Origin: an uncultured Candidatus Saccharibacteria bacterium | Lineage (GTDB): Bacteria; Patescibacteriota; Minisyncoccia; Phycocordibacterales; Zambryskibacteraceae | Reading direction: 5' to 3' | Length of the DNA stretch: 64,000 nt | Assembly: GCA_964355645.1 (NCBI GenBank) | Contig: CAYHDI010000002.1 | Location: forward strand, 92,522 to 156,521 | Shown here: piece after piece, positions 1 to 64,000 of the stretch | Layout: every line of letters starts with the position of its first letter | Numbering within the stretch: the stretch's first letter is position 1 | The notes under the pieces: model-generated | Seen by the model: the letters and a program-made list of their open reading frames with translations, nothing else | Database searches by the model: none | What the model was told of the DNA's origin: nothing | Position numbers and translations under genes: made by a program

Positions 1-4
1 TAAA

Positions 5-244
5 ATGTATCATATTTATATTCTTAAATTGTCAAACGGCTCGTATTATGTCGGCAGTACGGGGAATCTAGAAAATAGAATGAAGGCTCATTCATCTGGA
101 AAAGTTTATTCAACAAAAAATAAATTACCTTTTATACTTTTATATACTGAAAAATTCTCTAATCGCTCATCCGCAGTACAGCGGGAATATCAAATAAAGA
201 GTTGGAAAAAGAGAGTAGCTATTGAAAGATTGTTAAATAAGTAA
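5..244 (+). CDS. GIY-YIG nuclease superfamily small protein (79 aa)
   Basis: Motif YYVGSTGNLENRMKAH is typical of the GIY-YIG domain. A stop codon of the previous gene sits at 1-3. Confidence 0.65.
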   Translation: MYHIYILKLSNGSYYVGSTGNLENRMKAHSSGKVYSTKNKLPFILLYTEKFSNRSSAVQREYQIKSWKKRVAIERLLNK

Positions 245-357
245 TAACATCACGTAAGGTCCCGACCTTGACTTCAGTCAGGTCGAGGACCCACGATTTT
301 GTATTCCGATCTTGAGATCGTGAATCCTCGATTGCAAAGCAATCGGGACAAAATCAA

Positions 358-429
358 GGCCCTATCGTCTATCGGTCAGGACACATCCTTCTCAAGGATG
401 GAAGCAGAGTTCGACTCTCTGTAGGGTCA
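358..429 (+). tRNA. tRNA-Glu (anticodon CUC), 72 nt
   Basis: Hand-folded cloverleaf. Acceptor is GGCCCUA/UAGGGUC with one G-U pair. D-arm GUCU-AUCGGUCA-GGAC matches E. coli tRNA-Glu (UCGUCUA...AGGACAC). Anticodon stem CAUCC/GGAUG with loop UUCUCAA gives anticodon CUC. Variable loop is 4 nt. T-arm is CAGAG-UUCGACU-CUCUG, discriminator A. Confidence 0.6.
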
Positions 430-460
430 TAAATATTTTTTGTTTAAAAGTTTTTAAAAA

Positions 461-493
461 GAAAAACCCGTTCCGAATGGAATTCGGAACGGG
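461..493 (-). terminator. Rho-independent terminator for the minus-strand gene ending at 506
   Basis: Hairpin cccgttccgaa/ttcggaacggg preceded on + by an A-run, which is a T-run after the hairpin on the minus strand. Confidence 0.5.
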
Positions 494-505
494 TGGACAG
501 AATCA

Positions 506-1150
506 CTAAATTACAGCATCGAGCAGTCCAAGCCTCTTGGCTTCGGGAGCGAGGATGAACCTTTCGTCCAGAAGGAACCCACGCACCTTGCTCGGGCGCA
601 ATCCGCTCCTGCTGGAGATTTCCTCGACGTAGCGTCTTCTAGCAAAATTCAGATTCTTGATATGCGCTCTGAAAGACGCAGTCAATACCTTGAGATTTGT
701 ATCTGGGGTAATCAAAGGCCTTGGTTCATACGTCGGATTGTGAAAGTGGAATCGGGCATTCTTTGCCCCGATTCTCACAGTCATACCTTGCATGATGAAT
801 GCTGCTGACGAATAAGCTTTCCCGAGTAGAACACCGATTGAAGGTGCTCTAATCAAACGAAGAGTATCGAAAATGCGCATGGCACCCTCGTGATTTCCTC
901 CGTTTGAATTTATTCGTACCCAGATTGGTTCTTCCGAACACTGGTCATCAAGTTCGTGAAGCTTGAGCACGATTGCATCGCACTCTGCTTGAAGCAAATC
1001 ATCTCCAAACCACACTGTTCGCGCGGGCCTCGACTTATGAATCAAGGCACGTGCGCCACCAGCTCTACGAATGAGGGGATGCATGCATGCCTCCGTTTTT
1101 GCGTTGGGGGGACTTGACTTCGGGTGAACAATCTGTATATAATATATCAT
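506..1150 (-). CDS. ClpP-family (S14-like) serine protease, GC-rich, likely horizontally acquired
   Basis: INSNGGNHEGAMRIFDTL resembles ClpP INSPGG...IYDT. GKAYSSAAF and HFHNP resemble the ClpP Ser and His regions. Local GC is about 55% against about 38% in the surroundings. The true start is uncertain. Confidence 0.6.
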   Translation of the reverse strand: MIYYIQIVHPKSSPPNAKTEACMHPLIRRAGGARALIHKSRPARTVWFGDDLLQAECDAIVLKLHELDDQCSEEPIWVRINSNGGNHEGAMRIFDTLRLIRAPSIGVLLGKAYSSAAFIMQGMTVRIGAKNARFHFHNPTYEPRPLITPDTNLKVLTASFRAHIKNLNFARRRYVEEISSRSGLRPSKVRGFLLDERFILAPEAKRLGLLDAVI

Positions 1151-1177
1151 AGCTTACTAATGTAGTCAAATATAATA

Positions 1178-1351
1178 ATGCCTGAAAAAGAAGAGCAGTT
1201 TAATCCAAGCGCCGATAGACCATTAGGCGTAGAGGATGACAAAAGAGGGGATGATGAAGAAATTGTATTTTGGAGTAGTCCGTCAGGAACGGTAGAAAAA
1301 GGAACCAGAGAAGAAAGAGATATAGCCATGGAGCATTACAAAGAGAGATAA
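1178..1351 (+). CDS. Candidate small acidic protein (57 aa), not in ORF track
   Basis: ATG at 1178 and TAA at 1349-1351. Product is MPEKEEQFNPSADRPLGVEDDKRGDDEEIVFWSSPSGTVEKGTREERDIAMEHYKER. A hairpin plus T-run follows at 1376-1411. No homology recognised. Confidence 0.2.
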   Translation: MPEKEEQFNPSADRPLGVEDDKRGDDEEIVFWSSPSGTVEKGTREERDIAMEHYKER

Positions 1352-1393
1352 AAGAAAAATTCATATCTAAAACAAAAACCCTCATCACATACA

Positions 1394-4159
1394 GTGGCGA
1401 GGGTTTTTGCGTGTTATAATTTTCGTATGCCAAACGAGACTCTTTCCTTTAAAAACTCAGCTGAAGAATTGGAGCATCTGCGTTCCAAAGTTTTAGAGCA
1501 AGAACGGCGTTTAGAAAAATTTGAAATTAAAAAGGATAGGAATGAGGTCATTCGTGATACATTTCGAGATTATAAAGCCAATCAGGTTTTAAATTTAACC
1601 CAGGTAGAAAACAACGAAGCAAGGTTAAACGCTGAGGAAATTTTGAAAAAGGAAGCCGATAGACAACTTCAGGAAATGATGGGTATTACGGAGAAGAAAG
1701 GTATCCTACAGGCACTCATTACAGTAGAAAAGATGAATGGCTGGAAGCTCGAAGACGATTTTCATGATTATTTGGTGAATTTAGTCAGTGAAGGTCTAGC
1801 CCCAAAGGGGGTAGAAGAGAAAGGTCCCCTCTATCGGGCGCTCAAGATGACTTTGTTTGAAGTGGTTTTACCAGACACAGCCAATACTGATGAGAACAAA
1901 AAAAATCTTGTGACGCTTATCTCAAGCATGGAGCAGTTTTATGCTGGTATGCTTTCGGTGTCAGAAGAAAAAACCATGGGGAAAAATTATTTTGTTTTGG
2001 AAATCGCTAATAGTCATGGAAGCGAAGAATTTATTTTTTATGTATCTGTGCCGAATGAGAAGAAGATGCTCTTTGAGAAACATTTGCTCAGCGTTTTCCC
2101 CACAGCTCGATTGGTCGAAAGGAAAAGGGACTACAATATTTTCTCCGAAGGTAGCATCGCCTTGGCCTCTGTGGCTCGACTTTCATCTCCATCAGCCATG
2201 CCTCTGAAAACTTATGAATTGTTTGATTATGATCCACTAAATACTATTTTGAATAGTTTTTCGAAGATTCCGCGTGATGGTTCTGGGGCGGCCATACAGA
2301 TTATCTTTAATCCACAAGGCGATTTATATACCAAGAAATACCAGTTTGCTCTTAAACAAATAGAGAAGGGAGAGAAAACTTCTGAGGCCATTGCCGAACG
2401 TTCGGGTTTGGCTGAAGTCTCTCATGCTTTCGGAGAGTTTTTCACTTCGACCAAAAAGAAAGATGAGACAAAGCCAATCCAAATTGATTCATTGGCCATA
2501 GAGAAAATAAAGACCAAACTTCTTAGCCCCACAGTCTCAACAAATATTCGCGTGGCTGTTTCCGGTCGAACTCCACAGGAGGCCGAACAAATTCTCGCTG
2601 ATATTGAGTCGGGTTTTAATCAATTCGAACAGCCAGGAGTAAACAAGTTTGTTTTCAAAAGAGTTAAGCAGAATGCTGCTCCAAATTTCTTTAGGAATTT
2701 TTCTTTTAGACTCTTCGCCTTCGATCAAGTGATACCTTTGAATCTCAAAGAATTGACCTCAATCTTTCATTTTCATACTGGAGCGCTCTCTGGACGAAGT
2801 GAACTCAAACAAACCAAGGCTGTTGGCTCAGGCGCGCCTCTCGGCCTTCCTTCATCCGGCACTCTTCTTGGTTTGAATCGATTTAGAAACATTGAGACGA
2901 AGGTTTATCTTGCTCCTGAAGATCGTTTGAGACATTTCTACACTATTGGTCAGACAGGAACAGGTAAGTCCACCCTTTTGAAAAACATGATTATTCAAGA
3001 TATTCAAGCCGGCGAAGGTGTGTGTATGATTGATCCACACGGAGTAGACATCACCGATGTGCTCGCGAATATTCCGAAAGAACGATGGGACGATGTGATT
3101 TATTTTGATCCGGCTTCAACGGATAGGCCGATGGCTTTAAACATGCTCGAATATAATTCTAAATATCCAGAGCAGAAAACTTTCGTCGTGAATGAATTGT
3201 TTAATATTTTCCAAAAGCTATACGGCAAGGTGCCCGAATCAATGGGGCCAATGTTTGAACAATATTTTAGAAATGCCGCCATGCTCGTGATTGAAGACCC
3301 CGAATCCGGTTCTACCCTGCTTGATGTCTCACGAGTTCTCTCGAACAAAGAATATCGAACGCTCAAACTTTCAAAATGCCAGAACCCAATCATTGTTCAA
3401 TTTTGGAAGGAGGTAGCCGAGAAAGCTGGTGGGGAAACTTCACTCGCCAACATTGTGCCTTACATCACTTCCAAGTTCGATGTCTTCCTCGCGAACGACA
3501 TTATGCGTCCGATTATTGCCCAAGAGAAATCGTCTTTTGATTTTAGGGAAATAATGGATAAGAAAAAAATCCTTCTTGTTAATCTCTCGAAAGGAAGGCT
3601 GGGAGATATTAATGCGAACCTAATCGGACTTATCCTGGTGGGCAAAATTCTGATGGCTGCACTTTCTAGGACGGATTCAATGGGTATGCCTATGCCCCCG
3701 TTTTATTTGTATATTGATGAATTTCAAAATATCACGACGAATTCTATTGCCACTATTCTTTCGGAAGCCCGCAAATACAAGCTTTCACTCAATATTGCGC
3801 ATCAATACATCGCTCAACTTGAGGAAAATATTAAAAACGCTGTGTTTGGAAACGTCGGTACCTTGGCTACATTTCGAGTGGGTACAGATGATGCAGAGTA
3901 TTTGGAAAAACAATACGCGCCGGTTTTCACTGCGAGTGACATTGTAAATATTGATAACCGTAATGCTTATCTCAAGATGCTTGTGGATGGTAGACCGGTT
4001 AAACCGTTTAATCTTGAAACCCTAGCTCCGCCGGTAGGGGATTCGGCCCAAATAAACATGCTCAAAGAAACATCGTTTGAAAAATATGGAGGCAACAAAA
4101 TGGAAATAGAAGCCAAAATTCTCTTAAAGTATAATCCGTCTGTTCAAGTAGGAAAATAA
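1394..4159 (+). CDS. Large P-loop NTPase of the FtsK/HerA/TraG(VirD4)-like superfamily, no N-terminal TM. Probable start at M12, near 1427
   Basis: Walker A IGQTGTGKSTLLKNMI and Walker B YLYIDEFQNITT sit in the C-terminal half. A coiled-coil N-terminal region of about 450 aa is of unknown function. Confidence 0.55.
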   Translation: MARVFACYNFRMPNETLSFKNSAEELEHLRSKVLEQERRLEKFEIKKDRNEVIRDTFRDYKANQVLNLTQVENNEARLNAEEILKKEADRQLQEMMGITEKKGILQALITVEKMNGWKLEDDFHDYLVNLVSEGLAPKGVEEKGPLYRALKMTLFEVVLPDTANTDENKKNLVTLISSMEQFYAGMLSVSEEKTMGKNYFVLEIANSHGSEEFIFYVSVPNEKKMLFEKHLLSVFPTARLVERKRDYNIFSEGSIALASVARLSSPSAMPLKTYELFDYDPLNTILNSFSKIPRDGSGAAIQIIFNPQGDLYTKKYQFALKQIEKGEKTSEAIAERSGLAEVSHAFGEFFTSTKKKDETKPIQIDSLAIEKIKTKLLSPTVSTNIRVAVSGRTPQEAEQILADIESGFNQFEQPGVNKFVFKRVKQNAAPNFFRNFSFRLFAFDQVIPLNLKELTSIFHFHTGALSGRSELKQTKAVGSGAPLGLPSSGTLLGLNRFRNIETKVYLAPEDRLRHFYTIGQTGTGKSTLLKNMIIQDIQAGEGVCMIDPHGVDITDVLANIPKERWDDVIYFDPASTDRPMALNMLEYNSKYPEQKTFVVNELFNIFQKLYGKVPESMGPMFEQYFRNAAMLVIEDPESGSTLLDVSRVLSNKEYRTLKLSKCQNPIIVQFWKEVAEKAGGETSLANIVPYITSKFDVFLANDIMRPIIAQEKSSFDFREIMDKKKILLVNLSKGRLGDINANLIGLILVGKILMAALSRTDSMGMPMPPFYLYIDEFQNITTNSIATILSEARKYKLSLNIAHQYIAQLEENIKNAVFGNVGTLATFRVGTDDAEYLEKQYAPVFTASDIVNIDNRNAYLKMLVDGRPVKPFNLETLAPPVGDSAQINMLKETSFEKYGGNKMEIEAKILLKYNPSVQVGK

Positions 4160-4169
4160 ACAAATGAAA

Positions 4170-4192
4170 GGGGCGGACTATGTGTCCGCCCC
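4170..4192. terminator. GC-rich hairpin, probable bidirectional terminator
   Basis: ggggcggac-tatgt-gtccgcccc lies between convergent genes. A T-rich tract follows on the minus strand. Confidence 0.45.
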
Positions 4193-4216
4193 ATTGACCG
4201 TGTTGGTGGTCAGCCA

Positions 4217-4573
4217 TCATCCTTCGAGCATCATGTCATGCATCTCGTCGCGCCTTGCTTCGACTCCGGCGCCAGCCGCGAGATCACGTCCCGAGAGCTT
4301 GGGTTCGTCTCGATGAGGACGAAGAACCAAAACACCGATGACCTTTCGGTTCTCAAACGACCTCTTGCTTTCCTCGGACCTCAGTGAGGAGACCTGATCG
4401 ACGATGTCAGCAACTTCATGCTCGTCTGATGTCACCCCTCGGACGATGCGCCGCAGAATCACGAACACATCAGTATTGGGGCTCTCTCCCATCTTGTCCT
4501 TCCAAGTTCTGAGTAGATCCGAGGCCTTCTCTTTGCTGAGTTGCATCCTGCCCTCCTTAGGGTTCGGTCGCAC
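4217..4573 (-). CDS. Hypothetical protein, GC-rich orphan ORF (about 55% GC)
   Basis: Long ORF in a compositionally foreign block spanning 4200-4600. No recognisable domain. Confidence 0.4.
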   Translation of the reverse strand: MRPNPKEGRMQLSKEKASDLLRTWKDKMGESPNTDVFVILRRIVRGVTSDEHEVADIVDQVSSLRSEESKRSFENRKVIGVLVLRPHRDEPKLSGRDLAAGAGVEARRDEMHDMMLEG

Positions 4574-4678
4574 TCACACATTGCCTAACATAAAGACTAG
4601 CACATCTGAATCAAAAAGTCAAGCACGAAATTGCAACTGGGGATAACTCTCCTTCGCTAAAGCTTCGGAAGGGCAGGC

Positions 4679-5137
4679 TTAAAAGAAGGAATCTATGGCC
4701 TTTTTTACCAGCATTCCGTCGGCTCTGCCTTTAAGTTCTTTCATGACAAAACCGAGAAATCGGTTTTTGTCACCCCGCGTAGCCTCTGGCGTAGTGGGGT
4801 CAGCAAACTTATTTTTCACATATTCAATTATTTCTTGTTCACTCATCTGAGCTGGTAAATATTTCTCTAAGATTAATAGTTCGGCTTTTTCTGCGAGAGC
4901 CAAATCTGTTCGGTTTCCTTTCTCAAATTGCTCAATCGAGTCTTTTCTTTGTTTAACTTGTCGGCTTATCACATTCAGTACGTCTTCGTCCAAAAGTTCT
5001 TCATCGGGTTTTCTACGCTTGGCTACTAGTTCGTTGGTGAAAGCCGAGACAAGCCCGCGCACCACTCCGAGTCGCACCGTATCCTTGGCCAGCATGGCCT
5101 CCTTTATTTCTCCTTTGATTTGTTGATGTAATGACAT
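4679..5137 (-). CDS. yqeY: GatB/YqeY domain protein
   Basis: Full-length similarity to the YqeY family: ...GDKNRFLGFVMKELKGRAD... Confidence 0.75.
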   Translation of the reverse strand: MSLHQQIKGEIKEAMLAKDTVRLGVVRGLVSAFTNELVAKRRKPDEELLDEDVLNVISRQVKQRKDSIEQFEKGNRTDLALAEKAELLILEKYLPAQMSEQEIIEYVKNKFADPTTPEATRGDKNRFLGFVMKELKGRADGMLVKKAIDSFF

Positions 5138-5153
5138 GTTATAATCCTATCAT

Positions 5154-6209
5154 ATGTCAGCGACCCTCATCACTCTTTTTGTCCTCATTGCTCTAGTGTT
5201 ATTTTTGATTTGGAAAACGAGTCAAAAGCCAGAAAAGGAAGAGGGGAAGGGGCTCGAATTGATTCTCCAACAGGTCAACGAACTTTCTCGGACGATGGAC
5301 AGCAAGATGAATGAGACGAACAAAATGATGCACGAATCAGTGCGCTCTCAATTTGGTGAATCACAGAAATTGATTAAAGATATCACTCAAGAACTTTCGA
5401 TGGTCAAGGAGACGGGGCGCAGAGTTGAAGGATTCGCCGATCAACTTCAATCTCTTCAGGATATTTTAAAAAATCCGAAGCAAAGGGGGATTCTCGGAGA
5501 ATATTATCTGGAAACACTTTTGAAAAACACCATGCCTCCGGGGAGCTTCGCGATGCAGTATCAGCTCGGTGCTGATGGAGATGGCAACAAACTTATCCCA
5601 GATGCAGTGGTGTTCGTGAAGGAGAAAATAATTCCTATTGATTCTAAATTCTCACTTGAGAATTATAACCGTCTAGTAGAAGAAAAAGATCCTGTTCAGA
5701 AGGACAAATTGGAAAAAATGTTTGTTAGTGATTTGAAAAATAGAATTAGTGAGACCTCTAAATATATTCAGCCGAGTTTGGGTACGATGGACTTTGCCTT
5801 TATGTTTATTCCTCACGAGGCTATTTATTATGATTTGATTGTGAACAAAATCGGCGCTCTCCAAGAAGATACAGAGAGTCTGATTCAACGAGCCGCTTCT
5901 AAATATAAAGTAATTATTGTCTCACCGACTTCATTCCTCGCGTACCTTCAAACCGTCCTTCAGGCTTTGAATGCCATGCAAATAGAAGAGAAAGCCCAAG
6001 ACATTATCAAGCGTGTGGGCGAGCTCGGGAAGCACCTCAAATCCTATGAAGATTATTATTCCAAGCTTGGAAATTCTCTTGGTACAGTGGTGAATCATTA
6101 CAATGCTGGAGGCAAGGAATTAAGCAAGGTAGATAAGGATGTTTTGCGAATTACGGGCAAAGAAGCCGGTCTTGACCCGTTGACTTTGGAGCGTCCTTCT
6201 GTAGAATAG
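5154..6209 (+). CDS. rmuC: DNA recombination protein RmuC
   Basis: N-terminal TM helix, coiled coil, and C-terminal motifs DFAFMFIPHEAIYYDL and VIIVSPTSFLAYLQTV. Confidence 0.8.
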   Translation: MSATLITLFVLIALVLFLIWKTSQKPEKEEGKGLELILQQVNELSRTMDSKMNETNKMMHESVRSQFGESQKLIKDITQELSMVKETGRRVEGFADQLQSLQDILKNPKQRGILGEYYLETLLKNTMPPGSFAMQYQLGADGDGNKLIPDAVVFVKEKIIPIDSKFSLENYNRLVEEKDPVQKDKLEKMFVSDLKNRISETSKYIQPSLGTMDFAFMFIPHEAIYYDLIVNKIGALQEDTESLIQRAASKYKVIIVSPTSFLAYLQTVLQALNAMQIEEKAQDIIKRVGELGKHLKSYEDYYSKLGNSLGTVVNHYNAGGKELSKVDKDVLRITGKEAGLDPLTLERPSVE

Positions 6210-6216
6210 ACTACCT

Positions 6217-6627
6217 ATGGAAACAAAGCCTAAAACCAAGACAATTAAACCTAAAGTAGCTTCTAAAACCACTCCAAAGGCTCAAAAGGCCCCTAAAACA
6301 GACACAAACTCATTTGTGGTATTTGCTACGGGTGGTAAGCAGTATCGAGCCTCAATAGGGGATTTGGTTAAAATTGAGAAGATTATCGGGGAATATAAGG
6401 AGGGAGACAAGCTCGTATTCGACAAGATTCTTCTTGTTGATGATGGAGCGTCTGAAACTTCTATCGGTACACCATTCATCAAGGGTGCAAACGTGGGTGC
6501 TACTCTAAAAAAGATTGGACGTTATCCAACTATTGATGTCATCAAATACAAACAAAAGTCCCGCTATTTCAAAAAGAACGGCCACCGACAACCATACTTC
6601 GAAATTCAGATTGATTCGATTAAATAA
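6217..6627 (+). CDS. rplU: 50S ribosomal protein L21 with a Lys/Thr-rich N-terminal extension
   Basis: FVVFATGGKQYRASIGDLVKIEKI matches the L21 core. Confidence 0.85.
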   Translation: METKPKTKTIKPKVASKTTPKAQKAPKTDTNSFVVFATGGKQYRASIGDLVKIEKIIGEYKEGDKLVFDKILLVDDGASETSIGTPFIKGANVGATLKKIGRYPTIDVIKYKQKSRYFKKNGHRQPYFEIQIDSIK

Positions 6628-6722
6628 AGGAAAATAAAACAAATTTTTCTTTGCACGATAGTTCTCTGCTGAAAACTTCTCCTCTCAAGCCAAGCTTTCC
6701 GAGAGGCACGAAAAAGTTTGTT

Positions 6723-7340
6723 TTATTTTGTTCTATGCAAGAACGCATTCTTTAGGGTTTCAGGGTCGGCGTATTCGAGTTCGATGCCGGTTGAAAGCCC
6801 TCGACCGAGAACGGAAACGGTTATATTGGGGGTGAGTTTTTTGATTTGTTCCTTCAGATAATCCGCCGTGTTTTCTCCTTCGGCATTTGCATTCATTCCC
6901 AGAATAATTTCTTTGATGTTTGACTTTTGACTTTCTACTTTTGACTTTAAGTCTTTCAGCCTAATGCGTTTCTCAGGTTCCTTCTCAAGAATCGGTAGTG
7001 AACCACCGAGCACGAAGTAGTATCCCTTGTACCCCCCACTTTTCTCAATCGCTTCAAGGTCAATGTCTCGAGGAACAATCATGAGCTCAGATTTATCTCG
7101 AGTATCATCCGAGCAGATTGAGCACTTTTTTTGCACTTGTCCTGAGCTTGTCGAAGGAAAAAACCTCATGCACTCATCGCATTGGGTAATTTCTTTTTTC
7201 AAATTTTCTATAGCACCGACTAAATCTTTCGAAAATCCATTTTGTCTATGGAGCAAATAATAAACAAACCGTTTAGCTTGCCGTGGTCCAATTCCGGGGA
7301 AGTGAGAAAATATTTCTGAAAGTTTATCTATTGAGTTCAT
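6723..7340 (-). CDS. recR: Recombination protein RecR
   Basis: HhH motif FPGIGPRQAKR, a C4 zinc finger (CDEC...CSICSD), and a Toprim domain. Confidence 0.9.
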   Translation of the reverse strand: MNSIDKLSEIFSHFPGIGPRQAKRFVYYLLHRQNGFSKDLVGAIENLKKEITQCDECMRFFPSTSSGQVQKKCSICSDDTRDKSELMIVPRDIDLEAIEKSGGYKGYYFVLGGSLPILEKEPEKRIRLKDLKSKVESQKSNIKEIILGMNANAEGENTADYLKEQIKKLTPNITVSVLGRGLSTGIELEYADPETLKNAFLHRTK

Positions 7341-7385
7341 TTTTCCTTATTTAACTTATTAACCTTATCAAACTTATTCAACTAA

Positions 7386-8795
7386 CTAAAAGTTTTTAAA
7401 CTCTTCCTCCGCCTTGCCATAGTTACTATAATCAATTTCAACGAAAGTATTGTGTCGTGTGTGATAATCGAGAGTGACGGTGCCGAGCGGACCATTTCGA
7501 TGCTTGGCAATGATTAATTCCTTGCGTTGAATTTCTTTTATCTTTCCGCTTTCATCTCGCAAATCATCTGTATCAGCATGGATAAACATCACGAGGTCGG
7601 CATCCTGTTCAATCGAGCCCGAATCACGAAGATCAGAAAGCTTTGGTTTGCCTCCGCGGGTTTCTACGGCTCTAGAGAGCTGTGAGAGGGCGATGACGGG
7701 TATATCGAGCTCACGAGCAAGGTGTTTGAGAGAACGAGAAATCTCTGTCACTTGTTGAACCAATGATTCAGAGTTCTTGGTGTTTGTGGGGGCCATGAGT
7801 TGAAGATAGTCCACAATCAAAAGTTTCAAGCCCTTTTCAATTTTGAGTTTCCTCGCTGCTGAACGCATTTTGAGTACGGTGTTTCCGGCTTGGTCATCAA
7901 TATATATTGGTGTGCGAGACAAATCATCGAGGGCATCGCGAATATTTTTGAAAGTATCATCTCTCCATGTGCCTGTTTGAGTACGAATGCCTTTCCTAAT
8001 GACCGAGGCGTCTATTTGAGATTGAGCGGAGACAATACGATCAACGAGTTGATCGGCACTCATTTCAAGAGAAAAGATTCCAACAGGGATTTGATACTGA
8101 CTCGCAGCTTTGCGGGCAATGTCCAAAGCAAGAGCCGTCTTTCCGACCGAAGGTCGAGCCGCGATAATGATGAGATCTGATTTTTGAAAACCTCCGAGAA
8201 TATCATCAAGTGATTTGAATCCTGTTGGTACTCCACGAAGCTCATGTTCAGGCGAGGACAGCTTTTCAAACCTCTCGTATGCATCCACCAGTAGAGGTTT
8301 GAGGTCTTTGAAATTTTGGGCCGATGAGAAGTGTTGAGTGATGTCGAAAACTTTTTTCTCTGCGTGATCGAGGATTTCTTCAAGCTCACCGGATTCATCG
8401 AAGCCGAGATGAGAAATGAATTCAGATGCGTTAATAAGTTCTCGCATCATAAACTTCTTCTCAACAATTTCGGCGTAATGCTTCACATTCGCTGAAGAGG
8501 GGACAATGGAAGTCAATTCGGTTAGAAATGTCGTCCCGCCAATTCGATCGAGAACTCCCTTCTCTTTTAATCTCGATGAGAGTGAGAGGATGTCGATAGG
8601 TTGATGTTTGCCGAAAATCTCAAGCATGGTCTCGAAGATTGTTCGGTGTTTTTCAAAATAAAAAGAATTCGCAGAGACAATATCCATCACTTCATAAATA
8701 CAATCCGGTCGAAGCATGACAGAACCGAGTAGGGCCATTTCAGCTTCAAGTGATTGGGGTGGAATTCTGAGTTTGGATTTGTCTATTTCGGGCAT
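7386..8795 (-). CDS. dnaB: Replicative DNA helicase DnaB
   Basis: Walker A ARPSVGKTALALDIA, a DnaB N-terminal domain, and H4 motifs. Confidence 0.9.
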   Translation of the reverse strand: MPEIDKSKLRIPPQSLEAEMALLGSVMLRPDCIYEVMDIVSANSFYFEKHRTIFETMLEIFGKHQPIDILSLSSRLKEKGVLDRIGGTTFLTELTSIVPSSANVKHYAEIVEKKFMMRELINASEFISHLGFDESGELEEILDHAEKKVFDITQHFSSAQNFKDLKPLLVDAYERFEKLSSPEHELRGVPTGFKSLDDILGGFQKSDLIIIAARPSVGKTALALDIARKAASQYQIPVGIFSLEMSADQLVDRIVSAQSQIDASVIRKGIRTQTGTWRDDTFKNIRDALDDLSRTPIYIDDQAGNTVLKMRSAARKLKIEKGLKLLIVDYLQLMAPTNTKNSESLVQQVTEISRSLKHLARELDIPVIALSQLSRAVETRGGKPKLSDLRDSGSIEQDADLVMFIHADTDDLRDESGKIKEIQRKELIIAKHRNGPLGTVTLDYHTRHNTFVEIDYSNYGKAEEEFKNF

Positions 8796-8870
8796 AAGCC
8801 TATGCTACCAGTCGGGAGGTTCTTCGCAAACTAGCAACAGAGTATAAATCGGTGTGTAAGGTGGGGATAC

Positions 8871-10301
8871 CTATTTTGAGGTTAAAACAGGTCCATTTTC
8901 AGTATCTTTTAGTGTGTAGCCTTTATCTTCTATTTGTTTTCTAAGTTCATCTGACTTAGAAAAGTCCTTGTTTTGGCGAGCTATTTCACGTTCATCCACA
9001 AGTGCTTGGACATTATCAGGTATATAAATTATCTTTTCTGGTTCATCAAGTCTAAGACCTAAAACTCTATCAAAATCAAGGAGAGTAAACCGTTTTGTAG
9101 CCACATCAACATTGCTATCTTTCAATAAATTCCAAACAACGGCCAGGGCTTCGGGCGTATTAAAATCATTTTCAATGGCTTCTTTGAATTCTTTTTTGAA
9201 TTCAATTGACACCTCACCCCAGCCCCTCTCCTTGTCAAGGAGAGGGGTCGACTCGTGGGCGACGAGCGAGGGTGAGGTGAATTCTTTTAATTTTTTATAT
9301 GCATTTTGCGAAGCCTGCAATCCTTCCCAAGTAAAGTTAGTTGGAGTTCGATAATGTGAGCCGAGCAGAAAATATCGATAGGCTAGGGGAGAGAAGCCTT
9401 TTTCTTCAAGAGTTTTAAGAGTAATGAAATTATTTTCTGATTTAGCCATTTTCGTATCAGACATATTCACAAATCCATTGTGTAACCAATAGTGGGCGAA
9501 TTTTCCACCACAAGCGTTTTCGGATTGAACGATTTCGTTGTTGTGATGAATGGGAGCGAGATCTATTCCTCCCGTATGAATATCAAACGTATTACCCAAA
9601 TATTTTGTACTCATGGCTGAACATTCAATGTGCCAACCGGGGAAGCCTTGTCCCCAAGGACTTGGATAACCGAGATTAGAATTAAATTTCCACAAGGCAA
9701 AATCTTTTGAATTTCTTTTTTCTGAATTCAAGCCAATTCTTGAGGTCGCCTCCTCTGATTCTCCAATCCCTCCCAACTTTCCATAGTTCTCAACTTTTGA
9801 AATATCAAAATAAATTCCATCAGTGGTTTTGTAAGTTAAATCTTTTGTCTCCAAGATTTTAATCATTTCAATATCTTCAACAATATGCTCCGAAGCCCTG
9901 GGCAGAACATCGGGCGTTTTAATATTTAATTTAGTGATATCTTCCTTGAATCTTTCAGTATAAAAATTAGTTAGCTCCTTCATGGAATCAAGAGAAATCT
10001 CCTTACCTTCGCGTTTCAAGCCTTTTATGATTTTGTCTTCTCCCTCGTCGTTATTTCCTCCGACTCCTATATCCGTAATGTTCATCACTTGCTTCACTTT
10101 ATAGTTCTCATATTCAAATACTCGACGGATTATATCCGCTGTGAAGAATGCCCGAAGATTTCCGATGTGCACAAAATCATAAACCGTGGGCCCGCAATGA
10201 TACATACTCACTTCGCCATCTTTAATAGGCTTAAATTCTTCAATCCTATTTCCAAGAGTGTTGTGAAGCCTAATCATTTTCTGGCCATGAATCCTATCCA
10301 A
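8871..10301 (-). CDS. cysS: Cysteine--tRNA ligase. Likely start at MIRLHNTL, near 10277
   Basis: HIGH region YHCGPTVYDFVHIGNLR and KMSKS-like KMAKSENN. Confidence 0.9.
   Translation of the reverse strand: MDRIHGQKMIRLHNTLGNRIEEFKPIKDGEVSMYHCGPTVYDFVHIGNLRAFFTADIIRRVFEYENYKVKQVMNITDIGVGGNNDEGEDKIIKGLKREGKEISLDSMKELTNFYTERFKEDITKLNIKTPDVLPRASEHIVEDIEMIKILETKDLTYKTTDGIYFDISKVENYGKLGGIGESEEATSRIGLNSEKRNSKDFALWKFNSNLGYPSPWGQGFPGWHIECSAMSTKYLGNTFDIHTGGIDLAPIHHNNEIVQSENACGGKFAHYWLHNGFVNMSDTKMAKSENNFITLKTLEEKGFSPLAYRYFLLGSHYRTPTNFTWEGLQASQNAYKKLKEFTSPSLVAHESTPLLDKERGWGEVSIEFKKEFKEAIENDFNTPEALAVVWNLLKDSNVDVATKRFTLLDFDRVLGLRLDEPEKIIYIPDNVQALVDEREIARQNKDFSKSDELRKQIEDKGYTLKDTENGPVLTSK
9210..9279. repeat. 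70-bp GC-rich MITE-like palindromic element inserted in-frame within cysS
   Basis: 10-bp terminal inverted repeats cacctcaccc/gggtgaggtg enclose two internal hairpins (cccctctcc...ggagagggg and ctcgt...acgag). The element is GC-rich inside an AT-rich CDS. It encodes roughly 10 extra residues compared with the E. coli CysRS linker. Confidence 0.5.
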
Positions 10302-11059
10302 ATCGAAATTATGCCAACCAAAACTGAAGCGGTGATGAAAACAACGGTTAGAGTTTTCATTGACTCATTTTGTTTGGTAGAAAGCAGGGCGTTGTTAGTT
10401 TCTCGAAGTTCATGTACGGTTTCAAACAAAACATCGAGTTTAGCCTTTGACTTTTCGAATCTTTCCAATATTTCTGCTGAAAGAGTGCTGAATTTTGAAC
10501 CGAAAATTTTTCCTCCTTCTGTCCCCAAAGTTTTGAAAACATCCGGATAAATAGCTGTGATTTTTCTAAAATCAATCAAATGTCTCGAAGCTTCCGAAAG
10601 TTCCAGAATTGTTTGCTTCTCTTGACCATTAAACATTTTGTTCTCGACCTCTCTGACCCAATGATCAACCGAAGAAAGTTTGTGTTCAAAGTTTCCTAAA
10701 AGCTCTCCAAGGAGCCCGAAGAATATTCCGTTCTCGCTTTCATCAGTTGGTTTAAATTTTTCTAGGGCTTCTACTCGTTCATAGCGAGCGGTGATAATCA
10801 CATTCTTGGTCAAAATGAAATCAACTTCATAAGCAGCGTCTCCGTTCTTCGATTCACCGAGGGCGGGGAAATGCAGAACAATATAAGCATGATTTTTCCC
10901 AAATTCTACTTTGTGTTTAAGAGAGGGAGACAGAAGTTCTTCGATTGTTTGAGATTCAAGTCCCGAAACCTCTGCCACTTCTCTGACTTCAATTTTTGAT
11001 GGGGTTTCAAGATCAATCCAGGTGACTCCGGCATGATTGCGAATAGTTTTCATATCCAT
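10274..11059 (-). CDS. CorA-like divalent cation transporter family protein, atypical or truncated (single C-terminal TM, no GMN motif)
   Basis: A soluble N-terminal domain followed by one TM (TLTVVFITASVLVGIISIWIGFM) resembles CorA TM1. The ORF ends at the cysS start, and TM2 and GMN are absent. Confidence 0.4.
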   Translation of the reverse strand: MDMKTIRNHAGVTWIDLETPSKIEVREVAEVSGLESQTIEELLSPSLKHKVEFGKNHAYIVLHFPALGESKNGDAAYEVDFILTKNVIITARYERVEALEKFKPTDESENGIFFGLLGELLGNFEHKLSSVDHWVREVENKMFNGQEKQTILELSEASRHLIDFRKITAIYPDVFKTLGTEGGKIFGSKFSTLSAEILERFEKSKAKLDVLFETVHELRETNNALLSTKQNESMKTLTVVFITASVLVGIISIWIGFMARK

Positions 11060-12347
11060 AAGTATACATTCATTATTTCTGTTGACCAAGGTGGTCGGGG
11101 ATGCGATAATTGAAAGAATGGAATTTCTTAAAAAGCACGCTTCATTGACTGTTCTCGGTATTATTGTTCTCTCCGTTGTATATTTTCTGGGTTTTAATTC
11201 TGGCAAACAAAGTGCCTACACCTCACTTGCAACGATTGCCACTCTTGAGAACAAAACGACAGGAGAACCTTCCACGGTTGATTTTGGAATATTTTGGAAA
11301 ACATGGAATCTTTTGAATGAAAAATATGTGGCCACAGCGACTTCTTCGAAACCGATAAGTGATCAAGACAAAGTTTATGGTGCTATCCAAGGCCTCGTAT
11401 CTTCTTTCGGCGATCCTTACACCGTTTTCTTTCCTCCTGTTGAATCGAAAACGTTTGCTTCAGAAGTTCGAGGAAATTTCGAAGGGGTGGGCATGGAAGT
11501 TGGGCCCAAAGATGGAGCCCTGACGGTCATCGCCCCTCTTAAGGATAGTCCCGCTGAGAAAGCTGGAATTCTTCCGGGCGATAAAATAATTAAAATTGAT
11601 GACAAAAGTGCTTCAAATTTGTCTACTGAAAGCGCCGTACAATTAATCCGAGGTCCAAGCGGTACGGTGGTCACTCTGACGATAATTCGTTCGACCAAAA
11701 AACAAGCTTTTGATATAAAGATTACGCGCGGGATAATCAACATTCCAACCATTGCGACCAAGAATTTGGGGAACGGTATTTTCAAAATTGATTTATATAG
11801 TTTTACTGCCGATTCACCCAATCTTTTCAGGGGGGCGTTGCGTGAATTTGTTCAATCGGGTAATAATAAATTGATTCTCGATTTGCGAGGGAATCCCGGA
11901 GGATATCTTGAAGCGGCGATAGACATGGCCAGCTGGTTCCTGCCGAGTGGCAAGGTGGTAGTCAAGGAGAGCTTCGGTCCAAACAAGGATGAAACTATTT
12001 ATCGAAGCAAGGGCTACGATGTGTTTAACAATAATTTAAAATTTGCGATTTTGGTTGATAATGGTTCAGCCTCGGCTGCAGAAATTCTCGCCGGGGCTCT
12101 TTCGGAGCAAGGTAAGGCTTTCCTCGTTGGTCAAACAACATTCGGCAAGGGTTCGGTTCAAGAATTGGTTGATATCACATCTGATACCTCTCTCAAGGTT
12201 ACTATTGCTCGTTGGCTCACGCCGAATGGACTTTCAATTTCTAAACAAGGCATTACTCCGCAATACGTTGTTCAGAGAACTGAAGCGGATATGCTCGCGG
12301 GCAAAGACCCTCAACTCGACAAGGCGATTGAGATTTTGAATCAATGA
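11037..12347 (+). CDS. ctpA: Carboxyl-terminal processing protease (S41, CtpA-like). Likely start MEFLKK, near 11118
   Basis: PDZ domain (GDKIIKIDD), LRGNPGG, and catalytic TFGKGSVQ. Confidence 0.8.
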
Positions 12348-12808
12348 AAGTTATTTTACTCAAAGATATCAAAGGGGTGGGAAAAAAGTTCGAAGAGAAA
12401 AATGTCTCGGATGGCTATGCGATGAATTTGCTTATTCCGAAGAAACTTGCCGTGCCCGCTTCGAATGCAGGGCAAGTGAAAACTTTGATTGAGAACAAAT
12501 TGGCCGAGGAAGCTTCGGCTCGAAAACATCTCGAAGAAAATATTCAGAAAATCAGTGGGACAGAAATCAAACTTAGTTTGAAGGCCAATGAAAAGAATCA
12601 CCTGTTCGCATCGTTGAATGCACAGAAACTTTCTGAGATTTTAAAGAAAGAAAGAAATATTGAAATTAGTCCCAATTTAATTGAACTCGAAACTCCTATC
12701 AAAGAAATCGGTACCTTCGAAATTCCAGTCAGGGTAGGGGACCCCGCAGGGCAAACCAACAGGGCAGGTAAGCAAGCAAAGTTTACGCTTGTGGTAGAAC
12801 CCAAGTAG
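12344..12808 (+). CDS. rplI: 50S ribosomal protein L9
   Basis: [32 protein letters not shown]. Confidence 0.85.
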
Positions 12809-12822
12809 CAGAGCAAAGCTCG

Positions 12823-13101
12823 CTACTGGGCCACGACGTGCATAATCTTCTTCAACACGACCGTATTGTCGAAATGAACTTTTCTCTTATAACCAAGTTT
12901 AACTAGACCATCTATAAGAGCGAAAAGGGTGTGATCCTTGCCCATACCTACATTCTTGCCCGGCATGACGTCAGTGCCTCTCTGGCGAACCAAAACGGCT
13001 CCAGAACGAGCGAAAGAGCCGGGTGCAAGCTTCATACCCAAATACTTTGGGTTAGAATCTCGACCGTTTTTTGTTGTTCCTGCGGATTTCTTATGTGCCA
13101 T
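12823..13101 (-). CDS. rpmA: 50S ribosomal protein L27 (start MAHKKSAG)
   Basis: [24 protein letters not shown]... Confidence 0.85.
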
Positions 13102-13121
13102 AGTGTTATATAATTGACCGA

Positions 13122-13505
13122 ATGAGTTTAACAGAAACCGTAGATTTTGACAAGGAGGGCAATGTAATTCGTTTTTCACCGATTAAGCGATTCTTTCTCA
13201 TTCTAGTCATTATCCTTGTGGCCTTATTCGCCTTCGGAATTGGAAGATTGAGCCGGACAGGGGATAGAGAGCCTATCAAAATTGAATATGACCAAGGTTT
13301 AAGCCAAGTCTCCGGAATATCTCAAACAGCCTCGGTGATTAATTCTATTCCTGCCGGAGGTGTATTCGCCTCGAGTAAGGGCAAGAAATATTATTATCCC
13401 GGTTGTTCAAATACTATTTCAGAGGCCAACAAAATAACTTTTTCAACTTCAAAAGACGCCGAATCAGCCGGTTTTACTCTGGCTTCAAATTGTCATCCAA
13501 AATAG
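13122..13505 (+). CDS. Membrane-anchored small protein with a degenerate Ada-like metal-binding domain
   Basis: N-terminal TM helix. C-terminal YYYPGCSN...[20 protein letters not shown] aligns to the Ada N-terminal IFCRPSC...FYANASEALAAGFRPCKRCQP, but only two Cys are retained. Confidence 0.35.
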
Positions 13506-13723
13506 GCGAAAAGTTATCCACAGCCTTTGATTAATATATGGCTTTGTAGAGCCACAATTAGACCATAAATTCGGTTAAAATGCTTGACTTTCTTGACGAA
13601 AGGTGATAAGCTAGTAGGGAATCAGCAAGGGCTGATTTTTCGTTTAGTGAGAGGTGACGGATACGGCATCTAAAGTTAAAAGTTTATCCCATTGTTATTT
13701 TACAGCTTACGACCCTTAGTCTC

Positions 13724-14200
13724 TTGTTCAGTCTTTCGTCTGCGTCTGCCGCTGTCGTCCCTGCAATAGTCGTTGGCCCACAGGTCACCTATAGCGAGGT
13801 TCCAAAAATGGAGATAGCCCAGCCCGCAGCTCCCAAAGAAGTGAAATCAGTAGACTATGCGCCGATTACCGATTCCAAGAATGTAAAGGAATTCGTGGCA
13901 GATTATTTTGCCGATACTCCTATACTCGTGACCATTGCTGGATGTGAATCCAAATATCGTCAGTATGATTCAAAGGGCAATTTGCTAAGAGGGGAGAAAA
14001 ACCGCTACGACGTCGGAGTGATGCAGATCAATGAACTGTATCATGATGATGACGCAGTGGCTCTAGGGTACAACATTCATACTATCGACGGAAATGTGGC
14101 TTTTGCCAAGCATCTGTACGAGAAGTATGGTGCGAAGCCCTGGTTCTCTTCTTCAGCATGTTGGGCCAAATTTAGCGGTTCGGAAATCGCCAGGAAGTAA
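13724..14200 (+). CDS. Lytic transglycosylase (SLT/GEWL-like) domain protein, TTG start
   Basis: AGCESKYRQ...DVGVMQIN matches the SLT catalytic Glu-Ser and GLMQ motifs. Confidence 0.5.
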   Translation: MFSLSSASAAVVPAIVVGPQVTYSEVPKMEIAQPAAPKEVKSVDYAPITDSKNVKEFVADYFADTPILVTIAGCESKYRQYDSKGNLLRGEKNRYDVGVMQINELYHDDDAVALGYNIHTIDGNVAFAKHLYEKYGAKPWFSSSACWAKFSGSEIARK

Positions 14201-14217
14201 TCTCCTTATCTCGATTA

Positions 14218-14255
14218 CCAAAAACTCCACCGAGCAATCGTGTGGAGTTTTTGTT
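14218..14255 (+). terminator. Rho-independent terminator
   Basis: aaaactccac...gtggagtttttg. Confidence 0.6.
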
Positions 14256-14399
14256 TGTCCTATTTATAGTTGTTTGCCTGAAGGGGAGTAAGAGCTTCTA
14301 GAAATAGATACGTGTCGCACAATATATCTTTTACACCATATACCTATATCAAACCACTTCCCTATAACCACTAAAATTTTAAATTCAAACGAGCCTCTA

Positions 14400-14603
14400 A
14401 GAGGGTAAAATCCCCTCGGTGATGGACCTACATGAGACTGTGGTGAATGTGTACAGAACTAGTATGGAGGTTCCCCGACAGCTCCATATTGACGAGACGG
14501 GAGATGGCAGGTCGACCATCGCATATGTTTGAAAAACCGTCCTCACTCACCATTTCCAAAGGTTGTCCGAGCCCCCCACCCCGTCATGCGGGGTGTTTTC
14601 TTT
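14400..14603 (+). ncRNA. Candidate small RNA or sORF transcript ending in a strong intrinsic terminator (14577-14603)
   Basis: GC-richer structured segment inside a 530-bp ORF-free gap. It carries competing hairpins (cctct/gaggg and gagggtaaaatcccctc) and a terminal hairpin caccccg-tcatg-cggggtg followed by TTTTCTTT. A possible 36-aa ORF starts at 14432. Confidence 0.25.
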
Positions 14604-14732
14604 AATCCAAAAGAGTTTCCCACCATTTGAAGGTGAAATGCATAAAGACATAAATCGGCCCGTAGATTGGGAGCAGAAGGAAAAAAATGATAGTTTTCAG
14701 AATCTTCATATGGCTCAATTTAACAAATTAAA

Positions 14733-15020
14733 CTAGCGAATACCAGACGCAGCGTTCTGTTGTCCCCACTGAAGAAAAGATTGAAAATTATTCCAAATAA
14801 CACCAACGAGCGGGAAGAAAATTTGGTTCTGAATAAAGATTATTGGAGGACCGATGATAGACCAAATTGAACCGAGAACTTGTTGAGTATAAGTGATGGT
14901 GCTTTGACCTTGAGGAGTGTTGGCCGCTTCAAAAACAGAAAAATTATACAAATATTTAAGAACAATAAGCGCAATAATGATTAAAACAACTAATCCAATA
15001 AATCCACGTTGTGTTTTCAT
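14733..15020 (-). CDS. Small membrane protein, hypothetical
   Basis: Hydrophobic N-terminal helix. Last gene of the gltX-M23 operon. Confidence 0.4.
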   Translation of the reverse strand: MKTQRGFIGLVVLIIIALIVLKYLYNFSVFEAANTPQGQSTITYTQQVLGSIWSIIGPPIIFIQNQIFFPLVGVIWNNFQSFLQWGQQNAASGIR

Positions 15021-15030
15021 TAATTTAATT

Positions 15031-16326
15031 TTAGTTCAATGAGGGCAAGTAAGCAAGTGGGTCAAGATAAGCCCGTGGAGGAGCAGCTACTGTCTTGATA
15101 CCCGAACAATTCGACTTGGCACTCAGGGTACCCGCGTCTACGATTCGAATACCCGCAGTGACGTATAATCCCAGATGCAAATGTGGCCCCGTCGAATAGC
15201 CTGTAGCTCCACTGTAACCAATGATTTGTCCGGTTTGAACACTTTGCCCCGGACTGACCAAAACGGATGAAAGGTGTCCATAAATTGTCGACATCCCGTT
15301 TGGATGCTTAATCAAAACCCATTTGCCGTACTGACATCCCGATTTAATTCTAAATGCTTCTGCATCAGTCACAGAACCAGAAAGTGAAGCGAATACTGGT
15401 GTGCCGATGCTTGCTCTCAAATCAATTCCTCCGTGTGAGCCAGAGACATACAATCTCTTCGCATCAACTGTCGCTCCGAAATATTGAGTAATCGAAATAT
15501 TTGAAAGTGGCCATGAGAGTATGCCCTTTTTTTGATTAGGAATACTTGATGGGTCGATGGTGATTTTCAATCGAGATTCATAATTAAACAAATCTGCTTC
15601 AAACTTCTTCTCTTGAGCAATGTTGTCAGCCAACATTTTTTGGTAAAGGGTTTCTTGACCTTTGGTTTGGGCTAAGAGTTTGTTTTTGTCTGCTTGAGCT
15701 ACCTCGACCGCAGTTTTTTGTCCTCCGAGTTCAGTTTTTAATCCCACTAATTGTTCCTTAGTCTTTTCTTTCTCTACTTTCTTTTGGTTCAAAACTTTTT
15801 GAGCATTCTGGAGCAGAGAAATTTCATTGATTAATTTACTTTGTAGATTAGCAAGAGATACCCTGTCCGTCCAAACTTCATTCAAATCCTTGTTATTTAG
15901 AATATCCATAACCAAGGAATTCGAATCGTAGGAAGACAATTGCTGAATTGCCGTAGAAATGGCTTTCTCATGTGTCAAAACCTGATTTTGCTTTTCGTTT
16001 ACTGAACTTTGAATAGTTTGAATGTTCAAATTGGCCAAAGTGATTTTTGATTGTGTCACTTTGATATCATTAGCCAACTTTGTTTTTGATGCATTCAAAG
16101 CATTGATGTTGCTCTGGAGAGTGTTTTTGTTCTTGCCAATAGCATCCAATTCAGTTTGGAGTTTTTGTTGTTGGATAAGCAATGCATCGAGTTGTTTTTG
16201 TGTCTCAGCTTTCCCTTGCAAAAGTTCGCTGACCGTATCGGCCAAAACAGAAGTAGGAAGTAAGAAGTAGGAAGTAAACCCGAGTAGAAACGCACTTATT
16301 AAAAAAATAGAAAAAACTTTTTTCAT
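15031..16326 (-). CDS. M23 family peptidoglycan metalloendopeptidase with an N-terminal coiled coil (EnvC-like)
   Basis: GIDLRASIGTPVFASLSG and HLHLG motifs. Signal peptide present. Confidence 0.8.
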   Translation of the reverse strand: MKKVFSIFLISAFLLGFTSYFLLPTSVLADTVSELLQGKAETQKQLDALLIQQQKLQTELDAIGKNKNTLQSNINALNASKTKLANDIKVTQSKITLANLNIQTIQSSVNEKQNQVLTHEKAISTAIQQLSSYDSNSLVMDILNNKDLNEVWTDRVSLANLQSKLINEISLLQNAQKVLNQKKVEKEKTKEQLVGLKTELGGQKTAVEVAQADKNKLLAQTKGQETLYQKMLADNIAQEKKFEADLFNYESRLKITIDPSSIPNQKKGILSWPLSNISITQYFGATVDAKRLYVSGSHGGIDLRASIGTPVFASLSGSVTDAEAFRIKSGCQYGKWVLIKHPNGMSTIYGHLSSVLVSPGQSVQTGQIIGYSGATGYSTGPHLHLGLYVTAGIRIVDAGTLSAKSNCSGIKTVAAPPRAYLDPLAYLPSLN

Positions 16327-16332
16327 TTTAAA

Positions 16333-17508
16333 TTACAAAAGTTCAATGGCTTTTCTCACTCTTTTCTCTGATTCATCCCGGCCAAGAATTTTGAGCAGAG
16401 TGAAAGGGTCTGGGGACTTCTCTTTGCCTGAAAGAACATAGCGAAGGGGCCAGAGGACACTCCCCTTCCCTACAAGATTTGCATAAGACATAATCGCTTC
16501 AGAATCATCAAGACAATCAACAATTTTTAACAAATGTTTTTTGGCCTCAACGGCATTAGAATCTTTCCAAGGAATTTTCTCTACTTCAAGCACTGGAGTA
16601 CTTGTATCGAAATCCTTGGCAACTCTATTTAATTGCTCTTCTGGAGAAAGAAGCTTGATGTGTTCTTTGTTGAACCAATTAAGTTTCTCAATATTAAATA
16701 CTGCGCCAGCCTTGTTCACACGATTGAGATCAAACACTTCAACTAATTCCTTCAAGGTATACAGTTCCCTCTCTCCTCCAGGATTAAACCCTAGAAGACC
16801 AAGAAAATTTACCATTGCTTCAGGTAAATAATCCTGATTGCGAAAATCACGAAGAGATGTCGCACCATGTCTAGCAGACATTTTGGATTTGTCTGGAGCC
16901 AATATAAGAGGAACATGCGCATAAATTGGTCTTTCAGCACCGATGGCTTCTTGGATAAGAATTTGTCTGGGCGTATTAGAAATCCCATCATCTCCTCGGA
17001 TAATATGAGTAATACCCATTTCAAAATCATCAACCACAACAGTCAAATGATAAAGAGGATCATTGACATTTCGAGCAATGACGAAATCCTTGAGCTCTGT
17101 TGTATCAAAAGTTATATCTCCATGAATCAAATCAGAAAAAATAATTATTTTGTTTGGGTTTTTAAATCTAATCACATCTTTGTTCGCCCCCTCGGTTTCC
17201 TTTGAAATGTAAGCCTTCCCTTCAGAGAGCAGTTTTTCTATATATTTTTTATAAATTTCTCCACGTTCGGATTGTCTAAATGGTCCGTGGTCGTAAGTTA
17301 TTCCTAGCCAAGCAAGTGATGAAATAATATCCTCTTCGTATTCTTTTTTTGAGCGTTCTTTGTCAGTGTCTTCAATACGAAAAACAATTTCGCCTCTATG
17401 TTTTTTGGCATACAGGTAATTAAAAAGTGCAGTTCGTGCTCGCCCAATATGAAAATACCCAGTGGGTGAAGGTGGAATTCTAACAACAATTTTATTTTTC
17501 GATTTCAT
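16333..17508 (-). CDS. gltX: Glutamate--tRNA ligase (short form, 391 aa)
   Basis: PTGYFHIGRARTA (HIGH-like) and KSKMSARHG (KMSKS-like). Confidence 0.75.
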   Translation of the reverse strand: MKSKNKIVVRIPPSPTGYFHIGRARTALFNYLYAKKHRGEIVFRIEDTDKERSKKEYEEDIISSLAWLGITYDHGPFRQSERGEIYKKYIEKLLSEGKAYISKETEGANKDVIRFKNPNKIIIFSDLIHGDITFDTTELKDFVIARNVNDPLYHLTVVVDDFEMGITHIIRGDDGISNTPRQILIQEAIGAERPIYAHVPLILAPDKSKMSARHGATSLRDFRNQDYLPEAMVNFLGLLGFNPGGERELYTLKELVEVFDLNRVNKAGAVFNIEKLNWFNKEHIKLLSPEEQLNRVAKDFDTSTPVLEVEKIPWKDSNAVEAKKHLLKIVDCLDDSEAIMSYANLVGKGSVLWPLRYVLSGKEKSPDPFTLLKILGRDESEKRVRKAIELL

Positions 17509-18634
17509 GCGATAGGGCGATTTTTAGGATTTCCTCGGCCACCATTCTGGCTGCGTCGGGTTTGTAGAAGGCTTTGGCTGCGGTAATCATCTTGCCTCGT
17601 TCAGGCAAATTATTCACCAAACGATCAATTTCTGCCCCGAGAATATTGGCGGTTAAATTCGATTGTTCTATCACTTCGCAAGCTCCAGCCCGGGCATAAG
17701 CGAAAGCATTTGAACGTTGATCATGACTCGTGGGTTCAGGGATAGGCACGATAATTGATGGAAGCCCCCAGGCAGCGATTTCAAAAATGGTTGAACCGGC
17801 TCTCGAGATAACGACCGAAGCTACTCCGGCGGACATCCTCATGGCCAGGGCGTTTAAATAATCAAATGGTTTGTATCTGTCCTTGTGTTCAGATTTATAA
17901 AGTACCGCGTCAGCGGTTGCTTTGGCCTCAACATACTTCTCTTTCCCAGTTTGATGAATGATGGCATACTTTTCAACCAACTTGGGCAAATCTTCAATCA
18001 AAATATTATTGATATGACCTGAGCCGAGTGAACCTCCGAGGACAAGTACAATGGGAATATTTTCTTCGATTTTTAAAAACTCTCGTGCTCCAGAGACAAT
18101 CGGGTCGGCAATATCCTTTCTCACGGGGTTTCCTGTATGAGCGATTCTATCTTGTCTATCCGCAGGGAAATACTTTGCTGCCTCTGGATAAGAAACAGCA
18201 ATTTTCTCCGCAAATTTTCCGGCCCATAAACTTACCCGTCCGGGGATACTATCCGATTCGTGGATGACGACGGGAATGTGAAGAAGCTTGGCCGCGAACA
18301 AGGCTGGGAAGCTCGCATACCCTCCTTTGCCAAAAACTACATCAGGATAAATCCTATAAATTTCATAAGTCGACACCAAAATACCAACGAAAGTTTTGAA
18401 CAAATCAAAGAAGTTTAAAATAGAAAAATAGCGTCGAAGCTTGCCTGCGGTATTTCTCTTATAAATTACATTGTTCTCGAAAAGCAGACCCGAGTTATAG
18501 GGGTTGGGGGACATATAATAAATTTCTGGCGCCAGGAGGTGTTTGTCTTTGACCAGCTGATTAAGTTCTTCAACTACAGCAATAATAGGATAAAAGTGTC
18601 CGCCAGTGCCTCCTCCAGTAAAAAGAATTCTCAT
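17492..18634 (-). CDS. murG: MurG N-acetylglucosaminyl transferase
   Basis: MRILFTGGGTGGHFYPIIAV plus the C-terminal GT28 domain. Confidence 0.85.
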   Translation of the reverse strand: MRILFTGGGTGGHFYPIIAVVEELNQLVKDKHLLAPEIYYMSPNPYNSGLLFENNVIYKRNTAGKLRRYFSILNFFDLFKTFVGILVSTYEIYRIYPDVVFGKGGYASFPALFAAKLLHIPVVIHESDSIPGRVSLWAGKFAEKIAVSYPEAAKYFPADRQDRIAHTGNPVRKDIADPIVSGAREFLKIEENIPIVLVLGGSLGSGHINNILIEDLPKLVEKYAIIHQTGKEKYVEAKATADAVLYKSEHKDRYKPFDYLNALAMRMSAGVASVVISRAGSTIFEIAAWGLPSIIVPIPEPTSHDQRSNAFAYARAGACEVIEQSNLTANILGAEIDRLVNNLPERGKMITAAKAFYKPDAARMVAEEILKIALSHEIEK

Positions 18635-18642
18635 TTTGTTTA

Positions 18643-19761
18643 TTAATTGTTTGTCCGCCGGTTGGCGGATTGTGATTTGGAAATTGAGAGAATGATGCCG
18701 ACTTCAAGTAGAGTGATGAAGAGTGACGTTCCTCCGTGACTCACGAACGGTAAGGTAATGCCTGAAAGAGGAAGAACTCCAAGCATGGCCCCAATATTCA
18801 CAAACGCTTGGGCTACAATCATTATAACAATTCCCACGACCAACAGTCTACCGAACATATCTGGTACTTTAGAAGCAATTTTCAAACCCCGCAGAGTAAA
18901 AAGTACATAAAGCATAACTAAAATGCATGCGCCGAGGAAACCGAATTCTTCTGCTTCTACAGCGAAGATAGAATCTCCGATTGGCTCAGGCAGAAAATTA
19001 AATTTCTGAATACTTTGTCCAAATCCCCTACCGAACATTCCACCCGAACCTATGGCGATGAGAGACTGCTGAATTTGATAGCCCGAACCTTGGGCATTTT
19101 CGCTTGGATTTAAAAACGTGGTGATGCGTTGCATCACATAAGGCCTTGAGAAAGCGAGGGCTCCTACAGCGAGTATGGCTGTTACTATGACAATTAAAAT
19201 ATATTTCCATCTACCTCCAGCCACGAGAAAAATAGCCATCCCAGAAAAAACAATCATCAGAAAATTGTCTGTGTCTGGTTGTTTTATAAGAAGTGCGCCT
19301 AGGACAAGAAACAGGGCGACCAGTGGAGCAAACCCATATTTGAAAGTTTTCATTTTGTCTTTCACACTTGCAGCCCACGCGGAGAAATAAACAACGAATG
19401 CCAGTTTAAGAATTTCGGCTGGCTGAATCGAAATTCCCGCAATAATGAACCACCTGCGTGCCCCACCGTATTCAAAACCAATGTGCGGGATAAGAACGAG
19501 AATATTGAGAATAATAGAAATAGCTAGGAAATAAAAAGCGGTTTTCTTCCAGATTTTATAATCAAATCTTGAGGTAACAATCATGGCGATGGTGCCGAGG
19601 AAAAGTCCGAGAATGGTTTGGGAAAATGTGACTGAGGAATATTGAGTATCACTCCTTGCGAGTAGTCCAAGTGAAGCGGAGCTAAAAATAAAAAACCCTG
19701 CGACCATCAGAGCCACAGTCCAAAATAAGAAAACCTTGTCAATTTTCCATTTCGAAAGCAT
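18643..19761 (-). CDS. ftsW: SEDS family peptidoglycan polymerase FtsW/RodA
   Basis: Ten predicted TM segments and the conserved SEDS loop. Confidence 0.85.
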   Translation of the reverse strand: MLSKWKIDKVFLFWTVALMVAGFFIFSSASLGLLARSDTQYSSVTFSQTILGLFLGTIAMIVTSRFDYKIWKKTAFYFLAISIILNILVLIPHIGFEYGGARRWFIIAGISIQPAEILKLAFVVYFSAWAASVKDKMKTFKYGFAPLVALFLVLGALLIKQPDTDNFLMIVFSGMAIFLVAGGRWKYILIVIVTAILAVGALAFSRPYVMQRITTFLNPSENAQGSGYQIQQSLIAIGSGGMFGRGFGQSIQKFNFLPEPIGDSIFAVEAEEFGFLGACILVMLYVLFTLRGLKIASKVPDMFGRLLVVGIVIMIVAQAFVNIGAMLGVLPLSGITLPFVSHGGTSLFITLLEVGIILSISKSQSANRRTNN

Positions 19762-19785
19762 TTCACGAATTATAACACTAAATAA

Positions 19786-20838
19786 TTATCCGAGCAGAGC
19801 AAGGACGAGGCCGAGCATGGCGCAGATGACACCAATCACCCAATAGCGCATAACGACTTTTGTGGCTGGCCAACCGAGAGCTTGAAAATGATGATGGAGC
19901 GGAGCAACCCGAAATATTTTCTTGCCATTCCGAAACTTTTTGGACAAAAGCTGAAGAGAACTTGAAGCAGATGAGACGACCAGAGGAAACGCGATGATTG
20001 GTAGGAGCAAGGCTTCTTGAGTGAGGAAAGCCACCACAGCTAGAGTCATGGTCAGGGCCATAATTCCCGTCTCAGACATGAAGAATCGTGCCGGTGGAAT
20101 ATTGAACCACAAAAAAGCCAGCAAGCTTCCAACAATGACGAAACAAAATGTGGCCAAGTCGATTTGATTGTGAAAAAAGGCAATCATTCCATAAGAACTA
20201 AAAATAGCAGTGAAAATTCCTCCAGACAAACCATCAAGTCCGTCTATTACTCCTCCTGAATATGTCCCGAGCATGACCAAAACGAAGAATGGAATGAAAA
20301 GCCAACCGATATTTAAAAGACCATAAAATGGCACCAAGATTGAGGTCATTTCAAGTTTAGAATAAAACCACCAGGCTCCAATCAAACCAACTACGAGAAC
20401 AACAAAAATTCTTTTTTTAAACGAAAGCCCGCCGGCTTTTTGATCATAACGTTCAGTGACTGACCAATAATCATCTACTAGGCCAATGAGTGCACCGGCT
20501 ATGAGAGTGAATACTGTGAGCCAAGTTTGATTGCGACTAAGAAAATTTAATTTATCAAATATTGGTCCGTCAACCATACTTGCGAACCAAAACAATCCAA
20601 TAGTAATAAGTGTGCTGGCCCAAATCACAATTCCTCCCATCCGCGGAGTTTGTCTCGCCTCATCATTATGAAGTGATTGGGTGATTGGTGCTGAAGTACC
20701 GTCCGTGGTCACGGCGACACTTTTCTTTTTCCAAAGTTTGTTTCGATACAGATAATCAGTGACCGAAGGAGTGATGAGTACACCCAATCCGAATGACACA
20801 ATTGAAGGTATAAATATCTTTACTACATCAGTAATCAT
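19786..20838 (-). CDS. mraY: Phospho-N-acetylmuramoyl-pentapeptide transferase MraY
   Basis: GLVDDY motif and the HHHFQ region. Confidence 0.9.
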   Translation of the reverse strand: MITDVVKIFIPSIVSFGLGVLITPSVTDYLYRNKLWKKKSVAVTTDGTSAPITQSLHNDEARQTPRMGGIVIWASTLITIGLFWFASMVDGPIFDKLNFLSRNQTWLTVFTLIAGALIGLVDDYWSVTERYDQKAGGLSFKKRIFVVLVVGLIGAWWFYSKLEMTSILVPFYGLLNIGWLFIPFFVLVMLGTYSGGVIDGLDGLSGGIFTAIFSSYGMIAFFHNQIDLATFCFVIVGSLLAFLWFNIPPARFFMSETGIMALTMTLAVVAFLTQEALLLPIIAFPLVVSSASSSLQLLSKKFRNGKKIFRVAPLHHHFQALGWPATKVVMRYWVIGVICAMLGLVLALLG

Positions 20839-20851
20839 AGAGCTATTATAC

Positions 20852-21769
20852 TTATTTTTTAAAACTTTGTATGCTTTCGAAGGTCGCCTCCACTAATTTT
20901 TCCATATCTGTAAACCTGTCTTCAGCGGTTGAACCTAAAACTGAAATAACGATTGGTCGACCAATTTCTGGATCGAAAGCGATTATAAGGTTGCCTCCGG
21001 CAAGGTCTGTGAAGCCGGTCTTTGAACCTTTAATTCCTGGAATATTTTCAGCAATAGGGTCAGTATTTTTCACTTTATGAACAATATTGTTTGAAGAAGA
21101 AATATTGAATTCAGCTTTGGTGGTGGCGGATAATAGATTCGGATAATTTTTCAAAATATAGGCGAACATGGTGGTGGTATCTCGTGCGGAACCGTAAGCT
21201 CCACCCCTTTGAGATGATTCGTCTATACCAGTTGGATTAAAGAAATAAGTGTTCTTCATTCCAAGTTCGTCGGCCTTGGTATTCATTGAATTAATGAAAT
21301 CTTTTTCTGCTCCAAACGCAAGGGCGACAGCTGTGGCTCCGTCGTTCGAGGAAGAAGCTAGAAGAAAATCCAAAAGTTTTTCGAGTGACCACTTTTCTCC
21401 AACTCGAAGACCACTATCCCCTTCTGCTCGAATAGCATAACTTGAAATGGTGACGATGCTGTCTTTGGATTCATGACTTTGGGCTACGAGGGCGGTCATC
21501 ACCTTGGTCAATGAAGCAAGAGGCAATCGTTCGTCAGGGTTGCGACTGAACAAAACTTTGTTTGTCCGTACATCATAAACAAAAATAGATTTGGCTGTCA
21601 GGTTTAAATTCTCAAATGGGTTTATGGCCACTTGTGCTGGTGATGAAATGCGATTGCGCAGAGCTTGATGACTAACAACAAATGAAACAACGATTATCCC
21701 AACTAGAATTGCTCCAAGGATAGAAAAGAATTTAATTTCAAATTGACTGGCTAAAAGTTTTTTATTCAT
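20852..21769 (-). CDS. D-alanyl-D-alanine carboxypeptidase (S11 family)
   Basis: SLTKVMTA (SxxK), SSN and KTG motifs. Confidence 0.8.
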   Translation of the reverse strand: MNKKLLASQFEIKFFSILGAILVGIIVVSFVVSHQALRNRISSPAQVAINPFENLNLTAKSIFVYDVRTNKVLFSRNPDERLPLASLTKVMTALVAQSHESKDSIVTISSYAIRAEGDSGLRVGEKWSLEKLLDFLLASSSNDGATAVALAFGAEKDFINSMNTKADELGMKNTYFFNPTGIDESSQRGGAYGSARDTTTMFAYILKNYPNLLSATTKAEFNISSSNNIVHKVKNTDPIAENIPGIKGSKTGFTDLAGGNLIIAFDPEIGRPIVISVLGSTAEDRFTDMEKLVEATFESIQSFKK

Positions 21770-22353
21770 TCTGTTTTTCCCGACGTTTCAGTCGGGACCC
21801 CGACCTCTTCGAGCGTCGGGGCTTCCTGGGGGATTTTAGAGAACTCTTCAATTTTTTCTAAGGCCTTCGCAAATTCAGGCAATTCCTCTTTTTTGGTCAC
21901 GCCCAAAAACCTCATAAGTTCTAGGGTTGATTTATAGCTGAAACTCCTTTCTCCGGCCTCGCTCTCACTCCTTTCTATAAGACCTCTTATAAGGAGATTT
22001 CGGAGGATAAAGCTCGAATTAACCCCTCGTATATAGTCTATCTCCCTGCGCGAAATTGGGCCTTTATAGAGGATTATAGCCAGGGTTTCGAGCCCAGCTC
22101 GGCCTATATCCCTTGATAATTCGTCCTTTTGGACCTTCTCAATGAGATTTGAGACCTGAGGGCTAGTGCCTAGACTTAGTTCATCGCCATTACTGATAAG
22201 CACAATACCCCTATCTCTATAGAAGTTTTGTAAACTTTCTACAGCCAAACGAATATCTTCAACAGGAGTGGAAAGCATTTTACCAAGTTCAACAAGAGTC
22301 ATTGGCTCATTTTTAAAAAATAACAAGGCTTCGATTTTTGATTCTAAATTCAT
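21766..22353 (-). CDS. scpB: Segregation and condensation protein B
   Basis: LEALLFFKNEPMTLVELGKML winged-helix repeats. Confidence 0.85.
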   Translation of the reverse strand: MNLESKIEALLFFKNEPMTLVELGKMLSTPVEDIRLAVESLQNFYRDRGIVLISNGDELSLGTSPQVSNLIEKVQKDELSRDIGRAGLETLAIILYKGPISRREIDYIRGVNSSFILRNLLIRGLIERSESEAGERSFSYKSTLELMRFLGVTKKEELPEFAKALEKIEEFSKIPQEAPTLEEVGVPTETSGKTE

Positions 22354-22354
22354 T

Positions 22355-23101
22355 TTATATTTTGTTTACAACCTCACTTTCCATTTCTATCTCTCCCTTT
22401 CCTATCTGATTGACTCGAAGGATATCACGTTTGACGAGCTCAAGCATAGCAAGAAAACCAACAATAATCATCACTTTCTTCTCATAGGTCATGGAGCCTG
22501 ACACTCCAAGATCTTGACCATAAAAATCCTTAAAATTCATTTTCATACCTTTGGAAATTCTCTCGGTTAATTTGGTGATGGTTTCTTCAAGGTTAATTAT
22601 TTTTCTGACTGTGGCTTTCGGCAACGACTCCTTCTGTGGAAGAGATTGAACCACTCGCATGAGAGCGAGATGGAGCTCACTCACGTTAGTTTTAGAATCT
22701 GGAGAGAAAACGATTGGGACATTCTTCGAGGGATTCTTTTCAAAAATAATTTTCTGTCCGAAGATTTTCTTTATCTCAAGTGAAAGTTCTTTGATGCGGG
22801 CATAAATCACTAAGCGCTTTTCCAAATCTTCAATTGAGGCCTCCTCTTCTTCAGTTAGTTCGAGCATAGGCAGAAGTGAGCGCGACTTCACGAGCATGAG
22901 GGTTGAAGCGATGACAATAAACTCGGCTGACTCCCCTATCGGAAATTCTTCATGTGATTCAATATATTTAATGAAATCATCCGTCACTTGAGCCAGCGAG
23001 ACATCATTCACAAACAATTTTCTTTTCTCTACCAAATCCAAAAGAAGGTCCAACGGGCCTTCGAATACCGCAGTCTTTACCGAGTATTTCAATTCATCCA
23101 T
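22355..23101 (-). CDS. scpA: Segregation and condensation protein A
   Basis: FEGPLDLLLDLVEKRKL. Confidence 0.85.
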   Translation of the reverse strand: MDELKYSVKTAVFEGPLDLLLDLVEKRKLFVNDVSLAQVTDDFIKYIESHEEFPIGESAEFIVIASTLMLVKSRSLLPMLELTEEEEASIEDLEKRLVIYARIKELSLEIKKIFGQKIIFEKNPSKNVPIVFSPDSKTNVSELHLALMRVVQSLPQKESLPKATVRKIINLEETITKLTERISKGMKMNFKDFYGQDLGVSGSMTYEKKVMIIVGFLAMLELVKRDILRVNQIGKGEIEMESEVVNKI

Positions 23102-23176
23102 TTATGAAATTATAGCTTTTTAAGCCGTTTTTTAAAAGAAAATGCCTAGGTATGAATTCATACCTAGGCGCTCAAA

Positions 23177-23554
23177 CTACTTCTCAATCGAACCAATTGA
23201 TGATGACGAGAATATTTCAAATGTTCTGAAAGGGATTTTACCCCTTTTGAAAAGCTCAATCTTCACAGTTACGCCACCAGATACATAAGAGAAGATACTC
23301 AGTGTTATTTGCACTCTGTGCGCATCACTGAATGCTGTAGTCCAGTTGTCGAAACCATTACAAATACGATTCCTCAACAGCAAAACGTGCTTGGGGATAT
23401 TCGAATCTAGATCCTCAGATTCTCCCCAAAAGGAGGCGAGGTCGGTTCCGATACGAAGTGCAGTTCTAACGCAAGGTTCGTTGCGAAACACAGGATCTGT
23501 TTCGATCTTTCGACGCAAATCAGGCATAACGTATATACCAATTTTCTTGAACAT
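23177..23554 (-). CDS. Hypothetical protein in a moderately GC-enriched patch between scpA and aspS
   Basis: 125-aa ORF with no recognisable domain. The span is overlapped by spurious antisense ORFs. Confidence 0.35.
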   Translation of the reverse strand: MFKKIGIYVMPDLRRKIETDPVFRNEPCVRTALRIGTDLASFWGESEDLDSNIPKHVLLLRNRICNGFDNWTTAFSDAHRVQITLSIFSYVSGGVTVKIELFKRGKIPFRTFEIFSSSSIGSIEK

Positions 23555-23720
23555 TTCGCGATTTCCTCATTGAAGGGTGGCTCGCTATGGCCACGTGGTG
23601 AAAGAACAGCCGAATCCCTATAATACATAAGTTTACGGGACTGTCAAATACGTTATAAATTACCTATAGGCAATAAGAAGCGTGTTGGAATTATTTTAAA
23701 GAGAACTTTAATTATGTTGA

Positions 23721-25157
23721 TTATTTCAATTTCAAACCCAATTCCTTGAGTTGTTTTTCTGAGGCTTCGGATGGAGAATCCATCATCAAATCCTTGCCCT
23801 CGCCGTTTTTAGGGAAAGCCATCACTTCTCGAATATTTGGCTCATTTTCAAGCATCATCACGAGACGATCAAGCCCCCACGCGATACCTCCGTGTGGTGG
23901 TGTACCAGAACGAAAAGCTTCAAGCATGTAGAAAAGATTTTTCTCTACTTCTTCTTTGGAAACTCCCATTATTTCGTATACTGCAAGCAGGGCTTCGGGT
24001 TTGTGATTCCTGATACTCCCTCCACCAATCTCATTGCCATTCAAAATAATATCGTATTGATTGGTGAGAATATTCGGGATGTTTCTTTTGTTCAATAAAT
24101 CTTCTGCGAATTCGGGTTGAGCTCCAGAAAACGGATTATGAGTGAAGGTCCATTCACCTGTGGCTGTCGGGTTATCAGATTTATCTGTTTTCTCGAAAAA
24201 TGGAAAGTCTACGACCCAGCAGAAAGAGAGAAGATCTTTGTCATCCTTATTCTTTCTCAAATCTGGTCTATCCGTCCCGTATTTTTTCACAGCCTCCTTA
24301 TAAGAAATTCTGGGGAAAGGAATTTCCTGAATCTTTTTGTCTGGATAAAGTTCTGTGACCAAAGCGATGAGAAGCTTCTCATTGAGCTCCATCACATCTT
24401 CTCTCTCCACAAAACTCATTTCAAGGTCGAGTTGAGTGAATTCCGGTTGTCTGTCACCACGAAGGTCTTCATCGCGCATACATTTGGCCATTTGGAAATA
24501 TCTTTCCATACCCGAAGCCATGAAAAGTTGTTTGTATTGCTGAGGAGCTTGAGGCAAAGCATAGAATTTCCCTTTCTCTAATCTTGAAGGCACGAGGAAA
24601 TCTCTCGCTCCTTCAGCGGTGGATTTAGAAAGAATCGGTGTCTCAATTTCAATAAAATTTTCTTGATCAAGAAAATCTCTAATAAACTTTACCACCTTGT
24701 GTCGGTGTCTCAGATTTTTCTGCATTCTTGGTCGGCGAAGATCAAGGTAGCGATATTTCAATCTATTTTCCTCACCAATTTCCTTTCCATCACTAGATAC
24801 ATCGAAAGCTGGAGTTTCGGCTTTATTAAGAATTTCAATTTCTGTCACCTCAAGCTCTAAATCCCCATTCAAGACGTCTTTGTTGATGTTTTTCTCGGGT
24901 CTTTTGTTCACTATTCCAGTAATTTTCAAAACCCACTCTGGACGCATCTTCCCGGCAATTTCCATTGCCGAGGATCCTCGACTTTCAGTCGGGACTTCTG
25001 CTTTCGCAGGCAAAACTACGCATTGAACCTTGCCGGTCATATCGCGCATGTCGAAGAAAACCATCTTGCCTTGATCACGACGAATATCTACCCATCCTGA
25101 AATGGAAACTTCTTTCCCTACATGTTTTTCTAGATCTTTAATATAAGTTCTATTCAT
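23721..25157 (-). CDS. aspS: Aspartate--tRNA ligase (archaeal/eukaryal-type short form, 478 aa)
   Basis: Class II motifs FRDEDLRGDRQPEFTQLDLEMSF, GGGSIR and GLDRLVMML. Confidence 0.85.
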   Translation of the reverse strand: MNRTYIKDLEKHVGKEVSISGWVDIRRDQGKMVFFDMRDMTGKVQCVVLPAKAEVPTESRGSSAMEIAGKMRPEWVLKITGIVNKRPEKNINKDVLNGDLELEVTEIEILNKAETPAFDVSSDGKEIGEENRLKYRYLDLRRPRMQKNLRHRHKVVKFIRDFLDQENFIEIETPILSKSTAEGARDFLVPSRLEKGKFYALPQAPQQYKQLFMASGMERYFQMAKCMRDEDLRGDRQPEFTQLDLEMSFVEREDVMELNEKLLIALVTELYPDKKIQEIPFPRISYKEAVKKYGTDRPDLRKNKDDKDLLSFCWVVDFPFFEKTDKSDNPTATGEWTFTHNPFSGAQPEFAEDLLNKRNIPNILTNQYDIILNGNEIGGGSIRNHKPEALLAVYEIMGVSKEEVEKNLFYMLEAFRSGTPPHGGIAWGLDRLVMMLENEPNIREVMAFPKNGEGKDLMMDSPSEASEKQLKELGLKLK

Positions 25158-26109
25158 TGTGATGAATTAATCCAACTTTCTTCCTAACTTCTATCATTTT
25201 CTCATGAACTATTTTTCTCATTTTCTCTCCTCCTTCTCGAATAATTTTATCCACTTCATCACCCTTCTTCTCCCACTCGGCTCGTCTATCTCTCATTGGT
25301 CCTATCACGGCCTTAATATCTTTGATTAATTCTTCCTTTAAATCCTTGTATTTGCCTTTTTTTTCTGCATACAACTTCTCAAGTTCCACCTCGGGTCTAA
25401 AGAGTTTGTGAAGCTCGAATACGTTTTTTGGAATATCTGTGCCCGAATCTGTGACTATGCTCATCACTGCTTTCTCTATTTCTTCATTTGTGGCAAAGAG
25501 TGGAATGGTGTTGTTGTAGCTCTTACTCATCTTTTGTCCATCTGTCCCGATAATTGTACCCACACTTTCAATAATCAAAGGTTCAGGTCGAACGAAAGTT
25601 TCTCCATACGCATTATTAAATTTATCTGCAACGTCACCGGCGATTTCTACATGTTGTTTTTGATCAGAACCCACGGGAACAAGTTCAGCATCGTGCACCA
25701 GGATATCCGCCGACATGAGAATCGGATAATTGAAGGTTCCAACATTCACATCTTTCTTCTTGGTTTCAGCATCCTTGAACGCATGTGCGCGAGAGAGGTA
25801 AGGAACAGTAACCAAGCATTCAAATATCCAAGCGAGTTCAGCCACATGCGGGATATCTGATTGAAGAAAAATGGTCACTTTCTCTGGGTCAAGTCCGGCT
25901 CCTAGATAATCCAAAACTAGATTCTTAGTATATTCAGAAAGCTTGTTTGGGTCCTGCGTGGTCGTAAGCGCATGCATGTTGGCCATGAAAAACCTGCATT
26001 CATACTTATCCTGTAAATCAATCCATTGTTTGAGTGCCCCAAAATAGTTTCCAATATGAAGCGGACCGGATGGCTGCATACCTGAAACCAGGATTTTCTT
26101 CTTTGACAT
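25150..26109 (-). CDS. trpS: Tryptophan--tRNA ligase
   Basis: HIGH-like region GPLHIGNYFG and KMSKS. Confidence 0.9.
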   Translation of the reverse strand: MSKKKILVSGMQPSGPLHIGNYFGALKQWIDLQDKYECRFFMANMHALTTTQDPNKLSEYTKNLVLDYLGAGLDPEKVTIFLQSDIPHVAELAWIFECLVTVPYLSRAHAFKDAETKKKDVNVGTFNYPILMSADILVHDAELVPVGSDQKQHVEIAGDVADKFNNAYGETFVRPEPLIIESVGTIIGTDGQKMSKSYNNTIPLFATNEEIEKAVMSIVTDSGTDIPKNVFELHKLFRPEVELEKLYAEKKGKYKDLKEELIKDIKAVIGPMRDRRAEWEKKGDEVDKIIREGGEKMRKIVHEKMIEVRKKVGLIHHNE

Positions 26110-26146
26110 ACGAAAATAATACCAAAATAGGCTCTATTTTGAAAGC

Positions 26147-26533
26147 CTAGAATAGGAGAATGGCAAGAGGCGCTATGAGCCAAATGGTGAAGATTTGTTC
26201 AGGAGCAAAAACTGGATTCAAATAGGCTGGGAAGTGATAGATGGAAGCAATAGGCACAATGTGATACAAAATAGATATAATTAAACCAATGATTGAGACA
26301 ACAAGCAGAATAATTTTTAAATATCTTTTGAATCCCCTATCGGAGTAAACAGAAATGTGTTTGTTTACCACATAAAATATTGGCAAGAAAAAGATAATGA
26401 GAATCATAATGTGATTCCAGAAAAGTTGATCAGAACCTTTGAGAATCGTCAAAGTCTTCACAAAAAACGCTTGAGTGTACAAAAGTATCGCGAGATAAAG
26501 AGAAATAAGTGCAGAGACTAATTTATTTTCCAT
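26147..26533 (-). CDS. Integral membrane protein (about 4 TM), hypothetical
   Basis: Hydrophobicity pattern. Immediately downstream of the C39-like peptidase. Confidence 0.45.
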   Translation of the reverse strand: MENKLVSALISLYLAILLYTQAFFVKTLTILKGSDQLFWNHIMILIIFFLPIFYVVNKHISVYSDRGFKRYLKIILLVVSIIGLIISILYHIVPIASIYHFPAYLNPVFAPEQIFTIWLIAPLAILLF

Positions 26534-26550
26534 GAATTAATTATATCCTA

Positions 26551-27066
26551 TTATTTTATAGTAATTAATAATGGGCAAAACAACAAGTGGTCTCTTAATT
26601 GAATGACAGCTTTTTGTAATACGGAACTTTCCACAATCCTACTTTCCCCGAACCACGGATCGAATATCTTATATGAATTATCATCATTAACAGATTCAAC
26701 GATTATAAAGTGTGGGGCGTGAGGGTAAATTCCTTCTCCAGCATCAATATATAATATGTAAGGAGTGGGTGTTGAATTCATTAAGTTAGAATCTATCGTT
26801 CGGGAGATAAGTTTAATATTTTTATTATCAAAATTAGTCTTCAAATCCTTAAGAAAGTATTCATTATCAACATACACATCAAAGTCCTCGCGGTACTTTT
26901 CAGAAAAAATATTCAGGACTTTTAATGCATAACTTATCTTTGTTTTGATGTCCTCAACAGCAAGTTCTAATTCCTCCCCTTCTGTTGCTTCACCTTTTGC
27001 AAGTAATAATAAACAAACAGGTAAACAGCCTTCCAAGGTTTCTTGTTTGTATGGCTTGAAATTCAT
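26551..27066 (-). CDS. C39-like (papain-fold) cysteine peptidase domain protein
   Basis: N-terminal QETLEGCLPVC (Gln...Cys) and C-terminal HAPHFIIV...DPW (His/Asp) match the Peptidase_C39_2 pattern. Confidence 0.5.
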   Translation of the reverse strand: MNFKPYKQETLEGCLPVCLLLLAKGEATEGEELELAVEDIKTKISYALKVLNIFSEKYREDFDVYVDNEYFLKDLKTNFDNKNIKLISRTIDSNLMNSTPTPYILYIDAGEGIYPHAPHFIIVESVNDDNSYKIFDPWFGESRIVESSVLQKAVIQLRDHLLFCPLLITIK

Positions 27067-27084
27067 ATCAATAATTTTAGCATT

Positions 27085-27168
27085 TTATACCCCCTCTTTT
27101 TTAAGTTCCTCAACCAACCTCTTAGCTTCCTTAGAGAGTTTGTCGGATATGTAGATAATTTTCCTCAT
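27085..27168 (-). CDS. 27-codon sORF re-encoding the DnaJ C-terminal tail, translationally coupled (ATGA overlap) to the upstream DUF4325 gene
   Basis: Product MRKIIYISDKLSKEAKRLVEELKKEGV matches the DnaJ C-terminus ...[22 protein letters not shown]. Its start codon overlaps the stop of the 27165-27479 gene. Confidence 0.3.
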   Translation of the reverse strand: MRKIIYISDKLSKEAKRLVEELKKEGV

Positions 27169-27479
27169 AATCCCATCTGCTTAACGGCTCGATTTACTAT
27201 ATCAGCCACATAGTCTTTTCGTTCCCTCGCTATTACGGGAAGTGCTATGCGCACAGAGGCATTATTCGTAGGCAGTAACTCAACTTTTCCATAATTAAAG
27301 TCGGCAAGGCGTGTAATGAATTCATCAAGCCAAGAAGGATTAACTGTGAGGACATCATCAAAGTCGATCTGAACAGGCAGATCTTTATTTAGCTGAGGAC
27401 GAATTGCATTAAAAGCTTCCTGTCCATTTGGTCGTCCTACTAGCACGTTACCGAATTTTTTAAGATGAATTGTTTGCAT
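27165..27479 (-). CDS. DUF4325-like (STAS-fold, anti-sigma-antagonist-like) protein
   Basis: IHLKKFGNVLVGRPNGQEAF...VQIDFDDVLTVNPSWLDEFITRL fits the DUF4325 pattern (IkikdfG..lgtR..G......lDFdgV..issSF.DEf). Confidence 0.5.
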   Translation of the reverse strand: MQTIHLKKFGNVLVGRPNGQEAFNAIRPQLNKDLPVQIDFDDVLTVNPSWLDEFITRLADFNYGKVELLPTNNASVRIALPVIARERKDYVADIVNRAVKQMGL

Positions 27480-27486
27480 AATGATT

Positions 27487-28215
27487 TTAGAATTTTATCA
27501 CACAATATGTACCTCGCACATTTTGCTTCGCCATACCAATGGTGAGATAGCCCGGTTTCTCAACTGGAACAGTAACCACCCCAATACCAGATCGGTAAAA
27601 AAGTCCCACTTCACGTGATTCAAGAACTCTAAGCACAACCTTCAATCCTTGGCCCCTCTTTTCTGGATTTCTTCCAGAAATAATTTCTGTAAAAGCAACT
27701 TTCAAAGCCTCTTGATCATCAACAATGGACGGCCTTACTTGTCTGAGGGTTGCTTTTACGCCTCGACCACGATCAGCTATCACTATAACCCTCTTTTTAA
27801 GATCATAGGCGTAGAATGTGCCCGAAATATCTGGCCAATTGCCTACATTATGAGCAAAAGAATTGTCACCAATTTCGCTGGCAATCAACGTGATGAGTGA
27901 ATCCAATGCTTCTGAAAATCGACTGTCCCCCTGGAGTTCCATGCCCATTTTTGTTACTCGACTGGTAAAACGATCAGGCAACTCACAGTAATAATCAATA
28001 GGAAGTTCAGGTGGTATCGCGCTTGTTGCCCATACCATCCCTAACGCCTCTATGTCTACAGCAAATTTTTTAAGATCCACTAAGTGGTAATATCGCTGAT
28101 TTCCAGCACTTCTTTCTGAGAGAAGTTTCCCGGATTTTTCCCAATTGCGAAGAGTCTGGGAAGTGACTCCAAGAATTTTAGCAGCTTCACTTATACGTAC
28201 TTTACTATCAATCAT
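27487..28215 (-). CDS. MerR-type HTH fused to a GHKL (RsbW/SpoIIAB-like) ATPase/kinase domain
   Basis: MerR HTH ISEAAKILGVTSQTLRNWEKSGKL. GHKL N-box EIGDNSFAH, G1 DRGRG and G2 GQGL. Confidence 0.6.
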   Translation of the reverse strand: MIDSKVRISEAAKILGVTSQTLRNWEKSGKLLSERSAGNQRYYHLVDLKKFAVDIEALGMVWATSAIPPELPIDYYCELPDRFTSRVTKMGMELQGDSRFSEALDSLITLIASEIGDNSFAHNVGNWPDISGTFYAYDLKKRVIVIADRGRGVKATLRQVRPSIVDDQEALKVAFTEIISGRNPEKRGQGLKVVLRVLESREVGLFYRSGIGVVTVPVEKPGYLTIGMAKQNVRGTYCVIKF

Positions 28216-28224
28216 AAAGGTATT

Positions 28225-28292
28225 TTATAAGTTTATACCCTAAACTTATAAAAGTCAAGTTAACTTTATAAGTTAATACCCTAAACCTATAA
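28225..28292. promoter_or_regulatory. Two copies of a 27-bp palindromic operator-like site (TTATAAGTT-N9-AACTTATAA) upstream of the HTH-GHKL gene
   Basis: 28225-28251 is a perfect 9-bp inverted repeat with a 9-bp spacer. 28266-28292 is a near-identical second copy. Both lie between the dnaJ stop and the HTH gene ATG. Confidence 0.4.
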
Positions 28293-28303
28293 TGAACATT
28301 GTA

Positions 28304-29233
28304 CTATATCCCCTCTTTTTTCAATTCTTCAATCAATTTCTTTGCCTCCTTGGATAATTTCTCGGGAATATTGACTGTGATGCGGACATACAAATCACCC
28401 CGTCTGTTCCCGCCTTGAGGTACACCCTTGCCTTTCACCCTAAGAATTGTTCCTGAATTTGTGCCAGCGGGAATCTTGAGTTCTATTGTCCCATCCAATA
28501 TTTGAATATTCTTTGTGGCTCCCAGAAGTGCATCCGAAAGTTTAATATTCAAATCCATGATTAAGTTGTAGCCTTCTTTTCTAATATTCGGGTGTCTTTT
28601 CACATGGACTTTGATATACAAATCTCCGGGTTGACCATTCTCAATCATTTCTCCCATTCCATCCATGCGAATCATCTGGCCACTCTCTATGCCCGCAGGA
28701 ATTGCAATGTTCACTTCTTTCTGTTTAACCAGTCGGCTGTTAATGTTGACCTTGCGTGTCACTCCGAAAACCGATTCGTAGAAAGTTATTTCTATATCCA
28801 CTTGAACATCACGGCCTCGACGCATTCTTCGCCCTCCGAACATACTGCTCAAAATATCATTCAAATCAATATTTTCGAATCCTTGAGCATTACCACTGAA
28901 TCCTGAGAAATCAAATCCTCCGAAACTCTGTCCAGCATTGAACCCGCCGAAGCCCGAGGCTCCAGCATTAAAGTTCCCGCTCCCTACGGCATCATATTGA
29001 GCGCGTTTGTTTTTGTCTCCGAGAACAGAATAAGCTTCACTGGCTTCTTTGAATCTTGCTTCATTTCCACCCTTTTTGTCCGGATGATGTTCGTGAGCCA
29101 ATTTGCGAAAAGCTTTCTTTATTTCGTCTTCTGTCGCGGTTTTAGAAACGCCGAGAATTTTATAGTAATCTTTAGACATTAGTTTCAGGAGCTGGACCCG
29201 TTCCCTCTGCTCCCTTATCTTTGAATTCAGCAT
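28304..29233 (-). CDS. dnaJ: DnaJ-class chaperone lacking the zinc finger (CbpA/type II-like). Likely start [11 protein letters not shown], near 29179
   Basis: J domain with HPD (HHPDKK), a G/F-rich region and C-terminal beta-domains. No CxxCxGxG repeats. Confidence 0.8.
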
Positions 29234-31088
29234 CCTTTACGGTTTCATCTTTAGGGGTCTCATTGCTGACTTGTTCTGAGCCTGACGAAGGATTTTTTTG
29301 CAAGTATTCACCGATTTTAGAAAGTTCAGCAGAAAGTGCTTCGGTCGCTGTCTTAATCGATTCGATTGTACCTGATTCGCGCTCTTTTTTAAGAGCGTTG
29401 ATTTTCTCATTCACTGCATTTTTAATATCATCGGGAATGTTTGCATTATCCTTCAATGATTTCTCTGCAGTATAAATCAATTGCTCAGACATATTCTTCG
29501 CATCAACCAAATCTTTTTTCTTCGCATCATCGCTGGCATTAGCCTCGGCTTCCTTCTGCATACGCGCTATTTCATCTTTCGAAAGGCCCGAAGAAGCTTC
29601 AATACGAATGGATTGTTCCTTGCCCGTGGTTTTATCCTTGGCCTTCACAGAGAGGATTCCATTCGCATCAACGTCGAATGACACCTCGACCTGAGGCATA
29701 CCACGAGAGGCTGGAGGAATTCCATCAAGAATGAATCTGCCGAGCGATTTGTTGTCTCCGGCCATAGTCCTATCACCTTGAACAATATGTATTTCAACAG
29801 AAGTTTGATTGTCAGCGGCAGTTGAAAATACTTGAGATTTAGATGAAGGAATAGTTGTATTTCTTTCGATTAATTTTGTGGCCACACCTCCCATTGTTTC
29901 AATTCCGAGAGATAGAGGGATAACATCAAGGAGCAAGATGTCTTTCACATCACCCGAAAGGATTCCTCCTTGGATAGCTGCACCGAGAGCGACCACTTCA
30001 TCAGGATTAATGGATTTGTTCGGTTCTCGGTTAAAGAATTTCTTCACTGCATCCGAGATAGCCGGCATGCGAGTTTGTCCACCAACGAGAATCACTTCGT
30101 TCAAATCAGCTATCTTGAACGGAGAAGCCTCCATAGCTCGCTTGGTAATAGTCATCGCTCGGTCAATGAATTCTGCTGTTAGTTCTTCGAGTTTGGCTCG
30201 GCTCATTTTTAATAGCAAATGCTTCGGTCCAGAGGCATCAGAAGTAATGAATGGAATATTTATTTCTGTTTCTGTGGCTGTTGAAAGTTCAATCTTGGCC
30301 TTCTCTGCGGCTTCATCCAAACGTTGAAGAGCTAGAGCATCATTACGGACATCAATACCCGATTCCTTCTTATATTCATCAGCAATCCAATTGATAACCT
30401 TTTGGTCAATATCTTTACCGCCGAGGTGTGAATCTCCGTCAGTCGATTTCACTTCGACCACATCATCACCCACTTCCAGAATGGAAATATCAAATGTTCC
30501 TCCACCAAAATCGAAAACAGCAATCTTCTCGTTTTTCTTTTTATCAAATCCGTAAGCCAAAGCAGCAGCCGTCGGTTCATTGATAATTCGCTTCACATCA
30601 AGTCCGGCAATCTGACCGGCATCCTTTGTGGCTTTGCGTTGCGCATCATTAAAATAAGCAGGGACAGTGATGACCGCTTCAGTAATTTTTTCTCCCAATT
30701 TAGTTTCTGCGTCGGCCTTCAATTTCTGAAGAATCATCGCCGAGATTTCTTCTGGTCTTTGATCCTTGTCTCCAAGATGAACGAGTACCCCGCCATCTGT
30801 TGAACTTTTCACTTCGAATGGAACGGTAGCCTTGTCTTTCTGAACAGCCGGGTCAGAGAAAATATGGCCGATAAATCGCTTGATTCCGAAAACAGTGTTC
30901 TTCGGATTGGTGACCGCCTGTCTGCGTGCGAGAAGTCCAACCATACGCTCACCGGTTTTAGAAATAGCCACAATAGAAGGAGTGGTTCGTGCTCCCTCGG
31001 AGTTTTCAATTATTTTCGGGGCACCTACCTCCATGATGGCTATCGCCGAGTTTGTTGTTCCTAAATCTATTCCAATGATTTTTGCCAT
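29172..31088 (-). CDS. dnaK: Chaperone DnaK (Hsp70)
   Basis: [18 protein letters not shown] and full-length Hsp70. Confidence 0.95.
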
Positions 31089-31156
31089 ATTTTTTGTGTT
31101 AGTTCGTTAATAATAGCACGATTTTACAAAATGTATTATTTCTTTGTCAAATTTAT

Positions 31157-31693
31157 TTATTCTTCAACAAATTCGCCTATTTTGACCTTTGCTGGTCTCA
31201 AAACACGACCATTTAGAATATAGCCTTCTTGTAGAACCTCAAGGATTTTGTGATCATCGTCTTTTGCTTCGGTTTTAATTGTCCCTACTGCTTCATGAAA
31301 GTTCGGATCAAACTTTTCTCCCATTGGATTTATTTCCTCAAGGCCATAATTTTTAAGAGTCTTAAGTAACATTGAATGTATTTGCTCGACGCCTTTATCC
31401 CCATGGGCCACGGCCAACGATAACCCATCGAGAACTGGTAGTAGTTCATTTATTAATCCTGCATTCGCAAATTTCAAAAATTCCACCTTGGCTTCCTCAT
31501 CTCTTTTTCTCAAGTTCACAAAATCAGCTTGAGCTCTCTGCCAACCATCCATATTTTCCTTGACCTTCGCCTCGGCTTCTTTCAGCTTCTCTTTGAGTTT
31601 TTTAATGGTGTCACCTTGATGTTCGTCAGTTAAGACTGAATCATCAATCCCCGTCTCGTTATCGAGCGTTATGTCGTCATCTTTGTCTGTCAT
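31157..31693 (-). CDS. grpE: Nucleotide exchange factor GrpE
   Basis: C-terminal GrpE beta-domain ...GYILNGRVLRPAKVKI. Confidence 0.85.
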   Translation of the reverse strand: MTDKDDDITLDNETGIDDSVLTDEHQGDTIKKLKEKLKEAEAKVKENMDGWQRAQADFVNLRKRDEEAKVEFLKFANAGLINELLPVLDGLSLAVAHGDKGVEQIHSMLLKTLKNYGLEEINPMGEKFDPNFHEAVGTIKTEAKDDDHKILEVLQEGYILNGRVLRPAKVKIGEFVEE

Positions 31694-31731
31694 AGACTAG
31701 TAGAATAATGAATTTCGTACCCAAAAGCAAG

Positions 31732-31904
31732 GATTATTTAATGAATTTGAAGGTTGAAATAATGCTGGCTGTGTTTTCAGAAACATTCTGAACAACCTCA
31801 AGTACATCAGTAACTTCAGTTCGGACGGATTTAAATTGCTCGTTAAATTGGTCGGTAATACGACCTTCCATCCCTTCTAGATATGTTTTAAGTTCTGATT
31901 CCAT
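31732..31904 (-). CDS. Candidate 56-aa small protein upstream of grpE, not in ORF track
   Basis: Product MESELKTYLEGMEGRITDQFNEQFKSVRTEVTDVLEVVQNVSENTASIISTFKFIK. Uninterrupted frame between rpsI and grpE. Confidence 0.2.
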
Positions 31905-31979
31905 AAATACATTATAACAAAAACCACTCCAGAAAGTATGGGTAGATAATGATTAAGGTTAAACCTTGCTCAATATTGG

Positions 31980-32387
31980 TTAACGTTTAGACCACTGTGG
32001 TGCCTTTCTTGCCTTTTTGAGGCCGAACTTGCGACGTTCCTTGGCTCGAGGGTCTCTCTTGAGCATGCCTTTAACCTTAAGTTTGGTTCGTAGATTAATA
32101 TCATAGCCAAGCAGTGCTCTCGCAATGCCATGTCTTACCGCATCAGCCTGAGACGAAACTCCACCACCATTCACATGTACTGTTACAGCAAATTTTTGCT
32201 CTAATCCCGAGGCATCGAAAGCTGACTTCACCGTATTTCTTAATTCTGCTGTAGGAAAATAGCTCTCAAGCTCACGATTGTTGATAGTAATACTAAATTT
32301 GGCTGATGGGGTAATACGAACACGCGCAGTCGAGGTTTTTCTTCGACCTACCGCTCCGATGTATTTGGTTGTGGATTTTTCAGCCAT
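31980..32387 (-). CDS. rpsI: 30S ribosomal protein S9
   Basis: C-terminus ...KKARKAPQWSKR. Confidence 0.9.
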   Translation of the reverse strand: MAEKSTTKYIGAVGRRKTSTARVRITPSAKFSITINNRELESYFPTAELRNTVKSAFDASGLEQKFAVTVHVNGGGVSSQADAVRHGIARALLGYDINLRTKLKVKGMLKRDPRAKERRKFGLKKARKAPQWSKR

Positions 32388-32411
32388 ATTATTTATAGTG
32401 AGTTTATCGAA

Positions 32412-32756
32412 CTAATCTTTAATAATTAAATTTTTTATCATCTGGGGTCGAAGTTTATTCTTCGGGAGCATTCCGAGGACAGCCCGACGAAGCACATCCT
32501 TCTCACCCTTGGCATTAATCACCTGTTGCATAGAAACAGTTTTTAAACTTCCTGGATAACCAGAGTGACTAACATATGTTTTGTCCTTTTTCTTTTTTGG
32601 ATCAATCCAAAGTTTAGAGGCATTCTGCACTTCAACTTTGATATCTGGAATTCTGTTCTTGGCAAAATCAGTACGATTCTTACCCATGAGTAATACGGCA
32701 ATTTCTGTAGCTAATCTTCCTATTCTCTTCCCCGTGGCATCTAGTGTGTGTTTCAT
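32412..32756 (-). CDS. rplM: 50S ribosomal protein L13
   Basis: DATGKRIGRLATEIAVLLMGK. Confidence 0.85.
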   Translation of the reverse strand: MKHTLDATGKRIGRLATEIAVLLMGKNRTDFAKNRIPDIKVEVQNASKLWIDPKKKKDKTYVSHSGYPGSLKTVSMQQVINAKGEKDVLRRAVLGMLPKNKLRPQMIKNLIIKD

Positions 32757-32761
32757 TTTGG

Positions 32762-33109
32762 TTAGACAAATTCAATTATGGCCATAGGTGCGCCATCTGA
32801 AGAACGACGAATGAGTTTGGTTATTCGAGTATAGCCTCCCTTCGTTTCTTTATATTTGGGTGAAAGTGTCAGAGCAATTTTCTTCCCGGCAATTCTCCCA
32901 ACTCGTGTATCAAGCAATCGACGACTGGCCAGCGTACCTTTCTTGCCGAAAGTAATGAGCTTCTCAACAAAAGGCCGAAGCTCTTTGGCTTTCGGTTCAG
33001 TAGTTTTTATTTTTTCTTTCACCACCAACGAATAGGCCAAGGAACGCAAAAGGGCTTTGCGCTGATTTGCTACTCGTCCAAACTTTCTGTTGGCGTTGTG
33101 GTGTCTCAT
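32762..33109 (-). CDS. rplQ: 50S ribosomal protein L17
   Basis: MRHHNANRKFGRVANQRKALLRSLA. Confidence 0.85.
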   Translation of the reverse strand: MRHHNANRKFGRVANQRKALLRSLAYSLVVKEKIKTTEPKAKELRPFVEKLITFGKKGTLASRRLLDTRVGRIAGKKIALTLSPKYKETKGGYTRITKLIRRSSDGAPMAIIEFV

Positions 33110-34116
33110 TATTTAAGTGTTATCCCGAATTCACCCAAAGCCTTTCTGATTTCCTGAATACCCTTTGAGCCGAGACCTTCAATTTCTAGGAGATCTTTTT
33201 CTTTCTTTCGAGCAAGTCCTCCGACTGTTCTAATGTTGGCATTCGAGAGAGCATTTTGAGTCCTGGCTGAAACATCCAGAGATTCAATTCTAGTTTTAAG
33301 GACTTCTGGATCAATTTCTCCTCGGGAAGAAATTTCCTGACCCAAATTTTTAGGAGAAATAATTTCTTCCGGTTCATCTTCTTTGAAACCTACAATCGCT
33401 TTGAGTTGATTAATCATTATTTCAATCGATTTGGTCAAAGCATCTTTGGGCGAAATTGTGCCGTCAGTCTCGATGAAAACCTTGAGTTTGTTAAAATCTG
33501 TTCGATCACCGATACGCATGTTTTCCACTTCATAACTCGCTCGACGAATCGGAGTGAAGATTCCATCCAGGGCGATGGTCCCTATATCTACGCGATTTTT
33601 CTCAAGCATTTCTTTGGGCACGAAGCCCATTCCCTTCTCGGCAATGATTTCCATTTCAAGTTCAGCAGATTTGCTTGTGATAGTCGCGATGTTTTGCTCT
33701 GGATTAAGAATTTCCACTTGTCCTGGGAGATCAAGATCAGCTGCCGTTATTATCTTTTCACCTTTGACCTTAAGATTGATTGTTTGAGGCTCATCCGTTG
33801 CAAATCGCATTCTAATTTTCTTCAAATTCAAAAGAATAGTGATGACATCTTCTTTGATGCCTTCTATAGTCGAGAATTCATGGGGTACACCAGTGATTTT
33901 CACTGAAGTAATGGCTATACCCGGAAGTGAAGACAGAATAATACGTCTTAGGCTATTTCCAAGAGTGTGTCCGTATCCCGGATAAAGGCCTTCGATTTCG
34001 AAAACACCACTCGTCTCTTTCTCAGAGATAATCTTTGGTTTAGATGGAAGTACAATTGTATAATCTGACATAAAAATATTTATAAAAATTAAATTAAGAT
34101 CTACTATAGAACTCAA
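33109..34116 (-). CDS. rpoA: DNA-directed RNA polymerase alpha subunit. Likely start MSDYTIV, near 34071
   Basis: GYGHTLGNSLRRIILSSLPG, NTD and CTD. Confidence 0.9.
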   Translation of the reverse strand: MSSIVDLNLIFINIFMSDYTIVLPSKPKIISEKETSGVFEIEGLYPGYGHTLGNSLRRIILSSLPGIAITSVKITGVPHEFSTIEGIKEDVITILLNLKKIRMRFATDEPQTINLKVKGEKIITAADLDLPGQVEILNPEQNIATITSKSAELEMEIIAEKGMGFVPKEMLEKNRVDIGTIALDGIFTPIRRASYEVENMRIGDRTDFNKLKVFIETDGTISPKDALTKSIEIMINQLKAIVGFKEDEPEEIISPKNLGQEISSRGEIDPEVLKTRIESLDVSARTQNALSNANIRTVGGLARKKEKDLLEIEGLGSKGIQEIRKALGEFGITLK

Positions 34117-34702
34117 GAACCATATTCAGGTCGAAAATATTTTCTCCTGGTGTATAAACCGGAAGCCCAATCACCTTGGCTTCTTTTTTCTCACCATTGA
34201 CCGCAATCCAGACCGGTACGGTAATCGTTTTCATCCTTTCTTCAACTCCTCCGAAAAGAGGACTCGAAGCGCTTCCTTCCCTTACGGTGACAATCGAATC
34301 TAATGCTAGCTTCATAGAAGGGATAGTCACTCGCTTACCCCGAACGACTGCATGCCCATGAGCAGCGATTTGCCGACCCTGAGCACGAGTCTGAGCAAAT
34401 CCAGAACGATAGAGAATATTATCCAATCGAAGTTCAAGAGATTGAAAAAGTTTTTGAAGTGGCTCACTTGAATGAATAGCTTCTTTCACATACTTGGCAA
34501 ATTGTTTTTCAGAAATACCATAAGAGAATCGAGCTTTCTGCTTTTCAACCAATTGTCGCCCGAATTCTGATTTTGGTCTTTGAGGAACTTTGCCGTTCTT
34601 TTCTTTTCTTGAAAGAGAAAGGGCATACTTCTGGCTTTGGGTTTTTTCAAATATTGGGGCTCCTAGTCTGCGAGCAATTTTGTATTTTGGTCCGATTTTC
34701 AT
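34094..34702 (-). CDS. rpsD: 30S ribosomal protein S4
   Basis: MKIGPKYKIARRLG... with an S4 domain. Confidence 0.9.
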   Translation of the reverse strand: MKIGPKYKIARRLGAPIFEKTQSQKYALSLSRKEKNGKVPQRPKSEFGRQLVEKQKARFSYGISEKQFAKYVKEAIHSSEPLQKLFQSLELRLDNILYRSGFAQTRAQGRQIAAHGHAVVRGKRVTIPSMKLALDSIVTVREGSASSPLFGGVEERMKTITVPVWIAVNGEKKEAKVIGLPVYTPGENIFDLNMVLEFYSRS

Positions 34703-34731
34703 AAAATTTTATTTATAGTGAGTTTATCGAA

Positions 34732-35187
34732 CTAGGCTCTTCGTGGTTTAGGGGGCTTAGGGCCATTGTGCGGAACCGGGGTCATATCCGAAATAGTGGT
34801 CAGGTTAATTCCTTTTGAAATAAAACCGCGAATCGCAGATTCACGGCCTGAGCCCACTCCCCTTACAATCACTTTGACTTCCTTAATTCCAAACGCGGTG
34901 GCATTTTCGGCAATTTTTTCTCCAATCTTGGCTGCAGCGAACGGTGTTCCCTTCTTGGCCCCTTTGAATCCAAGTGCCCCCGAAGTTGACCAAGCGAGAG
35001 TATTTCCTTTCGGATCAGTCAAAACAAGTTTGGTATTGTTGTAAGTGGATTCAACATACAAAATACCAGACTCAAAACGTTTCTTTGAGCCTGAAGTTTT
35101 TTTCGGTGTAGCACTTTCCACCGCCACCTCCTTCGATTCGACGATTTGTTCTACTTCTTCAGCTTTGATAATTTTTTTCTTTCCCAT
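34732..35187 (-). CDS. rpsK: 30S ribosomal protein S11
   Basis: GFKGAKKGTPFAAA...VRGVGSGRESAIRG. Confidence 0.9.
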   Translation of the reverse strand: MGKKKIIKAEEVEQIVESKEVAVESATPKKTSGSKKRFESGILYVESTYNNTKLVLTDPKGNTLAWSTSGALGFKGAKKGTPFAAAKIGEKIAENATAFGIKEVKVIVRGVGSGRESAIRGFISKGINLTTISDMTPVPHNGPKPPKPRRA

Positions 35188-35197
35188 TTATTTAAAA

Positions 35198-35578
35198 TTA
35201 TTTCTTATCTGCAATTTTGCGACCTGTGCCCATGGTTTTTCTGACATTTCCTCTTCGAGTACGAGAATTGGTTTTGGTTCTCTGGCCTCGAGACGGTAAA
35301 CCACGAGTATGTCTAACCCCTCTATAAGCCTTGATATCTTTCAAACGCTTAATATTCCCAGCAATTTTGCGCTTGAGATCTCCCTCTAAGGTTTTTGATT
35401 CAAGCAGGGTTCGGATTTTGTTTTCATCCGTTGTACTAATGTCCTTTGGCTTTTTGTCTCTTGATATTCCTGCTTCTTTCAAGATCTCAATCGCCCTTGA
35501 ACGTCCTACACCAAAAAGCACAGTCAGTCCAATGTCAATACGTTTATCTTCTGGGATGGTGATTCCTAGGATTCTCAT
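35198..35578 (-). CDS. rpsM: 30S ribosomal protein S13
   Basis: MRILGITIPEDKRIDIGLTVLFGVG. Confidence 0.9.
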   Translation of the reverse strand: MRILGITIPEDKRIDIGLTVLFGVGRSRAIEILKEAGISRDKKPKDISTTDENKIRTLLESKTLEGDLKRKIAGNIKRLKDIKAYRGVRHTRGLPSRGQRTKTNSRTRRGNVRKTMGTGRKIADKK

Positions 35579-35580
35579 TT

Positions 35581-35697
35581 TTAACCTTGTCTTTGTTTAT
35601 GTCGGGCGTTAGCTTTGCAAATCACGTATACATAGCCTTTTCTACGGACAATTTGGCATTTTGAGCACATTTTTTTGACCGAAGCCTTGACTTTCAT
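35581..35697 (-). CDS. rpmJ: 50S ribosomal protein L36 (38 aa), not in ORF track
   Basis: Reverse-strand translation is [38 protein letters not shown], which contains the Cys/His zinc ribbon of L36. Confidence 0.8.
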
Positions 35698-35762
35698 AGT
35701 GAATAGGTATTCTAGCTTATCTTGGTTTTAGTGTCAATAAAGATTGTGAATAAGAGCTAGAT

Positions 35763-35978
35763 TTAGAGCCTTTTTATGATTCTGGCTTTTCCACCATAAG
35801 GTTCGAGCTCAAGAATGACCCTATCTCCAACAAGTACACGAATCCTATGCAAACGCATTTTCCCAGAGAGATAAGATAGGGTTTCTACTTCATCACCATC
35901 GATTTTCACCTTAAACATTATGTTTGGTAAAGCTTCCGTGACCGTTCCCATTCTTTCTAAATCTTTGTTATCAGACAT
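35763..35978 (-). CDS. infA: Translation initiation factor IF-1
   Basis: S1-like fold ...GKMRLHRIRVLVGDRV. Confidence 0.9.
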   Translation of the reverse strand: MSDNKDLERMGTVTEALPNIMFKVKIDGDEVETLSYLSGKMRLHRIRVLVGDRVILELEPYGGKARIIKRL

Positions 35979-36000
35979 TATATATGATTAAGAATCAAAT

Positions 36001-37281
36001 TTAATTAATAGAATTTTTAATTATTTTAATTTTTGTTGAATCTGAAGGGAATGAACTTTTCCAGAATGGTCTGACAACAGCATTCGCATTAAGAATACTC
36101 GGATAACTTTTCTTCAGAATGGGGTCCAAATCACTTTTGTTCTTGTCAGTTAAATCATTTCTTAGAGAGCTTTCATCTGTTAGATAAACAGCCGTTGCTC
36201 CTCCGTTTACTTGGAAATTCAACTGATCAGCTTTCAGAAGATCCTTGGCCGTCTGTCCAACAAAAGTCAAATCAAGATTTTCAAGATCCGGAATATTTAC
36301 TGGGTTTTGTTCGGTGTCAGTTAATTTTTTGGAGGCCAAGAAACTGATGAGATCGACTTTTTTGAACATTACGCCATACAAATCCGCGTGCAGATTAACC
36401 GTCACTCCGTTGTCAGTCGGATTGGTTTGAGGAAGATTGCTATAAGAAATATAAACAAGATTCGGATAAATAATAAAGTCAGGAGGAACCTGAGCCTTGG
36501 CTTGATTCATAAGTTCTCCTTTGAGAGTTTCACCGAGGGTGGTGTTCGCCGCTTTAAGGTCTGCTTCACTTACTTTTTTCATGGCTCCGACAAAACCACC
36601 CGTCATCTGGGTTTTAGATCTCGCATAAATAGTAGTGAATTGAGGTGTTCCTTTGAATCCCGGAATGGTGAAGTCAGTTAAATCAATGTTGTAATCCACC
36701 CCGGGTTGATCAGCCACTACTGTAGTTTCTATAGAACCTGGGACAGTAGTTCCATTTTGAGTTTTTTGTCCAGGAACAATAATTTCATTTGGGATTCTGA
36801 AAATCTTTCCGTCTGGTGATTGAAAACGAGTATTCTTTATAAGTTTTTGATTGTTCTTGCCTGAATTGTTGTAAACCACTATTGTTCCACTCGCCTTCAG
36901 AGAAACGTTCTCTTCACCCGAAGCTGGAGTTTTCACTCCCTTATCTTCTGAGAGTTTAATGACACTGAAGAGCAAAACCTTATCCCCGCTTTTGTATGCA
37001 GTGTAAGTGTCCTTGCTGAATGCAAGCGAGGAAGATTTTGGAGTATAACTGACCGTCGCACCAGCGAAAAGAGAAAACGCAGCAAACGCCAATACTAGTA
37101 AGGCAATCACCGCCCCTATCCACAAAAATTTCTTTGAATATTTTGATGAATAGGAAGGTGGTAATGACCTGGGCCTCATAATTAAAGGTTCGGAGTTTGA
37201 TTTGCGATTTTCAGGAATAGGAATGCTCCTGATTGATTTTCTATTAATCGGAACCACTATATCATCTATATTCTTGGGCAT
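36001..37281 (-). CDS. Hypothetical membrane-anchored protein (cytoplasmic N-terminus, one TM, large extracytoplasmic domain)
   Basis: TM helix FLWIGAVIALLVLAFAAFSLF. No recognisable domains. Confidence 0.4.
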   Translation of the reverse strand: MPKNIDDIVVPINRKSIRSIPIPENRKSNSEPLIMRPRSLPPSYSSKYSKKFLWIGAVIALLVLAFAAFSLFAGATVSYTPKSSSLAFSKDTYTAYKSGDKVLLFSVIKLSEDKGVKTPASGEENVSLKASGTIVVYNNSGKNNQKLIKNTRFQSPDGKIFRIPNEIIVPGQKTQNGTTVPGSIETTVVADQPGVDYNIDLTDFTIPGFKGTPQFTTIYARSKTQMTGGFVGAMKKVSEADLKAANTTLGETLKGELMNQAKAQVPPDFIIYPNLVYISYSNLPQTNPTDNGVTVNLHADLYGVMFKKVDLISFLASKKLTDTEQNPVNIPDLENLDLTFVGQTAKDLLKADQLNFQVNGGATAVYLTDESSLRNDLTDKNKSDLDPILKKSYPSILNANAVVRPFWKSSFPSDSTKIKIIKNSIN

Positions 37282-37308
37282 AGTTTTATGGGTTTATTGT
37301 ATATCAGA

Positions 37309-37809
37309 TTAAAGGATTTGGAAATACTCCGTGTGCAGAAGCTTGGTGAGCTCATTCTTTGGTCCGAGAACGGAAATTTTGTTGTGAGAACTGATTTTTT
37401 CTAGAACCGATTGAAAGAATCCCTCGAACGGAGACCTGACATGCACAAATACAGCATAGGGTGAATCGACTTTGAAATATTCAGTTTGGCTCCATAAATT
37501 CATAAAGTAGGCTTCGCCTGAAGTCAAAACCTCCTCGAGTTTTCGTTTGGTTTTGAAATCCAGAGAATCTGTTTGCCAGAGAACCAGATAGCTCGAAGCC
37601 AACTTCGGTGAAATATTGAATCGTTCTGCAATTCTATTAAGAATATTGGTTGTGCCAAAGGGAATTTCGAGTATTCGACCACGCTTACCAAGATGATAGA
37701 AATCAAGTCTGGTATATTCATCACCCACAAAGACTATAAGAGCCGAAACTGTATGCGGGAAGGCTCGATGAATAATTTTTGAGAAAGTGTTTATCTCCTT
37801 GACTATCAT
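37309..37809 (-). CDS. Hypothetical protein (166 aa)
   Basis: ORF only. Confidence 0.35.
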   Translation of the reverse strand: MIVKEINTFSKIIHRAFPHTVSALIVFVGDEYTRLDFYHLGKRGRILEIPFGTTNILNRIAERFNISPKLASSYLVLWQTDSLDFKTKRKLEEVLTSGEAYFMNLWSQTEYFKVDSPYAVFVHVRSPFEGFFQSVLEKISSHNKISVLGPKNELTKLLHTEYFQIL

Positions 37810-37834
37810 GATTATATTGTACCTCGAAAAACTA

Positions 37835-39634
37835 TTATTGAAGTATGGCTTTGATTCTTCGTACTCCCGCAGAGACTGCTTCTTCTTTAGTAATCTTGAA
37901 AGTTTCTAATTCGGAAGTGTTTGTGATGTGTGGTCCACCACAAAATTCTTTGGACCATGCTGACTCAAGCGAATCACCAATATAATAAATTGAGACTTGG
38001 TCAGGATATTTCTGATCGAAGAAATGTCTGGCCCCGGTCTTCTCCGCTTCAGCTTTGTCCAACACCGAGTGTTGGACAGGCACAGCGTCTTTAATTTTCT
38101 GGTTCACTATATCTTCAACCTTTTGCTTTTCTTCATCAGTTAGTTTGCGAGGAAAAGAAAAATCGAAGCGCAATCTTTCGGTGTTTATATTCGAGCCTTT
38201 TTGCCCAACCTCATCCCCTAAAACATCATGCAGGGCTTGGTGAAGCATGTGCGTCGCAGTATGGTATTTAATCTCAATGTCTGAATGTCCAGCCAATCCC
38301 CCTTTGAATTTCTGCTCAGCACCTGCACGAGACAAATTTTGATGAGCTTTAAATTTCTCTTGAAAATCACTTTCATTTATTTGAATCCCTTTTTCTTTGG
38401 CCAATTCTTTGGTTAGTTCAAAAGGAAAACCGTATGTAGTGAATAGAGCGAAAGCATCTGTGCCTCTCTCGAATTCTTTTAATCCGGCTTTCAGCGTTTC
38501 TCTAAATTTGTTTTCTTCGTTCATCACAACATCATGAATAAGCGCACGCTTCGCTTCAAGCTCTGGATATACAGATAAACAAGCGTTGATAACACCTTGA
38601 GTAGCCAAATATCCAAGTTCCTGATTTCTGATGTTTAATCTATCTGCGTTCAAAACTGCTCGTCGCAAGAGACGACGCAAGACATAACCTCGATCAGTGT
38701 TTGAAGGTAAAACTCCATCAGCAATCATAAAGACGGCTGCCCGAAGATGGTCCGCTACAATTCTTTTATATTTAGCTTCATTTTCGGGTGTAAGATTTTT
38801 CTTCTCGTAAATTTGTGAATCTATTTCAGAAAAAATATGTTCAAAGATGTCTGTATCATAAGCAGTTTTCTTGCCTTGCATGACCGTGGTCATTCTTTCT
38901 AAGCCAGCACCGGTATCTACATTTTTGTTTTTTAATTTGCCGATTACTTTTCCATCTTTCTTTTCGTATTCCATAAACACATCATTCCAGATCTCAACAA
39001 CTGTTTCTGCCTTTACTGCTTTCAAAAAATCATCATGAGACAAATCACCCAGACTGTTTCCAGTCAGGTCATAAAACATTTCAGTGTCTGGACCGCATGG
39101 ACCATCATCCCCAGCGCTCCACCAGTTGTCTTCGGCTCCAAGAAAATAAATTCTATTTTCTGGTATTCCGGTTTTTTTCCAGATTTCTGCTGATTCGATA
39201 TCCTTTGGAGCGTTTTCATCTCCTTCAAAACAAGTTATATAAAGATTGTTTTTATCAAGACCAAGGCCTTCTTCCTTATTGGTCAAAAATTCAAAGCTCC
39301 AGGGAATCGCTTCTTCTTTAAAATAATCTCCCAGAGACCAATTCCCCATCATTTCGAAAAAGGTCAGGTGCCTGTTGTCGCCCACATCATCAATATCTCC
39401 AGTCCGAATACATTTTTGAATATTAACCAATCTCTTCCCTTCCGGATGCTCCTGTCCTAAGAGATAAGGTATGAGCGGCTGCATTCCAGCACTGTTAAAA
39501 AGAGTCTTTTGAGTCGCAGACACTTCCGCAGGAATAAGCGAGGCCGAAGGAATTTCCGCATGTCCTCTTTTGACAAAAAAATCTATAAACCTACGACGAA
39601 TTTCAGCTGAATTCATAGGTAGAATATAACACAA
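37835..39634 (-). CDS. alaS: Alanine--tRNA ligase, short form lacking the C-Ala domain (599 aa). Start likely MNSAEIRRRF
   Basis: RRRFIDFFVKRGH..., FNSAGMQP, and editing-domain HTATHMLHQALH. Confidence 0.85.
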   Translation of the reverse strand: MCYILPMNSAEIRRRFIDFFVKRGHAEIPSASLIPAEVSATQKTLFNSAGMQPLIPYLLGQEHPEGKRLVNIQKCIRTGDIDDVGDNRHLTFFEMMGNWSLGDYFKEEAIPWSFEFLTNKEEGLGLDKNNLYITCFEGDENAPKDIESAEIWKKTGIPENRIYFLGAEDNWWSAGDDGPCGPDTEMFYDLTGNSLGDLSHDDFLKAVKAETVVEIWNDVFMEYEKKDGKVIGKLKNKNVDTGAGLERMTTVMQGKKTAYDTDIFEHIFSEIDSQIYEKKNLTPENEAKYKRIVADHLRAAVFMIADGVLPSNTDRGYVLRRLLRRAVLNADRLNIRNQELGYLATQGVINACLSVYPELEAKRALIHDVVMNEENKFRETLKAGLKEFERGTDAFALFTTYGFPFELTKELAKEKGIQINESDFQEKFKAHQNLSRAGAEQKFKGGLAGHSDIEIKYHTATHMLHQALHDVLGDEVGQKGSNINTERLRFDFSFPRKLTDEEKQKVEDIVNQKIKDAVPVQHSVLDKAEAEKTGARHFFDQKYPDQVSIYYIGDSLESAWSKEFCGGPHITNTSELETFKITKEEAVSAGVRRIKAILQ

Positions 39635-40231
39635 TTAGATTAAGGTTTTCAGTACCTTGAAATCTTCCATTAAGGTTTCCTTGGTATGCTGATTATAAAT
39701 GGCCACTGCGGGATGATAGAGGGGTACCACTTTCACTTTCTCACCAGAGATCTCAGTTTCGAAAACTTTACCGTGTAGTGAGCTAATCGGTCCTAATTCA
39801 AAATCTAATCTATAGCGATTCATGATGTATTGCATCGAGAAGCGTCCAAGAGTAGCTAGTACTTTCGGTTTAATGATTTCAATTTGCCTATCAAGAAACG
39901 GCGCATAAATTTCTATTTCCTCGGGCAATGGGTCACGATTCTTCGGGGGGCGGTCTTTCACAATATTCGTGATATATACCGATTCACGAGGAATTTTAAT
40001 CGAGGCCAGAAATTCATCCAAGAGTTTTCCTGAACGACCGCAGAATGGTCGGCCTGTTTTCGCTTCGTTTTCCCCAGGTGCTTCACCAATAAACATAATC
40101 TGAGCGAAATGGTCTCCTTCGCCTATCACTGGGAAAACATTATTTTTTATTCTTTCAGCGTACAAAGGTGAAGCCTCAAGCTTCAGTACCTCCTCTTTTA
40201 TTTGTTTTAATTTCTCCGTTCGATCGTCCAT
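39635..40231 (-). CDS. Uracil-DNA glycosylase, family 4
   Basis: GEAPGENEAKTGRPFCGRSGKLL. Confidence 0.8.
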   Translation of the reverse strand: MDDRTEKLKQIKEEVLKLEASPLYAERIKNNVFPVIGEGDHFAQIMFIGEAPGENEAKTGRPFCGRSGKLLDEFLASIKIPRESVYITNIVKDRPPKNRDPLPEEIEIYAPFLDRQIEIIKPKVLATLGRFSMQYIMNRYRLDFELGPISSLHGKVFETEISGEKVKVVPLYHPAVAIYNQHTKETLMEDFKVLKTLI

Positions 40232-40236
40232 TAAGA

Positions 40237-40707
40237 TTATGAATCAGATTTTCGCAAACCGTTTCTGGTAATTTTGTGTTCAAGAAACCAAAGAATGGTG
40301 AAAGCGAAAAGAGTGACCACTGTAGTGAAAAATGCAATTGAAATAAAACCATACCCGACCGCTGCTCCTATCCCAGCCGTAATCCAAAGCCCAGCGGCGG
40401 TGGTAATACCTGAGGCATGGTCATGATTGTGTTCGTGATTATGTAGAATCGCTCCCCCACCAATAAATCCAATACCCATAATAAGTCCTTGGAGTACATA
40501 CATGAGTCCGGGTGATCCGGGATCAAGGACTGGAGCCATCATTTGACTAAGAACAACAAACAAACACGCACCCATAGAAACTAAACCGTAAGTTCTCATC
40601 CCGGCCGGCTTGCCAGCAAACGAACGTTCAATTCCTAAAAGTACACCCAAAAACAAAGCTACAAGAATTTGAAAATAAACCGAATGAACAAAAATTGTTG
40701 TAGTCAT
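40237..40707 (-). CDS. mgtC: MgtC/SapB family membrane protein
   Basis: LGIERSFAGKPAGMRTYGLVSMGA. Confidence 0.8.
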   Translation of the reverse strand: MTTTIFVHSVYFQILVALFLGVLLGIERSFAGKPAGMRTYGLVSMGACLFVVLSQMMAPVLDPGSPGLMYVLQGLIMGIGFIGGGAILHNHEHNHDHASGITTAAGLWITAGIGAAVGYGFISIAFFTTVVTLFAFTILWFLEHKITRNGLRKSDS

Positions 40708-40708
40708 A

Positions 40709-41413
40709 TTAAATTTCTTTTATTTTTAAAATTTCAAGAAGCCTCGGACTCGATTCAATCATGTCTTGAAGATTGCCGTGTTCCGGATAGTTCCATCCTA
40801 TCATAGTCAATTTTTGACACTCACCATAGTGAATAGCTGTGGATGAAAATTTAGTATTAGTAATAAGCCATCCTTCAGTTAATTTTCTATCCTTGCCTCC
40901 AAAGTTAAAGACGCTTTCTCTCAAATCATCAAAACGAGCCTTCACATACAAAACTACTTTTAAATCTGATTTGATACCAAGCTCGTTGTGAAATTTGGCC
41001 TCAGCCATAATTAATTTCTCATCATTCCAGGCCACTACATCCATCTCATGAGGCACACAAGCTCCGAGCACTTCCTGATCAGTCAAGGTTTCAAAACCTT
41101 TGTCCTTGAAATATTCAGCGATAAATTTCTCAAACGGAAATCCTGTCGGCCCGAGCTCCATGACTGCTCGACGAAGAGCATAGCGCATGGCCACGGGCTC
41201 TTTCCATTTGTGAAGAACATTAAATGCGTGTTTATAAATATCCGTGGTCGTCATTCCATCATGAAGCTCTGGTTCAATATGAATCAAAACATCTTCTACT
41301 GCTTCATCTGTGGCTCCGGAACGAAGCATTGATGAGCGTAGTTTTTCTTCATTAAAAAGTTCTCGTTGCCCGCTCGCTTTGACAACAAATATCTGTTTAT
41401 TCGCTATAGACAT
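40709..41413 (-). CDS. ATP-cone domain fused to a Mrr-like (PD-(D/E)xK) restriction endonuclease domain
   Basis: N-terminal ATP-cone (IFVVKASGQRELFNEEKLRSSMLRSG). C-terminal catalytic core D(VVAW)...x13...EAK. Confidence 0.55.
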   Translation of the reverse strand: MSIANKQIFVVKASGQRELFNEEKLRSSMLRSGATDEAVEDVLIHIEPELHDGMTTTDIYKHAFNVLHKWKEPVAMRYALRRAVMELGPTGFPFEKFIAEYFKDKGFETLTDQEVLGACVPHEMDVVAWNDEKLIMAEAKFHNELGIKSDLKVVLYVKARFDDLRESVFNFGGKDRKLTEGWLITNTKFSSTAIHYGECQKLTMIGWNYPEHGNLQDMIESSPRLLEILKIKEI

Positions 41414-41420
41414 AAAGTTA

Positions 41421-42470
41421 TTATAGCTTAATTTTGTTGATTATTGCTCCACCCAAACATTCTTCTCCATCGTAGAAAACAATAGATTGTCCCGAGGCCA
41501 CCGTTTGAGGTTCGCTAAAAATTACCTTGCCGCCGTCGACCTTTACTTTAAATTTCTTTTGCCTATATCTAATCCTACCCCATAGGTCAGACCTCTGTGG
41601 TTTAGTAATCCAATTAATATCCTTTATTTTAATTTCTCTCGTCGCGTGAGAATTAATTTCTATAGGATTATTTGAGACAGTAATAGTATTGTTCTCCATA
41701 CTCTTTGAGACAACATAAAACGGTTTTGAATTCGTATCTTTTTTTAAAATTTCAAATCCGTGTCTTTCCCCCACAGTGTAGTAGATAGCACCTTTATGTA
41801 GACCAATGATCTCGCCCTTAGTATTCAAAACATCTCCGGATTTAATCTTTAGAAAGTGAGGCAAAAAGGTTTCTAAATCAACATCACCAAGAAAACAAAT
41901 GCCCTGACTATCTTTCTTCTCGGCCACGGAGATTCCAAACTTCTTGGCCAACTTGCGAACTTCTGATTTCTCTAAATGGCCTATCGGGAAAAGTACGTGG
42001 GATAAATCTTCATGAGTCAAAGTCCACAGAAAATAGGACTGATCTTTTTCTTTGTCTTTTCCTTCTTTTAAAACTTTTGACTTTTGACTTTCAACTATCT
42101 GAGCGTAATGCCCCGTGGCAATAAAATTTGCACCCATTTCTTTCGCCTTTTCCCAAAAGATTCCAAATTTTATTTCCCTGTTGCAAAGGACATCTGGATT
42201 CGGAGTTCGACCCGCCTCATATTCTTTAATCATTAAATCTACTACCCCCTTTTTGTATTCGCGAGCAAAATCAAAAAACAAAAAAGGTATATCAAGCTTG
42301 GCTGCTACCCGCATGGCATCTCTGCGTTCGTCTCTCCATGTACAAGGCAGAAAATCAGGACTCCAAACTTTGATAAACACTCCTGTCACATCAAATCCTT
42401 GTTGTTTTAATAAAGCCGCGCTCACGGCCGAATCTACTCCACCGGATAATCCAACAAAGACTTTTTTCAT
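41421..42470 (-). CDS. mnmA: tRNA-specific 2-thiouridylase MnmA
   Basis: PP-loop VGLSGGVDSAV and the C-terminal domain. Confidence 0.9.
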   Translation of the reverse strand: MKKVFVGLSGGVDSAVSAALLKQQGFDVTGVFIKVWSPDFLPCTWRDERRDAMRVAAKLDIPFLFFDFAREYKKGVVDLMIKEYEAGRTPNPDVLCNREIKFGIFWEKAKEMGANFIATGHYAQIVESQKSKVLKEGKDKEKDQSYFLWTLTHEDLSHVLFPIGHLEKSEVRKLAKKFGISVAEKKDSQGICFLGDVDLETFLPHFLKIKSGDVLNTKGEIIGLHKGAIYYTVGERHGFEILKKDTNSKPFYVVSKSMENNTITVSNNPIEINSHATREIKIKDINWITKPQRSDLWGRIRYRQKKFKVKVDGGKVIFSEPQTVASGQSIVFYDGEECLGGAIINKIKL

Positions 42471-43360
42471 TATTTGTTCAAATATAGTGCCCTGTTTGTT
42501 TGATGTTCGTCAAACGTCTTCGCATAATACACCTTTCCCTTTTTATCAGTTAGAAAATAAAGGAATGAAGAAGCCGTAGGGTGGATAGCGGCCACGATAC
42601 TTTCTAATCCAGGATTTGAGATTGGCTCTTTCGGGAAACCTCTGTGATTATATGTTTCTAAAGACGAATCGACTTGTAGGGGCATACCAATTTTTAATCG
42701 TTTCCATAAAATTCCAGAAACAATAGACCTATCCTTGCTTGTGCGAGTTTCTGATTCAATGATTGAGGCCATAATAATGATGTCGTTTAAATTGTGGTTT
42801 GAATTTTTTATTTCTGTGCTCAATTTAAATGTTTTATTATCAAAATTGTTTCTTAAAAGTTTAATAGTAGAGGATGCTGTGGCTCCAACTTCAATGAAAT
42901 AAGTATCGGGGAACAAAAAGCCTTGTGGAGCTAAGGAGAGAAATTCTTGGTGGTCAAATTTTAAAAATCTTTGATCAAACAAGTCGGAAATTTCTTGGTT
43001 CGTAAATCCTTCAGGAATAGTAATCCTGACAGTCTCAATTCCTCGATTAGCTGTGGCAATTCTAAGGGCCACAGTGAAAACATTTTGCTCTCGTTCAAAA
43101 TAATAATCCCCGGCTTTCATCCCCCTTTCTCCACCAACACTGATGGCTGACATTCTAAACCAAAGTGGTGAACGAATGATGTGTTTGGTCTCAAGTTCGT
43201 TCGCCAATTGATCAAGATTTATTCCTTCTTCAACAGTGAAAATACTATTTTTTGGGAAATTGTCTGGAGGAGTAATGAAAAAAACATATGCCGAAATCAA
43301 AATCGCCAGAAAGACAAGTCCCAATGCTTGCCAACCTTTTTTGGTATAAATAATATCCAT
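42470..43360 (-). CDS. mltG: Endolytic murein transglycosylase MltG (YceG-like), short form
   Basis: N-terminal TM and the YceG catalytic region (...TYNHRGFPKEPISNPG). Confidence 0.7.
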   Translation of the reverse strand: MDIIYTKKGWQALGLVFLAILISAYVFFITPPDNFPKNSIFTVEEGINLDQLANELETKHIIRSPLWFRMSAISVGGERGMKAGDYYFEREQNVFTVALRIATANRGIETVRITIPEGFTNQEISDLFDQRFLKFDHQEFLSLAPQGFLFPDTYFIEVGATASSTIKLLRNNFDNKTFKLSTEIKNSNHNLNDIIIMASIIESETRTSKDRSIVSGILWKRLKIGMPLQVDSSLETYNHRGFPKEPISNPGLESIVAAIHPTASSFLYFLTDKKGKVYYAKTFDEHQTNRALYLNK

Positions 43361-43366
43361 TATTGA

Positions 43367-44614
43367 TTAAATCGGAAGATTTGATGGGGCCTCGGCTCGC
43401 TTCGAAGGTACTCGAGCAAGGGTCGGCGTAGCCGCCACGACGTAGCTCGGGAAATGAAACAAAGTGGCCAATTCTTCTGTGGTTAAAATAAACGGTTTAC
43501 CATGATAATTTTTAAAGGGAACATTAAAAAATGATCTGCGTTTATAGGCTTCGAGGAGTTCCTTTTCGTTCTTTCTACGACGACTTCCTTTGAAATCCTG
43601 CCACACATAATCATAAGCCGCTTTATAATCCGGACGAATACCATTCAGAGTTTGAGAATTAAATTGAGCGAAACTTCCGAGAAGTCCACCAATGTTGGCC
43701 ACATTAAATTGATCCTTTTCGGCAAAGTAAGCTCCCCGAATCATAGCATCGAATGGATATTTGGCTGCTGTTCGTTCTATGGCAGCAATCACTTCGGTTT
43801 GGCCTTTAGAAAGGTTAAGAGAAGTGGGATTTTTCTGATCTTCCGTCTTCATGGTCGCCTTTTTGATAATATCTTTGATTTCACTTTCAATTCCCGTTTT
43901 CCAATTTGGTTTAGGAATGATTCTTCCGTGGAGCAAACCCTCCTTGGCATGCGGTTGAATCAAAATTTGAATCCAGGCTTGCTCACCAGCTTTGAGTGAA
44001 CCTAGATATTCGAGGACTGCGACAATCGGATCATGTTTGTATTCTTCCTTGGCATCCTTGTCTAAACCATAATCAATATAAGTTTTAATTGGATAGGCAT
44101 CGGCCTTGGTCAGGGCAAACTGTCCAATCCAACCGAAAGAATATTTTGTAAGGTCGTGGTGCACACCGAGGGCATAATCAGAGACTTCATGTACTTCGAT
44201 ATTCGGGAATTGAGCGTAGAGTTGTGTTTCCACTCGACTTTTAAAATTTTTGTGACACCAAATATAGAAATGAACTTGTCCCCCGAGTGAAACGAGCTCC
44301 AAAGAGAACCAGGGGCGAATTCTGCCTTTCAAGTAGACGTCGAGTAGATTCCCAACACTGGCATTCGTGCCATACAAACTATTCAAAAATAATTCCATTG
44401 AGAGCGGAGATTTAAACATTTCACGCGGAATTTTGATTTCAAGCAGAGCCGAACCTTGAGCGTTTATATATTCTCGCCTTTTGTATTTAATCCAAAATTC
44501 AAGCCAAATCCAAACAAGCGCAAGCGGAATCCAAATCGGGGCGAGAGCCCAAATATAATGCCAAACTTGAAGCGAAACCGGATTATTTAAGAGAGAGATA
44601 AATTGTTCGAGCAT
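43367..44614 (-). CDS. Hypothetical membrane protein (two N-terminal TM helices, large soluble domain)
   Basis: ORF plus hydrophobicity. No recognised domain. Confidence 0.4.
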   Translation of the reverse strand: MLEQFISLLNNPVSLQVWHYIWALAPIWIPLALVWIWLEFWIKYKRREYINAQGSALLEIKIPREMFKSPLSMELFLNSLYGTNASVGNLLDVYLKGRIRPWFSLELVSLGGQVHFYIWCHKNFKSRVETQLYAQFPNIEVHEVSDYALGVHHDLTKYSFGWIGQFALTKADAYPIKTYIDYGLDKDAKEEYKHDPIVAVLEYLGSLKAGEQAWIQILIQPHAKEGLLHGRIIPKPNWKTGIESEIKDIIKKATMKTEDQKNPTSLNLSKGQTEVIAAIERTAAKYPFDAMIRGAYFAEKDQFNVANIGGLLGSFAQFNSQTLNGIRPDYKAAYDYVWQDFKGSRRRKNEKELLEAYKRRSFFNVPFKNYHGKPFILTTEELATLFHFPSYVVAATPTLARVPSKRAEAPSNLPI

Positions 44615-44624
44615 CCCCTACATT

Positions 44625-45662
44625 CTACACGATGTGGTATTTGTTGTCTTTGTCCTTTTTGAAGAACTTGTTGTTTTGGAGATTGACCATAATAGTATTC
44701 TCCTTCACATAGCGTTCTTTCAGAACCTTTTCGATAATTCTATCTTTGGATAGTGGGCCTTCCTTCTCGATGATTTTCTTAATCACATCCTTGACCACCC
44801 CAGACATATAGCCCCATTCAGCGAGAGCGTACAATCCTCGACCAACCAGCACGAAGCGCGGGTCTTTAATCAATTCGTTGTGAGTAGTGGCCACGTGAGC
44901 CTTCTTGTCAAAGTATTGAGAAATAGCTTTGGCCACTTCCTTAAAGTGGATTGGGGAGCCGTGCTTGCGAATCACTAGAAAGGCATAGTCCCTCATTCCT
45001 TTCGCATTAACATTTGAAGACGAAGTTTTTCCCCATTCACCCAAAGGATTCTTGCCTATTTTGTGTGAAATTGAAAGCCAGCGTTTGATGACTTCTTCGT
45101 TCTTGTACTTCTCATTCACCTCCTTGATTTCATCAAGAAAATTGTTTATCAAATCTCCTTCAAGTACTAATTCATCATCAGAAAGCTTGCTATAGAGTTT
45201 GCGAATGGCATTTTGAATTTTCTTGGCCAGTTCGGGATCCACATGCCATCTGTGTTTAAATTCTTCGTCTTCCTTTTCTCGTTTAAATTCTTCTCCGATG
45301 ACTAAAAGAAAATTGATATGATTTTGAGTGGCTGGGTCTTTCGAAAGGTGTTTGAGTAAATCCTTCTCGCTGATGATTCCCCCAAGTTCGAAGATAAGGG
45401 CTTTGAGTTCTGAAAAAATATTTTGAGTATCTTTGTATTCCTTAGATTTTCGAATAGCTATAACCGAATGATTTTCAATCTGACGAACTCGTTCACGAGT
45501 AATACCATATTTCTTGCCTATGGCATCAAGGGTCATCCTGGTAGACTTTGGACCGAGTCCATATCGACTCTCTACCACGTCTCGACCTCGTTTATTCAGA
45601 ATACTAAGCAAGTGCTTGGTGGCCTGTTTTGGTTTAAAACTTAGATTGATTTTTTCGCTCAT
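44625..45662 (-). CDS. Sigma-70 region 4-type HTH protein (sigma-factor-like regulator)
   Basis: TLDAIGKKYGITRERVRQIE matches the sigma-70 region 4 consensus. C-terminal winged-helix-like segment. Confidence 0.5.
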   Translation of the reverse strand: MSEKINLSFKPKQATKHLLSILNKRGRDVVESRYGLGPKSTRMTLDAIGKKYGITRERVRQIENHSVIAIRKSKEYKDTQNIFSELKALIFELGGIISEKDLLKHLSKDPATQNHINFLLVIGEEFKREKEDEEFKHRWHVDPELAKKIQNAIRKLYSKLSDDELVLEGDLINNFLDEIKEVNEKYKNEEVIKRWLSISHKIGKNPLGEWGKTSSSNVNAKGMRDYAFLVIRKHGSPIHFKEVAKAISQYFDKKAHVATTHNELIKDPRFVLVGRGLYALAEWGYMSGVVKDVIKKIIEKEGPLSKDRIIEKVLKERYVKENTIMVNLQNNKFFKKDKDNKYHIV

Positions 45663-45745
45663 AATGGTTTATATGCTATTTGTATCACTTGACGAACTTT
45701 GTGTCAAGTTCCTCCATCCGCCAGCTGGCGGATTCAATTGTTGGA

Positions 45746-48100
45746 CTATACCACAATGTTGACAATTTTGCCAAGGACCACAATGACCTTCTTCGGAGGC
45801 TCCCCACCGAGCCATTTGGCAAGCTCTGGGAGGGCTAAAACAGCCCTCCTGACCTCAGCTTCAGAAGTATCGGTCTTTTGCTTAAAAGTGGTTCGAAGTT
45901 TGCCGTTAACTTGAATTCCAATAATCACTTCCTCATCTTCAATTTGGTTCTCCTCGAAGTCAGGCCAGGACTCAAACACGATGGATTCCTGGTGACCCAA
46001 TTCATTCCACAGTTCTTCAGTGATATGCGGAGCAAACGGATATAAAAGTTTAATGAGAATTTCAAATTCATTTTGAGAAATTTCTGTTTGCTTTTCTAAA
46101 GCGTTCACCAGAATCATCAAAGAAGAAACAGCGGTGTTGAAACCCATAAGTTCAATGTCCTCAGTGACTTTCTTGATTGTTTTGTTAACTAGCGGAGAAG
46201 ATACAACTTTATCGAGAGAAATCTGGTCATGCTTTCCAAGGGAAACATCCGAAGATTTCTTGAGAGGAAGTTGTATCTTATCTTTAATCTTCCAAACTCT
46301 CTCAAGAAATCTTCGCGGACCCACGAGTGAATCCTCGTTCCAACTAATTGCTTGTTCAAACGGCCCCATAAACATTTCATACAAACGAAGCGTGTCTGCG
46401 CCGAAACGATTCACAATATCATCCGGGTTTACTACATTGCCTCTCGATTTGCTCATCTTCTCTCCGTTCTCGGCGAGAATAAATCCGTGCGAGGTTCGTT
46501 TCAAATATGGTTCACTCGTCGGTACTAATCCGAGGTCAAACAAAAATTTATTCCAGAACCTTGAATACAAAAGGTGGAGAGTGGTGTGTTCCATTCCCCC
46601 ATTGTACCAATCCACCGGTGTCCAATGATCGAGTTTATTTCGTGAAGCAAATTCCTTATCATTCTTTGAGTCTGTATAACGCAGGAAATACCAACTTGAA
46701 CCGGCCCAGTTCGGCATAGTGTCTGTCTCGCGTTTCGCTTTGCCTCCGCATAGTGGACACTTGGTGTCCACAAAGCTCGAAATAGAGGCCAAGGGTGATT
46801 CTCCTGTGTCTGTGGGTTCATATTTGGCCACGTCTGGAAGTAGAACCGGCAAATCTTTCTCTGGTACAGGCACCATTCCACATTTTGAGCAATGAATTAC
46901 TGGGATAGGTTCACCCCAATATCGTTGTCTACTAAACACCCAATCACGAAGTTTGAAGGTAGTTTTCTTTTCTCCAAAATCTTCGAAACCTGCAACTTTG
47001 TAATTTTTGACAATTGGCAAATCAAACTTTTCCGCAAACTCCATGTCCCGTTCGTCATCTGCTGGAACAGCCATGATGGCTCCGGTGCCGTAGTGCGGGA
47101 GAACATAGTCTGCAATCCAAATTGGAATTTCTTCTTTCGTAGCCGGATTAATGGCTTTCACTCCTTTTAATTCCACACCAGTTTTTTCTTTGTCCCCTGT
47201 TCGATCAATTTCTGATTTCTTTTTTGTATCTTTAATATAATTTTCAACTTCTTCTTTGTTTTCTACTTTCAGCATTAAACTTTTCACCAATTCATGCTCC
47301 GGCGCCAACACCATATAAGTCGCACCGAAAATCGTATCTGGACGTGTGGTGAAGACTTTCACTTTTGACTTTTCACTTTTGACTTCAAATTCTATTTCCG
47401 CTCCCTCACTCCTCCCTATCCAATTTCTTTGACTTAACTTTACACGTTCAGGGAAATCCACGGTGTCTAAATCTTTGTCCAATCGGTCTGCGTATTTGGT
47501 GATAGCAAGCATCCATTGTTCCTTTTCCTTCTTTTCTACCGGTGTACCACATTTCTCACAACAACCATTTACCACTTCTTCGTTAGCTAAACCAATTTTA
47601 TCATTCGGGCACCAATTGATAGCAATCTTCGCCTTATAAGCCAAACCCTTTTCAAGAAGTTTAAGGAAAATCCACTGCGTCCATTTGTAATACTTTGGAT
47701 CAGTTGTATTCACTTCACGTGACCAATCGAAAGAAAATCCCAACGATTTTAATTGCTTGCGAAAATTATCCGTGTTTTCTTTGGTAATCTCGGCGGGTGG
47801 TCTTCCAGTTTTGATGGCATAACTTTCTGTAGGCAACCCGAAAGCATCCCAACCCATTGGATAAAGTACTTCATAGCCTTCCATTCTTCTCTTCCTTGAG
47901 ATTATGTCCAAAGCTGTATAACTTCTCGCATGTCCAATATGAAGACCATCACCGGATGGATACGGAAATTCTACCAAGGCGTAGTATTTAGGCTTTCCGC
48001 CGGCTGGCGGACGAGTATCACTTGCCTCAAAAAGTTTTTTGTCTTCCCAATATTTCTGCCACTTTGGTTCTATTTGTTTTGGATCGTAATCCTTAGACAT
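45746..48100 (-). CDS. leuS: Leucine--tRNA ligase (short form, 784 aa)
   Basis: HIGH region PYPSGDGLHIGH and KMSKS. Confidence 0.9.
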   Translation of the reverse strand: MSKDYDPKQIEPKWQKYWEDKKLFEASDTRPPAGGKPKYYALVEFPYPSGDGLHIGHARSYTALDIISRKRRMEGYEVLYPMGWDAFGLPTESYAIKTGRPPAEITKENTDNFRKQLKSLGFSFDWSREVNTTDPKYYKWTQWIFLKLLEKGLAYKAKIAINWCPNDKIGLANEEVVNGCCEKCGTPVEKKEKEQWMLAITKYADRLDKDLDTVDFPERVKLSQRNWIGRSEGAEIEFEVKSEKSKVKVFTTRPDTIFGATYMVLAPEHELVKSLMLKVENKEEVENYIKDTKKKSEIDRTGDKEKTGVELKGVKAINPATKEEIPIWIADYVLPHYGTGAIMAVPADDERDMEFAEKFDLPIVKNYKVAGFEDFGEKKTTFKLRDWVFSRQRYWGEPIPVIHCSKCGMVPVPEKDLPVLLPDVAKYEPTDTGESPLASISSFVDTKCPLCGGKAKRETDTMPNWAGSSWYFLRYTDSKNDKEFASRNKLDHWTPVDWYNGGMEHTTLHLLYSRFWNKFLFDLGLVPTSEPYLKRTSHGFILAENGEKMSKSRGNVVNPDDIVNRFGADTLRLYEMFMGPFEQAISWNEDSLVGPRRFLERVWKIKDKIQLPLKKSSDVSLGKHDQISLDKVVSSPLVNKTIKKVTEDIELMGFNTAVSSLMILVNALEKQTEISQNEFEILIKLLYPFAPHITEELWNELGHQESIVFESWPDFEENQIEDEEVIIGIQVNGKLRTTFKQKTDTSEAEVRRAVLALPELAKWLGGEPPKKVIVVLGKIVNIVV

Positions 48101-48623
48101 TGTTTTTAAATTTCTTTATAGCCACCCAAATGAGAATGATGAGGGCTATGAGAAGAATGAGAACTTTAATCAGATTATCAGCCGAAGACCAATATCTCAT
48201 TGAAGCGATGATGAATGAGAATACTCCAGCAAGCGACAAGGATTGCCCGAGCACGAGATTCGACTTCAGATAATTGCCGAGCAGGACACAAAGCGCACCG
48301 AGGATGACAAGGGTGATGAAAACATTTCTATCATAAACTTTCTGAGCTGAATCAAAGTTTTGTCTGCAAGTGAATTGCAAATCACAATAACCACTCGAAT
48401 CAAATTTCTGAGGAGCATAGGCTGTGTTTTCATTCCACTGGCCACCTTTAACTACGCAGGAATCTTTCGTATTCGCTTCTATGATTTGAGCGGTGTTCGG
48501 GCAGTAAACATTAAACTCCGGCTGTTTGTAAATAAGAGAGAGAGCATAATTGAAAAACATATTGAGCACTATCACGATGCCTATAATAAGTGACCAACGG
48601 AGAACTTTTGATTGTGTGTTCAT
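48093..48623 (-). CDS. Hypothetical membrane protein with a Cys-containing extracytoplasmic segment
   Basis: N- and C-terminal TM helices. Confidence 0.4.
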   Translation of the reverse strand: MNTQSKVLRWSLIIGIVIVLNMFFNYALSLIYKQPEFNVYCPNTAQIIEANTKDSCVVKGGQWNENTAYAPQKFDSSGYCDLQFTCRQNFDSAQKVYDRNVFITLVILGALCVLLGNYLKSNLVLGQSLSLAGVFSFIIASMRYWSSADNLIKVLILLIALIILIWVAIKKFKNNV

Positions 48624-48718
48624 ATGTTTATTATATGAAAAAAATGGCTGATTGACAATTATATGATTCAGGAGTAAAAATTTTGTAGATTTCGGCCAAA
48701 CCCAAACCAGGAGCAGAG

Positions 48719-48919
48719 ATGGAACGGGTTAAACAACAAGCCTTTTGTACTCAGTGCAGAACAATTACACTTCACACCCACATGCACGATACTGCTCATG
48801 GAATCGAAGGAACACACATGGAAGGCTCAGAGCGCTATGTGTGCAACAGCTGTGGGGCATTCATTTCCAAGAATGAAGCGACGGAACGCAAACTCAATCT
48901 TATTTTTGTTTGTGATTAG
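48719..48919 (+). CDS. Small zinc-ribbon protein (CxxC...CxxC)
   Basis: CTQC...CNSC pairs. Followed by a terminator. Confidence 0.4.
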   Translation: MERVKQQAFCTQCRTITLHTHMHDTAHGIEGTHMEGSERYVCNSCGAFISKNEATERKLNLIFVCD

Positions 48920-48930
48920 AATTTCAACAT

Positions 48931-48957
48931 CCACCCCTTCTCGGGTGGCTTTTCATT
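48931..48957 (+). terminator. Rho-independent terminator
   Basis: ccaccc-cttctc-gggtgg followed by cttttcatt. Confidence 0.55.
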
Positions 48958-49774
48958 AAATCAAAAACTCAATCACATCTCCATCTTGGACGATATATTC
49001 TTTGCCTTCGGTGCGAACCCAACCTTTTTCTCGAGCCTTGGCAAACGAACCGGCTTCAAGAAGCTTGTCGTAGTGCACCACTTCGGCGCGGATAAATTTA
49101 TCTTTGAAATCATTGTGGATGGCTCTCCCCGCTTCGGGCGCAGTCGAACCGCGCTTCGTTGTCCAAGCCCTTGATTCGTCCTCACCGGTAGTGAAAAAAG
49201 TTATAAGATTCAACAAATCGTATCCGGCTTTAATTAAATTATCTAAACCTGTGCCGAAAATTGGATCAATCTCAATATACGGGCCAGGGAGCTTAGAAAT
49301 GAAATCCCCTTTCACCCTCTCGCTCGCTTCTGAGGTATTCAAAACATACAAGGTCGGTTTGTTTATGCCCGCAGCTTCAAGTTCAAGATTAATAATTCCA
49401 ATATCAAAAAGTGGATCAACTTTCTCATGAACATGAATAATGCCCGGATCTTCGAAAATCCTGACCACCTCAATAATGGCATCCACTTCTCTAATGTGCG
49501 AAAGAAACTTGTTGCCGAGACCTTCACCCTCGCTCGCGCCTTTCACTAATCCAGCGATATCTACGAATTCTACTACCGCAGGAATTGTCTTCTTCGATTT
49601 ACTCATCTCTGATAATTTTTCCAAACGCTCATCAGGCACTGGCACAATACCCACGGATGGGTCAATCGTACAAAACGGATAATTCTCCGCCGGCACAGAC
49701 TTTTTGGTCAAAGCATTAAAAAGCGTTGATTTCCCTACGTTCGGCAAACCTACAATTCCTATAGATAATGACAT
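48956..49774 (-). CDS. ychF: Obg-like ATPase YchF, shortened (no helical insertion)
   Basis: GIVGLPNVGKSTLFNALT, DIAGLVKGAS, and C-terminal TGS domain. Confidence 0.8.
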   Translation of the reverse strand: MSLSIGIVGLPNVGKSTLFNALTKKSVPAENYPFCTIDPSVGIVPVPDERLEKLSEMSKSKKTIPAVVEFVDIAGLVKGASEGEGLGNKFLSHIREVDAIIEVVRIFEDPGIIHVHEKVDPLFDIGIINLELEAAGINKPTLYVLNTSEASERVKGDFISKLPGPYIEIDPIFGTGLDNLIKAGYDLLNLITFFTTGEDESRAWTTKRGSTAPEAGRAIHNDFKDKFIRAEVVHYDKLLEAGSFAKAREKGWVRTEGKEYIVQDGDVIEFLI

Positions 49775-49827
49775 ACACAGATAATAGCTCGAAACATGGA
49801 ATTCCGCACTTTTTTATAAAAAAATTA

Positions 49828-50060
49828 CGCGAAAGCCCTTTCTCATAACAAGGGCTGCGCGTTTCCCCCTCCGAAGAACGCCCGTCTGACGAGGTAAATG
49901 AGCTGTGTACTTTGTAAGTTTCGGTACCCGCAAGTGTTGCCCAAAGGCAGCAACTTTAAATTGGGTCCACTTATTTTTATATTTGACAGCCTCCTCTTTT
50001 CAAACGAGTTGTATTAATAATCCTAGACCTTTAATCGAAAGTCAATAGTTTTCGTCGGAT
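49828..50060 (-). ncRNA. Candidate minus-strand non-coding RNA (about 180-230 nt) ending in a strong intrinsic terminator at 49828-49866
   Basis: ORF-free 350-bp gap. A -35/-10-like pair (TTGACT...TTATTA) lies near 50020-50055 on the minus strand. A long imperfect hairpin acgcgaaagccctt/aagggctgcgcgt is followed by a T-run on the minus strand. Confidence 0.2.
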
Positions 50061-50122
50061 AAACCTGTTAGTAACAAGTGGAAAAACCCAAAGAGTTGGG
50101 GACAAGATGATTTTCTATCTAA

Positions 50123-51088
50123 TTATTTTGTTGTATCAAACACTTCTCCGTGAAAACCGATGAAAGAAGTATTCGTGGCTGTTTTGCTTTTGGCCTTATA
50201 ATTGTTCACCGAATACACGCCGATGATTAAAACCAGGACAATCAAACCGTTGGTAATGAGAATCGGATGCTTTTTGTCCATTCTAATAAACAATTTGAAG
50301 AACAGGGCGAGCGCCACTAATATTCCGAGAATAATAAAAACGATGTTGGCGATGTGTCTCGGAGAAGTTAGATATTTTTCAAAAATAGTCGTACTTGGCC
50401 CTGCCACAGTGGTCACTTCCGTAGAAGCACCCAAAACTTTCGAGGTAGAGGCTGTTGGAATATTTGTCACCACTTTTGTTGCCCCATTCACTATGACAAA
50501 GTTTTTTGGTCGACCATAAACTTGAGCTACAAAAACCGTTGGCCTGCCTTCGAATGTGCCCGAGGCAATTCCTGTGCCCATTTCGGTGTAAGCGTTCTTC
50601 ACAATATTGGCTCTGTGTGTAGGAGAATTCATCCATGCGGTTGTCACATCTTGAGAATCGGTGAAATCAACAGCGAGATTTTCTCCGGCGTAATCATATT
50701 TGTATCCAACGAGGTTGAACCAGTACCAAGGAGTCTTCCCATCCGGACTAATATGAGCAAAATAGCTTTTGTCCGCCATATCCTTGGCTTTCAATTCGGC
50801 CACTTTGTTTAGAAGAGGGCTGATAGAAAGGACGGTTAAATGTTGACTTTGTCTTTTTTGATTTGAAAGATTATCTAGAACGGCCGGTAGGACCGCTGCA
50901 ATAAAGTTGTTGTTGGCTGGGTTTAGGACGGAAACATAAGGCAAAGTGAAAACACCCAACTCAATTAGAAAGACAATCAATACTACGAAGCGAATATTTT
51001 TGCCACGAAGAAAATGAGGCTGATGGTCATTGCTTTCGTGGGGAATAAAGTGCTTTTTAAACCATTTAATCATTAGTTTATTATACAC
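50123..51088 (-). CDS. CAP/SCP/PR-1 domain protein, membrane-anchored at both termini
   Basis: YFAHISPDGKTPWYWF...YAGENLA...AWMNSPTHRANI. Confidence 0.65.
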   Translation of the reverse strand: MYNKLMIKWFKKHFIPHESNDHQPHFLRGKNIRFVVLIVFLIELGVFTLPYVSVLNPANNNFIAAVLPAVLDNLSNQKRQSQHLTVLSISPLLNKVAELKAKDMADKSYFAHISPDGKTPWYWFNLVGYKYDYAGENLAVDFTDSQDVTTAWMNSPTHRANIVKNAYTEMGTGIASGTFEGRPTVFVAQVYGRPKNFVIVNGATKVVTNIPTASTSKVLGASTEVTTVAGPSTTIFEKYLTSPRHIANIVFIILGILVALALFFKLFIRMDKKHPILITNGLIVLVLIIGVYSVNNYKAKSKTATNTSFIGFHGEVFDTTK

Positions 51089-51143
51089 AATAAAACCTTA
51101 TGTGTAAAGATCTCATTTTATTTGAGTTTTGAATGATGCAGAA

Positions 51144-51368
51144 TTACGCAAACGCTGGCAAATCAACAAGTTTCTTCCCTATTGTGATTTTGCCAAAATT
51201 TTTCTTGCCAATTTTTTCACTGACTCCTAATATTTCAAGATAAAGCGGATTGCCCTTTTTATCCAAATCTAAAAAAATCTCAGAGGAAACTTCCACAGTT
51301 TTGTTTACTGGGCCAGATTTTAATACTATATTTAGAGCATCGGCTTCTTTATCGTAGCTTATTTTCAT
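51144..51368 (-). CDS. DUF2283 family protein (antitoxin-like partner of DUF4258)
   Basis: MKISYDKEADALNIVL... is the typical DUF2283 N-terminus. Confidence 0.65.
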   Translation of the reverse strand: MKISYDKEADALNIVLKSGPVNKTVEVSSEIFLDLDKKGNPLYLEILGVSEKIGKKNFGKITIGKKLVDLPAFA

Positions 51369-51415
51369 ATGATTATATTATAGCTTATTTTTGATCTTGG
51401 CAACCCAATGCGCAG

Positions 51416-51487
51416 TTATAACCAAAACGCTTTCTTTTTCCTTTGCTCGAGTTTTATTATCGAATGTTTGGTAAATATTATTAACAT
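51416..51487 (-). pseudogene. Truncated remnant of the DUF4258 partner gene (23 codons)
   Basis: MLIIFTKHSIIKLEQRKKKAFWL then stop. It resembles a DUF4258 N-terminus (F.kHa.e.m..R.i) and lies immediately upstream of the DUF2283 gene in the canonical order. Confidence 0.3.
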
Positions 51488-51531
51488 ATTTTTATTATAC
51501 AAAACAAAACTTCAAAAATACAGAATTAAAT

Positions 51532-51575
51532 AACGTGAATTCGGGTTATTTTTTCCCTAAATTCACGTTATTTTG
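51532..51575. promoter_or_regulatory. 11-bp perfect inverted repeat (TAACGTGAATT-N18-AATTCACGTTA), possible operator
   Basis: Palindrome located 45-90 bp upstream of the DUF4258-remnant/DUF2283 transcription unit. Confidence 0.25.
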
Positions 51576-51613
51576 TCTTAACTCATACAAATCTATAAAA
51601 TATGCTAGTTTAA

Positions 51614-51650
51614 CTAAAAAACCACCCGTGTCAAACGGGTGGTTTTTTAA
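51614..51650. terminator. Bidirectional intrinsic terminator
   Basis: A-run, then accacccg-tgtcaaa-cgggtggt, then T-run. Confidence 0.6.
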
Positions 51651-51687
51651 CTTTAAACTTTCCGCTTTATAACTTTCGACTTTTTTA

Positions 51688-52533
51688 TTGTTGAGCCTTT
51701 ATTTGATCTTGCAACATTTGAATCAACTGTTGCATGAGTATCGTGATTTGAGCTTTGCTGTGTATAATGAGATTATGTCAGATAGGCTAAATCCTCGTTC
51801 ATTGTTTTTTGTATTCATTTTATTCACCTTTTTTGGATTTTTTAATTTTGTATCTGCTCAAACTTCTACCTCTGCAAACCCTCTCAATGCTGAACTCCTT
51901 TCAAATATTTGGTACTCGACAACATCCATAAATGAGAACGACCAAATAAACATTTATGCTGGATTCCAAAACCATTCAGACAAAAACCTCTCGGGCACCG
52001 CTGGATTTTATGTAGACAATTTAGAAATAAACAAAATTAAATTTTCTATTAGCCCAAAAAGTTTAATCAAATTGGATTCACCCTATGAAGCTTTGTCTGG
52101 GAATCATACAGTTCAAGTGAAAATACTTGATTTAAATGAAGTACAGGGAAATTCTACTCTCCCACTTTCGGTTAATGATCTTTTGGCCTTTGAAAGTGAG
52201 AAAAGCGGTTTGAATGTAAAATACAAAATAACCAAAGACATTATCCTCAACAAAGTTAATACCATCGCGAATACTATTGTGAATAGTATTGATAAATCAA
52301 CTGAAAATTTGGCCAACCTAGTTGAAGATAAGAAAAAACCGGAAACCCCCACTTCCAAAGTCCTCGGGGCAAGTACTGGTAGTCCTCAAATTACCAAAGA
52401 CAATAAAGCTGGCACAGGATTTTCTTTCTTGAATACATCCATAGATATTTTGGCCTTTCTTCTTCGCCACTGGATTTGGACTTTTGTATCTCTAATTTTT
52501 CTTATTCTTTTATTTATCTTTAAGAAGGGTTAG
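51688..52533 (+). CDS. Hypothetical exported/membrane protein. Likely start MSDRLNPRS, near 51778
   Basis: N-terminal signal-like helix and C-terminal TM. No domain recognised. Confidence 0.4.
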   Translation: MLSLYLILQHLNQLLHEYRDLSFAVYNEIMSDRLNPRSLFFVFILFTFFGFFNFVSAQTSTSANPLNAELLSNIWYSTTSINENDQINIYAGFQNHSDKNLSGTAGFYVDNLEINKIKFSISPKSLIKLDSPYEALSGNHTVQVKILDLNEVQGNSTLPLSVNDLLAFESEKSGLNVKYKITKDIILNKVNTIANTIVNSIDKSTENLANLVEDKKKPETPTSKVLGASTGSPQITKDNKAGTGFSFLNTSIDILAFLLRHWIWTFVSLIFLILLFIFKKG

Positions 52534-52538
52534 AGGAT

Positions 52539-53138
52539 TTATTTTGCTTTTTGACCGAGATTATAAACTTTTCTTTTCATTCTCTCTCTCCGCCACATTC
52601 CGAAATGCTTGAGATATCCAAACTTGTGTACATAAATCGGAGAAAATCCCGAGAACCACAAAATGCCTTTCTTCAATTCATTCGTCGTATCACCGAAAAC
52701 AATTCTCTGAATCAACGGCATCGTATCCGAAGTGACAACCATGCTGGCCGACTTCCCTTTCATCAATTTTTTCCACATATATCCCCCTTCAATAAATTGA
52801 TAGGCAAACCCCGGCATCCACGTTCGATCAAAGAGACCTTTGAGAAGTGCAGGCATCGTTGACCACCAAGATGGATAAAAGATTACAAAGTGTTCGGCCC
52901 ACTTCACATTTTCTTGCAGAGCGAGGAGATCGGGTTCGAGTTCTTGTTTGACTTTGTAGCCGAGATGAAGTATCGGATCAAACTTCATATCTCCAATGTT
53001 CATTCGACGAGTTTCGTGACCCGCTTCATTCGCCCCCCGTTCATATTCGTCGGCCAAAGTACCATTCAAAGTATCTTTGTCCGGATGACCAAGCAAGATG
53101 AAAACCCTTTTCTTTTTGTTTTCGAATGGCCAACTCAT
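52539..53138 (-). CDS. NAD(P)H-dependent oxidoreductase, flavodoxin-like fold (Flavodoxin_2 family)
   Basis: RVFILLGHPDKDTLNGTLADEY...HFVIFYPSWWSTMPALLKGLFDRTW. Confidence 0.7.
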   Translation of the reverse strand: MSWPFENKKKRVFILLGHPDKDTLNGTLADEYERGANEAGHETRRMNIGDMKFDPILHLGYKVKQELEPDLLALQENVKWAEHFVIFYPSWWSTMPALLKGLFDRTWMPGFAYQFIEGGYMWKKLMKGKSASMVVTSDTMPLIQRIVFGDTTNELKKGILWFSGFSPIYVHKFGYLKHFGMWRRERMKRKVYNLGQKAK

Positions 53139-53386
53139 CGCATTAGTTTCTGAAATTCGGCCTGATGGTTGCGCATCACTTCCATGGTCGCGGACATTTC
53201 ATCTTTGCCTGATTTTTTCTTTGCTTCGACCTCCTTACCTATCTTTTCGAAGAAATCCGGGTTCTTTTCTATCATTTCCATGAACATTTTCTGCTGGGCC
53301 TCCGGCATGCCCTTCATCTTGGACTTAAGCATCTGCTTAAGCATAAAGTTTTTGAATATTCCCATAGTGGACATTATATAGTACAA
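53135..53386 (-). CDS. Small Met/Lys-rich hypothetical protein
   Basis: ORF co-directional with the oxidoreductase and overlapping it. Confidence 0.3.
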   Translation of the reverse strand: MYYIMSTMGIFKNFMLKQMLKSKMKGMPEAQQKMFMEMIEKNPDFFEKIGKEVEAKKKSGKDEMSATMEVMRNHQAEFQKLMR

Positions 53387-53438
53387 TATAGGGGTAGAGC
53401 TAGTTATTAAGTAAATGGCATATTAAATAAATAAATTT

Positions 53439-53696
53439 ATGGTTAGAACAGCCAATCCGGCTTTGTTGAAGCCCTATAATCTCTCTTCAGAACTCGAAGC
53501 GGTTGTAGGCAAAGGACCTTTACCTAGAGGTCAGGTAGTGAAGAAGATGTGGGAATATATCAAGAAGAATGACCTTCAGAATCCAAAGAACAAGCGCAAC
53601 ATCCTCGCGGATGCCATGCTTAAACCTTTGTTCGGAGGCAAATCAGAAGTCACCATGTTTGAGATGACCAAACTCGTCTCGGCCCACATGAAGTAA
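53439..53696 (+). CDS. SWIB/MDM2 domain protein
   Basis: LSSELEAVVGKGPLPRGQVVKKMWEYIKKNDLQNPKNKRNI...GGKSEVTMFEMTKLV. Confidence 0.8.
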   Translation: MVRTANPALLKPYNLSSELEAVVGKGPLPRGQVVKKMWEYIKKNDLQNPKNKRNILADAMLKPLFGGKSEVTMFEMTKLVSAHMK

Positions 53697-53725
53697 TCCG
53701 AAAGGAAACTTTGTGAATTACAAAA

Positions 53726-53750
53726 CCCCGGTTATGCCGGGGTTTTGTAA
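53726..53750. terminator. Bidirectional intrinsic terminator
   Basis: aaaaccccgg-ttat-gccggggtttt. Confidence 0.6.
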
Positions 53751-53752
53751 TG

Positions 53753-53823
53753 TGGACCTATCGAGAATCGGACTCGAGTTTCGTCATTGCGAACGACGCG
53801 TCGTACCACTAGACCATAGGCCC
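53753..53823 (-). tRNA. tRNA-Ala (anticodon CGC), 71 nt, atypical T-loop
   Basis: Hand-folded. Acceptor GGGCCUA/UAGGUCC has the G3:U70 pair diagnostic of tRNA-Ala. Discriminator is A73. Anticodon stem CGUCG/UGACG with loop UUCGCAA. T-stem UCGAG/CUCGA with loop UCCGAUU, which has C at position 55. Confidence 0.45.
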
Positions 53824-53963
53824 TGGGTGGTCACGAATAAATTTGCTGACACAAATTTTTCTCGACCCCGGCTCGTGGTTTTTGCCTTTCGCTTACGCTC
53901 AAACAAAAACATCACTCCGCCCTGCACAAGGCACAATCTGCCTAAAGCAGAAATTGTGTCCTT

Positions 53964-54036
53964 GTGCACCCTGTAGGGATCGAACCTACGACCTTTCCGA
54001 TGTGAACGGAATGTTCTACCACTGAACTAAGGGTGC
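53964..54036 (-). tRNA. tRNA-Val (anticodon CAC), 73 nt
   Basis: Hand-folded. Acceptor GCACCCU/AGGGUGC, D-arm GUUC-AGUGGUA-GAAC, anticodon loop UUCACAU, T-arm GUAGG-UUCGAUC-CCUAC, discriminator A73. Confidence 0.8.
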
Positions 54037-54058
54037 GTATTAACCAAAGTCAACGCTC

Positions 54059-55309
54059 TCATTTGTTGTACCAAGGTGATAACGAGAAAAAGACATTGGC
54101 AATGTTCGAGTAGCCAGTCAATCTACTTATTGGAGACGGGGTTGGTGGAGGAGTAAACGTGCCTGGAATTGTTTGAGGAGCAGTCCCTGGTTGAATGGTT
54201 TGAATTGGGTTAGGAGATAAAGGAGGAGTTGGACCATCGGGAGACATTGGTTGAATGATACCTTGTGGCATAATATTTTTTTGAGGCGACCTAAAGTTTT
54301 TGCATATTTCCGGATTGTTCTCACAAAAAACTTTACATTCCTCTTGAGTTTTGCAACCGCCAGGTCCAGCTTGTTCAGATCTCATTTGTTCACCAGGATT
54401 ATTTTCCCCACGATTTTGTCTAAATTTATTTCCTTCTTCAATTTGTTTTAGTTGTTCTGGCGGGATAAGCCCATTGTCCTTACCAAAATTAAAACAGATT
54501 TCCTGGTTCTCTGATTTATTACAAAAGGCATCACATTCTTCTTTCCCCTTGCACCCCCCAGGACCCTTGCCCCCGGTTTTTTTCATCATTTCTGCATCTT
54601 TCTCTGTCATAAATCCCGCAGCCTCAGCAAATTTGATACAAGCCTCAACATTTTCTGGTTGTGAACAATAAGCATCACAAGCTTCTTTGCCTTTACATGG
54701 CAAAGGAATTGCGCCTTTGTCTATTGCGGTCATCATTTTCTTCGCATCCTCTAAATCCTTACCCTTTATAAAACCAGCCTCCTCACCAAAAGCAATACAA
54801 ACTTTCATGTTGTTTGGATTTTCACAATACGCATCACAGGCTTTCTTGCTACCACATGGTGGGGGTTTAATTCCCCTGGCAATAGCCGATTGTACCAGTT
54901 TTGCCTCTGCCAAATCCTTTGGGGAAAGAATGCCAGATTTTTCTGCGAAAGTTACGCATTCATTTATGTGACTAACGTCGTCGCAATATGATTCGCATGA
55001 TTCTTTAGTAGTACATCCTCCAGGGCCCTTGGTCGCTGCATTGAGAAATTTATTGGCGGTATCAATCTGTTCCTTTGACATAAGATTGTTTTTCTCGGCA
55101 AAGGCCATACAAGATGATACGTTGTCTGGCTTGTCACAATACGCTTTACACGAATTTTTATCACTACAGTTTCCTAATTCAACAATAGGATATTGGATGT
55201 TATCTCCCTTTGTATCAACTACCGTATCTGCAAACACGGTTCCAAAGACGAATATGCTCATCAAGATTCCAAAACTAACGATGTAGAAAGAAGGTTGTTT
55301 GGTGTTCAT
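54059..55309 (-). CDS. Secreted protein with six tandem 4-Cys repeats and a Pro-rich C-terminal tail
   Basis: Signal peptide. Repeats of about 45 aa with pattern G-G-C-x5-C-x3-C-x7-C-x2-FAE/FGE-x-G. C-terminal proline-rich region. Confidence 0.5.
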   Translation of the reverse strand: MNTKQPSFYIVSFGILMSIFVFGTVFADTVVDTKGDNIQYPIVELGNCSDKNSCKAYCDKPDNVSSCMAFAEKNNLMSKEQIDTANKFLNAATKGPGGCTTKESCESYCDDVSHINECVTFAEKSGILSPKDLAEAKLVQSAIARGIKPPPCGSKKACDAYCENPNNMKVCIAFGEEAGFIKGKDLEDAKKMMTAIDKGAIPLPCKGKEACDAYCSQPENVEACIKFAEAAGFMTEKDAEMMKKTGGKGPGGCKGKEECDAFCNKSENQEICFNFGKDNGLIPPEQLKQIEEGNKFRQNRGENNPGEQMRSEQAGPGGCKTQEECKVFCENNPEICKNFRSPQKNIMPQGIIQPMSPDGPTPPLSPNPIQTIQPGTAPQTIPGTFTPPPTPSPISRLTGYSNIANVFFSLSPWYNK

Positions 55310-55311
55310 TT

Positions 55312-55548
55312 TTATTGGAATGGATTAGTTTTAATTGATCGAAGTGGATTTGAGGCGTTCACCGGATTAACATCCGGTTTATTCTCCAAAGGATTTGTGC
55401 TTCCACTCAAAGAAGGTAGGGGTATTTTGTTTACCACCTGATTTGTGCTTCCGCTAGTTTCGGATGGATTTTTTGGTCTCAAAAGAAAATATCCCACTAT
55501 TGCAATTATTACAATAAAAACAATAGTTAGTGTTGTTTTGCTATTCAT
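55312..55548 (-). CDS. Small membrane/secreted protein
   Basis: N-terminal TM helix plus a Ser/Pro/Asn-rich tail. Confidence 0.35.
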   Translation of the reverse strand: MNSKTTLTIVFIVIIAIVGYFLLRPKNPSETSGSTNQVVNKIPLPSLSGSTNPLENKPDVNPVNASNPLRSIKTNPFQ

Positions 55549-55619
55549 GAATATATTTATAAGTTGCTAGTTTTTTCCTCTTTTTATTATAACAAGTCTT
55601 AGTCAGATGCGGGGAATTA

Positions 55620-58229
55620 TTATCCACTCAAAATTTCAATTTGTCTGTTTCTAAAGAACCACTTTGCGATCTCGATCAATCCAATGTTCAAGAGACCAAT
55701 CAACACAACGCCAATCACCCAAGTGAGAGGCAGTGCCACTGTGTTGAAAACCGTTTGCAGTCCGGGTATATAAATGGCGACGGCCATAAGCACAAGACCG
55801 ATGAAAATACTGCCATTAAGATATTTGTTTGAAAACAGCGAATACGAAAAGATGCTTCTGTCCAGACTTCGTACTGAAAGAGCAACGAGCAACGTATATG
55901 TTCCGAAAGCCGCAAAAATAAATGTTCGAACGATGGTCTCATCGAAGTCAAGTCTCATCAGGACGTAGTAAATAACAAAGAGTAGAGCACTAGTCGAGAT
56001 GCCAATGACAAGGATAAGGAATTTCATAACCGGATCAAATAGTTTTATCTTGCCTCTCTTCTGGGGCTTGTGTTTGAGACCATCTGGCTCTTGCTCAAAC
56101 GCATAAGATACGGCTGGAAAACTATCGGTAAAGAAGTTCACCCAAAGGATCTGCAGTGCATTAAGTGGCAACGGCAATCCAGTCAAAAGCGATCCGCCGA
56201 TAAGGATGAGCCCATCGGTAACATTAGAAAGGAGATAAACGAGCACCTTGCGGATGTTGCCGAGAATCTGCCGACCCTCTTCAATGGCCGCAACAATGGT
56301 CTCAAAGTTGTCATCAAGAAGCACTAGATCAGCAACACTTTGTGCCACTTCCGTGCCTGAACCCATTGCGATACCTACATCGGCTTGCTTGATGCTCGGT
56401 GCGTCATTCACTCCATCGCCGGTCATAGCCACCACCTCGCCCATCTCCTGATAGAGCTTGGCAATACGGAGTTTGTCGAATGGTGTGACACGGGAAATGA
56501 CAACAAGGTGTGGCAGACGAGCCTTCAACTCTTCTTCTGAAAGTTTAGAGAGCAGAGACGCATCAAGCATCGACTCATCATCGACTTTCATACCAATCTC
56601 TTTAGCCACGGCCATGGCCGTTCCCCGATGATCGCCGGTAAGGATAACCGTCTTCACACCGGCATCTTGTACACGGCCTATGGCATGCTTGATGCCGGGG
56701 CGAATCGGATCACGGAATGTAATGAGACCGTTGAATGATAAGTGCGATGCCGACAAGTCTTTTGAAATAGAAAAGTTTTCTGTGTGAGCCATTTCTTTAG
56801 TCGCAACTCCAAGCACGCGCTCTCCGGAGAACGCGAGAGAGTCGATCTGCTCGAGTATCGCATTCTTTTCTTTTGCACTAAGTGACGAGTGGTTAACCAG
56901 AACATCGGGTGCTCCAAAAAATACGATAAGATGTTTACCTGATTCTTTAATCAAAGATGCTGAGAACTTTTGCACCGCATTAAAAGGCATACTTTGGAAA
57001 ACATGCTCTTTGCTAGTGATGTCGGCAAATGTCATACCTCTCTGACCAGCTGAACGAACAAGAGCTGTCTCCATGATTCTGCCGTTCATGCGCCATGAGT
57101 CGGGGTCATCATGAGGATTTTCAATAAGCACGTTTGCATTGGTCAAAGCTCGAGCAATCAGTTTCTGCTCATCAATCTCAAAAGGAATTATCTTTGACAT
57201 AACCATTTTTGCCATTGTCAAAGTTCCGGTCTTATCAGTGAGAATGACCGTGGTACTACCGAGAGCTTCGGCCGCAACGAGCTTGCGTACTACACCTTTT
57301 CGCTTTGCCATCCTCTCCACACCGACCGCAAGTATAACGGTCATAGATATTGGCAATCCCTCCGGAATGGCTGACACGGCGATAGCAACGGAAGTGAGAA
57401 ACATCTCAAAGGCGGAATGTCCAACGAGGATACCTATACCAAATACCACAAGCGTCAGCACACCGAGAGCGATGCCTGAGTAGATACTGAAATTAATAAT
57501 GGCTCTCTGAAGTGGAGTCTTCTCATTCTCCGATGTTGCAATGAGCGAGGCAATCTTGCCGAGCTCAGTGCTTGAGTCGGTACGGCAAACAATAGCGGCA
57601 CATACTCCCTGAGTTACGAGCGTACCGGCAAAGATCATACAATCCTGATCCGAAAGTCCTGCTGATTCCGGCGACGGGTCTGTGGACTTTGATACCGGCA
57701 AAGATTCACCAGTGAGTATTGCCTCATCCACCTGAAAGTCATTAATGAACATGACCCGAGCATCAGCTGATACTCGATCGCCCTGTGCCAGTCGGATAAT
57801 ATCGCCGGGCACGAGATCTTCCGCATCAATCTCTCGTTCTTGTCCGTCCCGAATAACTCGTGCTCGCTGTTTAAGATACGTTTTGATTTCCGAAAGTGCA
57901 CGCACGGCCTTATTCTCCTGATAGAAGCCTAAAGCAGAGTTGACGACAACGGCGAAGAAAATAAAGAGCGCATCACGGTAGTGCGAAATGGCAAGCGTAA
58001 TGATGCCAGCAACTATAAGAACGAGAATCAAAGGACTCTGTAACTGATTGAGGAATATTTTTAGTCCGGTCGCTTTTTTAGAAGTGCTAATCGTGTTCTT
58101 CCCAAAAGCAGAAAGCCGATCCTTGACTTCTTGTGCGGATAATCCTTTTTCTACATCCGTTTCAAATAACTGTGCTGTGTCTTCAAATGATAGATGCCAA
58201 AAGTTTTTGTTTTGTATATTAGAGTCCAT
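55620..58229 (-). CDS. P-type cation-transporting ATPase (type II, Ca2+/Mg2+-like)
   Basis: DKTGTLT phosphorylation motif, TGDGVNDAP hinge, and a cation_ATPase_N-like N-terminus. Confidence 0.9.
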   Translation of the reverse strand: MDSNIQNKNFWHLSFEDTAQLFETDVEKGLSAQEVKDRLSAFGKNTISTSKKATGLKIFLNQLQSPLILVLIVAGIITLAISHYRDALFIFFAVVVNSALGFYQENKAVRALSEIKTYLKQRARVIRDGQEREIDAEDLVPGDIIRLAQGDRVSADARVMFINDFQVDEAILTGESLPVSKSTDPSPESAGLSDQDCMIFAGTLVTQGVCAAIVCRTDSSTELGKIASLIATSENEKTPLQRAIINFSIYSGIALGVLTLVVFGIGILVGHSAFEMFLTSVAIAVSAIPEGLPISMTVILAVGVERMAKRKGVVRKLVAAEALGSTTVILTDKTGTLTMAKMVMSKIIPFEIDEQKLIARALTNANVLIENPHDDPDSWRMNGRIMETALVRSAGQRGMTFADITSKEHVFQSMPFNAVQKFSASLIKESGKHLIVFFGAPDVLVNHSSLSAKEKNAILEQIDSLAFSGERVLGVATKEMAHTENFSISKDLSASHLSFNGLITFRDPIRPGIKHAIGRVQDAGVKTVILTGDHRGTAMAVAKEIGMKVDDESMLDASLLSKLSEEELKARLPHLVVISRVTPFDKLRIAKLYQEMGEVVAMTGDGVNDAPSIKQADVGIAMGSGTEVAQSVADLVLLDDNFETIVAAIEEGRQILGNIRKVLVYLLSNVTDGLILIGGSLLTGLPLPLNALQILWVNFFTDSFPAVSYAFEQEPDGLKHKPQKRGKIKLFDPVMKFLILVIGISTSALLFVIYYVLMRLDFDETIVRTFIFAAFGTYTLLVALSVRSLDRSIFSYSLFSNKYLNGSIFIGLVLMAVAIYIPGLQTVFNTVALPLTWVIGVVLIGLLNIGLIEIAKWFFRNRQIEILSG

Positions 58230-58233
58230 AAAA

Positions 58234-58437
58234 TTAATTGAGCATCCAAGCCGGTGGATTGAGCGCCGGCTTGACCAGCATCGGGTACCAATCTTTCACC
58301 GAACCGATCGTAAAATAGCTTCCCAATCCTCCTGCCAACTGCGGAATAATAAGCGAGATGATAAGTTTGAATACCTGTCCTGAGCGTAGTCGAAGGGTGT
58401 TGACTCGTACTGAGCTTGTCGAAGTGTTGATTTTCAT
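58234..58437 (-). pseudogene. N-terminal fragment of a TspO/MBR family protein (truncated), in a GC-rich patch
   Basis: LAGGLGSYFTIGSVKDWYPMLVKPALNPPAWM matches the TspO N-terminal motif (GSLFT...WY..L.KP.f.PP.W). It ends after about 65 aa at the ATPase start. Confidence 0.45.
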
Positions 58438-58440
58438 AAG

Positions 58441-59289
58441 TTATTTTGCAAAAGCGTCAGAAAAAATCATGACCTCTCTGCCTTTTCGTGATTCGTAAGC
58501 GTTATAATTCAAAGTAAAATTAACAATTCTACGGTCCAGATACAACGTTTTAATTTCCTTTTTATTATCATATGTAAGTAGCCAAAATGCATCGGGATTT
58601 TGGTTAAGTTTTTTTGCCAGAGCTTCGTGATCTTCTCTTTTATAATGGTTCAGATATAGCATCGAACCTTTTTCAAAATAAGGTGGGTCAAGATATATAA
58701 ATGTGTTTTTTTTATTCAAATATTCACCGATCAACTGAAGCCCGTCCTTCTTAAAAACCGATATCTTATCTTTATTGAGAACTATCTTCCGGATTCGTTC
58801 TATTAGGGTATCTTTGGTAAACCGGGCATCGATTTTATATTTACCATTTTGTTTTAGTCCACCGATAGGTCCACCGTCCAAGATGCCAGACGTATTAGTT
58901 CTATTAAGGAAAAAGGTTGCAAAACCGAGGTCAAACTGACTAGCTTTCTGATCGCTGTAAATCGCTTTTTGTCTTTTCCATTCACTAATTGTTACGGGGG
59001 TGGATTTTATTTTTTTTATGAACTTTGCAGAATGAAATATGGCTGATTTCCAGAAAGCATATATGGCTCTGTCCAGATCATTGATTACGATGCGATTAAC
59101 TTTCCCCGACAGCAATAAGGCCAGTGCCGCACCGGCACCACCAGCGAATGGTTCAACATAAGTAATATTTTCGAGCTCGTTGTCTTTCATTACACTATCG
59201 AAAAAAGGGAATAAAAAAGTTTTTCCTCCGGGATATCTTAAAGGACTACAGTGGAGTTTTTGATTTCTTTTTTGGGGTATTTTTTTCAT
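58441..59289 (-). CDS. D12-class (Dam-like) N6-adenine DNA methyltransferase
   Basis: RYPGGK, EPFAGGAGA (motif I) and DPPYFEKG (motif IV). Confidence 0.8.
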   Translation of the reverse strand: MKKIPQKRNQKLHCSPLRYPGGKTFLFPFFDSVMKDNELENITYVEPFAGGAGAALALLLSGKVNRIVINDLDRAIYAFWKSAIFHSAKFIKKIKSTPVTISEWKRQKAIYSDQKASQFDLGFATFFLNRTNTSGILDGGPIGGLKQNGKYKIDARFTKDTLIERIRKIVLNKDKISVFKKDGLQLIGEYLNKKNTFIYLDPPYFEKGSMLYLNHYKREDHEALAKKLNQNPDAFWLLTYDNKKEIKTLYLDRRIVNFTLNYNAYESRKGREVMIFSDAFAK

Positions 59290-59295
59290 ATGAAA

Positions 59296-59868
59296 TTATG
59301 ATTTTTTGCCAAAGTAAAAATCTAAAATATCAGCGACAATAAAGGAATCCTTCAATATGTCAGCTCGCTTGCAGATGATGTTGCCGTGGGCATATTTATC
59401 CAAAATGACCCCGAGGTTTCGCTGGTCTGAAAGCCACTCATTGGTAAGTGAAACATCGTTTTTTTGATGCTGTTTGAGCTCTTTCTTTGCTTCTTTAAGA
59501 AACAGCTCGCAAACTTGATCCTTCTTAGCCTTCTTTCCATCATTTTGATTTTCGTAATGCACACGAGCGGCAACTTCTACTAAAAGACGTAGTGCCATAC
59601 CTAGGAATGGCAATATTGCGTCATTGCCCTGATTCCTTTTATCAATATCTACAAGAGCCCGATACAAGTCATTTACCTTGCCTGAATTTAAGGCGATAGT
59701 TCTTCCAAAAAGATCGTTTGCAGATTTGGTAACCGGTGTTTTTCGTATTCGAAAATTATAATTTGTCTCTATACTGGCTTTTCCAAAAAGATCACTCTGT
59801 TTATTGCTTTCAGCCTCTTTTATTTCTTGTTTTACTCGATCATAGTCCTTATCCGAAATATTTTTCAA
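59296..59868 (-). CDS. Hypothetical protein (190 aa) inside the R-M island
   Basis: ORF tightly packed between the methyltransferase and the ParB-like gene. Confidence 0.4.
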   Translation of the reverse strand: MKNISDKDYDRVKQEIKEAESNKQSDLFGKASIETNYNFRIRKTPVTKSANDLFGRTIALNSGKVNDLYRALVDIDKRNQGNDAILPFLGMALRLLVEVAARVHYENQNDGKKAKKDQVCELFLKEAKKELKQHQKNDVSLTNEWLSDQRNLGVILDKYAHGNIICKRADILKDSFIVADILDFYFGKKS

Positions 59869-59874
59869 ATAGTC

Positions 59875-60663
59875 CTATATCTCCTTGTTATTTAAACGAG
59901 AAAACAATTTACCATTGTGTTGGCCACTTTTGAGCACGTCCCAGACAATGACTTTTAGCTTTTTATCAAAATCGCCATCCTTTATTTTCAGTTTTTTATC
60001 GTCATCAAAAGAGAAACCAAAGAATTGCTGAGCTGGTGTTTGGCCAGTCAATCTCCAGAAAGTTGTCACATAACCCGGGCCAAGTACGGCCTCCTTTAGC
60101 TCGTTCGCTAATTCAAGATTATTAACGAATTTTGTAATACCGACTCTTATCAATTCTTTTTCGCCAGCCTTACCACGTCGTTCTTTGTGGTGAGCGATCT
60201 CGTTAGAACCCCAAGATACTTCGTTGTTTTGGTTAAGATGCTTTCTTTCGATGAATCGGTAGCCCTGTTCCAAGTCTTCGGTTACTAGGCATTCCACTTC
60301 GAAATCCTCGGAAATTCCAATCTTTGATTTAATTTTTGCGAACTTAGTTTCCTGTGCACCTGCTAATTTGGGGTTAGCTAACAATTTGTATGCGGCGATA
60401 CGCCTATTACCCTCAAGAACCACATTGCGATCATTGGAATGCCAAACTACAATTTTTTCCAACTGAGGAAGATCGACATCCTTTTCCATCTCACTAGCTA
60501 ATTTCAGAACTTGAAATTTACCCGTTAGGAAATATTTCAACAGGTCATCTTCTAGCAGACCGAAATACTGATCGGAAAAACGAGCATTTTCATCCCAGAG
60601 CGAAAAGTCCTTAATAGGGATATCTTTCTTTTTCCATTTTGAATTTTCGATAATCATATTCAT
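59875..60663 (-). CDS. ParB/Srx-like N-terminal domain protein (arginine-patch GNRRIAA)
   Basis: VVLEGNRRIAAYKLL matches the ParB GERRxRAA box. Confidence 0.55.
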   Translation of the reverse strand: MNMIIENSKWKKKDIPIKDFSLWDENARFSDQYFGLLEDDLLKYFLTGKFQVLKLASEMEKDVDLPQLEKIVVWHSNDRNVVLEGNRRIAAYKLLANPKLAGAQETKFAKIKSKIGISEDFEVECLVTEDLEQGYRFIERKHLNQNNEVSWGSNEIAHHKERRGKAGEKELIRVGITKFVNNLELANELKEAVLGPGYVTTFWRLTGQTPAQQFFGFSFDDDKKLKIKDGDFDKKLKVIVWDVLKSGQHNGKLFSRLNNKEI

Positions 60664-60680
60664 TTTTAAGCTAAATTTTT

Positions 60681-62216
60681 TTACGTTACACCATAAAGAA
60701 CATGATTGTTCTCGATATGACTAAGAAATTCCTCAATCGTCTTTGGCAAAATTGAAAGATTCTCTTTCTCCTTAACGTAATTAATCTGCATGACCGAATC
60801 TTTGAATATGCTTGGGGCTACGAAGTAGCACACGGAATCCTTTGTGCCTTTTTGAAATTCTCCTAAATGTCTTGAGATCGGCCAGACTTCCATCATGGTT
60901 TGCATACGTCCTTCAGACATAGTTACTTCAACCAATATACCCTTAACATCTTCGAAGCATTCGATATCACCTTTGTCTCCAACACCTCCAGCTGTTGAGG
61001 TCGGAAGTCCTTCGTCATCATAAGGATAATTGGGGATCACCTTAACATTTGGAAATTTTGATTTGATAGCCAAAGACACAAGAAACTCAAGTCTGACGGG
61101 ATTTGATAAGTATTTCAAAATATCGTCTTTCGTGAGTCTTTTCTTAGCCAGATTTAGCATTTCGTCCTTAATTTTGTTCCAAGGATAAATACCAATCCAC
61201 TTGGCCAAAAATGCATCTCTTTCGCCAACACTTACCGGTTTAGCAACAAACGAGATTAGATTTTCGTCCACTGCCGACATGTAATCAAAGTAAGATTCTT
61301 CTGCAGTGTATTTTTTGTAATCAGAATAATTTGCCAAAGCATAATCAACCTTCTTCTGCTCATTTCTGTTTATATCAACAAAGCGGCCAGCACCCCTTAA
61401 TGAGATCAACCCCGTGAGTCTCATTTTTCTAATGAATTCATCAGGGTAATCAACCATTATCGACTTCGGATTGAACTTCTTGAAATCACCCTTCATGATT
61501 TGGTTAACGCAAATATCAACGATAACTTCCCAGCTCGGGGTATAGCCATGTTCTTTTCTAATTTTCTTTATAAGCTTATATAAAGCATCTGCGTTATTGT
61601 CTTTCCAAAAGATAATCAATGGCAATTCCAGTTTAGAAATTCCGGTCCCGTTTAAATCTTTATCAGCATTTATTTTATTGATCACGCTCAGTAATAAAAT
61701 CAGTGGCGCATTTTCATTGAGTACTCGTCTGAATGGACTATTGCTTTGATATTTCACGAAAGCGTTCAGAAAGGCCTGTTGTTCAAATTCTGGGTGTTCG
61801 TTATCAACTAATTTTAATCCGATATCAGAAAATCTCACCTTTTCACCATTTTTGTAATAGACGAAGCCGAGTTCCTTGGCGATCTTAAACCAAGTATCAA
61901 ATCGGGAAGCCCAGCCCTTACTAAAACCGGCCTCTTTGTGATTCTGCGGATTGTCCTCAAGAACCTTTTTAACTTCAAAATCGGACAATGGTTCTTTTGT
62001 TTCAATCTTTTTCTTTATAACAGCACTTATCTTGGTCGGTTTATACAAGCCAACTCGAATGACTTCCCCGGAAATTTCTTCAGCCAACTGATCATCGAGA
62101 ACTTTCCCGTCATAATCCTTAAGGACTCCTAAAAACCACTTGAGTCTCTCCGGATTTCTAAGTGTGGTAGTAAACAATAGTGGTTTGTATTCTGATTCTC
62201 TTGTTTTTGTTTTCAT
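60681..62216 (-). CDS. Putative restriction endonuclease (511 aa), family undetermined, possibly type IIS-like
   Basis: No NTPase motifs. C-terminal acidic cluster GDKGDIECFEDVKG is compatible with a PD-(D/E)xK core. Flanked by Dam-like methyltransferases. Confidence 0.35.
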   Translation of the reverse strand: MKTKTRESEYKPLLFTTTLRNPERLKWFLGVLKDYDGKVLDDQLAEEISGEVIRVGLYKPTKISAVIKKKIETKEPLSDFEVKKVLEDNPQNHKEAGFSKGWASRFDTWFKIAKELGFVYYKNGEKVRFSDIGLKLVDNEHPEFEQQAFLNAFVKYQSNSPFRRVLNENAPLILLLSVINKINADKDLNGTGISKLELPLIIFWKDNNADALYKLIKKIRKEHGYTPSWEVIVDICVNQIMKGDFKKFNPKSIMVDYPDEFIRKMRLTGLISLRGAGRFVDINRNEQKKVDYALANYSDYKKYTAEESYFDYMSAVDENLISFVAKPVSVGERDAFLAKWIGIYPWNKIKDEMLNLAKKRLTKDDILKYLSNPVRLEFLVSLAIKSKFPNVKVIPNYPYDDEGLPTSTAGGVGDKGDIECFEDVKGILVEVTMSEGRMQTMMEVWPISRHLGEFQKGTKDSVCYFVAPSIFKDSVMQINYVKEKENLSILPKTIEEFLSHIENNHVLYGVT

Positions 62217-62220
62217 ATAT

Positions 62221-63126
62221 TTAGTAATTGGTAATTAACGCTTCCTTAATCTGTTTCTTACCATTATTGTGATAACTGATGTAATTGCTCTCTATCTTGT
62301 GGGTCTTATATTTTTTCATCCAGTCAATCAACAAATCATTTTTACTACCGTTATAGTGCGTCACATTCGATAGAGCAAACTTAACACCTTTTTTATCCAG
62401 ATCATCGATTGTTTTTAATAAGTCAGCTTCAGCTTTTTGATCCCACCGTTTGTTGTATTCGCTGGCTGTTATGAGGTATGGCGGGTCTAGATAAACAAAG
62501 TCGTTTTTCCCATATTTTCGGCCAACAAAATAACTTCTAAAATCTTTCGAGCTTAAAGTTATTTTCTTATTTCGAGTAAAGTCAAAGTAGCCATTCAGAG
62601 CATTAACAACATTTTTATTAAAATCAACATTGCCAACTGGTAGATTGAATTTACCGCCTCCATTGAATCTCAACATTCTATTGAATCCGTAGATAAGCAA
62701 GATATACAGAATTAGAGGATCGTTTTTTATATTCTTATTTACGCAAACTCTTAATTTCTCATAACCCTCTTTGTTAAATCTGGCAAAATAGGTTTTCTTC
62801 CATTCCTTTTTTAAAGAGACTGGGATTACGTCTTCCTTGTATGATCGTGATAGACGATACTTTTTTATTATCTTTTCTACATTCTTAAAAAATAAATCTG
62901 GGTTATTGGAACTACCAACTAAAAATCGATGTATATTAATAAGATTTTTGTCATTATCATTCAGGAAATATTTGTCAGCCTGAATATTCAAAAAGACCGT
63001 TCCACCGCCGACAAACGGTTCATAGAAGTTGCTTACTTCCTTTGGAAATAAACCAACCAACTGCTTCATTAACTTGTATTTATCCCCGACGTAAAACAGG
63101 GGGGATCTTTTGATTTTATTTTGCAT
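62221..63126 (-). CDS. D12-class N6-adenine DNA methyltransferase
   Basis: FYVGDKYKL, EPFVGGGTVF and DPPY. Confidence 0.8.
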   Translation of the reverse strand: MQNKIKRSPLFYVGDKYKLMKQLVGLFPKEVSNFYEPFVGGGTVFLNIQADKYFLNDNDKNLINIHRFLVGSSNNPDLFFKNVEKIIKKYRLSRSYKEDVIPVSLKKEWKKTYFARFNKEGYEKLRVCVNKNIKNDPLILYILLIYGFNRMLRFNGGGKFNLPVGNVDFNKNVVNALNGYFDFTRNKKITLSSKDFRSYFVGRKYGKNDFVYLDPPYLITASEYNKRWDQKAEADLLKTIDDLDKKGVKFALSNVTHYNGSKNDLLIDWMKKYKTHKIESNYISYHNNGKKQIKEALITNY

Positions 63127-64000
63127 AATCGGTGGTGGTCACAAACAAGTATTCCTTATGATTCTTGAAATCGGTATTACCGGCATTAAAATGCCTGTAA
63201 TCTTTTTCAAAAATCTTTGTTTTACCCTTTGATGTTAAAATATCTTTTATTTCCTGTAGTGTGATCTTATTTTTTGAAGAATTGCTTTTTGAATCGTAAG
63301 TATTGTTGTATGACAGCACTAGATATTTGGCATCTAAATCCCGGACCAACTCGGCAAGCCTATCTCTTGCCCGTACCTTACAGTAATCGCTCATATTTTC
63401 TTCTTCAGGTTTTAGTGCTGTTCCGTAGAGTTTTGGTTTATCCCACTTCGTAAGAGTCTCAAGTACATGATAAAAACGGCTGTATTGTCTTGAATTATAT
63501 GGAGGATCAATATAGACAACATCCGCTTTGATCTTTTTTGCCAAAAGATTTGTGTCTTCTCTAAAGATAGCCACTTTCTTTACTTCGATTGGATCAATTG
63601 GCCTCATAAAAAACCCGTCTTCAACATGATCCTTTTTGAAATAGGCATCATAGTGACCAACCGTATTTGCAACCTTATCAATTGAATACAACAAAGAAGC
63701 AACAAGAATATAATATTCCTTATCAGTTAAATTGCCTTTATTTTCCTCTATATTTTCTCTGATGAATCCAATTATCTTTGAGGAATTATGACTGAAATAC
63801 TTTCCACCAAAGTTTTCAGAGAAATAATTCTTTTCTAAGTCTTCGCCGTTGATGTTGTTGTAATTTTTGATTATATCGTCAAGCTTTTGTTTGTCCCACT
63901 TACCGTTACCGAAAAAAGCTTGATAGATTGCGTAATTGGAATGTAAAAAATCATTCAATATGATTTCATCAAAATGCCTAGCCGCGACAGCCGAAACCAC
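63116..64000 (-). CDS. D12-class N6-adenine DNA methyltransferase. The N-terminus lies beyond the window end
   Basis: VVYIDPPYNSRQY. The ORF is open at 64000. Confidence 0.7.
   Translation of the reverse strand: MVSAVAARHFDEIILNDFLHSNYAIYQAFFGNGKWDKQKLDDIIKNYNNINGEDLEKNYFSENFGGKYFSHNSSKIIGFIRENIEENKGNLTDKEYYILVASLLYSIDKVANTVGHYDAYFKKDHVEDGFFMRPIDPIEVKKVAIFREDTNLLAKKIKADVVYIDPPYNSRQYSRFYHVLETLTKWDKPKLYGTALKPEEENMSDYCKVRARDRLAELVRDLDAKYLVLSYNNTYDSKSNSSKNKITLQEIKDILTSKGKTKIFEKDYRHFNAGNTDFKNHKEYLFVTTTDYAK

Follow-up and report, generated by a model that had tools for sequence, protein, structure and literature searches.

How a strongly GC-rich palindrome comes to be translated inside an essential gene, and whether it belongs to a known class of repeats, are the questions raised by the cysS gene of the window (the whole 64-kb stretch of DNA that was analyzed). 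The sequence concerned, CACCTCACCCCAGCCCCTCTCCTTGTCAAGGAGAGGGGTCGACTCGTGGGCGACGAGCGAGGGTGAGGTG on the forward strand, is 70 nt long (Table 1). An earlier note had described it as a GC-rich 70-bp element in AT-richer surroundings, with 10-bp terminal inverted repeats and two internal hairpins, lying in frame in cysS. All of this held. The GC content is 67%, against 40.6% for the whole window, and the 10-nt ends CACCTCACCC and GGGTGAGGTG are perfectly complementary and have no other exact occurrence in the 64 kb. The element folds as a three-way junction of an outer stem and two hairpins (hp1 and hp2), with an RNA folding energy of -46.6 kcal/mol (z = -6.5) and DNA folding energies of -28.9 and -28.7 kcal/mol for the two strands (z = -7.9 and -7.1). 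The hp2 palindrome, CCCCTCTCCTTGTCAAGGAGAGGGG, occurs once, versus 0 expected from 100 shuffles; one of its arms is anti-Shine-Dalgarno-like (CTCCTT) and the other Shine-Dalgarno-like (AAGGAG). The element contains no ORF of its own, and a search of Rfam with positions 8700 to 9800 (E up to 10) returned only weak matches far under the gathering scores (STnc220, 25.5 bits versus 60).

Table 1. Features of the cysS locus (positions in the window)
Feature	Position	Strand	Remark
cysS (cysteine--tRNA ligase)	8871..10301	-	HIGN and KMAKS motifs intact
24 codons, T342-S365 of the 476-aa ORF, TSPSLVAHESTPLLDKERGWGEVS	9207..9278	-	in place of the native CysRS linker
Whole element	9210..9279	+	order: left end, shared palindrome, small hairpin, right end
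Left terminal inverted repeat CACCTCACCCC	9210..9220	+	followed by AG linker and first hp2 arm
Intrastrand-triplex motif CCCCTCTCC / TTGACAA / GGAGAGGGG / CT / GGGGTGAGG	9212..9247	- (cysS sense strand)	read from sequence
hp2 perfect palindrome CCCCTCTCCTTG-T-CAAGGAGAGGGG	9223..9247	.	conserved family core
hp1 small hairpin TCGA-CTCGT-GGGCG-ACGAG-CGA	9248..9269	.	folding
Right terminal inverted repeat GGGTGAGGTG	9270..9279	+	same terminus closes the right-hand repeat of DUF559 units

The product of cysS matched CysRS structures of the PDB with E-values down to 1.7e-95; its true start is probably at 10277, at MIRLHN. The ORF stays in frame across the element, directly before the ENDFNTP motif. 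Compared with the nearest element-free ortholog, the net gain is about 11 residues: the element gives 23 to 24 codons, and the native linker of 11 to 13 residues is missing. Since the closest element-free relative has an unrelated linker of 13 residues, the event was a replacement rather than a simple insertion, so that the proposal of the earlier note that about 10 residues had been added held only in part. AlphaFold2 gave pLDDT values below 50 for residues 346 to 360, flanked by confident helices at 325 to 342 and 366 to 377. In our reading, the element occupies a linker on the surface of CysRS that joins two helices where the helical (DALR_2) domain begins, and the 24-residue loop is probably disordered. 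An exact look-up of the CysS protein of the window found no record, and a word-indexed protein search with a 74-aa segment across the insert gave no candidates, which is uninformative. The three matches of an exhaustive HMMER search with the 33-aa peptide were all chance matches to repetitive proteins and were discarded.

Among the 120 best CysS homologs, 118 lack the element, the only carriers being P0001 and P0068. The element-free linkers are shorter (anchor distance of 24 to 37 versus 39) and unrelated in sequence; an insertion would have been refuted by relatives sharing the length and sequence of the linker, and this objection therefore fails. The relationship of the window to three other loci, drawn from neighboring genes, was ((window, L001), L003), L002, with the element present in the window, L001, and L002 and absent in L003. 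The elements of L001 and L002 are identical at 67 of 69 positions, whereas the genes share only 66% of their nucleotides, and the 30-nt flanks are 80 to 87% identical between these two loci, against 63 to 67% between L002 and L003. We infer that the element was gained by the common ancestor of the window and L001 lineages and that its presence as the same patch in the much more distant L002 would most likely result from lateral gene conversion or homing-like copying with short flanks, an inference that rests on three alleles only.

The window and L001 differ by five substitutions in the element, four of which change amino acids. Two compensatory pairs in hp1 account for four of the five substitutions, and both pairs differ on both sides with respect to L001 and L002. 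Covariation from three sequences is not strong enough by itself, as 50 of 500 shuffles did equally well. Mostly nonsynonymous changes with retained pairing nevertheless suggest, pending stronger statistics, that the nucleic acid rather than the protein is under selection. Direct repeats abutting the ends, as expected of a target-site duplication, are absent from the window, from L001 and L002, and from 32 further full copies; conservation of the flanking bases is limited to an A at -1 and a T at +1, both of which extend the inverted repeat. The repetition of AAAAGAATTCA around the element was considered as such a duplication and rejected, because these codons (KLKEF and YKKEF) are native and also present in the empty allele L003.

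The element is a member of the BoxC/PIT/triplex-motif (TM) class of repeats, as a variant that differs from the E. coli subtype. The three-block pattern of this class has been published (Bachellier 1990s; Hoyne and Maher 2000; Holder et al. 2015, PMC4666352): a C-rich arm and its G-rich complement, separated by a loop, and then a short loop and a mirror G-rich block. Its defining features, namely, a pyrimidine arm, a purine complement, and a mirror purine block with at least 8 triads, are fulfilled by CCCCTCTCC/GGAGAGGGG/GGGGTGAGG, where the third block mirrors the purine block with 9 of 9 allowed purine-motif triads (G·GC, A·AT, T·AT). The words typical of the class (CCCTCTCCC/GGGAGAGGG/GGGTGAGGG) nearly match those of the element, and dispersal over many genomes (at least 120 loci in each of two scans) and inverted pairs are also shared. 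That the strand actually forms a triplex is inferred from the sequence alone, without biophysical data. The exact TM(ECO) pattern, CCCTCNCCC N3-6 GGGNGAGGG N3 GGGNGAGGG, is not met, since the register is off by one base and the loops are of 7 and 2 nt instead of 3 to 6 and 3. The element also differs in carrying an additional complement of the third block on the 5' side, together with another small hairpin, in its CPR host, and in its position in frame inside a coding sequence, whereas the E. coli copies are purely intergenic (23/23) (PMC4666352). No mobilizing gene was known for the E. coli repeats, and Holder et al. (2015) found them not to be associated with mobile elements (PMC4666352). 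A link with a gene, not previously reported for the class, is now seen.

The cysS copy is the only one in the window, where no further copies or variants were found; copies in other genomes, which the earlier note had proposed to look for, do exist. L002 has two, the second of which follows, in frame, codon 11 of a gene for a small membrane protein, at a site that is empty in the window, L001, and L003. Filled and empty alleles are thus available for both genes, without within-population data; the loss of the native linker means that no clean filled-versus-empty junction can be drawn at cysS. The motif GGAGAGGGG-N(1-8)-GGGGTGAGGTG was found at no fewer than 120 loci of species-representative genomes, with matches in Bacteroidota, Chloroflexota, Planctomycetota, Gemmatimonadota, Cyanobacteria, Armatimonadota, Alphaproteobacteria, and Patescibacteria. 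A metagenome scan with the hp2 core gave at least 120 loci, and there were 0 matches in viral contigs. The sequence of hp1 differs among family members, with the hairpin usually retained: 15 of 24 distinct members fold better than shuffles at this position. Copies occur within various genes, in differing reading frames, and in intergenic positions. In low-GC, CPR-like contigs, 16 of 46 copies (35%) are in frame within long ORFs, which resemble purL, purD, priA, nifS (twice), dus, uvrD, and a methyltransferase gene (translations were inspected, and Pfam was not run). Such in-frame coding copies are likely to be new.

The repeats are associated with genes encoding DUF559 endonucleases. When seven Parcubacteria DUF559 genes were picked by protein similarity, all had the left end upstream, finishing ~3 to 35 nt before the start codon; the right end was downstream in five, and a sixth (L246) had a plain TM unit there. 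These seven genes occupy six different gene neighborhoods. Conversely, in loci selected by the repeat, 11 of 12 DUF559 ORFs had a unit within ~220 nt, typically inverted on both sides, and for 8 of them the assignment to DUF559 was confirmed with Pfam (E-values of 1e-30 to 1e-37). The left repeat, AG linker, and first hp2 arm of the cysS copy (9210-9231) match, at 22 of 22 nt, the sequence directly upstream of the DUF559 gene of L255. The element has the orientation (+) of the DUF559 units, antisense to cysS, and its order of modules agrees with that of L255, L248, L250, and L252. Complete DUF559 units lie in frame inside leuS and other genes, one leuS site being filled in two Bacteroidota families, and gene-less forms built from the left and right ends exist. 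In E. coli, TM number 9 lies 167 nt downstream of ycjD in the same orientation; the ycjD region is intact in only 3,378 of 5,426 genomes, and many genomes have TMs without it. The window has no DUF559 gene, and the one of L002 has no unit within 5 kb. The association is clear, and it appears to be new, as is likely from the open-access literature on DUF559, ycjD, BoxC/PIT, and in-frame palindromes in Patescibacteria, where no link of the repeat to DUF559 or to CPR coding regions was found.

Family membership, anatomy, in-frame status, and absence from most orthologs being established, our main reading, to which we give a probability of about 0.68, is that the 70-mer is a miniature, gene-less (MITE-like) member of the BoxC/PIT/TM class, remnant-like with respect to DUF559-encoding units and a tolerated passenger in cysS. 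A full unit comprises a left end (CACCTCACCCC, 0 to 35 nt often with a hairpin, and the GC palindrome hp2), an ORF of ~115 aa for DUF559 (YcjD/Vsr-like, PD-(D/E)xK), and a right end (hp2', a small hairpin hp1', and GGGGTGAGGTG); in Parcubacteria, the repeat class would be the structured ends of these small units. The cysS copy corresponds to left and right ends joined at the shared palindrome with nothing between them, antisense to cysS, and it is because it equals such fused ends that we call it MITE-like. DUF559 may nick or cleave at or near the structures, with repair copying the element in; this mobilization is inferred and not shown. To our knowledge, movement of DNA has not been demonstrated for any DUF559 protein, and no PD-(D/E)xK nuclease is known to act alone as a transposase. 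The copy would be a selfish or neutral passenger, its pairing putatively maintained by structure-dependent processes and its 24-residue loop translated and tolerated by CysRS. The compensatory changes could alternatively reflect a host-level function or a by-product of quasi-palindrome template switching. A bolder reading, which we regard as marginally more apt to be wrong than right, is that BoxC/PIT/TM repeats are the ends and miniatures of a cross-phylum selfish element with DUF559 as its sole gene, which would invade genes in frame (cysS, leuS, and purL-, purD-, priA-, and nifS-like ORFs), spread between lineages by homing-like gene conversion, and reside in CPR largely in surface loops of essential proteins.

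Several known systems share part of this picture. The MITE-like character proposed by the earlier note is supported by the perfect 10-nt inverted ends, the length of 70 nt, the lack of a transposase gene, and ends common to a longer gene-carrying element, the DUF559 units, which add a candidate autonomous partner to that proposal. Bacterial MITEs (Correia elements, ERIC) are likewise short, folded, dispersed, and gene-less, with terminal inverted repeats shared with a gene-carrying unit; unlike them, the element has no target-site duplication, its putative parent has a PD-(D/E)xK nuclease instead of a DDE transposase, and its mobility is undemonstrated. The likeness to Rickettsia palindromic elements (RPEs), also proposed, holds for behavior only, the family being BoxC/PIT/TM. 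RPEs (Ogata et al. 2000) are, like the element, in-frame palindromic repeats of housekeeping genes translated as extra surface peptides. They are ~100 to 150 bp long and belong to an alphaproteobacterial genus, whereas the element has 70 nt and a Parcubacteria host; no gene is known to be associated with them, and the element is not known to resemble any RPE sequence, a view that rests on no direct comparison. Vsr-like (EDxHD) homing endonucleases such as I-Bth0305I (PMC3239194) belong to the same nuclease fold clade as DUF559, which clusters with Vsr and I-Bth0305I (PMC3424549), and they insert at fixed positions in conserved housekeeping genes. Co-conversion of the flanks during copying would account for the replaced linker and the similar flanks. 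In contrast to these systems, there is no intron or intein, the insert remains in mRNA and protein, and the cysS copy has no nuclease gene.

A referee might prefer co-option by the host, whereby hairpins or a DNA triplex in cysS would modulate translation, the decay of the mRNA, or the passage of replication and transcription through the gene. This is favored by the two double substitutions that keep pairing between lineages while the peptide changes, by a folding energy that is extreme for the genome, by the pairing of Shine-Dalgarno-like and anti-Shine-Dalgarno-like arms in hp2, and by the blocking of DNA polymerase by PIT elements in vitro (PMC4666352). However, nearly all homologs (118/120) do without the element, the module is present in many unrelated genes and intergenic sites, there is no credible Rfam match, RNA does not adopt purine-motif triplexes, and the E. 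coli copies were found to have neither promoter nor terminator activity nor any effect in vivo. Template switching can moreover yield compensatory changes in palindromes without selection. We therefore hold co-option to be unlikely. An adaptive, lineage-specific CysRS peptide acting at the protein level is less likely still. The preserved frame and the proximity of the site to the helical domain contacting tRNA are in its favor, but the substitutions relative to L001 are mainly nonsynonymous (4/5) with nucleotide pairing retained, the pLDDT is below 50 in the stretch, and the same DNA is found elsewhere in other reading frames. An assembly artifact is as improbable, since three independent assemblies carry the cysS element.

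The link with DUF559 could also run in the opposite direction, the nuclease being a host enzyme that processes or represses structures gathering near its gene, with spread by replication slippage or illegitimate recombination. Retention of TMs in E. coli genomes without an intact ycjD region, the ties of TMs to local instability, and the possibility that the part of hp2 near the start codon is a regulatory hairpin over the ribosome-binding site are compatible with this. Against it, the inverted ends precisely bracket the gene in six neighborhoods and several phyla, complete units are in frame in leuS and other genes, and there are gene-less left-plus-right forms. Such an organization is that of a mobile unit with miniature derivatives, and this alternative also seems improbable. 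Movement as a REP/REPIN by a RAYT-type Y1 transposase has very little support. REP/REPIN-RAYT systems (Nunvar 2010; Bertels and Rainey 2011; Ton-Hoang 2012) do show a single small gene bracketed by structured repeats in inverted orientation, with numerous singlets and doublets without the gene elsewhere, the element is a structured palindrome like REPINs, and in L002 a Y1_Tnp gene lies directly downstream of cysS. But our units encode DUF559 instead of a Y1 HUH transposase, the hairpins have no adjoining GTAG or CGTC tag, the sequence is conserved across phyla whereas REP/REPINs are species specific, and the window and L001 carry the element without a Y1 gene at that position. The only nearby Y1_Tnp gene, that of L002, has on its flanks a different palindrome, the perfect and AT-rich AATTGAGCAAGGTTWAACCTTGCTCAATT, which is unrelated to the element, and this reading was rejected for that reason.

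The BoxC/PIT/TM repeats of E. coli were described ~30 years ago, without any known origin. The reading as a DUF559-linked miniature connects this enigmatic, very widespread class to a specific candidate enzyme, which is testable in E. coli via ycjD, and gives a concrete hypothesis for DUF559, a large family of unknown function. The cysS copy also shows that CPR bacteria, with almost no intergenic space, can hold such repeats in essential genes as translated loops, with consequences for gene calling, protein-family alignments, and the reading of "lineage-specific insertions" in metagenome-derived proteins. As a separate observation on annotation, some stand-alone DUF559 proteins are misnamed "leucyl-tRNA synthetase," plausibly from the in-frame copies in leuS.

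The 70-nt element in cysS (CACCTCACCCCAGCCCCTCTCCTTGTCAAGGAGAGGGGTCGACTCGTGGGCGACGAGCGAGGGTGAGGTG) has a GC content of 67%, against 40.6% for the whole window. Its 10-nt ends are perfect inverted repeats without another exact match in the window, and its 25-nt palindrome (hp2) occurs once in the window and never in shuffles. The fold predicted for both strands is an outer stem with two hairpins, with an RNA folding energy of -46.6 kcal/mol (z = -6.5) and DNA folding energies of -28.9 and -28.7 kcal/mol for the two strands (z = -7.9 and -7.1, respectively). No further copy was found in the 64-kb window. The earlier note had described a GC-rich 70-nt segment with 10-nt inverted ends and two hairpins, which held on sequence and folding, and a preserved reading frame, which also held, since the cysS ORF continues through the element.

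The cysS product matched solved CysRS structures down to E = 1.7e-95, and its HIGN and KMAKS catalytic motifs are intact. The mechanical ORF begins at a TTG at 10301; most aligned homologues begin at MIRLHN, corresponding to position 10277, which is likely the true start. The element is translated in frame as TSPSLVAHESTPLLDKERGWGEVS (residues 342 to 365), bracketed by the conserved segments AYKKLKEF and EFKKEFKEAIENDFNTPEA. In the AlphaFold2 model (mean pLDDT of 81.6), residues 346 to 360 form a loop whose pLDDT is under 50, flanked by confidently predicted helices (325 to 342 and 366 to 377); this loop is probably disordered.

The element is absent from most CysS orthologues. Its peptide was present in only two of the 120 best homologues, P0001 (86% identical) and P0068 (60%), in which the anchor-to-anchor distance was also the longest (39, against 24 to 37 in the others). 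At this site, the nearest listed homologue without it, P0002 (79% identical), has a linker of 13 residues that is unrelated in sequence (MDLSFASVGQPIS). Element-bearing genes carry 24 residues at the linker site and the others 10 to 20, so the native linker was replaced; the claim that residues were simply added to it failed in this alignment. The gene order corA-cysS-dnaB-recR is common to the window and three related loci (L001, L002, and L003), whose neighboring proteins give the relationship ((window, L001), L003), L002; for example, DnaB identity to the window protein is 98.7% for L001, 96.2% for L003, and 83.6% for L002. Of these four loci, only L003 lacks the element. The elements of L001 and L002 are identical at 67 of 69 positions, whereas their cysS genes share 66% of nucleotides; the 30-nt flanks are 80% and 87% identical between L001 and L002, against 63% and 67% between L002 and L003. 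By our comparison, limited to three alleles, vertical descent and loss cannot rebuild the ancestral-looking linkers of element-free genes, and we infer, as the simplest history, one origin and a short patch that was copied laterally.

The element belongs to the BoxC/PIT/TM family. The pattern GGAGAGGGG-N(1-8)-GGGGTGAGGTG occurred at at least 120 loci of many phyla in species-representative genomes. A literature search on the two words of the pattern led to the repeat named BoxC, PIT, or TM(ECO), CCCTCNCCC N3-6 GGGNGAGGG N3 GGGNGAGGG, which as an isolated strand adopts a purine-motif intrastrand triplex in vitro (Holder et al. 2015, PMC4666352). All 23 copies of E. coli K-12 are intergenic, no link to mobile elements was found for them, and TM repeats are associated with local genome instability (PMC4666352). 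Read along the sense strand of cysS, the element is CCCCTCTCC-TTGACAA-GGAGAGGGG-CT-GGGGTGAGG, and its third block mirrors the purine arm to give nine allowed triads, which makes it a register-shifted variant of the class. Besides the shifted register, it differs from TM(ECO) by an additional complement on its 5' side (CCTCACCCC) and by a second hairpin. One 49-nt subfamily has a right end (GGGGAGAGG) that exactly mirrors the purine arm, with Watson-Crick pairing to the left end sacrificed, suggesting that mirror symmetry matters in itself.

These repeats form the ends of units carrying a DUF559 endonuclease gene, and the anatomy of the cysS element is that of such ends. Among repeat-selected loci, 12 had DUF559 ORFs (tblastn and HMM), 11 of them with a repeat unit within ~220 nt, usually inverted at 80 to 150 nt upstream and direct at 25 to 90 nt downstream; all eight of the ORFs run against Pfam were DUF559 (E-values of 1e-30 to 1e-37). 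A sample free of repeat-selection bias was drawn with the DUF559 protein from the low-GC contig L211 as query, and the DNA was fetched for seven of the Parcubacteria proteins found, which represent six different gene neighborhoods. All seven genes were preceded by (CA)CCTCACCCC, an optional hairpin, and the GC palindrome, ending ~3 to 35 nt before the start codon. Five were followed by the mirror arrangement (palindrome, hairpin, and GGGGTGAGG(TG)), and a sixth, L246, has a plain TM unit without the small hairpin (palindrome and GGGGTGAGG) past one further ORF. The left end of the DUF559 unit in L255 (CACCTCACCCCAGCCCCTCTCC) is identical to window positions 9210 to 9231, and its right end has the module order of positions 9223 to 9279; the cysS 70-mer thus consists of a left end joined to a right end at their shared palindrome, without the gene. 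Such gene-less forms exist elsewhere too (e.g., L034 and L097).

In E. coli K-12 (L245), TM number 9 lies 167 nt downstream of the DUF559 gene ycjD, in the same orientation, and only 3378 of 5426 complete E. coli genomes (62%) have an intact ycjD region. The leuS genes of two families of Bacteroidota contain an entire unit (repeat, DUF559, repeat), in frame between NWIG[KR]S and VFTTRPDT. Four stand-alone DUF559 proteins carry the JGI name "leucyl-tRNA synthetase," a misnaming that plausibly stems from these in-frame units. A survey of the PD-(D/E)xK superfamily assigned DUF559 to the same clade as Vsr and the homing endonuclease I-Bth0305I (PMC3424549). In L255 and in L250, another such locus, the 3' arm of hp2 (AAGGAGAGGGG) precedes the DUF559 start by the spacing of a Shine-Dalgarno sequence; in L246 the right terminus GGGGTGAGG takes this place. 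From position only, we hypothesize that the hairpin may mask the ribosome-binding site, a need that could explain the cross-phylum conservation of the repeat words.

As separate observations, a palindrome upstream in L245 (CACCTCATTCTGACAA...TTGTCAGAATGAGGTG) overlaps the GTG start of ycjD, with outer words (CACCTCA/TGAGGTG) as in the element's ends. The in-frame arrangement of leuS recurs in L013, a yeeA-like restriction-modification gene, and in L098. L246 and L211 have a 35-nt AT-rich insert between left end and hp2, upstream of DUF559, in which TTTTAGTATAATG resembles a -10 promoter element; this variable module possibly holds the promoter of the unit.

Coordinates of the element, its host gene, and the compared features
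Feature	Locus	Coordinates	Strand	Remark
cysS, cysteine--tRNA ligase	window	8871-10301	minus	best homologues from Parcubacteria, Paceibacteria, Zambryskibacteria (CPR/Patescibacteria)
70-nt element	window	9210-9279		in cysS
Palindrome hp2	window	9223-9247		25 nt
recR ORF	window	6723-7340	minus
recR patch	window	7125-7157		33 nt, in frame
Tandem motif copies	window	58377-58424		recR motif family
67-aa ORF	window	58234-58437	minus
Diverged motif copy	window	~29271-29292
Y1_Tnp gene	L002	11417-12155		223 aa
334-aa ORF	L001	11413-12417
In-frame leuS unit	L007	~6620-7110		with L078, from a Cytophagales and a Chitinophagaceae genome, same site in both
In-frame leuS unit	L078	around 1933-2250	minus	same site as L007
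ycjD region	L245	1351205-1351830		NC_000913.3
End with AT-rich insert	L246	2913-2994
End with AT-rich insert	L211	14-95

The metagenome scan for the hp2 core returned at least 120 loci in two populations: 41-nt units of hairpin and tail, nearly all intergenic in contigs of ~50% GC, and full elements with both ends, mainly in contigs of 29 to 44% GC. Long ORFs contained 16 of 46 copies of the low-GC set, compared with 73% of positions picked at random from these loci; the corresponding figures for the high-GC set were 7 of 80 and 66%. Coding copies are thus selected against, but tolerance of them is about fourfold higher in the low-GC set. Host ORFs, with translations judged by eye and no Pfam check, resembled PurL, PurD, PriA, Dus, UvrD/PcrA, a THUMP methyltransferase, a type II restriction-modification enzyme, a cyanobacterial NRPS, and two cysteine desulfurases. 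The NifS/IscS-like ORFs of L199 and L206 carry different subtypes in different frames, no more than about three residues apart and just before HTDA(V/S)Q, which likely reflects independent hits in one permissive loop. A second copy in L002 follows codon 11 of a small membrane protein gene, in frame, at a site that is empty in the window, L001, and L003.

We infer that DUF559 would nick or cleave at structured ends or target sites, that repair would copy the element in, and that mini-elements would be moved in trans, the cysS copy being a putative tolerated passenger. Cleavage with repair copying would account for the absence of a target-site duplication, for a linker that is replaced, for occupation of one site in divergent cysS genes, and for the elevated identity of the flanks. 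None of the rival explanations is excluded by experiment. That the structure serves the host is unlikely; for the E. coli copies, no promoter or terminator activity was found (PMC4666352). We also regard as unlikely a DUF559 link with causality reversed. Mobilization by a REP/RAYT system is very unlikely, and the Y1_Tnp gene of L002 with its palindromes forms a REP/RAYT-like system of its own, which the window lacks. An adaptive peptide, or an artefact, is likewise very unlikely.

Of the five element positions that differ between the window and L001, four alter the amino acid; two compensatory pairs in the small hairpin (CTCGT/ACGAG versus CTTGC/GCAAG) account for four of the five. We read this as constraint acting on the nucleic acid, with weak statistical support, since 50 of 500 shuffles of the three sequences were equally good. 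Template switching in quasi-palindromes could also yield compensatory changes without selection.

The repeat class itself was already known. Judged by the literature searched, the new aspects appear to be that it occurs in CPR genomes, that it often resides in frame in ORFs resembling essential genes, that its anatomy is composite (left end, right end, and hp1, the small hairpin), and that it is associated with DUF559; no such link was found in the open-access literature on DUF559, ycjD, and BoxC/PIT.

Some minor observations concern termini and neighboring insertions. The base before the left end was A in 30 of 32 full elements and that after the right end T in 30 of 31; one base further out, C and G were the commonest, so that the termini read CA...TG. 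Of 13 full elements in long ORFs, 12 are oriented to their host gene as the cysS copy is; for copies without hp1, orientation is only weakly defined. Between cysS and dnaB, L002 encodes the IS200/RAYT-like Y1_Tnp protein, bracketed on both sides by a perfect 29-nt AT-rich palindrome (AATTGAGCAAGGTTWAACCTTGCTCAATT), and L001 has an ORF without Pfam match; the same gap is only ~75 bp in the window. A second GC-rich motif family (GTCCTGAGCTTGTCGAAGG) occupies the RecR zinc-finger loop in place of 27 nt conserved in L001, L003, and L002 (FF-AKNGHANKL-C to FF-PSTSSGQVQKK-C), a replacement of the same kind as in cysS. This patch is unique to the window lineage and therefore probably recent. Two tandem GTCCTGAGC..GTCGAAGG copies of that family, reading TSTSSVRVNTLRLRSGQV, lie at the 5' end of the 67-aa ORF, and a diverged copy is found elsewhere in the window.

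Follow-up and report, generated by a model that had tools for sequence, protein, structure and literature searches.

A horizontally mobile two-gene unit for a predicted DNA-binding GHKL kinase and a STAS-like partner in candidate-phyla-radiation bacteria

Gene content of the dnaJ-trpS interval

Five minus-strand open reading frames lie between the housekeeping genes dnaJ and trpS in the window (the whole 64-kb stretch of DNA analysed here), all present as a first, sequence-only reading had listed them (Table 1). In order of transcription they encode a protein with a helix-turn-helix (HTH) and a kinase domain (K), a STAS-like protein (S), a short product (sORF), a C39-like peptidase and a protein with four transmembrane segments (4-TM). 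That reading described them as one signalling or defence-like cassette wedged between conserved loci. The word "wedged" turned out to be apt, as a relative with 94% DNA identity (locus L084) lacks most of the interval, while the unity of the five genes was not borne out, since only K and S travel together across loci. No ncRNA was found when the region was searched.

Table 1 Features of the dnaJ-trpS interval in window coordinates
Feature	Position	Strand	Description
dnaJ	28304-29233		flanking housekeeping gene
Direct repeat, copy 1	28305-28371	minus	functional dnaJ 3' end
Promoter/operator region of K-S	28226-28291	minus	from promoter scan and palindrome search
O1 palindrome	28267-28291	minus	candidate operator
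-35 element	28253-28258	minus	TTGACT
O2 palindrome	28226-28250	minus	candidate operator, contains the -10 element
-10 element	28230-28235	minus	TAAACT
K	27487-28215	minus	242 aa, HTH and kinase domain
K, HTH	28060-28203	minus	aa 5-52, MerR/excisionase type
K, conserved linker			aa 55-99, with W62 and Y76-C-E-x-x-D81-R-F-T-x-R86
K, GHKL kinase domain	27490-27918	minus	aa ~100-242, RsbW/SpoIIAB type
S	27165-27479	minus	104 aa, DUF4325 STAS-like, two extra C-terminal helices
Transferable unit, O1 to S stop	27169-28290	minus	~1.12 kb, borders from nucleotide homology
sORF	27085-27168	minus	27 aa, MRKIIYISDKLSKEAKRLVEELKKEGV then stop; ATG overlaps S stop
Direct repeat, copy 2	27086-27150	minus	inside sORF, 78% identical to copy 1
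C39-like gene	26551-27066	minus	171 aa, stand-alone, peptidase-like (papain-fold type); low G+C (0.32)
4-TM gene	26147-26533	minus	128 aa, membrane protein
Block absent from L084	26534-28303	minus	1768 bp; K-S, dnaJ remnant, C39-like gene
trpS	25150-26109		flanking housekeeping gene

The empty site was defined by blastn of L084 against the window, in which L084:2298 (28302) marks the end of dnaJ and L084:2304 (26533) the start of the 4-TM gene. Filled and empty sites both occur in the Hainich aquifer metagenome series. The last 50 nt of dnaJ contain 12 mismatches to L084, compared with 0-3 per 50 nt over the preceding ~500 nt. A second copy of the dnaJ end lies inside the sORF, which, as judged from this repeat, is a displaced and duplicated fragment of a dnaJ 3' end and not the coupled component for which it had been taken. 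Because the two copies are only 78% identical when L084 is 94% identical overall, neither a simple in-situ target duplication nor a Campbell-type integration in this lineage fits well. The remnant was also considered as a part of a C39 cassette and rejected, as no such remnant is found upstream of other C39-like genes.

The peptidase and membrane protein had been proposed as the output of the pair, so that a kinase/STAS switch would drive a C39 peptidase and a 4-TM exporter in peptide processing or export. The five reading frames do run in one direction at close spacing, no terminator is predicted between any of them, and the C39-like gene is missing jointly with K and S from L084. Nevertheless, no homologue of either the C39-like or the 4-TM gene occurs within 6 kb of K-S in any of 80 other loci, and the dnaJ pseudo-fragment stands between S and the C39-like gene. 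Homologues of the C39-like gene were found in three other contexts, all different and none with K-S or dnaJ, and in these three there was no ABC-transporter fusion or neighbour. The 4-TM gene is carried without K-S or a C39-like gene by L084, directly after dnaJ (protein 99% identical), and by L086, ahead of trpS (53% identical). The neighbourhoods of the 80 K-S loci and of the C39-like homologues rule out the five genes as a conserved system, and we consider the five-gene reading very improbable even for this genome. The conserved pair that it contained stands, while the sORF and the C39-like and 4-TM genes fall outside the unit. In relatives the 4-TM gene belongs natively beside trpS, and the C39-like gene is an independent accessory gene whose relatives amount to only 8 clusters in 5.8 billion proteins. 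Assignment of the latter to the C39-like group is favoured by Q8, C14, H116, H119 and D136, which are invariant among 8 homologues, though its Peptidase_C39 score (20.5 bits) falls just below the cut-off of 22.

K and S resemble an anti-sigma factor kinase and its antagonist

Judged from its domains, K looks like a GHKL serine kinase of the RsbW/SpoIIAB type with an HTH of the MerR/excisionase type fused to it. The MerR HTH was confirmed by Pfam (PF00376, E 1.5e-12). The GHKL ATPase held up by its motifs and a fold match, but not by profile, as no Pfam HATPase_c family matched the window protein at E<1; two distant K relatives match HATPase_c_2 at E 0.002 and 0.02, below its 27.4-bit cut-off. 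Residues E114, N118, H122, D148, G150, G152, G188, G190 and L191 do not vary among 35 sequences, and those of the N box (E…N…H), G1 (DxGxG) and G2 (GxGL) are also retained by relatives that lack the HTH; K shows the features of the Bergerat ATP-binding fold. Only ~45 residues, comprising one helix and coil, separate the HTH from the first kinase-domain helix. A sequence search of K against the PDB gave no match, and an HMM search found no sequence-level link of K or S to solved GHKL or STAS structures. At the level of fold, the SpoIIAB-SpoIIAA and RsbW-RsbV complexes gave the best matches, one half to K and, more tentatively, the other to S. Domains, motifs and fold matches together agree with the sequence-only reading that the two proteins resemble a partner-switching kinase and antagonist whose kinase has its own DNA-binding domain.

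The DUF4325 assignment of S was upheld only marginally (PF14213, 23.8 bits, E 3.7e-5, the cut-off being 23), while the partners of HTH-less K relatives match it firmly (36-39 bits). Pfam STAS stayed below threshold on S, Foldseek with S returned no match, and a search with HTH families gave none either; S is predicted to consist of a STAS-like domain and two short helices. Its motif P48-S49-W50-x-D52-E53-F54 is invariant. Helix 2 comprises residues 48-61 and has Ser49 (codon 27333-27335) at its N-terminal end; this Ser was equated with SpoIIAA S58, CapS S54 and VapS S48 by position, not by superposition.

Since the best structural matches of the pair are anti-sigma factor kinases and their antagonists, K might simply sequester a sigma factor in the manner of RsbW or SpoIIAB, with S as anti-anti-sigma factor and the HTH serving autoregulation only. 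With those systems the pair has in common the N, G1 and G2 boxes and a Ser where STAS helix 2 begins. K-S differs from them in that K carries its own HTH, neither HATPase_c/HATPase_c_2 nor STAS of Pfam matches at threshold, and the pair has no linked sigma-factor gene (0/80 loci) or PP2C phosphatase. Moreover, relatives of K exist that lack the HTH (~190 aa; both cases looked up are followed by a clear DUF4325 gene) or carry an ArsR or MarR HTH instead. MerR, ArsR and MarR types were fused repeatedly and independently to the same kinase core, which speaks for an output that consists in DNA binding by the kinase. A classical anti-sigma role is accordingly quite unlikely in our view.

The K-S promoter carries paired palindromes

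A promoter of the form TTGACT-17-TAAACT precedes K, and the palindrome TATARGTTT-N8-AACYTATA occurs at only two places in the 64-kb window, both at this promoter; no further site that would indicate a regulon was found in the window. Promoter and palindromic half-sites are conserved upstream of K in other loci. Palindromes were present in 39/39 scorable loci, with 7.7 per locus against 1.1 in shuffled sequences. The 17-bp spacer differs from the 19-20 bp typical of MerR promoters, and, compared with MerR regulators, BldC and excisionase-type HTH proteins, K lacks the MerR coiled-coil dimerisation helix and an effector domain.

Immediately downstream of dnaJ, and with HspR as the best NCBIfam match of its HTH (E 2e-7), K could be supposed to repress the grpE-dnaK-dnaJ operon as HspR does in actinobacteria. 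The score is only 30.8 bits against a cut-off of 105, however, and the operator motif is absent from the region upstream of grpE-dnaK in the window. None of the 80 other K-S loci adjoins dnaK, dnaJ or grpE, and in 80 dnaJ loci from relatives K never lies downstream. This distribution rules out an HspR-like regulator of the dnaK operon, a reading that we regard as scarcely credible. We place K-S outside that operon and expect it to exert no control over the C39-like and 4-TM genes.

K-S is a small mobile unit

The sequence-only reading had named a lack of co-localisation of the two homologues among the observations that would count against it. K is directly followed by S in 77 of the 80 other loci, the two genes being a median of 12 nt apart, so it is not refuted on this point. 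Across loci the identities of K and of S to the window proteins are correlated (r = 0.93). Some 190 species representatives have the pair, as do hundreds of metagenomic clusters, and ~67 of the 80 loci come from CPR/Patescibacteria according to record titles. Its neighbours in these 80 loci are almost all different, with no dnaJ or trpS homologue within 6 kb and no fixed effector or neighbour.

The borders of the unit were given by nucleotide homology. The copy in L001 is 83% identical over 1123 nt, with sharp borders at 27169 and 28290 and unrelated flanks, and the copies in L002, L006 and L011 have similar bounds. Direct repeats flank K-S in 14 of 74 loci; these target repeats are 19-117 bp long and imperfect (73-100% identical). 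K-S is a small, horizontally mobile two-gene unit found across candidate-phyla-radiation bacteria, although it encodes no mobility enzyme, and inspection of the two ends of the window unit revealed no obvious terminal inverted repeat. No full-length relative was found in IMG/VR or GenBank phages, where the matches concern the HTH only (excisionases and IS607 transposases).

Long direct repeats of target DNA, variable in length, recall the IS1634-type insertion sequences, for which long target duplications of variable length are cited in PMC2266710. The differences are that K-S lacks a transposase and, on inspection in the window, an obvious terminal inverted repeat and that its repeats are imperfect. 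The pair itself might act as the transposition or recombination machine, its IS607/excisionase-like HTH and ATPase explaining the duplications; the likeness of the HTH to those of IS607 transposases and excisionases would suit this, as would the sharp borders, the long duplications and the lack of any other mobility gene inside. Against this, a recombinase or nuclease fold is absent, the C-terminal domain matches GHKL kinases and not resolvases, no terminal inverted repeat was obvious on inspection in the window, and the conserved upstream DNA is a promoter/operator. Such a machine is therefore very hard to credit.

Comparison with CapK-CapS and VapKSC

The architecture belonged to no described system at the time of the first reading, as had been stated; the closely analogous CapK-CapS and VapKSC have since been described (Chambers et al., EMBO J 2026, PMC13373217). 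CapK phosphorylates an absolutely conserved Ser (S54) on the second STAS helix of CapS and thereby controls transcription, and VapS S48 is equivalent to it (PMC13373217). We compared CapK and CapS by their published description; sequence and fold searches gave no match to 9Z71-9Z73 or 9Z7O. Activation by ssDNA is a trait of CapK-CapS. In both systems, two genes are arranged with the STAS gene directly behind that of the kinase, the kinase looks like an anti-sigma-type GHKL kinase and has an N-terminal HTH, and helix 2 of the STAS partner bears an invariant Ser. Autoregulation of the promoter through palindromic sites, predicted here, and transcription as the output, proposed for K-S, are further likenesses. 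In contrast, CapK has the order HTH-STAS-GHKL, whereas K has no internal STAS domain and a conserved linker of ~45 aa instead. CapS has a C-terminal wHTH and is a DNA-binding repressor; no DNA-binding domain is seen in S, which would leave the binding of DNA to K. Furthermore, CapKS lies upstream of immune operons in 348/443 cases (PMC13373217), while K-S has no conserved downstream operon, 23 of its 70 scored downstream neighbours being convergent.

VapKSC likewise combines a GHKL kinase with a small STAS protein that has a short C-terminal helical extension, and its conserved Ser is at nearly the same position (VapS S48, S49 here). Since a coupling of DUF4325 genes to a VapC-like PIN group has independently been reported (PMC5499597), VapS probably also belongs to DUF4325. 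K differs from VapK in having an HTH and no STAS domain, and K-S has no VapC/PIN toxin; no conserved third gene accompanies the pair, and the 25 commonest neighbour families include no PIN family.

Toxin-antitoxin and anti-phage activity has been proven for the related VapKSC (PMC13373217), and K-S might itself be a toxin-antitoxin or abortive infection module, in which K would arrest growth by phosphorylating an essential host or phage protein and S would be its pseudo-substrate antitoxin in an autoregulated addiction or defence operon. Analogy with HipA-type kinase toxins, and with VapKSC minus VapC, points this way, as does the type II format of two small, tight genes with palindromic operators at an autorepressible promoter. 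So do the patchy distribution, variable contexts, presence or absence between near-identical genomes, and the occurrence of two diverged copies in one MAG (L048 and L053); K-S is in these respects a two-gene, probably autoregulated operon of mobile, patchy distribution like type II systems. AbiEii, Fic/SoFic, type IIG R-M and serine recombinase genes are among its adjacent genes. On the other hand, a toxin-type domain is absent, the HTH is on the putative toxin and not on the antitoxin, and the viral contigs and phage genomes searched gave no copies. GHKL serine kinases are not known to act as toxins. PADLOC models match the HTH only (mad1, MTase_II) and NCBIfam gives nothing specific. Defence genes make up ~13/136 of immediately adjacent neighbours against ~6/88 of those 3.5-6 kb away, few hits and no clear enrichment. 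On balance a toxin-antitoxin function is unlikely.

Discussion

We favour, at a probability of roughly 55%, the reading of 27165-28291 as a self-contained, horizontally mobile two-gene phospho-switch that is accessory and autoregulated. K would dimerise, probably through its kinase domain, and bind the two palindromes flanking and overlapping its own promoter, repressing itself. By analogy with SpoIIAA on SpoIIAB, S probably docks on K, which may phosphorylate it, probably at the invariant Ser49. Phosphorylation would free S and thus toggle K between a free and an S-bound state, and hence its DNA binding, as SpoIIAB-SpoIIAA and CapK-CapS suggest; the unit encodes no phosphatase. The unit lies here at the dnaJ 3' end, within the 1768-bp block missing from the near-identical L084.

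CPR/Patescibacteria have tiny genomes with very few recognised regulators or defence systems. K-S most likely serves as an accessory module of regulatory or addiction type that senses stress or infection and spreads among CPR genomes. A bolder idea, which we put forward as speculation and hold to be rather improbable, is an autonomous selfish or defensive element of an as yet undescribed kind. Such a stand-alone addiction or abortive-infection switch would be built on a DNA-binding GHKL kinase that is sensor, repressor and effector, with the STAS protein as its phospho-regulated antidote. It would spread in ultra-small CPR genomes by insertions that duplicate tens to >100 bp of a target gene end and leave tightly packed neighbours intact.

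K-S resembles the CapK/CapS switch yet is built differently. CapK/CapS and VapKSC have recently shown that a kinase of anti-sigma type and a STAS substrate can be put to use beyond the control of sigma factors; K-S extends this principle to a minimal form with the DNA-binding domain on the kinase itself. The role of the CapK HTH was reported as unknown (PMC13373217), and K-S may bear on the reason for that domain. Finally, the pair of filled and empty sites, together with the recurrent long target duplications, offers a route to study how a small cassette is inserted into gene-dense genomes without a recombinase of its own while sparing its neighbours.

The kinase and its DUF4325 partner are the conserved unit

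Five co-directional minus-strand ORFs lie between dnaJ and trpS, and the sequence-only reading had taken them for one signalling or defence-like cassette. All five are present, but across 80 loci only the first two, encoding the HTH-GHKL kinase-like protein K and the STAS-like protein S, behave as a conserved unit (K-S); the observation is thus partly confirmed and its interpretation partly supported. Pfam searches recovered the MerR-type HTH of K (E 1.5e-12) and placed S in DUF4325 (23.8 bits, cut-off 23), whereas no HATPase_c model matched K at E<1 and the 171-aa protein scored 20.5 bits against Peptidase_C39, just under the 22-bit cut-off. PADLOC and NCBIfam models matched nothing except the HTH. 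The GHKL signature of K was nevertheless invariant in an alignment of 35 members.

Features of the dnaJ-trpS region, motifs of K and direct repeats flanking K-S
Feature	Position	Strand	Description
dnaJ	28304-29233		
trpS	25150-26109		
K	27487-28215	-	242 aa
S	27165-27479	-	104 aa
sORF	27085-27168	-	27 aa; ATG overlaps S stop codon (ATGA)
C39-like protein	26551-27066	-	171 aa
Four-TM protein	26147-26533	-	128 aa
Palindrome O1	28267-28291		25 bp, TATARGTTT-N8-AACYTATA; upstream of K
Palindrome O2	28226-28250		25 bp, TATARGTTT-N8-AACYTATA; upstream of K
K, MerR-type HTH	residues 7-43		
K, N box	E114-x3-N118-x3-H122		invariant, 35-member alignment
K, G1	D148-R-G-x-G152		invariant, 35-member alignment
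K, G2	G188-x-G190-L-K		invariant, 35-member alignment
Repeat pair, window	27086-27150 / 28305-28371		sORF / dnaJ 3' end
Repeat pair, L036	2040-2153 / 3566-3679		
Repeat pair, L065	50-166 / 1354-1473		
Repeat pair, L056	596-657 / 2116-2177		

The K family is tight (622 database clusters), and among the matches listed identity was 61-94% and nearly all proteins had about 242 aa. Scanning one genome per species gave about 190 K-S copies, from which 80 loci were taken for neighbourhood analysis. S directly followed K in 77 of these, at a median gap of 12 nt, bearing out the expected co-localization; two exceptions lacked an ORF-level K match and the third contig stops about 50 nt past the K stop codon. 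Identity to the window protein rose and fell together for K and S from locus to locus (r = 0.93). About 67 of the 80 loci were labelled CPR. Eight MAG loci (L008, L026, L056, L040, L044, L055, L069 and L074) carry labels from Gammaproteobacteria, Ignavibacteriae, Omnitrophica, Elusimicrobiaceae, Roseivirgaceae and Bdellovibrionales, one on a 177-kb contig, which means errors of binning or labelling, or else genuine spread beyond CPR. Two diverged copies (L048 and L053) occur on separate contigs of one Harrisonbacteria MAG (JAHFLF01).

Neighbouring genes shared almost no clusters between loci, and the downstream neighbour was convergent in 23 of 70 scorable loci. Within 6 kb, none of the 80 loci had dnaJ, dnaK, grpE, trpS, the C39-like gene or the 4-TM gene, which argues against the C39-like and 4-TM proteins as a peptide-processing or export output of the pair and makes both the five-gene and the HspR readings highly improbable.

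Clustering of the kinase core at 50% gave 255 representatives. Some of these lack an HTH and are about 190 aa long; others carry an HTH of ArsR or MarR type. In both HTH-less examples looked up, a clear DUF4325 gene came next (PF14213, E 5e-10 and 5e-9). These forms and their partners show that the conserved unit is the kinase plus DUF4325, to whose core different DNA-binding domains were fused on more than one occasion. P0246, P0321 and P0284 have an ArsR-type or MarR-type winged HTH instead of the MerR type, and in one of them the core follows a cytidylyltransferase-like domain, in a fusion that gene calling may have created.

K-S is inserted at a variable site

Nucleotide similarity to the K-S copy of the Zambryskibacteria MAG L001 is 83% over 1123 nt; it runs from 28290 in the first operator to 27169 at the S stop codon, with unrelated sequence on either side. 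The sORF, earlier regarded as a coupled component, is the 3' end of dnaJ in a displaced second copy: its last ~20 residues (DKLSKEAKRLVEELKKEGV) duplicate the DnaJ C-terminus with the frame kept, ending …LKKEGV (78% DNA identity), so that K-S is bracketed by an imperfect direct repeat. The sORF still reads as an intact ORF. Of 74 K-S loci, 14 had significant, likewise imperfect direct repeats on their flanks, 19-117 bp long (L036, L065, L056, L051, L060, L061, L062, L038, L044, L064 and more), each being the 3' or 5' end of the adjoining gene with one copy intact and one a fragment. To our knowledge, the long target duplications of IS1634 type are their only analogue. K-S encodes no recombinase gene, inspection of the window unit's ends revealed no obvious terminal inverted repeat, and a transposase reading is very improbable. 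Searches of viral contigs and phage genomes gave no K-S copy.

In L084, a metagenomic relative from the same aquifer series (~94% DNA identity), the dnaJ stop codon is followed after 5 nt by the 4-TM ATG, so the 1768 bp at 26534-28303 are missing there, in agreement with the proposal that genes had been wedged in. Three unrelated genes occupy the same spot in another relative, L086, and trpS directly follows dnaJ in several others; the dnaJ/4-TM junction looks like a hot spot for variable cargo. The L086 genes (5893-7308; 146, 184 and 131 aa) look by eye inorganic-pyrophosphatase-like, HD-domain-like and HAD-like. The window and L084 differ at 0-3 positions in every 50 nt of a stretch of ~500 nt; the 50 nt that follow, at the end of dnaJ (28300-28349), hold 12 mismatches. 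This step looks like a recombination junction. Given the low identity between the two repeat copies, the most economical reading is that homologous recombination probably brought in the entire block from a more distant donor with an already old insertion.

The 4-TM gene is native to the site: its counterpart in L084 has 99% identity, and that in L086, which adjoins trpS, has 53%. The C39-like family is very small, with 8 clusters among 5.8 billion proteins at 73-82% identity, and its invariant Q8, C14, H116/H119 and D136 fit a papain-fold peptidase. Its homologues lie in three mutually unrelated contexts, none with K-S or dnaJ, and the gene is low in G+C (0.32); it is an independent accessory gene sharing the variable spot by chance. 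Its neighbours differ in each genome (L166, L167 and L169), with a 99-aa protein of unknown function encoded directly after it in L166 and L169. The longest dnaJ ORF begins 18 codons before the canonical start (29177-29233), with a 62-nt overlap into dnaK; the internal Met (29179), where relatives start, is the probable true start. Between aspS and scpA lies a 125-aa ORF of unknown function (23177-23554), whose counterpart in L081 and L082, two contigs that match here, is a 116-aa gene call with no Pfam match.

The K-S promoter carries paired palindromes

Upstream of K, a TTGACT -35 box lies between the two palindromes and, across a 17-bp spacer, the TAAACT -10 box falls within the second; the palindrome pattern has no further match in the 64-kb window. 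This layout recurs at other loci with the consensus TTGACTTTTATAGGTTT…TAAACTTATAA, plus another palindrome further upstream. Palindromes were present in 39 of 39 scorable loci, at 7.7 per locus versus 1.1 in shuffled sequence. A DNA-binding domain is missing from S, which makes the HTH of K the obvious candidate for operator binding, and the operon would be autorepressed.

K-S as a variant of kinase-STAS switches

In CapKS, CapK (HTH-STAS-GHKL) is activated by ssDNA and phosphorylates the repressor CapS (STAS-wHTH) at Ser54, in the second helix of its STAS domain, whereby the downstream immune operon is de-repressed (2026, PMC13373217). In VapKSC, the STAS protein VapS (Ser48) is the antitoxin to the VapC nuclease (PMC13373217); an older survey coupled a VapC-like PIN group to DUF4325 genes (PMC5499597), so VapS is probably a DUF4325 protein. 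K-S has this design in common, with the gene order, an anti-sigma-type kinase with HTH, a conserved Ser on STAS helix 2 and, presumably, an autoregulated promoter. However, it lacks three features that define CapKS, namely the STAS domain inside CapK, the wHTH of CapS and the linked immune operon, as well as the VapC of VapKSC. With these features missing, K-S is best described as a new architecture among kinase-STAS switches, mostly of CPR, neither a CapKS family member nor categorically new.

We propose, with a probability of roughly 55%, that K binds its own operators and represses the operon, that S would dock on the kinase domain and be phosphorylated at Ser49, and that its phosphorylation state would set whether K is free for DNA binding. 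Sequestration of a sigma factor by K, for which the anti-sigma-type kinase might speak, is quite unlikely. A kinase-toxin TA/Abi reading is less improbable, though still doubtful. K-S may serve as an accessory module, either of the addiction type or one that senses stress or infection; this would fit its TA-like format, its patchy distribution, its presence/absence polymorphism and the AbiEii, Fic or R-M genes that occasionally adjoin it. On the other side, K-S contains no effector domain, and defence genes are about as common next to it as at 3.5-6 kb distance.

Follow-up and report, generated by a model that had tools for sequence, protein, structure and literature searches.

Why does a genome carry the end of dnaJ twice, and is the second copy a gene in its own right? 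The question arises from a window of DNA (the whole stretch of 64,000 nucleotides that we analysed). Here a 27-codon open reading frame (ORF) on the minus strand (27085-27168) encodes MRKIIYISDKLSKEAKRLVEELKKEGV, a peptide that resembles the C-terminus of DnaJ. The original prediction took this ORF for a translationally coupled small ORF (sORF) under coding constraint. It took the duplicate for the footprint of an element that had recombined into the 3' end of dnaJ and brought its own copy of that end. The footprint reading is essentially right: it agrees with the repeat itself, with empty sites in relatives, with the unrelated contexts of the insert elsewhere and with similar duplicates of comM and xth. 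The ORF is likely the relic of a dnaJ end, the scar of a recombinase-free cassette that recombined into dnaJ, and not a maintained gene. That the scar contains an ORF is probably fortuitous.

The duplicated end of dnaJ

All genes at the dnaJ/cassette region of the window lie on the minus strand. The functional dnaJ gene (28304-29182; Pfam DnaJ 1.5e-23 and DnaJ_C 2.5e-45, as well as the NCBIfam DnaJ models) is a full-length ORF with a typical C-terminal motif and a TAG stop. It encodes a J domain, a G/F-rich region and DnaJ_C; the zinc-finger domain is absent.

A direct-repeat search returns, as the top repeat of the region, a 70-nt pair with 76% identity (27086-27155 and 28305-28374). The copies are spaced 1219 nt apart, enclose exactly the two cassette genes and correspond to the final ~21 codons of dnaJ. 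The proximal copy (28304-28374, minus strand) holds the last ~22 codons and the stop of the functional gene, with a native-like body and an atypical TAG stop. The distal copy, the relic (27085-27155, minus strand), lies inside the 27-codon ORF and makes up its codons 6-27 and its TAA stop. Since the Pfam DnaJ_C match stops at residue 273 of 292, the repeat spans the C-terminal extension past CTD-II. We take this extension to be the dimerisation helix of the DnaJ/Sis1 structures. At most 12 consecutive nt are identical in the two copies; the direct-repeat search places this run at 28310-28321 in the proximal copy (CCCCTCTTTTTT on the plus strand, AAAAAAGAGGGG in gene orientation) and at 27091-27102 in the distal copy.

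A local alignment of the two copies scores 57 (z = 17.8 against shuffles). The DNA identity had been put at about 70%; it is 76% over 70 nt and 68% (57/84) over the whole 84 nt of the ORF against the dnaJ end. The peptide matches the DnaJ C-terminus at 17 of 27 residues, so the reported resemblance is real; the count over the last 23 residues is 16, not 17, and over the last 21 it is again 16. The five replacements in the tail are all conservative (P/S, E/D, K/R, I/V, I/V).

Are the differences mostly synonymous, as was claimed? Per site they are: over the 21 shared codons the Nei-Gojobori method gives a pS of 0.64 and a pN of 0.14. In raw counts they are not, with 8 synonymous and 7 non-synonymous differences. 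A model in which the copies were identical at insertion and the relic then evolved neutrally yields P = 0.07 from the window pair alone. Drawn from the window alone, an argument for coding constraint would be weak.

The ORF exists because the DUF4325 gene of the cassette (27165-27479) ends in TTA-TGA, which makes an ATG, and because six junction codons are in frame with the relic. These codons (MRKIIY; 27151-27168, minus strand) include the ATG and do not come from dnaJ. The ATG shares bases with the TGA stop of the DUF4325 gene as ATGA, exactly as originally described. The junction sequence behind DUF4325 is absent from cassettes at other sites. No terminator separates the ORF from DUF4325, no RNA structure is indicated in the relic (fold z = -0.62) and the region has no Rfam match.

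A two-gene cassette without a recombinase

The insert is ~1.2 kb long and consists of a MerR-HTH/GHKL-like ATPase gene and a STAS-like DUF4325 gene. The first gene (27487-28215, minus strand) encodes 242 amino acids with an N-terminal MerR/excisionase-type HTH (Pfam MerR 1.5e-12) and a GHKL-like ATPase domain. Its MerR match (PF00376, residues 7-43) reaches 47.5 bits against a gathering threshold of 28.2. The GHKL assignment is weak: there is no Pfam HATPase match, and the AF2 model (pLDDT 73.6) gives weak Foldseek matches to the ATPase domains of Hsp90, TRAP1, TopoII and GyrB (E ~1e-3 to 3e-2). The HTH of the model weakly matches the HTHs of BldC, MerR and Xis. Invariant motifs in the homologue alignment are EIGDNSFAHN, ADRGRG(V) and GRxPExRGxGLK (GRNPEKRGxGLK in the window). 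The second gene (minus strand) encodes a 104-aa STAS-like protein whose DUF4325 match (PF14213, 3.7e-05) is marginal, at 23.8 bits against a gathering threshold of 23.0. The two genes adjoin in 76 of 80 metagenome loci; in the other four the contig is too short past the MerR gene.

The left end of the cassette (28216-28303, minus strand) contains two 25-nt palindromes and a promoter-like sequence. The palindromes, putative operators of the form TATAAGTTT-N7-AAACTTATA, lie at 28226-28250 and 28267-28291. The promoter-like TTGACT-17-TAAACT (28258 to 28230) overlaps the proximal one. These are the only two such sites in the whole 64-kb window; none lies upstream of grpE or dnaK. Furthermore, 52 of the 53 distinct cassette loci have the operator half-site ahead of their MerR gene. 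From these motifs we predict that the cassette regulates itself via its own promoter and the two operator palindromes. At cassette right ends the half-site is no more frequent than in control windows, hence the cassette has no terminal repeats.

Between the repeats, Pfam, NCBIfam and PADLOC find no integrase or recombinase, only the MerR-HTH/GHKL and DUF4325 genes. Among the genes called in the 8 kb to each side, recombinase families are likewise absent. The repeats had been likened to attL/attR. Direct repeats do flank a two-gene insert, but with no integrase present and no recombinase annotated nearby, att is an analogy.

Two classes of element were considered and rejected. PADLOC matches the HTH alone (mad1, MTase_II), which does not identify a known defence system. 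IMG/VR viral contigs contain no relative of the cassette protein, which speaks against a phage origin.

Cassette-free relatives

None of 80 related loci has a MerR-ATPase, DUF4325 or C39 gene within 7 kb of dnaJ. In the closest ones (L001, L002, L003 and L013) dnaJ ends in TAA and is followed after 7-10 nt by a membrane-protein gene, which in the window encodes 128 amino acids (26147-26533, minus strand). The gene order is dnaJ, membrane protein, trpS. Thus the relatives do have the uninterrupted dnaJ end that had been anticipated, but not a dnaJ-trpS junction. The dnaJ stop is TAA in 19 of 20 cassette-free relatives and TAG in none of the 20.

Besides the cassette, the window exceeds the empty site by one gene beyond the relic. 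This gene (26551-27066, minus strand) encodes a C39-like peptidase of 171 amino acids, with a weak Pfam Peptidase_C39 match below the cut-off. It is missing in all 80 related loci, and its homologues P0123 and P0128 occur in other contexts. The gene lies outside the cassette, with the relic on one side and the membrane-protein gene on the other, and is an accessory insertion in its own right. Every contig that encodes the exact MerR-ATPase, or the exact C39-like protein, is arranged like the window. A cassette-free dnaJ-C39 site was not found in the window's own population, and P0123 and P0128 do not lie beside dnaJ.

The cassette at other sites

The cassette protein has 622 homologues at E <= 0.001. 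The best 120 of these share 61-94% identity and come from Komeili-, Uhr-, Magasanik- and Paceibacteria. Relatives of the cassette occur in 452 metagenome stretches, in unrelated contexts: jag/yidC, TA and defence-type neighbourhoods, xth and comM. Judging from this distribution, the cassette is exchanged horizontally among Patescibacteria (CPR).

A duplicate of neighbouring sequence brackets the cassette in 10 of 53 distinct loci; the other 43 have no flank duplicate. The duplicated sequence belongs to dnaJ in the window, L083 and L175; to comM in L119 (189 bp), L134 and L117; to the xth 5' end in L124 (63 bp); to the xth 3' end in L139 (36 bp); and to non-coding DNA in L100 (69 bp, 68/69 identical) and L153. 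Pfam confirms the identities of the duplicated targets, and the lengths range from 34 to 189 bp. In L124 a 24-codon N-terminal stub precedes the cassette, and the start of the functional xth follows it. In L174 a 92%-identical cassette lies upstream of xth and the flank duplicate is absent. Hence, flank duplicates are not obligatory.

In every pair of functional and relic copies pN/pS is low (0.08-0.22). This includes the xth 5' stub as well as the comM relic, which lacks a start and is interrupted by an in-frame TGA. Because the bias is present in relics that cannot function, it is no proof that the sORF is constrained. The model of copies that were identical at insertion, followed by neutral evolution of the relic, has a pooled P of 5e-8 (2e-4 for L119 and 1.4e-3 for L124).

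Other cassettes at dnaJ

L083 and its sister genome L175 also carry the cassette at dnaJ. Between the carriers host dS exceeds 1.5, whereas cassette dS is only 0.36-0.70. For the window and L083, host dS ranges from 1.56 to saturated and cassette dS is 0.36 and 0.53; L175 shows a similar pattern. Sliding identity reaches ~0.9 exactly at the cassette promoter (28255) and drops again in the relic. The MerR halves of L083 and L175 are mosaic.

L083 contains the same sORF, with 27 intact codons and the ATGA overlap, and the JGI gene caller annotates it. Its peptide shares 23 of 27 residues with that of the window (dN/dS 0.04). In L175, a 49-nt gap takes away the ATG together with the junction and about half of the relic, whose first 9-10 shared codons are missing; the cassette is kept. 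The frame is therefore not conserved throughout the relatives: it is intact in the window and L083 and lost in L175. The junction behind DUF4325 is identical between the window and L083 at 21 of 24 nt, and its six codons carry two non-synonymous changes (I to T, Y to C) and one synonymous change. The lost ATG, the changing junction codons and the equal bias in relics unable to function speak against the idea that the sORF is under coding constraint. What weighs against reading the sORF as a relic is that both the window and L083 have it intact, although host dS between them is saturated. Had the cassette inserted only once, long ago, and been passed on vertically, the intact sORF would need selection or gene conversion.

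In all three dnaJ-site carriers the functional copy ends in TAG and the relic in TAA. The window's dnaJ tail matches that of L001 at 54 of 63 nt, the relic at only 44 of 63. The relic's match to L001 and L002 is 44-45/63, and its best match to any compared tail is 50/63. Over the first 45 nt, the relic agrees with its own dnaJ tail at 32 positions, whereas that tail agrees with L001 at 40. The original idea of a replacement 3' end thus fails for the body of the copy attached to dnaJ, which is native-like; the TAG stop alone looks imported.

Between the window and L083 both tail copies are identical at 48-50 of 63 nt, hence the tail was not simply co-transferred with the latest cassette exchange. 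Within L083 the two copies agree at 55 of 63 nt and share a 29-nt identical run. The comM copies are likewise closer within a genome (0.89 and 0.81) than between genomes (0.78-0.80). Four Lys codons of the sORF co-vary with the dnaJ tail of their own genome. A three-protein NJ tree does not separate window plus L083 from L001 (identities 0.82, 0.82, 0.81), and the window-L083 pairing is weak.

A proposed origin of the scar

We propose that an ancestor of this Zambryskibacteria-like genome acquired the cassette by recombination within the final ~21 codons of its dnaJ. The incoming DNA would have brought its own allelic copy of these codons, from the dnaJ of an earlier host. A crossover within the stretch common to both, probably towards the 3' end of that stretch at or near AAAAAAGAGGGG, would have left dnaJ intact as the proximal copy and the other allele behind the cassette as the distal copy. 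The two copies would have diverged earlier, each within a working dnaJ of a separate lineage. The differences would then look synonymous because two functional alleles diverged before they were joined. Later gene conversion within the genome may have added to the synonymous look.

We infer the position of the crossover from the swapped stops and from the native-like and foreign-like bodies of the two copies, which would also make the relic body donor-derived. A native-like proximal body with an imported-looking TAG points to a crossover near the 3' end and not to a wholesale replacement of the 3' end. The recombination could have been of the RecA type, either a Campbell-like single crossover or a double crossover with the relic as right-hand homology. 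Alternatively, a recombinase may have acted in trans. An identical run of 12 nt is short for RecA-mediated exchange. Since the two copies share no longer run, homologous recombination looks difficult.

It is possible, if unlikely, that a single ancient insertion preceded the split of the window, L083 and L175. Gene conversion with dnaJ, 1.2 kb away, would then have kept a non-functional relic dnaJ-like, and the interior of the cassette would have been swapped later by allelic recombination. The shared junction of the window and L083, the TAG/TAA pattern of all three carriers, the greater closeness of copies within genomes in L083 and at comM, the 29-nt run in L083 and the weak joining of the window and L083 in the NJ tree all agree with this history. 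However, the window relic is unlike its own dnaJ tail (32/45, against 40/45 between that tail and L001), so conversion has not homogenised it. The history also requires a precise loss, or that the cassette was never gained, in L001. The same type of scar at at least five other target sites is left unexplained.

Could the sORF instead be a real micro-protein, a free DnaJ C-terminal (dimerisation) helix that is co-produced with DUF4325 and under selection, for example because it modulates DnaJ? We consider this quite improbable. The 27 codons and the ATGA overlap shared by the window and L083 across a saturated host dS, the low dN/dS between the two peptides, the JGI gene call and the terminator-free interval behind DUF4325 would fit such a product. 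Yet L175 has dispensed with the ATG and the first relic codons and retains the cassette, the six codons that do not stem from dnaJ change non-synonymously, and pN/pS is equally low in the comM and xth relics. Furthermore, the co-varying Lys codons and the 29-nt run in L083 suggest gene conversion over selection on the peptide.

It is very unlikely that the insertion itself created the duplicate, by a long target-site duplication or by tandem duplication and deletion, and that identical copies then drifted apart. The 69-bp repeat of L100 with its one mismatch would fit such an event, and lengths are similar (61-70 bp) in the window, L083, L124, L153 and L100. Across all loci, however, lengths spread over 34-189 bp, the stop codons differ systematically between the copies and the non-synonymous differences are too few for a neutral relic (the pooled P given above). 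A transposon-type target-site duplication in particular is rejected by the repeat lengths, the allele-like divergence and the absence of terminal repeats; we know of no transposase family that yields duplications of such size.

That the MerR-type gene is a resident HspR-like repressor of the dnaK operon, beside an incidental local duplication, is barely credible: hspR classically follows dnaJ in the dnaK operon and the HTH has a weak NCBIfam match (2.1e-07), but this reaches 30.8 bits against a cut-off of 105 with the HTH alone matching, the palindrome occurs before the cassette and neither upstream of grpE/dnaK nor elsewhere in the 64 kb, the gene is missing in 80 of 80 related loci, and its close homologues lie beside unrelated genes.

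Comparison with known systems

The scar that we attribute to recombination between dnaJ alleles resembles the insertion of e14 in the 3' end of icd in E. coli K-12. There, the functional gene runs into the element, a C-terminal fragment (icdC) lies at the far end, and most differences between the two copies are synonymous or conservative (PMC13626634). In e14/phage 21 and in our case, the insert occupies the 3' end of a housekeeping gene, with an intact proximal gene and a distal fragment. However, e14 is a 15-kb prophage with an integrase and a defined att core, not a 1.2-kb two-gene cassette without a recombinase. In addition, the segment shared here is only ~65 nt, and the gene end carried by the cassette family varies with the site (dnaJ, comM, xth).

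The xth 5'-end case of L124 is mirrored by SXT/R391 elements, which insert in the 5' end of prfC and supply a new gene end that keeps the target functional. Unlike the cassette, these are integrase-dependent ICEs of ~100 kb.

In a Campbell-type insertion, a circle that carries a fragment of a gene end integrates, duplicates the fragment and leaves one intact copy. A single crossover of this kind needs no recombinase encoded by the element, and the repeat is as long as the fragment carried, which fits the range of 34-189 bp. The process is known mainly as a laboratory tool and from plasmid cointegrates, though, and the identities of 76-89% with runs of 12-30 nt are marginal for RecA.

Wider meaning

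On its own, the duplicate of dnaJ is a scar of an ordinary kind, which records an invasion of this genome's dnaK operon. It also calls for caution in sORF discovery: a tidy, synonymously drifting sORF can be a by-product of recombination between alleles. The recombinase-free cassette is more interesting than the relic. Less ordinary is that a 1.2-kb cassette of this kind is found repeatedly at the ends of housekeeping genes in Patescibacteria, where it leaves allelic copies of gene ends. CPR bacteria have tiny genomes, seem poor in classical mobile elements and probably rely on DNA uptake. If the cassette does spread by carried homology or by mobilisation in trans, the movement of accessory genes in these bacteria would become open to concrete study.

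One far-reaching version of this idea is that the MerR-HTH/GHKL and STAS pair is a new recombinase-free mobile CPR cassette, which spreads via a carried allelic end of a housekeeping gene (dnaJ, comM, xth) as portable integration homology. We regard this version as a long shot. In that case the relic would persist for the benefit of the element, whose entry into new genomes it would permit whatever lies downstream. The predicted DNA-binding ATPase of the cassette, which has 2-3 palindromes to bind at the left end, might play a part in recombination. Where the gene end is that of dnaJ, expression of the relic could also yield a 27-aa peptide that mimics the DnaJ dimerisation helix.

Two known types of gene pair invite comparison with the cassette genes. 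In SpoIIAB/RsbW and SpoIIAA/RsbV, a GHKL kinase and a STAS protein form a partner-switching pair. As there, the gene of a GHKL-type nucleotide-binding protein (a weak assignment here) adjoins a small STAS-like gene. Unlike there, one protein joins the GHKL domain to a DNA-binding MerR HTH, and a sigma factor partner is absent. The second type is the TA module, with which the cassette shares two small co-directional genes, an HTH and palindromic operators at its own promoter. The cassette is also patchy, horizontally shuffled and often found in TA/defence neighbourhoods. To our knowledge, no toxin activity has been described for any MerR-HTH/GHKL protein. DUF4325 has been reported as transcriptionally coupled to PIN.4 (VapC-like) genes (PMC5499597). 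The papers found on DUF4325 do not cover the combination with MerR-HTH/GHKL, a conserved uncharacterised module that comprises 92 clusters at E <= 1e-30.

Anatomy of the dnaJ locus and its repeat

All genes between 23.7 and 31.7 kb of the window lie on the minus strand of a groundwater genome from a Zambryskibacteria-like member of the Patescibacteria. In reading order they are grpE (31157–31693), dnaK (29172–31088), dnaJ (28304–29182) and, after a spacer of 88 nt, a gene for a 242-aa protein with a MerR-type HTH (27487–28215). A gene for a 104-aa DUF4325/STAS-like protein (27165–27479), a 27-codon ORF (27085–27168), a weak C39-like peptidase gene (26551–27066) and a gene for a 128-aa membrane protein (26147–26533) follow, with trpS and aspS beyond. 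The DnaJ protein consists of a J domain, a G/F-rich region and DnaJ_C, and like relatives of similar length it lacks the CxxCxGxG zinc-finger domain. This layout is CbpA- or class-B-like, and the gene is nonetheless placed in a canonical grpE-dnaK-dnaJ operon, its beginning (likely start 29182) sharing 11 nt with the end of dnaK. HspR fails as an identity for the MerR gene after dnaJ. The only Rfam matches of the window are three tRNA genes (358–429, plus strand; 53753–53823 and 53965–54036, minus strand).

The 27-codon ORF (hereafter sORF) encodes MRKIIYISDKLSKEAKRLVEELKKEGV. As the original prediction stated, its ATG shares an ATGA with the TGA stop of the DUF4325 gene. The match to the DnaJ C-terminus is also real and covers 17 of 27 residues, but the claimed 17 of 23 comes to 16 when the last 23 are counted. 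At the DNA level, the top-ranked direct repeat of a repeat search pairs 27086–27155 with 28305–28374 (70 nt, 76% identical, 1219 nt apart), and its local alignment score lies 17.8 sd over shuffled sequences. The repeat spans the dnaJ segment past Pfam DnaJ_C, which we take to be the dimerisation helix. We call the copy attached to dnaJ (28304–28374) functional and the distal copy inside the sORF (27085–27155) the relic. RNA structure in the relic region is not significant (fold z = −0.62), and the region has no Rfam match. A 24-nt direct match (75%, containing TATAAAAT..ATTGATA) joins the region just after the relic stop, into the C39-like start (27066–27089), with the start region of the MerR gene (28206–28229); such a match could arise by chance where DNA is AT-rich.

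Relatives without the cassette

A scan of species-representative genomes yielded 80 related loci. Within 7 kb of dnaJ, all of them lack the MerR protein, DUF4325 and the C39-like gene. In the four closest of these relatives (L001, L002, L003 and L013, with DnaJ 69–75% identical) the membrane-protein gene starts 7–10 nt past the dnaJ stop. The genes trpS and aspS come next in L001 and L003, where the contig reaches that far. Cassette-free sites thus exist, and the empty site is dnaJ–membrane protein–trpS, not the uninterrupted dnaJ–trpS junction anticipated for relatives. The proposal that the repeat marks a cassette boundary holds: it brackets an inserted, horizontally exchanged two-gene unit.

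Two things in the window are absent from the empty site, the repeat-bracketed unit and the C39-like gene past the relic. The latter is an independent accessory gene, since its homologues occupy other contexts. It encodes 171 aa of cysteine-peptidase type (Pfam match under the cut-off) and constitutes another lineage-specific insertion, placed between dnaJ and the conserved membrane-protein gene. A search of 5.8 billion proteins found only 8 homologues; two of these lie in unrelated contexts, one beside SelR/PilM and one beside a polyketide-cyclase-like gene.

The dnaJ–trpS interval varies in the clade from zero to nine genes. Compared between the window (25150–28303), L001–L080 and L083, another cassette carrier, it stands out as a hotspot where gene content varies. 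In this comparison the low end is one gene, the membrane protein alone; L083 has about nine genes, including His_Phos_1, Peptidase_S51, an HTH and several unknowns.

A widespread cassette with putative operators

The two genes form a cassette that is widespread and exchanged horizontally. At E ≤ 0.001 the 242-aa protein has 622 homologues, the best 120 of which share 61–94% identity with it and represent widely differing CPR lineages; a profile search with it gives 92 clusters at E ≤ 1e-30. The DUF4325 gene is next in nearly all of 452 metagenome stretches that encode the protein. The cassette occurs in unrelated settings: following jag/yidC near dnaA, amid TA and defence-type genes, beside xth or beside comM. 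No recombinase lies inside the cassette or is annotated within 8 kb, IMG/VR viral contigs contain no relative of the cassette protein, and terminal repeats are absent from 53 distinct loci.

The left end of the cassette is conserved. It carries two or three palindromes, T[T/A]ATAGGTTT-N7-9-AAAC[C/T]TATAA, together with a TTGACT promoter, and 52 of 53 distinct loci have the operator half-site. The palindromes of the window (TATAAGTTT-N7-AAACTTATA) lie at 28226–28250 and 28267–28291 and are absent elsewhere in the 64 kb. A promoter-like TTGACT-17-TAAACT overlaps the proximal one. This overlap fits autoregulation of the cassette through the palindromes as putative operators.

In the C-terminal domain of the 242-aa protein GHKL-like motifs are invariant across the alignment, and weak fold matches are to the ATPase domains of Hsp90, GyrB and TopoII. 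PADLOC recognition is confined to the HTH. Many proteins of ~190–200 aa (P0152, P0160, P0161 and many others) match profile positions ~55–242 only. Hence the GHKL-like domain also occurs in proteins that lack the MerR HTH, a sign of a larger family yet to be characterised. DUF4325 genes have been reported to be coupled to PIN.4 VapC-like genes (PMC5499597). Taken with a layout that suggests autoregulation and with the TA and defence genes found nearby, this coupling makes a TA-like or conflict module a reasonable guess at what the cassette may do.

Cassette copies often sit amid conflict-type genes. Examples are loci L092 (1–12729; DUF4238, SLFN/AlbA_2-HATPase_c_4, DUF2726 and nSTAND3), L100 (1–5105; AbiEii and possibly HNH-like genes) and L086 (1–11134; zeta toxin, CopG and HNH).

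Scars at dnaJ and at other genes

The cassette follows dnaJ in three genomes. In the window, DUF4325 is followed by the sORF and the C39-like gene. In L083 (= L084/85/94; MerR protein 94% to the window) a 27-codon sORF with the same ATGA overlap precedes His_Phos_1 and other genes. In L175 (84%), a sister of L083 with host dS of 0.9–1.3, only a 34-nt relic, AGTTGATTGAGGAATTGAAGAAAGAGGGGATATAA, remains after DUF4325, which ends ...GLVD*. A 49-nt gap takes out the DUF4325 stop/ATG together with the junction and the initial 9–10 shared relic codons. Thus the sORF is not conserved wherever the locus occurs.

We compared 400–700 nt on either side of every cassette and checked target genes with Pfam. 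A flanking direct repeat is present at 10 of the 53 distinct loci. The 3′ end of comM (comM/Mg-chelatase) is duplicated in L119 (189 bp, relic with an in-frame TGA), in L134 (about 135 nt or 45 codons at the protein level, 55 nt by DNA alignment) and in L117 (34 nt; 45 nt or 15 codons at the protein level). For xth, L139 repeats 36 bp of the 3′ end, with 5 synonymous and 0 non-synonymous differences and one extra gene in the unit. L124 repeats 63 bp of the xth 5′ end, so that a 24-codon N-terminal stub stands before the cassette and the functional gene after it. The repeat is non-coding DNA with a terminator in L100 (69 bp, 68/69 identical) and probably non-coding in L153 (66 bp). From the DUF4325 stop to the distal copy there are 11–28 nt in the clearest cases, with a sequence that varies by site. 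The proximal comM end of L134 (3084–3321) is apparently frameshifted; the distal copy (4831–4983), 342 nt past DUF4325 with extra sequence intervening, reads through cleanly.

Synonymous bias

Across the 21 shared codons of the window the differences are mostly synonymous as rates (pS 0.64 vs pN 0.14) but not as raw counts (8 synonymous, 7 non-synonymous). The amino-acid replacements are conservative without exception. In every functional/relic pair pN/pS lies between 0.08 and 0.22. Under a null model with copies identical at insertion and a relic neutral afterwards, P is 0.07 for the window, 0.04 for L083, 2e-4 for L119, 1.4e-3 for L124 and 5e-8 pooled.

The bias is equally strong in relics unable to function, so it is not readable as constraint on the relic. 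For this reason, and because L175 has lost the sORF ATG, the view that both copies are under coding constraint is not supported. Three changes separate the window from L083 in the six sORF codons outside the dnaJ copy, two non-synonymous and one synonymous. Most likely the sORF is a chance ORF spanning a relic end of dnaJ; that it encodes a functional micro-protein is improbable.

The bias is expected if the copies are alleles that diverged in working genes of different lineages and were joined later. Such a situation has been described for icd/icdC at prophage e14 (PMC13626634), to which we liken the dnaJ relic; this type of scar is thus already known there. New compared with e14-icd is a cassette that has no recombinase of its own and, in CPR bacteria, repeatedly carries allelic ends of various housekeeping genes; it merits follow-up. 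Gene conversion probably contributes to the bias: the copies of L083 share a 29-nt identical run, the dnaJ tail of the same genome co-varies with the relic at four Lys codons, and for both dnaJ and comM the copies are more alike within than between genomes.

Origin of the copies

The functional dnaJ tail of the window is native-like, matching L001 at 54/63 nt and L002 at 53/63. The relic matches these two at 44–45/63 nt and reaches a maximum of 50/63 among the dnaJ tails compared. The stop codons show the opposite pattern. Cassette-free relatives end dnaJ with TAA (19/20) and never with TAG (0/20). In all three carriers TAG ends the functional dnaJ and TAA ends the relic. On the simplest reading, a reciprocal exchange close to the 3′ end of the segment that both copies share swapped the stops. 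The crossover could have occurred, for example, in the 12-nt identical run 28310–28321/27091–27102. The functional dnaJ would then be native except for its last codons; the relic would come from the donor until its own last codons, with native sequence from there on into the downstream DNA.

Homologous recombination fits this pattern, either as a Campbell-type single crossover with a circle carrying tail and cassette, or as a double crossover with dnaJ as left arm and the relic as portable right arm. The double crossover would account for one cassette–relic junction before different downstream genes in the window and L083. However, the identical runs of only 12–30 nt are unfavourable to efficient RecA exchange. 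A site-specific recombinase acting in trans fits as well, but the lack of any conserved att-like sequence, and of a recombinase in the cassette or within 8 kb, speaks against it. De novo duplication of a long target is disfavoured by the null-model P values.

Piecewise exchange of the cassette

Between the window and L083, host genes are far diverged (dS of 2.2 for grpE, 1.56 for dnaK, 1.65 for trpS, saturated for dnaJ), whereas dS is 0.36 for the MerR gene and 0.53 for DUF4325. The three dnaJ-adjacent cassettes are about equally related (dS 0.36–0.70), unlike their hosts. Sliding identity between the window and L083 is ~0.6 up to the cassette promoter (28255), where it rises to ~0.9; it keeps this level to 27170, is 0.65–0.78 across the relic and returns to background farther on. 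L083 and L175 are 0.93–0.98 identical in the dnaJ tail, 0.73–0.78 in the 5′ half of the MerR gene and 0.95–1.0 in its 3′ half and DUF4325. This incongruent and patchy identity indicates that the cassette was exchanged in pieces after the hosts had diverged.

In sample ERZ1292621, which like ERR3654040 is a Hainich groundwater sample containing this genome, contig L082 stops at DUF4325 codon 40 and L178 begins within the sORF. One assembly of the source population is thus broken within the cassette and at the relic, possibly owing to low coverage or to strain differences at the locus.
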